Shown: positions 1-13,233 of the stretch, one piece after another | How positions within the stretch are numbered: the stretch's first letter is position 1 | Layout: every line of letters starts with the position of its first letter | Source of the DNA: Pseudobdellovibrionaceae bacterium | Lineage (GTDB): Bacteria; Bdellovibrionota; Bdellovibrionia; Bdellovibrionales; Bdellovibrionaceae | DNA length: 13,233 bases | Direction: 5' to 3' | Assembly (NCBI GenBank): GCA_044359815.1 | Contig: JBIKLL010000073.1 | Coordinates: 1-13,233 of the forward strand | Made by a program: the position numbers and the translations under genes | Notes under the pieces: generated by a model | The model's database searches: none | What the model saw: the letters and a program-made list of their open reading frames with translations, nothing else | What the model was told of the DNA's origin: nothing

Positions 1-84
1 GCCGCCTTAGAGTTGGAAAATTTTGAAGAATTGGGTCCTAAGTCTGCCGACCTAAAATGGTTGATCGGCCCCAAAAATTTTTAG
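1..84 (+). CDS. 3' end of a gene truncated by the window edge; probable SixA-like histidine phosphatase
   Basis: Frame 1 reads AALELENFEELGPKSADLKWLIGPKNF then TAG (82-84). The L-x-W-L-x-x-P-K tail resembles SixA-family C-termini, and sixA often lies near ppx. The catalytic RHG motif would be outside the window. Confidence 0.5.
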   Translation, partial: AALELENFEELGPKSADLKWLIGPKNF

Positions 85-87
85 ATG

Positions 88-471
88 GCCCACATGTCTG
101 CGATTAATTTGAATTTTAAAAAATATTTCTTTGTATTATACCTTTTGAATACATTTGCGAGCGCGCATGGCATATCTCGTGATGCGTAAATGCAAAGATA
201 ATTTTTTTCACTATTTTTAGACACTCGCTAACGGCCGCGGGCTCATCTCTCGTATTGAATCATTATATAAAAGCAATTTTTTGCTTTTATATAATGACTC
301 AACACCAGATATGCCCCGCGCGCTCGCTGCATGTGTCTAAAAACAGTAAAAACAAATTATCTTTGTATTTATGCAATACGAGAGATGAGCTTGCGGCCGT
401 TAGCAAGTATTCAAAAGGTATAATACAAAGAAATATTTTTTAAAATTCAAATTAATCGCAGACAGGTGGGC
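88..471. repeat. Large nested palindromic element (A-B-C-D-E-E'-B'-C'-D'-A')
   Basis: Inverted pairs read directly: A 88-152 / A' 407-471 (64/65 complementary); C 183-224 / C' 333-375 (38/43 with one gap); E 255-276 / E' 281-302 (21/22, TTTT loop); B 157-177 / B' 307-327 (19/21); D 227-255 / D' 376-404 (27/29). Confidence 0.97.
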
Positions 472-477
472 TAGTTG

Positions 478-1401
478 TTAAATCAATCCCCACAGGATGC
501 CATCTTTCAGGCCGACGTGGGGGATAAACATTTTTTCAATCGAAGCTTGTCGCAGAATTAGTTGCACCAATAAAGCCGCTGGTAAAATGACATCCGCGCG
601 GTCTTCACGCAAACCCAATTTTTCAATTCTATCTTTGATCGAATAACTCTGCAGGTGCTGTATGATGATATTCAGCTCCTGCAAGGTCAAAACCGTATTG
701 ACACTGGATTTTAAAATCTGAGATTTCAATTTACCCAAAGCTTCCAAGTTTCCGCCAGTGCCTACAGCAAAATCAAATTTTTCGTTACCGGAATTTTGAA
801 AAAACTGAGTCAATGCTTTTACAAAATCAGCCAAGATCAGCGACAGGTGCTCTTCACTCAAATTACGTTTTTTCAGATTTTGCAAAGTTCTGACGGTGCC
901 AAACGGAAAAGTTTCGGCAAAGGCGATCGCACCTTTGCGCGAACAGGTCAGTTCGACGCTGCCGCCGCCGATGTCGACCAGCAAAGCCGAATGATTTTCC
1001 AGTGAAACTTCTCGCGAAACAGCATCATAGATCAGTTTTGCTTCTTCTATGCCATCAATAATTTCCACTGCAATTTTTGATTTGCGAAACATCAAATCCA
1101 CAAAAGATTGCTTGTTTTTGGCTTCTCTCAAGGCGCTGGTGGCCACGGCTCGGATTTTAGAGACCTGATATTTTTCGGTGACTTCTTTGAATTTTCTAAA
1201 CGTTCTTGCTGATAATTTTAGGTTTTTCCCTGAAATTTCGCCGCTTTTAAATACATCGGCGCCCAGCCTGATTGGAAAACGGTATTTTTTTCTGATCTCT
1301 AAGCCAAGCTCAGTGTGTCTGGCGATCACCATCCTGATGGCGTTGCTGCCGATATCGATGGCTGCCAAATTTTGCTTTTTAGATTCAGTTTGCTTTTTCA
1401 A
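478..1401 (-). CDS. ppx: Ppx/GppA-family exopolyphosphatase, short form without C-terminal HD domain
   Basis: Motifs AAIDIGSNAIR, ATSALREAKN, IIDGIEEA, DIGGGSVE, GTGG, REDRADVI and GLKDG. The ORF track starts at TTG 1467; TTG 1401 (AGGGA upstream) is preferred because the extra 22 codons precede the family start. The start is uncertain. Confidence 0.92.
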   Translation of the reverse strand: MKKQTESKKQNLAAIDIGSNAIRMVIARHTELGLEIRKKYRFPIRLGADVFKSGEISGKNLKLSARTFRKFKEVTEKYQVSKIRAVATSALREAKNKQSFVDLMFRKSKIAVEIIDGIEEAKLIYDAVSREVSLENHSALLVDIGGGSVELTCSRKGAIAFAETFPFGTVRTLQNLKKRNLSEEHLSLILADFVKALTQFFQNSGNEKFDFAVGTGGNLEALGKLKSQILKSSVNTVLTLQELNIIIQHLQSYSIKDRIEKLGLREDRADVILPAALLVQLILRQASIEKMFIPHVGLKDGILWGLI

Positions 1402-1561
1402 TGTACTAACGATCCCTAAATCTGCCGATATCTTCAAGCTAGCTATGGCTTGGTGGCACTGCGACAAAATATGTTAAGCTTTCTTTATTTTATCGTTTTA
1501 TTTTGGCTTCTCTAATAGCCTAGAATCTCGAATATCTGTAATTTCTCAAAAGGTAAAATAT

Positions 1562-2224
1562 ATGGAAAGACAAGTCGACTCACAGCTAGTGATCCTGAAG
1601 AGCCAAATCATGACAATGGCTGGTTATGTTGAAAAAGCTTTGGATGACAGTATCAATGCGTTGATACAAAGGACTGCTGATAAGTTTAAAAAAATTCATG
1701 AAACCGAGGAAAAAATCAACGAGGAGCATGTGCGTATCGACAATAACTGTGTCGCTTTTTTTGCCAGACAATCGCCGCTGGCTAAGGACTTGCGATGGAT
1801 TGTTTCGATCATCAAAATTAATTCTGATTTAGAGCGTATGGGTGATCAATGTGTGAATATCGCTCACACAGGGAAAGACTATCTGCAAAGAAATATTGTT
1901 TTTAAGCTGACTGAGATTTCTCAGATGAGCACTATCGTGCGCAAAATGGTTAAAGATGCCTTGGACAGTTTTGTAACGGAAAATCATGAATTGGCCAGAT
2001 CCGTTATCAAGTGCGATGACGAAGTTGACCATTTGAAAAACCAAGTATTTCGTGAGTTCACAAGCTACATACAGACTCACCCTCAGAATGTGGAAGCGGC
2101 TTTGGATTTGATTTTAATTGCCCGAAATCTGGAACGTCTGGGTGATCATGCGACAAATATTGCCGAAGACGTTATTTATGTGACGACGGGAAAGGACATT
2201 AGACATGGTGGAAAATTCTCGTGA
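1562..2224 (+). CDS. phoU: Phosphate signalling complex protein PhoU
   Basis: Two PhoU repeats: QSPLAKDLR...SDLERMGD and DDEVD...RNLERLGDHATNIAE. AAGGT lies upstream of the ATG. Confidence 0.96.
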   Translation: MERQVDSQLVILKSQIMTMAGYVEKALDDSINALIQRTADKFKKIHETEEKINEEHVRIDNNCVAFFARQSPLAKDLRWIVSIIKINSDLERMGDQCVNIAHTGKDYLQRNIVFKLTEISQMSTIVRKMVKDALDSFVTENHELARSVIKCDDEVDHLKNQVFREFTSYIQTHPQNVEAALDLILIARNLERLGDHATNIAEDVIYVTTGKDIRHGGKFS

Positions 2225-2921
2225 CTTTAAACAAGCAAAGATTCTGGTCGTTGAAGACGAACTGGAAATCAGAGAACTGATTTCATTGTTGCTGTTGCGA
2301 CAGGGGCACGCCGTTCAACATTGTGACAATGGCAAACAAGCTTTTGAATTATTGAAAACAAATCCATTTGATTTGGTTGTGTTGGATTGGATGTTGCCTC
2401 AGCTCAGTGGGATTGATTTTTTAAAGAGCGTCCAAATTGAAAAAATTAAAACTCCAGTGCTGATGGTAACAGCTAAAGCTGAGCCTCAGGATATTGTCCA
2501 GGGGCTGGAAAGCGGAGCAGATGATTACATCACAAAGCCCTTTCAACCCTCTGTTTTTGTAGCCAGGGTCAAGGCTTTGCTGAGGAGATCTCAAGGAAGC
2601 TCTGAAGCTGCAAAAAAATCTGATGAATTGGATTTTGGAAACTTGAAAATTAATTTGGCGTCTTACGAAGTCATTTGTTGTTCTGAAAAAATTCATCTAA
2701 CACCCTCTGAATTCAAAATTCTGAGCACCATGGCATTAAATCAAGGACGAGTGATGACTCGGGATCAATTGGTTGAAATTGTGCAAGGGGAAGGAATCAG
2801 TGTCACCGGCAGAACCATTGACACCCATGTTTTTGGACTCAGAAAAAAATTAAATGAATGTTCTGAATGGATTGAAACCATTCGGGGCGTTGGATATCGA
2901 ATCAGGACGGAAGCCAATTGA
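2205..2921 (+). CDS. phoB: OmpR/PhoB-family response regulator, PhoB-like
   Basis: Receiver domain ILVVEDE, LDWMLP (phosphoacceptor Asp), GADDYITKPF. Winged-helix domain LTPSEF, RTIDTHV, IETIRGVGY. AAGGA 8 nt before the ATG. Overlaps the phoU end and sits between phoU and phoR. Confidence 0.9.
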   Translation: MVENSRDFKQAKILVVEDELEIRELISLLLLRQGHAVQHCDNGKQAFELLKTNPFDLVVLDWMLPQLSGIDFLKSVQIEKIKTPVLMVTAKAEPQDIVQGLESGADDYITKPFQPSVFVARVKALLRRSQGSSEAAKKSDELDFGNLKINLASYEVICCSEKIHLTPSEFKILSTMALNQGRVMTRDQLVEIVQGEGISVTGRTIDTHVFGLRKKLNECSEWIETIRGVGYRIRTEAN

Positions 2922-4336
2922 TGGGGCCGTTTTTCCCATGGCGTTTGTTTTGGAAATCATTTTTAACACTCAGTCTGGTCAGCTCGATTTTGTTGGGTGG
3001 AATTGTTTTAGTGCAGACTATAGTTCACCAAGAGCAGTATCTTTTGGCATGGGTGTTTGGATCGGCTTTGTTTTCTCTGTTTTCGCTATGGTATGCCTTT
3101 AAAATCAGTGTGCCTTTGCGGCGAATAATCTTTAGGTCTATGCGAATGGCCTACAGAAGGCGGTTTGCTGATTTAACCGATGAAATCAGTGACACTGATT
3201 TAGTTGAAGACGATCCCGGAGAGTATTTTGAACTGGAGCGAGCTTTAACAAAGATTCGCAAGAAACTTAAAAAACGCCGTGATCAGTTGAGTGAAGAAAG
3301 AGATGAATCTAAAGCTTTGATGAGTGCTTTAACGGATGCCGTTGTCAGTGTTGATTTGCAGGACAGGGTTAGGTTTTACAATTCAAAATTTGCTATTCAG
3401 TTTTTACCAAATAAACAGCAGTCAGAATTAGTGTTCACTCAAATTTTTCGCGAACCTGAGCTTTTATTACTGATCAAAGAAGTGATTAAAAACCAACAAT
3501 CTAAAACCAGAATTTTGTTTTTAAAAAATCCAATCACGACGGCCTATAAATATTATTCCATAACCATTTCGCCTGTAGTTAGTGAGTCTGAGGCTCTTTT
3601 GTCAGGTGTGTTGCTGCTGTTTCATGATATTTCTGAAGTTAAGCGGGCTGAGCAGATCAGGATAGAATTTGTGGAAAACGCTTCTCATGAATTGCGGACT
3701 CCGCTGACCTCGATCAAGGGATATCTGGATGCATTGATGGATGATTTTAAGACTGGAAATGTCACTAAGGCATCAGAGTTTTTAGCCATCATTTCAAAAA
3801 GTGTAGACCGGCTTAGTTTGCTGGTTAACGACATGCTCAATTTAGCTCATTTAGATGCGGGGGCTGGGTTGCAGAAAGAGCTTATCGATCCCTCCATAGT
3901 TTCAGAACAAGTAATCCAAGAGTTGGCGACTTTAGCCAAAAGCAAAAAAATCCAGATCAATTTAAGCAACAAGGCTATGCATTTTTCAGCAGATTCCGCA
4001 AAAATCGAACAGGTATTGGAAAACCTGATTGGCAATGCGATCAAATATGTGCAAGAAGGCGGTGCCATCAATGTATCCTGGGAAATGGCAAATGATAGCA
4101 TTGCTCTGAAGGTTTCCGACAACGGGCCGGGAATTGAAGCAGAGCATCTGCCGAGATTGTTTGAAAGATTCTATCGGGTGGACAAAGGCAGGGCCCGGGA
4201 TGCGGGTGGCACTGGTTTGGGGTTAGCCATAGTTAAACACATAGTTCAAAGCCATGGAGGGGAAGTGGAAGTTGCTTCGACCATGGGCAAAGGATCTGAA
4301 TTTATTTGCTATTTTCCGAAAACTGCAGATCATTAA
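2921..4336 (+). CDS. phoR: Sensor histidine kinase, PhoR-like (two TM helices, PAS-like region, HisKA, HATPase)
   Basis: H box NASHELRTPLT, N box NLIGNAIKY, DNGPGI, LFERFYRVDKGRAR, GTGLGLAIVKH. Two hydrophobic N-terminal segments. TGATG stop/start overlap with phoB at 2919-2923. Confidence 0.9.
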   Translation: MGPFFPWRLFWKSFLTLSLVSSILLGGIVLVQTIVHQEQYLLAWVFGSALFSLFSLWYAFKISVPLRRIIFRSMRMAYRRRFADLTDEISDTDLVEDDPGEYFELERALTKIRKKLKKRRDQLSEERDESKALMSALTDAVVSVDLQDRVRFYNSKFAIQFLPNKQQSELVFTQIFREPELLLLIKEVIKNQQSKTRILFLKNPITTAYKYYSITISPVVSESEALLSGVLLLFHDISEVKRAEQIRIEFVENASHELRTPLTSIKGYLDALMDDFKTGNVTKASEFLAIISKSVDRLSLLVNDMLNLAHLDAGAGLQKELIDPSIVSEQVIQELATLAKSKKIQINLSNKAMHFSADSAKIEQVLENLIGNAIKYVQEGGAINVSWEMANDSIALKVSDNGPGIEAEHLPRLFERFYRVDKGRARDAGGTGLGLAIVKHIVQSHGGEVEVASTMGKGSEFICYFPKTADH

Positions 4337-4339
4337 AAA

Positions 4340-5590
4340 ATGGAATCAGCTAAAAATGAAGTCGTGATCGTCGGTGGTGGAATCATTGGATTGTCCTGTG
4401 CAGTGGCTGCGGCCAAAACCGGCGCCAAAGTCAAAGTTTTGGAAAAAGGCATAGTGGGTTTTGGATGTTCCTATGGAAATGCCGGATGGGTGACACCCTG
4501 TTTTGCGATGCCTTTACCCATGCCAGGATTATTGTTGAAATCCATTGGTTGGCTGCTTGATCCAAACAGTCCCTTATATATAAAACCTCAGTTCAGTTTA
4601 TTTATGGCATCTTGGATGACCAAGTTTCTGACCAGCATGAACGAAAAACAAGCCACCGCTGCCATTGAAGTTTTGGTCAAGATTTCGCAAACAACTTTGA
4701 ATGAATTTAAATTGCTTAATGAAAAATACCCCTCTGAATTTGGATTTGAACAAAAAGGTTTATTGATGTTGGCGCAAACTCCGGGGGGAGTTAATGCTGC
4801 TGTTGATGAGTTAAAGCGAACCGAACGTTATGGAGTCAGAGGAAAAATTTTAAAGCCAGATGATGTTCATCAGGCCGAACCAGCTTTGAAGGGTGATTTT
4901 GCAGGTGGAGTTCATTTCTTGGATGAAGCTCACCTGGAACCATTAAGTGCTGTCAGAATTTTGAAGAAAGAAGCTGAATCCCTAGGTGTAGAGGTCATCG
5001 AGCACTGTGAATTGTTGGATTTTGATTTTTCTAATAGCCGCTTGAAGGGGATTTACACTACTAAGGGGCGCATTGAGGCCGATCAGTTTGTGTTGGCGAT
5101 GGGGGCCTGGTCAAAAGAATTTGCTAAAAAGGTATCGCTAAGCATCCCTATTTTAGGTGGTAAGGGTTATTCTTTGATTTTTCCAAGATTAAAAAGACAA
5201 CCACAAATCCCGTTGATGATTTTAGAGAAGAAAATTGCAGTTACCCCCAGAGCCGATTCTATTCGTGTGGCAGGAACTTTGGAACTGGTGGATCAGGATT
5301 TTTCAGTCACTCCTACCAGAGTGAAAGCTATTTATAACGGAGCCTTAAGGCATTTGGATTTACCTGATCAGGCCAGGGTGACAGAGGTTTGGCGGGGATT
5401 GCGTCCTTGCACTTCGGACGGAGTTCCAATGATTGGCAGACACGAACAATATAACAATATAGTGTTTGCCTGTGGACATCAGATGCTGGGACTGCAAACA
5501 TCCCTGGGAACAGGGAAATTGGTCGCGGATATTTTGCAAAATAAAACTTCTGATTTAAACATGAAGATCTTAGATCCCAACCGGTTTTAA
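4340..5590 (+). CDS. FAD-dependent oxidoreductase, D-amino-acid dehydrogenase (DadA/DAO) family
   Basis: Rossmann motif IVGGGIIG, SYGNAG, GKGYS, WRGLRPCTSDGVPMIG, GHQMLG. The substrate cannot be determined from sequence. Confidence 0.88.
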   Translation: MESAKNEVVIVGGGIIGLSCAVAAAKTGAKVKVLEKGIVGFGCSYGNAGWVTPCFAMPLPMPGLLLKSIGWLLDPNSPLYIKPQFSLFMASWMTKFLTSMNEKQATAAIEVLVKISQTTLNEFKLLNEKYPSEFGFEQKGLLMLAQTPGGVNAAVDELKRTERYGVRGKILKPDDVHQAEPALKGDFAGGVHFLDEAHLEPLSAVRILKKEAESLGVEVIEHCELLDFDFSNSRLKGIYTTKGRIEADQFVLAMGAWSKEFAKKVSLSIPILGGKGYSLIFPRLKRQPQIPLMILEKKIAVTPRADSIRVAGTLELVDQDFSVTPTRVKAIYNGALRHLDLPDQARVTEVWRGLRPCTSDGVPMIGRHEQYNNIVFACGHQMLGLQTSLGTGKLVADILQNKTSDLNMKILDPNRF

Positions 5591-5609
5591 AATATTAACA
5601 AACAAGATA

Positions 5610-5769
5610 AAGCGTCGATCCAAAATTTAGATTCTAAACAATTAATTTTACTAAATAAGGTCACAGCTCCTGCTTCTCTGCTCGGGCCGAGCCCCCGCCG
5701 TCCAGGCTCCGCAGAGGACCTTATTTAGTAAAATTAATTGTTTAGAATTTAAATTTTGAATCGACGCTT
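5610..5769. repeat. Long inverted repeat: 53-bp arms around a 54-nt GC-rich core (REPIN/MITE-like)
   Basis: Arm 5610-5662 versus arm 5717-5769 is 51/53 complementary. After a 9x9 internal loop there is further in-register pairing of 5591-5600 with 5779-5788 (9/10). Confidence 0.96.
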
Positions 5770-5786
5770 GGAGTAGAATGTTAAAA

Positions 5787-6047
5787 TTATTTCTTTGTGA
5801 CTACGGATTGATACAGTTTTTCGGAGTCAGCGTCGGTTAATTCAAAAAACCATTTCGCCTGAGGATAGATCACAGCGGCAATGCCTTTTTCGCAAAATCC
5901 CAGGCAGCCAGAAGAATTGATTCTGACATCAGGCAATCCTTTGCATTTTTGCTTGAGCTCCTGTCTTAGAGCTTCGGAGTTTTTGTTTCCGCATTTACCG
6001 GGCTTATCAGGTCCATTGGTGCAAACAAACACATGTGTCTTGTACAT
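5787..6047 (-). CDS. Thioredoxin-like [2Fe-2S] ferredoxin
   Basis: HVFVCTN...KC...RINSSGCLGFC...VIYP...W gives the four-Cys pattern of Trx-like 2Fe-2S ferredoxins. CAGGA lies upstream of the ATG. Confidence 0.9.
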   Translation of the reverse strand: MYKTHVFVCTNGPDKPGKCGNKNSEALRQELKQKCKGLPDVRINSSGCLGFCEKGIAAVIYPQAKWFFELTDADSEKLYQSVVTKK

Positions 6048-6143
6048 AGTGTCCTGATCCTGGCACAGATAAGCTCAGAGCAAAATATACACTGCATGGC
6101 GAAACAACAGGAATATTCAGATTATTTCCGCTAGTTTCAATTC

Positions 6144-6995
6144 GTGACAGAAATTTTTGATCAACACTTTCAAAATATCTATCAAGATCGATGGCATTCC
6201 CTCAAATCAGCCTTGCAAAGCCAAGTCCCTACGGATTTTTGCTTTCTGAACCCATTTACCAATGACTATCAAAATCTGAGTCAGCTTTTGCAGTCAAAGC
6301 CTGCTGATCGTATCACTAGGAATGAAAATCTGCTGAACGAATATTTTATCGATAAAGCCAGTGTGGCGCCCATTTTGAATTTGGAGCCTTATCTAAGAAA
6401 TTCTGCAAATTTGTCGATTTTGGATATGTGTGCAGCCCCTGGCGGAAAGGGGTTGCTGCTAAGTTCATTTATCAAAAATGATGGACAGATGATTTTCAAC
6501 GAACCCTCCATCAAACGGCGTGAATCCCTGAAAAAGGTGATTCAAAACTACATTCCCAGAAATATCCGTGAGCGAGTTCGTATCAGTGGGATAGATGGAT
6601 CTAAGTTTTTCAAGCAACATAATACTTTTGATGTGATTCTGGCCGATGTCCCTTGTTCCGGGGAAAGACATATTATTGAAAACAAAACCGAAATGCAAAA
6701 GTGGTCAGTGAAAAGGACACAAAAATTAGCCATTCAACAGTACGCAATCTTGTCGGCAGCATCCATGGCCTGTAAACCCGGGGGATTTATTTTGTATTCG
6801 ACTTGTTCTATTTCCCCCAATGAAAATGACCAAGTGATCGAAAAATTATTTGATCGGCATTCAGAACAGTTCAAAATATTAATGAGCCCTGAGATTTTTC
6901 AGGGACAAGAAAATTCCCAGTGGGGCAGTCAGTTGTTTCCAGATGTGGCACAAGCTGGCCCGATTTATTGGGCGCTTATTCAAAAATTAAACTAA
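6144..6995 (+). CDS. RsmB/RsmF/NOP2-family RNA m5C methyltransferase (compact)
   Basis: SAM motif LDMCAAPGGKG, motif IV ADVPCSGE and motif VI YSTCS, so both catalytic Cys are present. GTG start. Confidence 0.92.
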   Translation: MTEIFDQHFQNIYQDRWHSLKSALQSQVPTDFCFLNPFTNDYQNLSQLLQSKPADRITRNENLLNEYFIDKASVAPILNLEPYLRNSANLSILDMCAAPGGKGLLLSSFIKNDGQMIFNEPSIKRRESLKKVIQNYIPRNIRERVRISGIDGSKFFKQHNTFDVILADVPCSGERHIIENKTEMQKWSVKRTQKLAIQQYAILSAASMACKPGGFILYSTCSISPNENDQVIEKLFDRHSEQFKILMSPEIFQGQENSQWGSQLFPDVAQAGPIYWALIQKLN

Positions 6996-7013
6996 TCAGA
7001 AAATAATCAAAAT

Positions 7014-8660
7014 CTAAATAGAGACGATTTGATTAAAGACTAGTGCTGATGGTTTGGAATCCTTGAAATCCACACAAAAATATCCAACACGTTCAAACTG
7101 ATATCTGAGTTCTGGCTTAGCATTCAATAAGCCTTTTTCCAGTTTGGCATTTTTAATAATTCGTAAAGAATTTGGATTAAGATTTTTCTTGAAGTCCGAT
7201 CCCTCGGGCACATTTTCGGGATCCGCTACTGAAAAAAGTCTTCCATACATTCGGACTTCAGCAGTGATGCAGTCACTGGCAGAAACCCAATGAATGATGC
7301 CTTTGATTTTTCTGCCATCAGCTGGGGGTTTCCCGCCCAATGTAATGGGATCATAAGAGCATCTGAGTTCCTTGATTTTACCAGAGGGATCTTTCACGAT
7401 CTGCTCGCATTTTACAACATAGGCGTTGCGCAGACGGACCTCGCCACCTGGTTTTAATCTAAAAAAATCAGCTGATGGGTTTTCCATAAAATCAGAGGAC
7501 TCAATAAAAAGTTCTTTGGTAAATGGATTCGTGCGTTTACCTAATTCTGGTTTTTTAGGATGTACGGCTGGATGCATTTCTTCAACACGACCTTCGGGCC
7601 AATTTTCAATCACCAGTTTTATCGGATCGATAATCGCCATGGCTCTGTGACTGATCTCGTCCAGATTTTCACGAGCACAGATTTCCAAAATATCATAATC
7701 GATAATGCTTTCAGCCTTGGAAACTCCAATTCGTTTTGCAAACAGTCTGATTGATTCCGGCGTGTAGCCCCGTCGGCGAATCCCAGAAATGGTTGGCATT
7801 CTGGGATCATCCCAACCATTCACATAACCTTCCTTTACCAATTGCAAAAGCTTACGTTTGCTCATCACCAAATAGGTCATGTTCATTCTGGCAAATTCAT
7901 ACTGCCTGGGCTTTGCAGGCACTGGCAGATTTTCAATGCACCAATCATAAAAAGGCCTGTGATCTTGAAATTCCAGTGTGCATATCGAATGAGTGATATG
8001 TTCGATAGCATCAGACAATGGATGAGCGTAGTCGTACATCGGATAAATGTTCCAGCTGTTGCCGGTTCTGTGATGTTTGACTTTGCGAATTCTGTACAGC
8101 AATGGATCCCTCATATTCATATTGGGGGATTTCATGTCAATTTTTGCACGCAATACATGTTCGCCTTCATTAAAGGCTCCAGCTTTCATTTTTCTGAATA
8201 AATCCAAATTTTCTTCAGCGCTTCTGTCTCTGTAGGGACTGTCCTTACCTGGAGTATTAAAATCACCTCGGTAGGTTCTCAGATCTTCTTCACTCAGACT
8301 GCAAACATAGGCTTTATTATTTTTAATTAAATATTCGGCCCAATCATAAAGCTGCTCAAAATAATCTGAAGCAAAATACAGATGTTCCTTCCAATCAAAA
8401 CCCAGCCATTTGACATCGGCTTTTATTGATTCAACGTATTCAACCTCTTCGGTTTCTGGATTGGTGTCGTCAAATCTTAAATGGCAACGGCCATTGTAGT
8501 CTTGGGCCAAGCCAAAATTTAGACAAATCGATTTTGCATGTCCTAAATGCAGGTACCCATTGGGTTCCGGTGGGAAACGAGTGACGACTTTGCCACCATG
8601 TTTCCCTGATTGAATGTCTTTTTCGATAATTTGCTTTAGAAAATTTGCGGCCTCTGTCAT
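7014..8660 (-). CDS. glnS: Glutamine--tRNA ligase
   Basis: TRFPPEPNGYLHLGHAKS (HIGH motif), RFDDTNP, YPMYDYAH, VMSKRKL (KMSKS motif), WDDPRMPT, YQFERVGYF. Confidence 0.98.
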   Translation of the reverse strand: MTEAANFLKQIIEKDIQSGKHGGKVVTRFPPEPNGYLHLGHAKSICLNFGLAQDYNGRCHLRFDDTNPETEEVEYVESIKADVKWLGFDWKEHLYFASDYFEQLYDWAEYLIKNNKAYVCSLSEEDLRTYRGDFNTPGKDSPYRDRSAEENLDLFRKMKAGAFNEGEHVLRAKIDMKSPNMNMRDPLLYRIRKVKHHRTGNSWNIYPMYDYAHPLSDAIEHITHSICTLEFQDHRPFYDWCIENLPVPAKPRQYEFARMNMTYLVMSKRKLLQLVKEGYVNGWDDPRMPTISGIRRRGYTPESIRLFAKRIGVSKAESIIDYDILEICARENLDEISHRAMAIIDPIKLVIENWPEGRVEEMHPAVHPKKPELGKRTNPFTKELFIESSDFMENPSADFFRLKPGGEVRLRNAYVVKCEQIVKDPSGKIKELRCSYDPITLGGKPPADGRKIKGIIHWVSASDCITAEVRMYGRLFSVADPENVPEGSDFKKNLNPNSLRIIKNAKLEKGLLNAKPELRYQFERVGYFCVDFKDSKPSALVFNQIVSI

Positions 8661-8706
8661 GCCGTTCAGGATAGCACAGACAGAAACCGCACTTCAATAT
8701 TTGGGT

Positions 8707-11349
8707 CTATCTAAATACGCCGTCACAAGTCATACCGCTGACAAGCTTTGGTGCAGTCAGGGTAGGATCGCTATCTCCGCTCTTTGTGACAATGACTTTC
8801 CCGCCTGAAAAAGTCACCTTGGCCAAACGCTCTTGGGAATTCTGGAAAAAGAACAAACTTAGATTCTGAGAAACCTTTAAAAGCTCACGCTCTAAGCTTC
8901 TGACAGAAAGCTCATTTTCAGTGCCAGAATTGTCCTTGTTACCAAATCCAATACCAGGTCCCGTTGAATTTTGACTGCGAACCAAGCTTTCCACGTACTG
9001 AATTAAATCATTCACATTCACATCAATCGAACGCCCTGTTCGTTCAAACTCTTCGGCAATTTTTTGCCATTTGTTTTTCAAGATATCGTGTACGGCTTGT
9101 TTGTTGGGTGATTCCAGTGGTGTGATCGTGGAAAATCGATCCAACAAATAGCGATTCAAGCCATCTGCTAAAGCCTCACGTTCAAATTCTGCGAAACTGT
9201 GTTCTCGGTCCGCCAATGATTGAGCTGCATTGGTAGCTGCTATAAAAATGACCTTGGATCCATCTATTTCAGTGCTGGAATTGTGCATATCAATCTTTGA
9301 CAGTGAAGCTTCAAATTTACCAGAATCCATCAAATCCAAAAGGGATTGCTGCACAGCTGGGTGAGCTTTTTCGATTTCATCAAACAAAACCACAGAAAAC
9401 GGATTGGCTCTGATAATTAACCCCAATTTTGATTTGAATGCGGACACATCGGATGGATGGGCGTACTGAGACATCATTATCCGATTATATTGAAAGCCCA
9501 ATCCTTTGGCGATTGTTTGGCTGAATACAGTTTTACCAACACCTCGGCGCCCATAGATCAATATCCCTGTGGGTTTTGATTCTTCCTTAACCAGTTGTTT
9601 GAAAAAATGCTCGCCCAAAGCCAACTGGATAACATCTTTTGTTTTTTCCAAACCTACGATTTCAGAGTCTACCTTTTGTCTGAGGACTTTTAGGTTTTCA
9701 GAAATCTTTTCTGGAACGTACTTGTTCAAGTCAAATCCATACAATTGCGAAGCAAACTTTCTGACCAGTTCTTCAGTCAACACGTTGACGTTATCAACCA
9801 CCATGCTGGCAAAAACGTACTCTGCCAAACGCAAAGATTTTCTGGGATTGGAGCCGATCGGATCAAAACGACTGGCTGTCTGTGCTATGGATTTTAAGCT
9901 TTCAGCAGGGACTTCAAAGCTGCGATCGCCATAATGTCTTCCTCTAAAAGTATCAATAATACTGACTGTTTTTTCAAGATTTGGCTCTGCAATTTTAATT
10001 TTGATCGGGAATCTTTCAGTGAAAGCTTGGTCTCCTGAAAAGTATTTATCCCATTCATTGTCAGTGGTGGTCCCAATGATTTTAATATTTCCACGTGCCA
10101 GGTCTTCCTTAAGCATTTGAAAAAAGTCATTGCGATTATCACGGTGAGCTCCGGCGCCCACAAGGGTGTGCATTTCATCGATTAACAAGGTCACCGGTAC
10201 AATGCCAGAAAGCATTTTTAGGGCTCGGATTTTCATTTCAAACAATCCAACCAATCCCACATCAGCTGCGATGTCACCGTTAGCGAGCTTAATATAGAGA
10301 CGGTTTTGCAATTCCTTGGGACCTTTACCCTCAACAATGTATGAAACCAAAACATCAGCAAAATAGGTTTTTCCTGTACCTGGTCTGCCCAGAACAGCCA
10401 CGCTGCCACCGTTTTTCATCACGAGAGCTCTTAAAGATTTTTGAATTTCTTCATTTAAATTTTGGTAGTCCTCGGGAAATGCTGTGCCTCTGCTGACAAA
10501 TTTAAATTGTCTGTGCAAAAAATCTAACAACGTGATTTGCCCTTTGTTGCCATCAGGTAATGTGATGTTAGAAATCTTTGGGTCGCTCAGCAGATTGTCG
10601 GCACTGTATTTAGGAGAAGTTTTTGACATCAACCTGGTTGGTTGCAGTTCTTCGCCATCATTCAGCTTAACAATCAGCTTATAACCTTTTTCGATTGCTT
10701 TAACTCTTATTGGTTGCTTGGCATTGTCGTCCAAATCCAAAATGAAGTTGTTCATTCGGTAGAATTTATTGTGATAATACAAATAGGTGCCTACCACAGC
10801 GTTTTCGACATCACGAATAGTCAATACGTTGGGGACACCGTTTCTGGCTTCGGGATAAAAGGATCTGAAATCTGCTTTTGAACTGACATTTAATAATTCA
10901 GGAACCGTGATGCTTTGGTGCTCTACCATATCGCCATCAACCCTGTGAAAAATCAGCTGATCGCCAACAATAAAAAACCCAATATTTGTGTATTCGTTTT
11001 CTATCACTCGATAGCTTTTTTTAGATGGAATCGGCGTCGATCTGGCGGCCGCAGGTTTTGAAACCAATTTGACCTCGCCAACATAAGCCTCTTCGCCACT
11101 GCGACTGCTAATAATTAGCTCAGTTGCGTTATTGCGAACTTCAACAGTTGTGTAGCCTGCTGAACTGTCAAATTGAATAGTGATATCCTGTGGCGAAACA
11201 ATTGGGTCGTTTGCCTGAGCTGGTAAAAACATGAATGGCACCATTGCGAGTGCCAAAATGGATTTTAATTGTCTTATCCGTTTTGTAATTGAGTTGGTGG
11301 TTTCAAAATATGATGACCAAACCGCTAAGCTTTCTGACAATTTCAACAT
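8707..11349 (-). CDS. Divergent double-AAA+ ClpA/ClpB-like ATPase with predicted N-terminal signal peptide and unrecognised N-domain
   Basis: D1: GRPGTGKT (residue 321), LLIDEMHTLVGAG, IIGTTT, FTERF. D2: GRRGVGKT (residue 600), VVLFDEIEKAHP, ATN, LLDRF, SVR. No ClpB M-domain. GAGGGGG Shine-Dalgarno before ATG 11349. Confidence 0.88.
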   Translation of the reverse strand: MLKLSESLAVWSSYFETTNSITKRIRQLKSILALAMVPFMFLPAQANDPIVSPQDITIQFDSSAGYTTVEVRNNATELIISSRSGEEAYVGEVKLVSKPAAARSTPIPSKKSYRVIENEYTNIGFFIVGDQLIFHRVDGDMVEHQSITVPELLNVSSKADFRSFYPEARNGVPNVLTIRDVENAVVGTYLYYHNKFYRMNNFILDLDDNAKQPIRVKAIEKGYKLIVKLNDGEELQPTRLMSKTSPKYSADNLLSDPKISNITLPDGNKGQITLLDFLHRQFKFVSRGTAFPEDYQNLNEEIQKSLRALVMKNGGSVAVLGRPGTGKTYFADVLVSYIVEGKGPKELQNRLYIKLANGDIAADVGLVGLFEMKIRALKMLSGIVPVTLLIDEMHTLVGAGAHRDNRNDFFQMLKEDLARGNIKIIGTTTDNEWDKYFSGDQAFTERFPIKIKIAEPNLEKTVSIIDTFRGRHYGDRSFEVPAESLKSIAQTASRFDPIGSNPRKSLRLAEYVFASMVVDNVNVLTEELVRKFASQLYGFDLNKYVPEKISENLKVLRQKVDSEIVGLEKTKDVIQLALGEHFFKQLVKEESKPTGILIYGRRGVGKTVFSQTIAKGLGFQYNRIMMSQYAHPSDVSAFKSKLGLIIRANPFSVVLFDEIEKAHPAVQQSLLDLMDSGKFEASLSKIDMHNSSTEIDGSKVIFIAATNAAQSLADREHSFAEFEREALADGLNRYLLDRFSTITPLESPNKQAVHDILKNKWQKIAEEFERTGRSIDVNVNDLIQYVESLVRSQNSTGPGIGFGNKDNSGTENELSVRSLERELLKVSQNLSLFFFQNSQERLAKVTFSGGKVIVTKSGDSDPTLTAPKLVSGMTCDGVFR

Positions 11350-11395
11350 CGTTCCCCCTCTGAATTCGATTTGTAATTTGTGAGTCTTTATAAGG

Positions 11396-11422
11396 TTTGC
11401 GGCGAAGCATCCTCCATCGTTA
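11396..11422 (-). promoter_or_regulatory. Candidate sigma28 (FliA) promoter for the AAA+ gene
   Basis: The minus strand reads TAAC-N15-GCCGCAAA against the consensus TAAA-N15-GCCGATAA (3/4 and 6/8, exact spacing). It ends 46 nt upstream of the start codon. Confidence 0.4.
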
Positions 11423-11527
11423 AAAGCAATAATGTAAAATTTTTCAAAAATATTTTTGGAAATTTATTAAAAGTATTTGAAACACTAATGCCAAAACCAA
11501 AAGAGTCTTAATTGGTGGGCAGAATTG

Positions 11528-11558
11528 AAAAAACGCTGCTTAATTAAGCGGCTTTTTT
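11528..11558 (-). terminator. Possible intrinsic terminator overlapping the stop of the 92-aa gene
   Basis: The minus strand reads GCCGCTT-AATT-AAGCAGC followed by GTTTTTT. One mismatch and a weak stem. Confidence 0.4.
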
Positions 11559-11822
11559 CTTTGCTAACAAAATGCGCTTTGAAGCTTTGTATTCTTTTAA
11601 GGACATAAAACCGTAGGTGGTTTTTTTAAACATGATTTCGATTTCTTCGCGGATGTCGCCTTCCAGGATGTCTAACATCTTTTGGGGGATGTTGCCTTTT
11701 TTCATCAGACAGGCAATGTAATCACCAGCGACTTCGTAGGTAAAGTCCTTCAAAACAAATTTTTCGGGATCTGCTTCGTTTAAGTATTGGCTGAAAATAT
11801 CAAACAGTTCGTCTCGTTCCAT
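11544..11822 (-). CDS. Hypothetical protein, 92 aa (acidic helical body, basic tail)
   Basis: ATG start and protein-like composition. Fills the gap between the AAA+ gene and NFACT. No family recognised. Confidence 0.75.
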   Translation of the reverse strand: MERDELFDIFSQYLNEADPEKFVLKDFTYEVAGDYIACLMKKGNIPQKMLDILEGDIREEIEIMFKKTTYGFMSLKEYKASKRILLAKKKAA

Positions 11823-11879
11823 ACATTGAATTTTTCGGAGGAATCACTAAAATGGATGACGGTGAAAGGGGATAATATT

Positions 11880-13115
11880 TTGCAATCATTGAATTTTTGG
11901 CAGATTTTGTCTTATTCTGATTGGCTGCATCAGACTTTGGTCGGTGGGCAGCTTCAGGATTGTTGGACTGACGGGAAACTGATTGTCCTAGAATTATACA
12001 AATCCCAAACAAATTATTTAGTACTGAATCCCAATATTTCATTACCCAGCTGTGCTGTTTTTGATCAAAAACCACCCATTAAGAAAATCAAAAAACCTTT
12101 AACTTTGTTTTTAAATTCAAGGGGTAAAAATTTAAGGCTTCAGAAGGTATTTGTGCTGGAGCCAGAAGGCCGGGTTATAAATTTTGAGTTTGCTGACAGT
12201 TTATTGATTAAATTTATCATGGTTCCTCGGCAGTCCAATATTATTGTTCTGCACCAGGAAAATCAGATCAGTTGGGAAAAGCCCACAGAGCTTGCGGCTC
12301 ACACAGCACCGCCACAAGAGTTTTCTGCCGTTGATTGGAATGAATACTGTGTAGGTTGTTTTCAAGATTATTTTGGCAAATCAGTTTCAAAATCAATCGA
12401 CAATAAGCCTGTCCCTGACAACACAGCTAAAATTAATAACCTGATTCAGAAAAAGAAAAAAGCTTTGCAAGCCATGAGTTCTGTGGATTTTGATGCGCAA
12501 ATAAAAAAATTTGCTGAAATGGGCGAGCAAATCAAAATATCAGGCAGTAGTGATTCAGAGCTGTATCAGAAAAAGTTATCTAAGGGCGAAAATATCAAGA
12601 TTGCCTTTCAGAAAGTCAAAGACCTTAAGCGCAAAAAACAAGGGGCCATGGAGCGGATGAATCTGCTCAAAACAGAGATACATAATTTAGAATCGGGCAG
12701 GCAGGATCCTGTCAGGGCTGAAAATTCGCTATTAAAATCAGCCAATATTAAAGGACGGACGCTGAGGCTGAATGACCTGATCACTATAGAATATGGAAAG
12801 TCTGGCGGGGATAATTTAAAATTACTGCGAAAAGCTTCTGCTTGGCATATTTGGCTGCACCTTAGAGACTATCCGGGCAGTCATGCCATAGTCAGCTTTG
12901 CAAAAAACGTTAAGGTTTCTGCTGATGATCTGCATAAAGCTGCGCTTTGGTTGATTGAACAAACAATCGAAAAAAAATCCACTGTGACAGGATTAAAATA
13001 CGATGTCTTGGCTGTAGAGTGTCGATTTGTAAAGCCCATCAAAGGCGATAAGCTGGGCAGAGTCACTTACCAAAATGAAAAAGTATTTTCAGTTGCGTCA
13101 AGGCCTAGAAAATAA
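11880..13115 (+). CDS. Compact NFACT (RqcH/FbpA-like) protein with NFACT-R/DUF814 domain
   Basis: N-terminal L..GGQLQ...LEL pattern and RQSNII. C-terminal YGKSGGDNLKL, WLHLRDYPGSHAIV, VKPIKGDKLGRVTY. Start set at TTG 11880 (AAAGGGG 8 nt upstream); ATG 11856 is an alternative. The track start 11787 overlaps the divergent gene. Confidence 0.82.
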   Translation: MQSLNFWQILSYSDWLHQTLVGGQLQDCWTDGKLIVLELYKSQTNYLVLNPNISLPSCAVFDQKPPIKKIKKPLTLFLNSRGKNLRLQKVFVLEPEGRVINFEFADSLLIKFIMVPRQSNIIVLHQENQISWEKPTELAAHTAPPQEFSAVDWNEYCVGCFQDYFGKSVSKSIDNKPVPDNTAKINNLIQKKKKALQAMSSVDFDAQIKKFAEMGEQIKISGSSDSELYQKKLSKGENIKIAFQKVKDLKRKKQGAMERMNLLKTEIHNLESGRQDPVRAENSLLKSANIKGRTLRLNDLITIEYGKSGGDNLKLLRKASAWHIWLHLRDYPGSHAIVSFAKNVKVSADDLHKAALWLIEQTIEKKSTVTGLKYDVLAVECRFVKPIKGDKLGRVTYQNEKVFSVASRPRK

Positions 13116-13174
13116 AAATTAAATTCAATAAAATTCCTGTAGAGTAAAAAACCACAATATAAGAGGGATGTATC

Positions 13175-13233
13175 ATGATTGAAGTGCATAATCTGACAAA
13201 ATCTTATGGTGGAATTGCTGCCATAAAAAATCT
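13175..13233 (+). CDS. 5' end of an ABC transporter ATP-binding protein, truncated by the window edge
   Basis: GAGGGA Shine-Dalgarno at 13163-13168, then MIEVHNLTKSYGGIAAIKN, a typical ABC ATPase N-terminus. Walker A would be outside the window. Confidence 0.8.
   Translation, partial: MIEVHNLTKSYGGIAAIKN

Follow-up and report, generated by a model that had tools for sequence, protein, structure and literature searches.

A long palindrome in a Pseudobdellovibrionaceae genome is probably one copy of a genus-restricted family of REPIN-like foldback repeats

What kind of element is the long, nested palindrome that fills the gap between two converging genes near one end of a contig from a Pseudobdellovibrionaceae bacterium, and how could it have come to be there? 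The window, by which we mean the whole stretch of DNA that was analyzed, is the complete contig C86 (13,233 bp) of an assembly that comprises 2.95 Mb in 125 contigs, has a G+C content of 41% and is 91% complete. The palindrome occupies positions 88 to 471 and thus lies 87 nt from the contig end. Upstream is the 3′ end of a plus-strand gene (1–84) that is cut by the contig end and stops with TAG at 82–84; its 27 residues matched no family, and the sixA identity proposed for it was not confirmed. Downstream, an exopolyphosphatase-like gene (ppx) converges on the element from the minus strand (478–1467; TIGR03706, E = 1.4e-65, below the curated cut-off), with its stop codon (TTA, minus strand) at 478–480. 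The distances from the palindrome to the two stop codons, given as 3 nt and 6 nt in the original prediction, are exact. Farther along the window are an 880-amino-acid AAA+ Clp-like protein (8707–11349, minus strand) that scores far below the ClpA and ClpB cut-offs and a 442-amino-acid open reading frame (11787–13115, plus strand) whose sole family match is a weak one to a fibronectin-binding protein model.

An inverted-repeat search of the window recovered four arm pairs in a single register: arm pair A, 88–152 with 407–471 (65 nt, 98% complementary), 171–208 with 350–387 (84%), 202–224 with 333–355 (87%) and 244–276 with 281–313 (88%), all centered at 278.5–279.5. Two more pairs were found off this register, B:B′ (157–187 with 297–327, 84%) and D:D′ (215–265 with 366–416, 82%). 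Folding of positions 80–480 as single-stranded DNA gave one rod with its apex at 278/279, in which B lies opposite D′, and D opposite B′. The fold energy was −143.3 kcal/mol compared with −41.6 ± 3.7 kcal/mol for 100 shuffled sequences (z = −27.6), none of which folded as well, and the pairing can be extended to 86–473 if one G:T pair is included. The search and the fold together bear out the predicted module order and the predicted single rod, with AT-rich arms in one register and B opposite D′. It had further been claimed that the modules do not form a simple mirror. The order itself stands, and the idea that B and D are unrelated does not: when the two boxes were aligned, 18 of 28 columns were identical, a score reached by 0 of 2000 shuffles. 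The two boxes are copies of a single motif that have diverged from each other, so that at the level of motifs the window order is an imperfect mirror.

These parts resolve into two units, a short-armed type-2 unit (202–355) that sits in opposite orientation inside the apical hairpin of a type-1 unit (86–473). The left outer arm A (86–152), which pairs with 407–471 and has a terminus of the form A[AG][CA]TGGCCCAC... in a consensus of 52 aligned ends, is followed by an ATTT spacer (153–156) that is constant in most copies. Box scans place box B1 next (157–181, minus strand), which is the reverse complement of B′ in its type-1 form with one mismatch to the consensus. The left stem of the outer unit's apical hairpin (182–201) pairs with the right stem (356–376) in both the inverted-repeat search and the fold, and the same stem is present at locus C5 without an inner unit. 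Between these stems lies the inner unit, which is made of a short left arm with a TC spacer (202–226), the GG-centered box D2 (227–254, plus strand), a 48-nt apical hairpin (255–302) belonging to a 49-nt class that shows covariation, the CC-centered box B′2 (303–327, plus strand) with which GG-centered D boxes co-occur, and a spacer with the short right arm (328–355); the two short arms pair through 202–224 and 333–355. The rod is completed by the AA-centered box D1 (377–404, minus strand, no mismatches) and by an AA spacer with the right outer arm A′ (405–473). Modules C and C′ of the original prediction are each two-part, consisting of the stem of the outer unit's apical hairpin (182–201 and 356–376) and the short arm of the inner unit (202–224 and 333–355).

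The palindrome is one member of a large family. A BLAST search of the genome with positions 88–471 gave 121 loci at E ≤ 1e-10, of which 31 were at least 313 bp long, and full-length matches were 82–97% identical. A box scan that included a long B variant located 259 boxes at 91 loci, and the many D...B′ pairs around different palindromic arms that the prediction called for were thereby found. Across the genome the original description holds: a hairpin element, multi-copy and non-coding, whose bulged boxes are constant and whose self-complementary arms vary. In the basic unit, which measures about 245 bp, the first arm (about 60 nt) leads through a TT spacer into box D (28 nt); a 71-nt hairpin separates this box from box B′ (25 nt), after which come an AAAT spacer and the second arm. 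Simple one-layer units with the 71-nt hairpin occur at nine loci, five of type 1 (C33, C35, C69, C46 and C106) and four of type 2 (C20, C46, C62 and C107). The commonest form is the four-box, two-layer build of the window, present at 30 loci including the window itself in the order B (variant 1 or 3), 44 or 45 nt, D2, apical hairpin, B′2, 49 nt, D1′; the apical hairpin measures 48–75 nt in 29 of these and 18 nt at C29. In the fold, D and B′ lie opposite each other, and the duplex that they form is conserved, its mismatches and bulges being fixed. The box centers covary, with AA in D accompanying AT in B′ (type 1) and GG accompanying CC (type 2), and the duplex gains base pairs in the GG:CC form. 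In a third B variant, 16 nt are inserted at this central position (C9:2863, C14:23870, C49:3551, C92:7052 and others).

We then asked how far the family extends. A whole-element search of 40 relatives produced no real match, and a 28-nt match in G017 looks like chance. With up to three mismatches allowed, the D box was found 129 times in this genome, 0 times as its reversed control and once in 300 other genomes of the order, this single three-mismatch match (in G177) also having the appearance of chance; exact D-box matches numbered 0 in the genome_contigs set and 0 among viral contigs. The family was seen only in this genome and in one relative, which is represented by nine metagenome contigs from one other assembly whose unique flanks are 87–96% identical to this genome. 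A tenth metagenome locus (L105) was rejected as a chance match inside a GC-rich coding region. We consider it probable that the window palindrome is one copy of a genus-restricted family of REPIN-like foldback repeats, likely moved as folded single-stranded DNA by a structure-specific enzyme.

The original prediction also held that the element grows by inserting into its own apex, a claim that is borne out only in part. Simple units exist at nine loci, and a second two-layer lineage (four loci, C6, C20, C83 and C106, with gaps of about 105 nt and with partial copies at contig ends as well) harbors, within the apical hairpin of one element, a second element whose arms are full-length; both fit the claim. 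An unrelated core at the apex of family arms fits it too. This core belongs to a second, unrelated hairpin repeat that is itself present in the window at 5610–5768, where an AT-rich stem of about 50 bp is topped by a GC-rich core of about 60 nt that is conserved and not palindromic (DNA fold −61.5 kcal/mol, z = −13.1). Copies of the core alone, 80–100% identical, lie at 40 or more loci, mostly with unrelated arms, and at C101:4331–4514, C104:16888–17063, C109:15399–15571 and C67:11913–12093 the core takes the place of the D/B′ boxes at the apex of outer arms of the D/B family.

Other observations restrict the claim. The window form was copied as a unit: a two-layer build that is the commonest of all (30 loci) must have multiplied as such and was not built at the window locus, and independent nesting events that can be counted come to only about two. 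Box junctions were in opposite orientation in 103 cases and in the same orientation in one; we do not take this bias as a rule because the composites trace to only about two lineages. C22:2361–2532 is the sole locus with two successive B boxes in the same orientation (B3, 49 nt, B2, 32 nt, d2). Less-nested alleles were found at C5, with a 35-nt spacer, and at C110, with a 14-nt spacer, the latter by comparison with locus L099 of the relative; they look like palindrome deletions and are better read in that way than as empty sites, and no empty-site allele of the family was found. Apex insertion is nonetheless plausible in view of the nested complete element, the foreign core on family arms, and the palindrome that reaches 11–25 nt farther into the flanks in 3 of the 12 elements with both canonical ends.

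A profile search agreed with the prediction that the window holds no mobilizing enzyme. Candidate movers were also sought in the genome as a whole. No cognate RAYT gene flanked by D/B boxes is present. A RAYT-like gene was found at C8:9501–10136 (NF047646, 72.5 bits, cut-off 80). It encodes 211 amino acids with HUH and Y motifs, and two inverted copies of a 26-nt repeat flank it within C8:9474–10291 (L091). Pairs of this repeat are present on many contigs; the gene and its repeat are a canonical REP/RAYT system, separate from the D/B family. A 206-amino-acid HUH-like gene has eight close and two distant paralogues in the genome. The eight close ones (C23, C47, C48, C49, C56, C100, C125 and C8; L109 and others) share 87–93% protein identity, and one of them lies directly downstream of a long tandem array of an 8-nt unit (C23:1–200). 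These paralogues have in common a promoter-like upstream region of about 100 nt, and neither common ends nor an element or box nearby was found for them. Of 40 relatives, 24 have genes of this kind, one genome as many as 17. A link by co-occurrence was rejected, with paralogues in 25 of the 41 genomes searched and the element in this one only. The genome further encodes only two tyrosine recombinases, which are Xer-like and both below curated cut-offs. An IS3-like transposase was rejected as the mover; it is the only rve-type gene, has a single copy and shows no similarity to the element. Profiles for IS110, TnpB, DDE_Tnp_1, DDE_3 and reverse transcriptase gave no match in the genome. By exclusion and analogy, then, an enzyme of the HUH/Y1 type would be the best candidate class.

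These candidates bear on a bolder form of the same idea, which we regard as unlikely: that the family represents a hitherto undescribed class of single-stranded-DNA element that nests within itself. Here a structure-specific enzyme, possibly from the expanded set of orphan HUH-like paralogues in Bdellovibrio-like bacteria, would recognize the bulged D:B′ duplex and insert the element into single-stranded hairpin loops, including its own apex, which would yield the multi-layer rods. The same enzyme would keep the boxes identical across about 130 copies, and in each round one arm would be re-templated from the other.

It is also conceivable, though improbable in our judgment, that the palindromes are classical cut-and-paste MITEs, in which ends of about 35 nt, TGGCCCACTTG...CTGCGGTTAATTT, would be the terminal inverted repeats of a DDE transposon, the autonomous copy would be lost or unassembled, and the boxes and hairpins would be passengers. 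The ends are indeed conserved, from position −6 (A[AG][CA]TGGCCCACTTG) inward across 52 aligned ends, with TG as the first letters and CA as the last. At C101, C104, C109 and C67 these arms are topped by a different apex, the element is non-coding and under 600 bp in length, and an assembly that is 91% complete and breaks at these very repeats, with 18 or more contig ends in them, could have missed a parent. However, a target-site duplication was absent from 12 of 12 elements with both canonical ends. Direct repeats were at chance level, and a lone 10-nt direct repeat at C48 had no counterpart in the other 11 elements. Paired arms lie 240–400 bp apart genome-wide and never farther, so that an autonomous copy is absent from the assembly; the absence of a parent IS is an absence from a 91% complete assembly and not proof that none exists. 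Neither DDE_Tnp_1 nor DDE_3 had a match, and the single IS3-like copy that is the sole rve-type gene is unrelated to the element. Finally, the most conserved parts are the internal boxes and not the ends.

The placement of the copies raises a further alternative, that the rod is a structural element kept by the host at gene 3′ ends, for example as a two-way read-through barrier or as a site for a DNA-binding protein, with host selection maintaining the boxes and with mobility only in the past. Crude gene calls (open reading frames of at least 100 amino acids) were used to score the context of 52 internal loci: 35 were convergent, 14 tandem, 3 divergent and none inside an open reading frame, compared with a background of 404 convergent gaps among all 2467 intergenic gaps (16%). 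Many copies, including that of the window, start within 0–10 nt of a stop codon. Conservation of the boxes far exceeds that of the flanks: the D boxes are identical to one of two consensus forms in 116 of 131 cases here and in 11 of 12 in the relative, at a flank identity of 87–96%. The positions too are common to the relative, in which at least eight of nine elements lie at sites that are also occupied by an element in this genome. We nevertheless give this alternative a similarly low probability. A promoter and terminator scan of window positions 1–700 gave no signal in the element: neither a promoter nor a T tract of the terminator type lies within or next to the window copy. Pairing is strictly Watson–Crick (6 G:T in 864 cells), the family turned up in a single lineage among the roughly 340 genomes of the order that were searched, and the interiors do not keep their form.

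This last point emerged from the comparison of orthologous loci. Locus L099 and C110 have the same arms and flanks, and between the two the interior is inverted and the inner unit has been lost. The interior is likewise inverted between L108 and C49. L106 and C6 have unusual outer arms in common and inner elements of different kinds, and L104 and C113 are alike in build with different apical hairpins. Interiors were thus flipped, swapped or deleted at six or more of the eight comparable loci, a count that may include some misjoining because both assemblies were made from short reads. Three or four orthologous loci carry the long B variant in this genome and B1 in the relative, which suggests homogenization among dispersed copies. 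No insertion polymorphism was seen between this genome and the relative, and with at least eight of nine copies at common sites, the comparison gives no sign of current mobility. Taken together, the common sites, the turnover and the near-identical boxes indicate that the positions are old and stable and that the interiors are remodeled. The boxes are held constant by selection or homogenization.

Covarying stems around a conserved internal loop and a very stable fold could also be expected if the copies were genes for structured non-coding RNAs, that is, long hairpin RNAs. The covariation is pronounced. Among 27 distinct sequences of the 71-nt hairpin, 16 of 32 stem pairs are represented by two or more Watson–Crick pair types, and of 864 cells 820 are Watson–Crick, 6 are G:T, 15 are A:C and 23 are other; 0 of 500 shuffles reached the observed pairing, and the 49-nt class behaves in the same way. 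G:U-type pairs, however, are almost absent on either strand. Mismatches in the outer arms comprise 37 transitions on one strand, 56 on the other and 133 transversions, and the two transition counts reveal no RNA-type wobble excess. An Rfam scan of the window returned 0 families at gathering score. At an E-value threshold the matches were limited to sub-threshold plant and animal microRNA hairpin models over 115–444, and a microRNA-precursor identity was rejected, these being generic long-hairpin matches. No promoter-like site was found, and D boxes are about equally frequent in the two orientations (64 and 65). The strict Watson–Crick pairing, the lack of an Rfam family and the lack of promoter or terminator signal argue against a structured RNA, a reading that we hold to be very unlikely. 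Arm identity has a median of 93% within a copy and 62% between copies (49 loci, 1176 pairs), and as judged from the sequences the complementarity of arms and hairpins fits an origin or repair at the DNA level and not at the RNA level.

An assembly or amplification fold-back artefact, to which the element's place 87 nt from the contig end and the lack of a bridging contig in four of four lake-water runs might point, can be set aside as extremely improbable, since about 30 internal loci on other contigs of the same build have unique flanks on both sides, the flank-to-arm junctions of the window locus were reproduced in 4/4 runs from 2020 and 2024 (with contigs that enter the arms from each flank and cover 1–124 and 435–1300), and the relative, from another assembly, has elements at the same sites. 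The original prediction had likewise taken the internal mismatches and the non-mirror order to argue against an artefact. In those runs the word depth over the element was about 100–200 times that of the flanks, and a single contig, from one run, connects 181 with 374; one of its sides is only 20 letters long, and another copy may be its source.

We return to the REPIN-like foldback repeat as the favored reading and consider how such a family could have arisen. The element may have spread as folded single-stranded DNA, its box duplex being recognized by a structure-specific enzyme for which the Y1/HUH type would be the best candidate class. Entry would have been into single-stranded hairpin loops, either in terminator-like gaps or at the apex of another copy. 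Complementarity of the arms could be kept by templated correction of one arm from the other, and we propose that the same arm-to-arm correction may flip and delete the interior.

Several known systems resemble the family in part. REPINs are hairpin-forming REP doublets of Pseudomonas and enterobacteria that RAYT transposases mobilize. As characterized in PMC3116915, they have two invariant inverted regions and a less conserved, hairpin-forming spacer in which compensatory changes are common. The D/B family is like them in its two invariant inverted motifs, its compensated hairpin spacer, its high copy number, its extragenic location and its vertical persistence at fixed sites. In contrast, the D/B unit is 245–400 bp long and has, beyond its boxes, additional arms of about 60 nt, its two motifs are identical at only 18 of 28 columns and so form a bulged duplex, and its commonest form nests one unit inside another of opposite orientation. 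D/B boxes flank no RAYT gene, and the RAYT-like gene of the genome has its own REP. The tag GTAG or CGTC that is described at one end of REPs in PMC3733652 is absent from the D/B boxes, which start with GCTA, GCGA, TACG or CACC. The D/B family works like a REPIN, and we do not file it as one because the defining link to a flanked RAYT was not found. Bacterial MITEs (reviewed in PMC3184786) are likewise small, non-coding, intergenic and multi-copy and have long inverted ends. The D/B copies have the terminal inverted repeats (52 termini), but no fixed-length target-site duplication and no parent IS was found, and unlike those of MITEs their internal boxes are more conserved than their ends.

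The family can also be set beside two systems in which structured motifs form higher-order arrangements or act as folded strands, and the prediction had called the element REPIN- or attC-like in logic. The REPIN-like logic is supported by the inverted invariant motifs and the compensated spacer. BIMEs of E. coli are mosaics of REP units with set spacers at gene 3′ ends, in which the motifs alternate head-to-head and tail-to-tail. The D/B family shares with them a higher-order arrangement of REP-like motifs at gene 3′ ends and differs in its order, in which two direct motifs precede two inverted ones (B D b d), so that a single nested rod results. Integron attC sites act as folded single strands whose conserved boxes pair imperfectly and whose paired center varies, and the D/B element, drawn as a folded strand, has imperfectly paired boxes and a variable paired center as well. 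D/B copies, however, are dispersed over 91 loci between core genes and do not form cassette arrays handled by an integron integrase.

We conclude that the family is a new, oddly built relative of known REPIN and MITE repeats. Its practical consequence is that D/B repeats break the assembly of this genome, with at least 18 contig ends inside them. Perfect palindromes of 250–400 bp are normally unstable in bacteria, and despite this usual instability a 3-Mb genome keeps about 90 long palindromes at fixed intergenic sites. The family is a clean natural data set for the upkeep of long palindromes, whose arms stay complementary while the copies drift apart, and for asking what holds two internal boxes invariant amid change and whether hairpin loops may serve as landing sites for other hairpin elements.

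What the first reader, a model, noticed from the sequence alone, without database searches (positions are those of the whole stretch)
157..404. Covariation suggests the bulged D:B' duplex is the selected structure
Seen: within the cores, B and B' differ at two adjacent positions (167-168 vs 317-316), and D and D' also differ at two adjacent positions (239-240 vs 392-391). In the rod fold these are the same two base pairs. The inner copy has G239:C317 and G240:C316 (CGCGGG/CCCGCG). The outer copy has A167:T392, a compensatory change, and T168/T391, a mismatch (CGCATG/CTTGCG). The non-paired features are identical in both copies: the CATCTCT/AGATATG central mismatch and the TAACG-versus-TC internal loop. 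Inference: a protein recognises a folded ssDNA or RNA duplex with fixed bulges, as integrases do at attC and HUH transposases do at REP hairpins. Because the two copies are opposed, each strand presents one copy of each face.
Basis: partly seen in the sequence, partly recalled or inferred. Interest (0 to 1): 0.8.

Follow-up and report, generated by a model that had tools for sequence, protein, structure and literature searches.

The report
Nested hairpin repeat with conserved bulged core
The stretch is one copy of a non-coding, hairpin-shaped repeat that has multiplied in an uncultured Bdellovibrio-like bacterium; its bulged central duplex is kept while its stems change on both sides together, as in REPIN-type mobile repeats, and the enzyme that moves it is unknown.

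Summary
Window 88-471 is a 384-nt near-perfect palindrome (DNA fold -143 kcal/mol, z -27.6).

It is one of many copies. The own genome has 105 BLAST places, 102 paired B..D' units and 136 D' motifs. A few copies occur in two genomes of another family of the order, and 0 of 181 other genomes of the own family have the motif.

In the own genome there are 42 GCGGG/CCCGC and 30 GCATG/CTTGC units and no mixed combination. The bulges and an A.G mismatch are kept in all three core types. Outer arms and the apical hairpin vary between copies but stay complementary within each copy.

Elements lie outside genes, mostly between convergent genes (38 of 57). One empty site shows that the whole palindrome is an insertion.

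Best reading: a REPIN/MITE-like non-autonomous element that moves as a single-stranded hairpin, with the bulged duplex as the protein recognition site. No partner enzyme is shown. Y1/HUH (RAYT-like) genes are candidates only, and none lies next to an element. It is a new variant of a known kind. This scan has noted the same architecture in other genomes.

The parts
88..156 (.). Left outer arm; pairs with 405-471
   Evidence: 65-nt arms, 98% complementary; 43 of 74 arm pairs change on both sides among 14 copies.
157..187 (+). B: 5' half of the outer core unit (sense on +).
   Evidence: Invariant in 14 aligned copies except C/G at 178 and A/T at 182, plus a short/long allele at 166-170.
188..224 (.). 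M: spacer stem; pairs with 328-380
   Evidence: I3, I6; helix 2, 41 of 55 pairs never vary.
225..262 (-). D: reverse complement of the inner unit's 3' half (D'-type), with G239 G240
   Evidence: I2; inner unit hit by the covariance model at window 219-335, minus strand, 65.9 bits.
263..296 (.). Apical hairpin: hypervariable between copies, always paired
   Evidence: sequence and length differ between copies (34 to about 60 nt) with matching halves; 5 pairs with double changes.
297..327 (-). B': reverse complement of the inner unit's 5' half (B-type), with C316 C317
   Evidence: (I5).
328..380 (.). M': spacer stem; pairs with 188-224
381..404 (+). D': 3' half of the outer core unit, with T391 T392. 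Its ...GAGATGAGCTTGCGGCCGTTAGC motif occurs 136 times in the genome.
405..471 (.). Right outer arm
478..1467 (-). Context: Ppx/GppA phosphatase gene. Its stop codon lies 7 nt from the element's right end.
   Evidence: PF02541, 147 bits.

Best explanation
Window 88-471 is a copy of a non-autonomous, hairpin-shaped mobile repeat.

The basic unit is a roughly 75-nt asymmetric 'core'. A 5' half (B) and a 3' half (D') pair into a rod with fixed irregularities:
- a G.A mismatch and a G.T wobble;
- a 2-nt bulge;
- a 3-bp variable helix (P2);
- a 1x2 internal loop;
- an A.G mismatch.

The core is closed on the outside by long arms and capped on the inside by a hairpin. Arms and cap need only pair.

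The window copy is a 'double': a second unit sits in the opposite orientation inside the cap of the first.

Inferred mechanism (not shown): the element is copied or moved as a single strand, most likely ssDNA. That strand folds into the rod. A trans-acting protein recognises the bulged core by shape and sequence. Only elements whose arms still pair propagate, so arms drift in sequence but stay complementary.

The most plausible enzyme class is a Y1/HUH transposase (RAYT-like), of which this genome has 11 genes. No gene is linked to the element.
For: Shown:

1. Multi-copy and lineage-restricted. There are 105 BLAST places, 102 paired units and 136 D' motifs in the own genome. The motif occurs in only 2 of the 383 other genomes of the order, and in 0 of 181 of the own family. 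The covariance model finds 75 hits in the own genome, 8 in G340 and 4 in G342. Summed word depth in four lake-metagenome DNA runs is 200-1700 in the core against 5-7 in the flank.

2. Insertion. At the miaA site of G340 there are 312 nt between conserved blocks, against 66 nt in G342 and 57 nt in G343. The difference is the whole roughly 240-nt palindrome.

3. Core conserved, arms not. In type III copies (n=11), cores are 77% identical. Arms are 59% identical between copies, the same as the shuffled control (58%). Within a copy they are 87% complementary. In type I, arm complementarity within a copy is 0.915 against 0.767 identity between copies.

4. Covariation; 11 of 23 core pairs show double changes. 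Pair 25:136 is G:C in 17 rows and A:U in 11, with none unpaired. P2 has many pair types; 48 of 168 pairs show double changes (0 of 500 shuffles as high).

5. Strand asymmetry. The sense strand is more stable in 12 of 12 units. A G.U wobble is kept in 24 of 29 cores. Among arm mismatches shared by 3 or more copies, 8 are G.T and 1 is A.C.

6. Location. 0 of 69 elements lie inside ORFs, and 38 of 57 lie between convergent genes (11.3 expected).

7. No reverse transcriptase, TnpB or IS110 was found. The only multi-copy mobile-type proteins are Y1/HUH and HNH.

8. Compensatory changes in REPIN hairpins are described as common (PMC3116915, passages read).
Against: - No Y1 gene lies within 5 kb of a long palindrome (0 of 11).
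- The canonical RAYT gene is flanked by a different inverted repeat, which has its own roughly 300-nt repeat family.
- The 206-aa RAYT-like family occurs in 19 of 60 sampled genomes of the own family, none of which has the D' motif.
- In genus g109, G341 has 6 RAYT-like genes but no covariance-model hit.
- No target-site duplication or conserved insertion motif was seen.
- Orientation shows no bias against GC skew (32 of 65) or the coding strand. Such a bias is expected for IS200/IS605-type ssDNA insertion.
- The G.T excess is not significant when each position and type is counted once (26 versus 17, p 0.22).
- Arms unrelated between type III copies are hard to reach by stepwise compensated substitution alone.
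Confidence: 0.45

Rival explanations
1. The core is a cis-acting structured RNA or a bidirectional terminator/3'-end stabiliser. It is selected at each locus, so arms co-vary in situ. Its spread is secondary.
For: - 38 of 57 elements lie between convergent genes and none lies in an ORF.
- The window copy sits 7 nt after a stop codon.
- The sense strand folds better in 12 of 12 units, and a G.U wobble is conserved.
- Arms have diverged to the random level yet still pair in type III. That fits long in-situ selection.
Against: - There is no Rfam match above threshold. Only sub-threshold miRNA-hairpin hits appear.
- No promoter-like or terminator-like site was found inside the element.
- The sense orientation is unrelated to the flanking gene direction (9 same, 7 opposite).
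- Doubles carry both orientations.
- About 100 copies in one genome and none in 181 relatives is the pattern of a selfish repeat.
Confidence: 0.2
2. The arms are perfect because of how the DNA is made, not because of selection. At each move one arm is re-synthesised from the other by fold-back priming from the core hairpin, possibly picking up donor-flank sequence.
For: - Arms are copy-specific and unrelated between type III copies, while cores stay 77% identical.
- Arm similarity between type I subfamilies is proximal only, an 'onion' pattern.
- In 69 of 156 long palindromes, the distal arm matches nothing else in the genome.
- Earlier notes of this scan proposed the same for look-alike repeats (e1-817729, e1-702887).
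Against: - The same arm mismatches are shared by up to 9 copies.
- A fixed ACATTT/ACTT bulge next to the core is inherited. Both points mean the arms are transmitted as they are.
- The empty site shows that neither arm derives from the target.
- No donor flank was found (a coarse test).
Confidence: 0.15
3. A tyrosine recombinase (Xer-type or integrase) recombines the folded single strand, as IntI does at attC or XerCD at the folded CTX attP.
For: The architecture resembles attC: a bulged duplex plus a variable terminal hairpin, recognised on one strand (this comparison is recalled, not from a call). The genome has two tyrosine recombinases.
Against: - Only two recombinases were found, of housekeeping size (312 and 324 aa), and no paralogue expansion.
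- Elements are dispersed at many sites, not in cassette arrays or at one dif-like site.
- The D' end GTTAGC[A/G] does not fit the attC R' consensus as I recall it.
Confidence: 0.07
4. It is an ordinary DDE-type MITE. The arms are terminal inverted repeats bound by a transposase, and the cores are passenger sequence.
For: Type I arms form recognisable families with a common outer end (..AGCTGGCCCAC..). A second core ('family X') sits between similar-looking AT-rich arms.
Against: - Arm sequence is not conserved.
- An arm profile hits only 3 family X sites out of 102 hits.
- No target-site duplication was seen.
- No multi-copy DDE transposase was found among 2912 ORFs.
Confidence: 0.05

Closest known systems
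REPINs / REP-BIME elements mobilised by RAYT (TnpA_REP) transposases (PMC3116915, PMC2817692, PMC3733652)
   Same: - Non-coding, extragenic and high-copy.
- Folds into a long hairpin in ssDNA or RNA.
- Built from two related half-sites in inverted orientation.
- Compensatory changes in the hairpin (PMC3116915 passages).
- The genome encodes RAYT-type Y1/HUH proteins.
   Different: - The unit is 75-125 nt and whole elements are 200-560 nt, not about 100 nt.
- The conserved part is interior and asymmetric (bulged), while the outer arms vary. In REPINs the ends are conserved and the spacer varies.
- Units nest inside each other in opposite orientation instead of lying side by side.
- I saw no GTAG or CGTC tag in the core.
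- No RAYT gene is flanked by the element.
TIRtron TIR repeat families (TIRYT transposases; PMC3733652, passages read)
   Same: Y1-type transposase genes occur in a genome that holds dispersed palindromic repeat families. The paper notes that gene presence and repeat presence need not correlate.
   Different: By definition, TIRs flank the TIRYT gene. Here, conservation around the 8 paralogous Y1-like genes ends at the ORF plus about 80 nt upstream. No inverted repeats flank them.
Integron attC sites
   Same: Both are recognised as a folded single strand. Both have a conserved bulged duplex with extrahelical bases and a variable terminal stem-loop (recalled knowledge).
   Different: There are no cassette arrays and no integron integrase. 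The R''/R' consensus is not met. Long outer arms are present.
Bacterial MITEs such as Correia, ERIC and Nezha
   Same: Small, intergenic, palindromic and non-coding, and often found at gene 3' ends.
   Different: The terminal sequences are not conserved. No target-site duplication or parent IS was found.
Look-alike repeats noted earlier in this scan (e1-2398669 in Bdellovibrio-like bacteria; e1-702887, e1-817729, e1-2143745, e1-2994227 in other phyla)
   Same: A conserved centre with copy-specific, perfectly matching arms.
   Different: I could not compare the sequences. A look-up with this element's sequence found nothing. Nesting of opposed units was not mentioned in those notes.

Membership tests
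REPIN / REP (RAYT-mobilised) | Two related half-sites in inverted orientation that fold into a hairpin, with compensatory change | tested here: met
REPIN / REP (RAYT-mobilised) | Extragenic and high-copy within a genome | tested here: met
   0 of 69 inside ORFs.
REPIN / REP (RAYT-mobilised) | A cognate RAYT gene flanked by the same repeat (REPtron) | tested here: not met
   0 of 11 Y1 genes lie within 5 kb of a long palindrome; the canonical RAYT is flanked by a different repeat family.
REPIN / REP (RAYT-mobilised) | A short (20-40 nt) REP with a conserved GTAG or CGTC tag at one end | tested here: not met
   Inspection of the cores. The unit is about 75 nt and no such tag was seen at its foot. 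No formal scan was run.
REPIN / REP (RAYT-mobilised) | Binding and cleavage by the Y1/HUH enzyme | not testable with these tools
   This needs protein-ssDNA assays.
DDE-type MITE | Conserved terminal inverted repeats shared with a parent IS | tested here: not met
   arm sequence is not conserved; no multi-copy DDE transposase among 2912 ORFs.
DDE-type MITE | Target-site duplication | tested here: inconclusive
   none is obvious at 69 elements; the one empty site is too diverged to fix the junctions.
Integron attC | Lies at cassette boundaries next to an intI gene; R''/R' core sites | tested here: not met
   two tyrosine recombinases only. Elements are dispersed. The D' end reads GTTAGC[A/G]; the consensus it is compared with is recalled.
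IS200/IS605-derived PATE | Ends related to an IS200/IS605 element (TnpA with or without TnpB) in the genome, and strand-biased insertion | tested here: not met
   no TnpB; the Y1-like genes have no conserved ends; orientation is 32 of 65 relative to GC skew.
Known structured RNA (Rfam 15) | A match at or above a family's gathering score | tested here: not met

The most novel reading that the evidence does not exclude
The element, its type II/III relatives, 'family X' in the same genome and the look-alikes noted elsewhere in this scan may be one undescribed class of hairpin-borne mobile DNA. In this class the only heritable identity is a small asymmetric core at the centre of a hairpin. The arms are free, or regenerated at each move. 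The mobilising enzyme would not be a classical REPtron RAYT.
Probability: 0.2. Interest if true: 0.8.

Novelty: new variant of a known kind. Interest (0 to 1): 0.55.

Why it matters
If the reading holds, this genome is a natural experiment in structure-only inheritance of mobile DNA. About 100 copies share a bulged recognition duplex, while everything around it is constrained only to pair.

That gives a ready-made covariation data set for defining what a hairpin-recognising enzyme reads. It also offers a test bed with one genome, three repeat families and 11 Y1/HUH genes for matching enzymes to repeats.

Practically, the elements break the assembly: many contigs end in them. They also replace gene 3' ends, as at the miaA C-terminus in G340.

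The phenomenon recurs in unrelated phyla according to this scan's notes. The two searches listed no paper on such repeats in Bdellovibrionota.

Tried and rejected
- Rfam at gathering and E-value thresholds: only sub-threshold miRNA-precursor hairpin matches.
- Promoter/terminator scan of window 1-700: nothing inside the element.
- Orientation against GC skew and coding strand: no bias.
- Neighbour genes of the 12 G340/G342 copies: ordinary housekeeping genes, with no recurrent partner. One shared neighbour with the own genome (the C5 locus) is within chance expectation.
- HNH (DUF222-like) multi-copy genes: 2 of 7 lie next to an element (C8, C48), but their downstream regions share nothing else. 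Judged coincidence.
- Inverted repeats around a RAYT-like gene (C56): none convincing.
- A dif-like reading of the B half. A fuzzy search of the genome with a recalled dif consensus gave only 4 hits at 8 mismatches. Dropped.
- Family X core pattern in genus g109: 0 of 5 genomes.
- Viral contigs gave 2 pattern matches and metagenome contigs gave 32. The covariance model confirmed only 1 of these 34, weakly (L110, 21.6 bits). The rest are taken as chance matches.
- Sequencing runs: no RNA holder listed.
- Logan contigs of four DNA runs: they break inside the element. No contig joins across it, so no population-level empty site was obtained.
- Donor-flank test: confounded by element copies missing from my palindrome list. 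Only the count of arms that match nothing else is used.
- The outer unit of the window copy is not found whole by covariance model R1, because about 200 nt lie between its halves. The hit at window 310-412 (24 bits) is a mis-pairing. It was left in alignment A3, as was the long-allele row L051.

Full report
**What is there**

Window 88-471 is a 384-nt imperfect palindrome centred near 279. The outer arms 88-152 and 407-471 are 98% complementary, and several nested inverted repeats lie inside. As single-stranded DNA it folds into one long rod. The fold is -143.3 kcal/mol, against -41.6 +/- 3.7 for 100 shuffles, z -27.6.

- A167 T168 in B face T392 T391 in D'.
- G239 G240 in D face C317 C316 in B'.

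Two descriptions need adjusting.
- The 'CATCTCT/AGATATG central mismatch' is a 6-bp helix with one central mismatch.
- The 'TAACG versus TC loop' looks different on the strand that reads B then D'. There it is GCGAGCG paired with CGTTAGC, with one G.A mismatch and one G.T wobble, followed by a 2-nt bulge.

**It is a repeat family**

A BLAST of window 80-480 against the window's own genome gives 105 merged places. That genome is G000: 2.95 Mb, 125 contigs, 91% complete. Of the 105 places, 34 cover at least 280 nt of the query, and 4 of those are cut by contig ends. Many contigs end in the element.

Motif scans find 146 D heads, 132 D tails, 107 B heads and 152 B tails in 128 clusters. I paired 102 B..D' units on their own strand. 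Of these, 69 are outermost and 33 are nested inside another unit.

The family therefore has a basic unit: outer arms, B, a hairpin, D', outer arms. The window copy is a 'double', with a second unit in the opposite orientation sitting in the cap of the first. Simple one-unit elements also exist. Examples are C5:4284-4371, C110:641-720, C62:2050-2160, C107:28870-28980 and C46:15029-15152.

**Three core types**

- Type I is the window's kind.
- Type II is a diverged subfamily in the same genome (C10, C26, C33:133506, C124:43788, C68 and others).
- Type III occurs in two Bdellovibrionales MAGs of another family of the order (G340 and G342).

An exact D' pattern occurs 136 times in the own genome. 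It occurs in only 2 of the 383 other genomes of the order, and in 0 of 181 other genomes of the own family.

A covariance model of the basal rod (R1) finds 75 hits in the own genome, 8 in G340 and 4 in G342. It finds none in G339, G341 or G343 of the same genus. Only 150 of 449-904 first-look candidates were scored per genome.

Pattern scans of viral and metagenome contigs gave 2 and 32 matches. R1 confirms only one of these 34, weakly.

The window is held by lake-water metagenome DNA runs from 2020 and 2024. There, summed word depth is 200-1700 in the core and 5-7 in the flank. The repeat is therefore not an assembly artefact.

The two positions belong to a short helix, P2. It consists of a conserved G:C and C:G followed by three variable pairs.

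In the own genome:
- 42 units read GCGGG/CCCGC.
- 30 units read GCATG/CTTGC (A:T, T.T, G:C).
- None of these 72 mixes the two.
- One unit has GCATG/CATGC, with the T.T repaired to T:A.
- About 20 units carry a long B allele in which a mini-hairpin is inserted.

The split largely follows position: 27 of 33 inner units are GCGGG/CCCGC, and the outer units of doubles are GCATG/CTTGC or carry the long allele. Within type I it therefore counts as few independent events.

The wider set adds AGG/CCT, TGG/CCT, ATG/CAT (G340), (C)ACT/AGT, TCT/AGT, TTT/AAA and TAG/CTT.

On 29 cores aligned to R1 (two poor rows not removed):
- 86.0% of cells are paired, against 79.5% in shuffles (0 of 500 shuffles as high).
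- With partners slid, 34-49% are paired.
- 11 of 23 pairs have changes on both sides.
- In the neighbouring helix, pair 25:136 is G:C in 17 rows and A:U in 11, with none unpaired.

That alignment was fitted to the model, which favours the structure. The bulges, the A.G mismatch and the G.U wobble (24 of 29 rows) are kept in all three types.

**Arms and cap co-vary much more than the core**

I aligned 14 full doubles: the window plus 13 of the 34 full copies. They were chosen because they share the short cap. The C26 copy was left out because its left arm is replaced. On this alignment the window's MFE structure is 95.2% paired, against 89.8% in shuffles (0 of 500) and 35-50% when slid. In all, 48 of 168 pairs change on both sides:

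| Region | Pairs with double changes |
|---|---|
| Outer arms | 43 of 74 |
| D-cap-B' helix (all in the cap) | 5 of 39 |
| B-M/M'-D' helix (41 pairs never vary) | 0 of 55 |

Over 49 outer units, the 60-nt arms are 0.915 complementary within a copy but 0.767 identical between copies. In type III (n=11), arms are 0.87 complementary within a copy. Between copies they are 0.59 identical, equal to a shuffled control (0.58), while cores are 0.77 identical.

The longer caps differ in sequence and length between copies yet always pair.

**Evidence for mobility**

The G340 copy between miaA and the next gene spans 312 nt between conserved blocks. The same site is 66 nt in G342 and 57 nt in G343. The whole palindrome, both arms included, is therefore the insertion, and it replaces the last codons of miaA. 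The junctions are too diverged to call a target-site duplication, and none is obvious at 69 elements.

Location of the elements:
- 0 of 69 lie inside ORFs.
- Of the 57 with two neighbours, 38 lie between convergent genes (11.3 expected).
- 16 are in tandem settings (31.3 expected).
- 3 lie between divergent genes (14.4 expected).

The window copy ends 7 nt from the stop codon of a Ppx/GppA gene.

**Which strand, and which molecule**

The B->D' strand folds better than its complement in 12 of 12 short units, under both DNA and RNA parameters.

In the arms of 56 outer units there are 61 G.T against 25 A.C mismatches on that strand (p 1.3e-4). Copies are related, however. Counting each position and type once gives 26 against 17 (p 0.22). 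Among mismatches shared by three or more copies, 8 are G.T and 1 is A.C.

This is suggestive of selection on one folded strand, not proof.

No reverse transcriptase was found in the 91%-complete genome. That favours ssDNA over an RNA route.

**Search for the partner enzyme**

Among 2912 ORFs, the multi-copy protein families are:
- 8 paralogues of a 206-aa Y1/HUH protein;
- 2 more distant Y1/HUH relatives;
- two HNH (DUF222-like) families.

There is also one canonical RAYT (211 aa; NF047646 72.5 bits against a cut-off of 80; PF01797 33.5 bits). JGI names relatives of the 206-aa protein 'REP element-mobilizing transposase RayT'.

None of the 11 Y1 genes lies within 5 kb of a long palindrome. Conservation around the paralogues stops at the ORF plus about 80 nt upstream.

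The family occurs in 19 of 60 sampled genomes of the own family, none of which has the D' motif. In genus g109, G340 and G342 have both the protein and the element, G341 has 6 genes but no element hit, and G339 and G343 have neither.

TnpB and IS110 were not found. Only two tyrosine recombinases are present. The enzyme is therefore open, and Y1/HUH is a candidate by analogy only.

**How I read it**

The only part conserved between genomes is the bulged core, so it must carry the element's identity. It is most simply the site that a trans-acting protein recognises on the folded single strand.

The arms and cap are constrained only to pair. Shared arm mismatches (up to 9 copies) and a fixed bulge next to the core show that arms are passed on as they are. 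This favours selection on propagation over re-synthesis of one arm at each move.

The complete unrelatedness of type III arms keeps the re-synthesis idea alive. That idea was also raised in earlier notes of this scan. A cis-RNA or terminator role cannot be excluded and could coexist with mobility.

**Comparison with what is known**

REPINs are the closest known kind. They are extragenic hairpins built from inverted half-sites and are linked to RAYTs. [quoted passage not shown]

This element differs from REPINs in several ways:
- size;
- a conserved asymmetric interior with free arms, the reverse of the REPIN layout;
- nesting of opposed units;
- no RAYT gene flanked by the repeat.

TIRtron repeats (PMC3733652, passages read) likewise require flanking of the gene. 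Membership of REPINs in the strict sense is therefore not met, although the working resemblance is strong.

Two literature searches (listings only) returned nothing on such repeats in Bdellovibrionota. The scan's own notes list look-alikes in several phyla, one in Bdellovibrio-like bacteria. A look-up by sequence found none identical.

**Verdict**

This is a new variant of a known kind of bacterial repeat. It has an unusually clear structure-only signature and no known mobilising enzyme.

Noticed in passing
own genome, e.g. G000:C13:51827-52009, C101:4339-4505, C49:34716-34878, C122:7132-7316, C53:15510-15709 (loci L138-L142): 'Family X' has at least 25 copies of a different GC-rich core of about 55-70 nt (..CCTCTGCGGAGCC..GGCGGGGGC..CCCGAGC..GGAGCTGTG..), found in either orientation. 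It too is flanked by copy-specific, perfectly complementary AT-rich arms. There is no Rfam match, and the core pattern was not found in genus g109.
   Followed up: partly
G000:C8:9501-10136 (L037) and e.g. C2:3190-3492 (L143), C20:40383-40682, C106:36503-36803, C3:3006-3307, C54:8612-8913: A canonical RAYT gene is flanked by a 40-nt inverted repeat (GAAAAGAGACCGTACGACTTTTTCTG..). The same sequence forms the ends of at least 9 palindromic elements of about 300 nt. This looks like a classical REPtron/REPIN pair, separate from the B/D' family.
   Followed up: partly
G000: C23:201-821, C48:48177-48797, C56:2969-3616, C47:11964-12584, C49:93331-93951, C100:633-1253, C125:2378-2998, C8:23373-24056: Eight paralogues (86-92% identical) of a 206-aa Y1/HUH RAYT-like protein. 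Each has its own conserved promoter-like 80 nt upstream and no conserved ends. Homologues are multi-copy in many relatives, up to 11 per genome.
   Followed up: partly
G000: C35:422-1780, C107:10375-11331, C17:6733-7377, C34:72-920; C19:583-1965, C48:29396-30394, C8:4044-5252: Two multi-copy HNH (DUF222-like) gene families. Several of the genes are followed by tandem repeats of about 76-90 nt (..CACAACAATTGGCG..). Two of the genes lie next to B/D' elements.
   Followed up: partly
L062/L095 (G340:C54) 700-1020: The element insertion supplies the last 11 or so codons and the stop codon of miaA. The arm also creates mirrored ORFs on both strands.
   Followed up: yes
window 166-170 and the same place in other copies: B has a short allele (CATGG) and a long allele (ACGkTTAATTTAyCGCCG). 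The long allele adds a CGGT/ACCG mini-hairpin to the rod. It occurs in about 20 units, mostly outer ones.
   Followed up: partly
caps of type I elements, e.g. C46:15029-15152, C93:11033-11453, C13:32663-33024: The apical loop GATAATTTATTAATC is asymmetric. It reads in the sense orientation in 7 of 7 simple units that I looked at. It reads as its reverse complement in most doubles, as expected from the inverted inner unit, but not in C93 and C13. This may be a flip/flop.
   Followed up: no
window 1562-4336: phoU, a phoB-like response regulator and a phoR-like histidine kinase follow the Ppx/GppA gene. This is an ordinary phosphate-regulon neighbourhood.
   Followed up: no

Follow-up and report, generated by a model that had tools for sequence, protein, structure and literature searches.

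The window, a stretch of 13,233 nt, carries on its minus strand (8707-11349, stop codon included) an open reading frame that potentially encodes an exported Clp-like ATPase of 880 aa. Its ATG at position 11349 is preceded at a distance of 4 nt by the Shine-Dalgarno sequence GAGGGGG (11354..11360, minus strand), a strong ribosome binding site read directly from the DNA. A glutaminyl-tRNA synthetase (GlnRS) gene (7014..8660), given here as context only, lies on the same strand 46 nt 3' of the ATPase gene, and the two genes are possibly co-transcribed, since no terminator-like site is reported in the 46-nt gap. Farther along in the window are genes for an RsmB-like methylase, a DAO oxidoreductase, PhoU/PhoB/PhoR and Ppx. 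Inspection of these neighbours bears out the earlier note, according to which the gene stands alone among housekeeping genes, and no clpP, clpS or T6SS gene is present within the 13,233 nt. The genome has one ClpP, encoded outside the window. VipB/TssC was not found in this 91% complete genome, in a search whose control was detected in E. coli, and PF03219 (TLC ATP/ADP translocase) had no match in the genome, in a search whose control matched nowhere either.

Residues 1-22 (11284..11349, minus strand), delimited by the start analysis, form an N-terminal extension ahead of the signal peptide and are modelled by AF2 as a low-confidence helix. Such an extension is unusual for a signal peptide, and the closest homologue does not have it. 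The earlier note had considered that the true start might lie downstream of the hydrophobic stretch; the Shine-Dalgarno sequence places it upstream. Moreover, the extension is probably real, because no ATG, GTG or TTG start between M1 and the hydrophobic core would retain the basic n-region. The source genome is an assembly of 125 contigs. Contigs of four further lake-water runs carry the gene stretch, including the start region, piecewise and without indels or joints; they are identical over the extension and show a single SNP, P43Q, in the c-region of the signal. No RNA data set carrying the stretch was listed.

The putative Sec-type signal peptide (residues 23-46; 11212..11283, minus strand) begins with the basic n-region KRIRQLK, continues with an uncharged run of 18 residues that covers the h- and c-regions, and ends with AQA followed by ND, cleavage being predicted between A46 and N47. 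Reading of the ORF thus agrees with the earlier description of this segment as basic, hydrophobic and AxA-terminated, with ND behind it and 22 residues ahead of it. By inspection and by our own heuristic, the segment has the features of a Sec-type signal, namely a basic n-region, an h-region of about 10-15 residues, a small-x-small motif and no positive charge after the cut. All signal calls given here come from this heuristic and from inspection by eye; the heuristic is unspecific, flagging 709 of the 1566 ORFs of at least 250 aa in the same genome (45%), it cannot separate signals from anchors, and counts of the -3/-1 residues are partly built into the way in which the cleavage site was picked. 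Behind the signal, the ATPase has no TM-like segment (top 19-aa hydropathy 1.42).

The catalytic part of the protein consists of two AAA+ rings, which were delimited by Pfam, by alignment with the genome's own ClpA and ClpB and by the AF2 model. Ring D1 (residues 301-540; 9730..10449, minus strand) bears Walker A GRPGTGKT (321-328), Walker B D391-E392, sensor-1 T429 and Arg finger R446. The linker helix and ring D2 (residues 541-836; 8842..9729, minus strand) contain Walker A GRRGVGKT (600-607), Walker B D657-E658, sensor-1 N707, Arg finger R738 and sensor-2 R817, so that the intact Walker A and B motifs attributed earlier to both modules were found in each of them. The assignment to two-ring AAA+ proteins agrees with the Pfam matches AAA (73 bits, cut-off 21.2) and AAA_2 (60 bits, cut-off 27), and the full-length AF2 model (pLDDT 87.9) has ClpC, ClpB and ClpA protomers as its best PDB matches. 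At each of 11 positions in the two rings, the catalytic residues are kept in 66-74 of the 74 aligned members. The scores against specific Clp families are far below their cut-offs: 172 bits for TIGR02639 (ClpA; equivalog cut-off 993), 140 bits for TIGR03346 (ClpB; cut-off 1232), with the M-domain insertion of the genome's own ClpB absent, and 147 bits for TIGR03345 (ClpV/TssH; cut-off 885), with no T6SS genes in the window.

The loops that contact substrates or partners differ from those of canonical Clp proteins. The D1 pore loop reads G-L-V-G (365-368), and its aromatic position, here Leu, is Y, F or W in 51 of 74 relatives, where the loop follows the pattern [KR]-[YFW]-x-G with an invariant G. 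In D2, 12 residues are missing opposite the 'LVGAPPGYVGFEEGG' of the ClpA and ClpB of the same genome, and this GYVG pore loop is deleted across the clade. Processive threading is doubtful, and a simple unfoldase reading is weakened, because the D1 loop is non-aromatic in this member and the D2 loop is deleted. The ClpP-docking loop is also absent, with no IGx tripeptide aligned with the IGI of the genome's own ClpA; the 'IGF' at residues 799-801 was rejected as a ClpP loop, because its counterpart in ClpA and ClpB is the GYD/GFD motif immediately ahead of sensor-2. The clade as a whole has neither Clp_N nor the M-domain, the ClpP-docking loop or the D2 GYVG pore loop.

In place of Clp_N, residues 47-300 (10450..11211, minus strand) are predicted by AF2 to form an N-domain, modelled as all-beta (pLDDT 82.8, pTM 0.71), and a small conserved alpha/beta linker, in which L274 is invariant. 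Clp_N (PF02861) was not among the 25 listed of the 31 Pfam matches of the whole protein, and residues 47-300 scanned alone gave no Pfam or NCBIfam match at E<=10. The model and the scan agree with the earlier reading of about 230 beta-rich residues unlike the helical Clp-N. The AlphaFold and Foldseek comparison proposed at that stage returned, for the N-domain, an all-beta model and, against the PDB, no fold match at E<=1e-3. Partial WD40/propeller-like blades were considered as the fold and rejected, the best Z value (VIA, 6.7) being within the background of 7-8.

At the other end, residues 837-880 (8710..8841, minus strand) form a family-specific C-terminal extension, defined by alignment, cysteine counts and AF2, which consists of a beta hairpin and a flexible tail ending with the motif C875-D-G-V-F-R. 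C875 is the sole cysteine of the protein, whereas the genome's own ClpA has 10. The median cysteine content is 1.61 per 1000 aa in the 113 clade rows versus 9.25 in 31 canonical rows, an approximately six-fold depletion (Mann-Whitney p=5e-11, a value overstated since the rows are related). Of the 113 clade rows, 90 have a cysteine among their last 20 residues, and in 45 it is the only one of the mature protein.

A FastTree phylogeny of the AAA+ core was built from 144 usable proteins of the best 150 representatives matching the Clp-like ATPase; matches at E<=1e-30 number 358. A branch with support 100 parts 113 rows from 31 rows; the latter are mostly canonical Clp proteins and include the genome's own ClpA and ClpB. 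Our heuristic flagged 99 of the 113 clade rows as signal-like versus 2 of the 31 others, so that in this tree the signal-bearing Clp paralogues largely group together, a point for which the earlier note had suggested a phylogeny. Most of the 14 unflagged clade rows look, on our reading by eye, N-terminally truncated. The N-terminal signal is conserved across the clade in its physico-chemistry and not in its sequence. From residue 54 on, the closest homologue (P0002) shares 67% identity, but its N-terminus cannot be aligned and forms a classic signal of its own; the next 15 relatives (P0004-P0018) all start with a signal-like N-terminus ending in small-x-small, and the same holds for signal-like N-termini in 12 of 12 family matches in genomes of the same phylum. 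The export signal is more than chance, because the unalignable N-termini of the relatives are themselves signals, and it appears to be a trait of the family. The earlier concern that homologues might lack the N-terminal segment is answered by these signal-like N-termini across the clade.

The physico-chemistry of the signals was measured on the 97 analysable rows of the 113. The median uncharged run is 18 residues, K or R is found within 6 residues ahead of it in 89 of 97 rows, and the first 8 mature residues hold on average 1.49 D+E versus 0.79 K+R. A later segment with a 19-aa hydropathy of at least 1.8 occurs in just 1 of the 97 rows. Together with the clade-wide signals and the cysteine depletion, this charge pattern without a later TM segment supports the proposal of the earlier note that the Clp-type ATPase is exported, and on these sequence features its export from the cytoplasm can be regarded as well supported. 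The further proposal of that note, an effector that is delivered into prey and there remodels proteins or drains ATP, is more speculative.

One alternative is that the protein is not exported, the hydrophobic segment being an uncleaved anchor, or the start mis-called, in a membrane-tethered Clp paralogue whose rings stay in the producer's cytoplasm. A signal peptide with a 22-residue extension is odd, the heuristic does not distinguish signals from anchors and responds to 45% of the long ORFs, and 12 of the 97 relatives have uncharged runs of at least 24 residues. However, positive residues before the core, acidic ones after the cut and the absence of a later TM segment speak against an N-out anchor, with which the ATPase would stay cytoplasmic, and predict an N-in, C-out orientation. 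The median run of 18 residues, c-region included, is also short for a TM helix, small-x-small sites stand at its end throughout the clade, cysteine is about six-fold rarer than in the cytoplasmic relatives, and the Shine-Dalgarno sequence fixes the start upstream of the hydrophobic segment; we consider this alternative highly unlikely. That an assembly or annotation artefact fused a Clp gene with an unrelated 5' end that bears a signal could be imagined for a 125-contig assembly, but it is scarcely credible given that P0002, 15 more relatives and 12 genomes share this architecture, and that contigs of the four other runs cover the stretch without joints.

Among solved structures, the best relative by sequence is E. 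coli ClpA (1ksf, 6uqe, 6w1z), with 124 bits over residues 299-709 versus 192-608. The two proteins share two AAA+ rings without an M-domain, the Walker, sensor and Arg-finger motifs of D1 and the D2 Walker B 'DEIEKAH'. Unlike ClpA, the Clp-like ATPase has a predicted signal peptide and an all-beta N-domain replacing Clp_N; it has no ClpP-docking loop and, owing to a 12-residue deletion, no D2 pore loop, and its C-terminal extension carries a conserved Cys. The two-ring Clp/Hsp100 ATPase HSP101 of the Plasmodium PTEX (6e10, 6e11) matches with 106 bits over D1. HSP101, itself equipped with a signal peptide, acts beyond the cytosol of its producer, in a compartment bordering another cell's cytoplasm; it is a eukaryotic, ClpB-like protein with an M-domain and intact pore loops, and its partners are EXP2 and PTEX150. 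In contrast, no partner or pore gene was found beside the Clp-like ATPase gene in 10 contexts. Torsins are signal-bearing AAA+ proteins of the ER lumen, an oxidising compartment, and are related to the Clp D2; aromatic pore loops are missing from them, and a Cys close to their C-terminus is important for function. A weak Pfam Torsin match was obtained at residues 547-646 (E=3e-4, below cut-off). Torsins have a single ring without its own arginine finger, whereas the family described here has two rings and keeps both Arg fingers.

Taken together, these features suggest that the protein belongs to a clade of exported two-ring Clp/Hsp100 ATPases that would use prey ATP and remodel prey-derived proteins, a reading in which we have about even confidence. 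It would leave the producer's cytoplasm via Sec and be cut at the predicted site; the mature product, soluble and about 834 aa long, would assemble into a Clp-like hexamer outside that cytoplasm. The C-terminal Cys might hold the hexamer together or tether it. The periplasm, and in textbooks all the space outside the inner membrane, is generally held to be free of ATP; this premise may be weaker in the present lineage. ATP would become available only upon contact of the predator with prey contents, in the bdelloplast or in leaky prey cytoplasm, and would be hydrolysed there. The variable N-domain and the D1 ring could then remodel or disassemble prey-derived proteins or complexes, with the ATPase working independently and not as the unfoldase of a ClpP-type protease. 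We infer in this way an action on prey-derived material that is powered by prey ATP.

Two other readings also accept export. The protein may be an exported non-motor, either an ATP-independent periplasmic holdase or scaffold, or a nucleotide-binding sensor of prey-derived ATP. An ATP-free periplasm and the loss of the canonical substrate-gripping loops in this member are consistent with it, as are the signal and the cysteine depletion, which put the protein outside. Yet 66-74 of 74 members retain, across the two rings, the Walker B Glu, both Arg fingers, sensor-1 and sensor-2, and such hydrolysis-specific residues are hard to explain without selection for ATP turnover, which makes a non-motor unlikely. 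Alternatively, by analogy with PTEX HSP101, the exported hexamer could be a translocon motor that docks through its N-domain or C-tail on a pore of the prey inner membrane and, fed by ATP leaking through that pore, drives hydrolases of the predator into the cytoplasm of the prey or extracts prey proteins from it. The combination of an Hsp100-type ATPase that bears a signal with a life within another cell's envelope, the presence of HSP101 among the solved relatives, the D1 loop pattern of 51 of 74 members and a conserved flexible C-terminal tail that could serve as a docking peptide would all fit. However, a pore-forming or membrane partner gene is conserved in none of the 10 contexts, although it could be encoded elsewhere, the clade lacks the D2 pore loop and the D1 loop of this member is non-aromatic; this translocon motor is accordingly rated as distinctly unlikely.

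To our knowledge, the bacterial Clp/Hsp100 machines studied so far are all cytoplasmic, and exported Clp-type motors raise the question of their ATP source. In predators that live inside their prey, exported ATPases point to the use of prey ATP. The occurrence of ATP-hydrolysis residues, signals, cysteine depletion and loss of the parts that serve cytoplasmic partners in at least 113 sequence clusters suggests selection for extracytoplasmic ATP turnover. A bolder and improbable extension is that an entire radiation of hexameric Hsp100-like motors is exported by Bdellovibrio-type predators and runs on prey ATP outside the predator's own cytoplasm. These motors would act as free unfoldases, readying prey proteins for digestion, or dock on the prey inner membrane in the manner of PTEX and move proteins across it. 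If true, they would be the first bacterial AAA+ machines with a demonstrated extracytoplasmic function, and they could belong to the route that predator enzymes take into the prey cytoplasm. The family offers concrete candidates for two processes, the breakdown of prey macromolecules and the action of predator proteins across the prey inner membrane.

The family was present in 12 of 401 genomes of the phylum of the window (Bdellovibrionota) and in none of 401 genomes of Pseudomonadota, the phylum of an Altererythrobacter genome. With the Clp-like ATPase as query, none of 40 close relatives had a match at E<=1e-60; the gene is patchily distributed and its role dispensable for the lineage. With the queries used, the family was not found in a well-sampled genus of complete 3.0-4.0 Mb genomes in the same bacterial family, and this absence may explain why it has remained unstudied. 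A literature search, including a term search of PMC11656739, found no description of exported Clp-like ATPases. Exported Clp-like motors thus appear to be a large and seemingly undescribed family in Bdellovibrio-type bacteria.

Further searches had variable yields. The ESM Atlas returned only generic AAA clusters for the Clp-like ATPase, a search of genome contigs with the family alignment gave canonical Clp genes only, its patterns being too general, and the 74-row profile, which fails to separate the family from ClpA (402 bits for the genome's own ClpA), was not used for counting. No gene neighbour or partner was conserved in nine other contexts or at the present locus. A search of metagenome contigs with the Clp-like ATPase protein gave no related locus, and a back-translated FDPIGxNPRK pattern gave one (L145), at which a signal-bearing homologue (P0153) precedes an M20 peptidase gene, a neighbour seen in no other context. 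Four family proteins scored among 8000 candidates in a protein search with the family alignment, and a search with residues 1-300 found two. In their source records, the homologues are annotated merely as 'MoxR-like ATPase' or 'RarA'.

P0001, the exported-type Clp-like ATPase, is encoded on the minus strand at 8707-11349 by an ORF of 880 aa, in agreement with the coordinates proposed in the earlier note. The ORF is preceded by a ribosome-binding site, GAGGGGG, located 4 nt 5' of the ATG. Residues 23-46 read as previously described, with a basic KRIRQLK segment, an 18-residue uncharged run to AQA and then ND. The 22-residue extension upstream of this segment probably belongs to the protein, since no other ATG, GTG or TTG start retains the basic n-region.

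P0001 contains two AAA+ modules according to Pfam, while its NCBIfam equivalog scores are far below the cut-offs for ClpA (172 bits, cut-off 993), ClpV (147 bits, cut-off 885) and ClpB (140 bits, cut-off 1232). Elsewhere, the genome (G000) encodes an ordinary ClpA, an ordinary ClpB and one ClpP; no T6SS sheath gene was found in it. When P0001 was aligned with these ClpA and ClpB proteins, Walker A and B, sensor-1 and the arginine finger were retained in both rings, D1 and D2, and sensor-2 in D2. The same alignment indicated that P0001 lacks the Clp_N domain, the M-domain of ClpB, the ClpP-docking loop (IGI in ClpA) and the D2 pore loop GYVG, the latter together with its whole 12-residue stretch. 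The D1 pore loop is G-L-V-G in P0001 versus K-F-R-G in ClpA. Residues 47-300 have no Pfam or NCBIfam match and are predicted with good confidence to fold into an all-beta domain (pLDDT 82.8, pTM 0.71), for which structure searches returned no convincing match. The full-length model (pLDDT 87.9) shows a low-confidence signal helix and a disordered segment (43-53) ahead of a Clp-like core, and it ends in a flexible tail. Its closest PDB structures are ClpC, ClpB and ClpA protomers, and E. coli ClpA is the closest solved relative by sequence. The C-terminal extension of 44 residues ends in C-D-G-V-F-R, which bears the only cysteine of the protein.

From residue 54 on, P0001 shares 67% identity with its closest homologue, P0002, whose first 28 residues cannot be aligned with P0001 and form a textbook signal without the extension. 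The 15 relatives that come next (P0004-P0018) all have signal-like N-termini as well. When 1.84 billion representatives were searched exhaustively, 358 proteins were obtained at E<=1e-30, the best 150 of which were used for family analysis. A FastTree phylogeny was built on the AAA+ core of 144 rows, i.e. the representatives of at least 600 aa with a Walker A motif, the query and the ClpA and ClpB of the same genome; P0003, a truncated copy of P0001, was excluded. The signal is characteristic of the family in this set: a single branch with a support of 100 separated 113 rows, among them P0001, from 31 others, which include the ClpA and ClpB of the genome and rows with Clp_N-type N-termini. A simple signal heuristic was positive in 99 of the 113 clade rows versus 2 of the 31; on visual inspection, the majority of the 14 clade rows that it did not flag appear to be truncated at the N-terminus. 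This heuristic is unspecific (positive for 709 of 1566 long ORFs of the genome, membrane proteins included), and more weight was therefore given to a closer look at the 97 clade rows that could be analysed. In these, the uncharged run has a median length of 18 residues and is preceded by K or R within 6 residues in 89 rows, acidic residues outnumber basic ones just after it, and a later TM-like segment occurs in only one row.

Proteins of oxidising compartments are expected to avoid stray cysteines. The median cysteine content was 1.61 per 1000 residues in the clade versus 9.25 in the canonical rows (p = 5e-11, which exaggerates the significance since the rows are related), an indication of an extracytoplasmic location that does not depend on the signal. 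A cysteine within 20 residues of the C-terminus, in the motif C-[ED]-x-[LAVI]-[LF], was present in 90 of the 113 clade rows, being the only mature cysteine in 45, and in 66 of 74 aligned members. Such a lone conserved cysteine, placed in a flexible tail, may well form an intermolecular disulfide or serve as a tether.

Taken together, the predicted features provide good support for P0001 being a soluble two-ring ATPase that is exported and catalytically competent. It is most likely, going beyond export, that P0001 would work outside the cytoplasm of the predator, on prey-derived proteins and powered by prey ATP, because selection maintains its ATPase residues, it has lost the connection to ClpP and it is carried by predators bathed in prey contents. 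A 1986 paper cited in PMC13689555 and PMC4834554 reportedly describes an ATP transport system in B. bacteriovorus; judged by its title, the predator may have access to external ATP.

Several less likely explanations rival this reading. P0001 could be an ATP-independent holdase or an ATP sensor; against this, each of 11 catalytic positions is kept in 66 to 74 of the 74 aligned members and, judged by its sequences, the family is under selection for ATP turnover. It could also be a translocon motor, as HSP101 is in the PTEX of Plasmodium. In the D1 pore loop of the aligned members the glycine is invariant and an aromatic residue occurs in 51 of 74, the position being Leu or Val in P0001 and its nearest kin. 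Both aromatic pore loops are lost in P0001, which counts against simple threading and fits a remodeller acting through its N-domain. The N-terminus might instead be an anchor, with the ATPase facing the cytoplasm; the detailed signal features and the low cysteine content of the clade speak against this alternative. The architecture might finally be an artefact, but the stretch, including the start region, is covered in pieces by contigs of four additional lake-water runs without indels or joints. The sole SNP seen in these runs, G>T on the plus strand at 11222 in one of them, alters the signal peptide's c-region (P43Q) at position -4 relative to the predicted cleavage site. The runs listed for the stretch include no RNA run.

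Homologues are labelled only 'MoxR-like ATPase' or 'RarA' in the source databases, in clusters of 1-10 sequences each, and full-text literature searches found nothing on exported bacterial Clp/Hsp100 ATPases. In P0001, the known Clp/Hsp100 core thus stands in a new architecture and, it appears, in a new compartment. With a 14-row subfamily profile (E<=1e-80), 12 genomes, G000 included, matched among the 401 sampled from the window's phylum (Bdellovibrionota), a lower bound because no more than two top candidates were scored in each genome; every one of the 12 hits has a signal-like N-terminus. In Pseudomonadota, sampled around an Altererythrobacter genome, none of 401 genomes matched at 1e-75, and none of 40 close relatives of the window's genome matched at 1e-60 with P0001 as query.

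The gene context of the family was not conserved across the contexts compared: one homologue adjoins ClpP-ClpX-Lon on the opposite strand and another sits 5' of an M20 peptidase gene. P0001 itself is flanked by a GlnRS gene on its 3' side and, on its 5' side, by an ORF of 92 aa that matches nothing in Pfam (11544-11822, minus strand), with a hairpin and T-run at 11535-11552 between the two. The 5' end of this small ORF overlaps by 36 nt that of an ORF of 442 aa whose sole match is a weak one to NFACT_N (11787-13115, plus strand), the TTG start of which was probably called too far upstream. At locus L105 (G301:C2, 4220-11345), from the same order, a distant family member follows PhoU-PhoB-PhoR at a distance of a few kb, the arrangement also found in the window (1562-11349); this proximity may be a synteny remnant.

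Further Clp-like paralogues that bear a signal but lack GYVG occur in relatives. Those at L137-L140 and L108 (genomes G028, G040, G007 and G038, same family or order) belong to other subfamilies, have 658-1006 aa and 0-3 cysteines, and are paired in G028 and G040 as a ~785-aa and a ~905-aa gene. At L099 (G336:C5), two exported-family paralogues of 885 and 888 aa (5447-8104 and 12603-15269) lie on the same strand 4.5 kb apart, with several signal-bearing ORFs of unknown function between them. Moreover, outside the window, contig C33 of G000 bears a 318-aa ORF (16415-17371, minus strand) with a signal-like N-terminus and the Walker A motif GDPGSGKT, which may be another exported P-loop protein.
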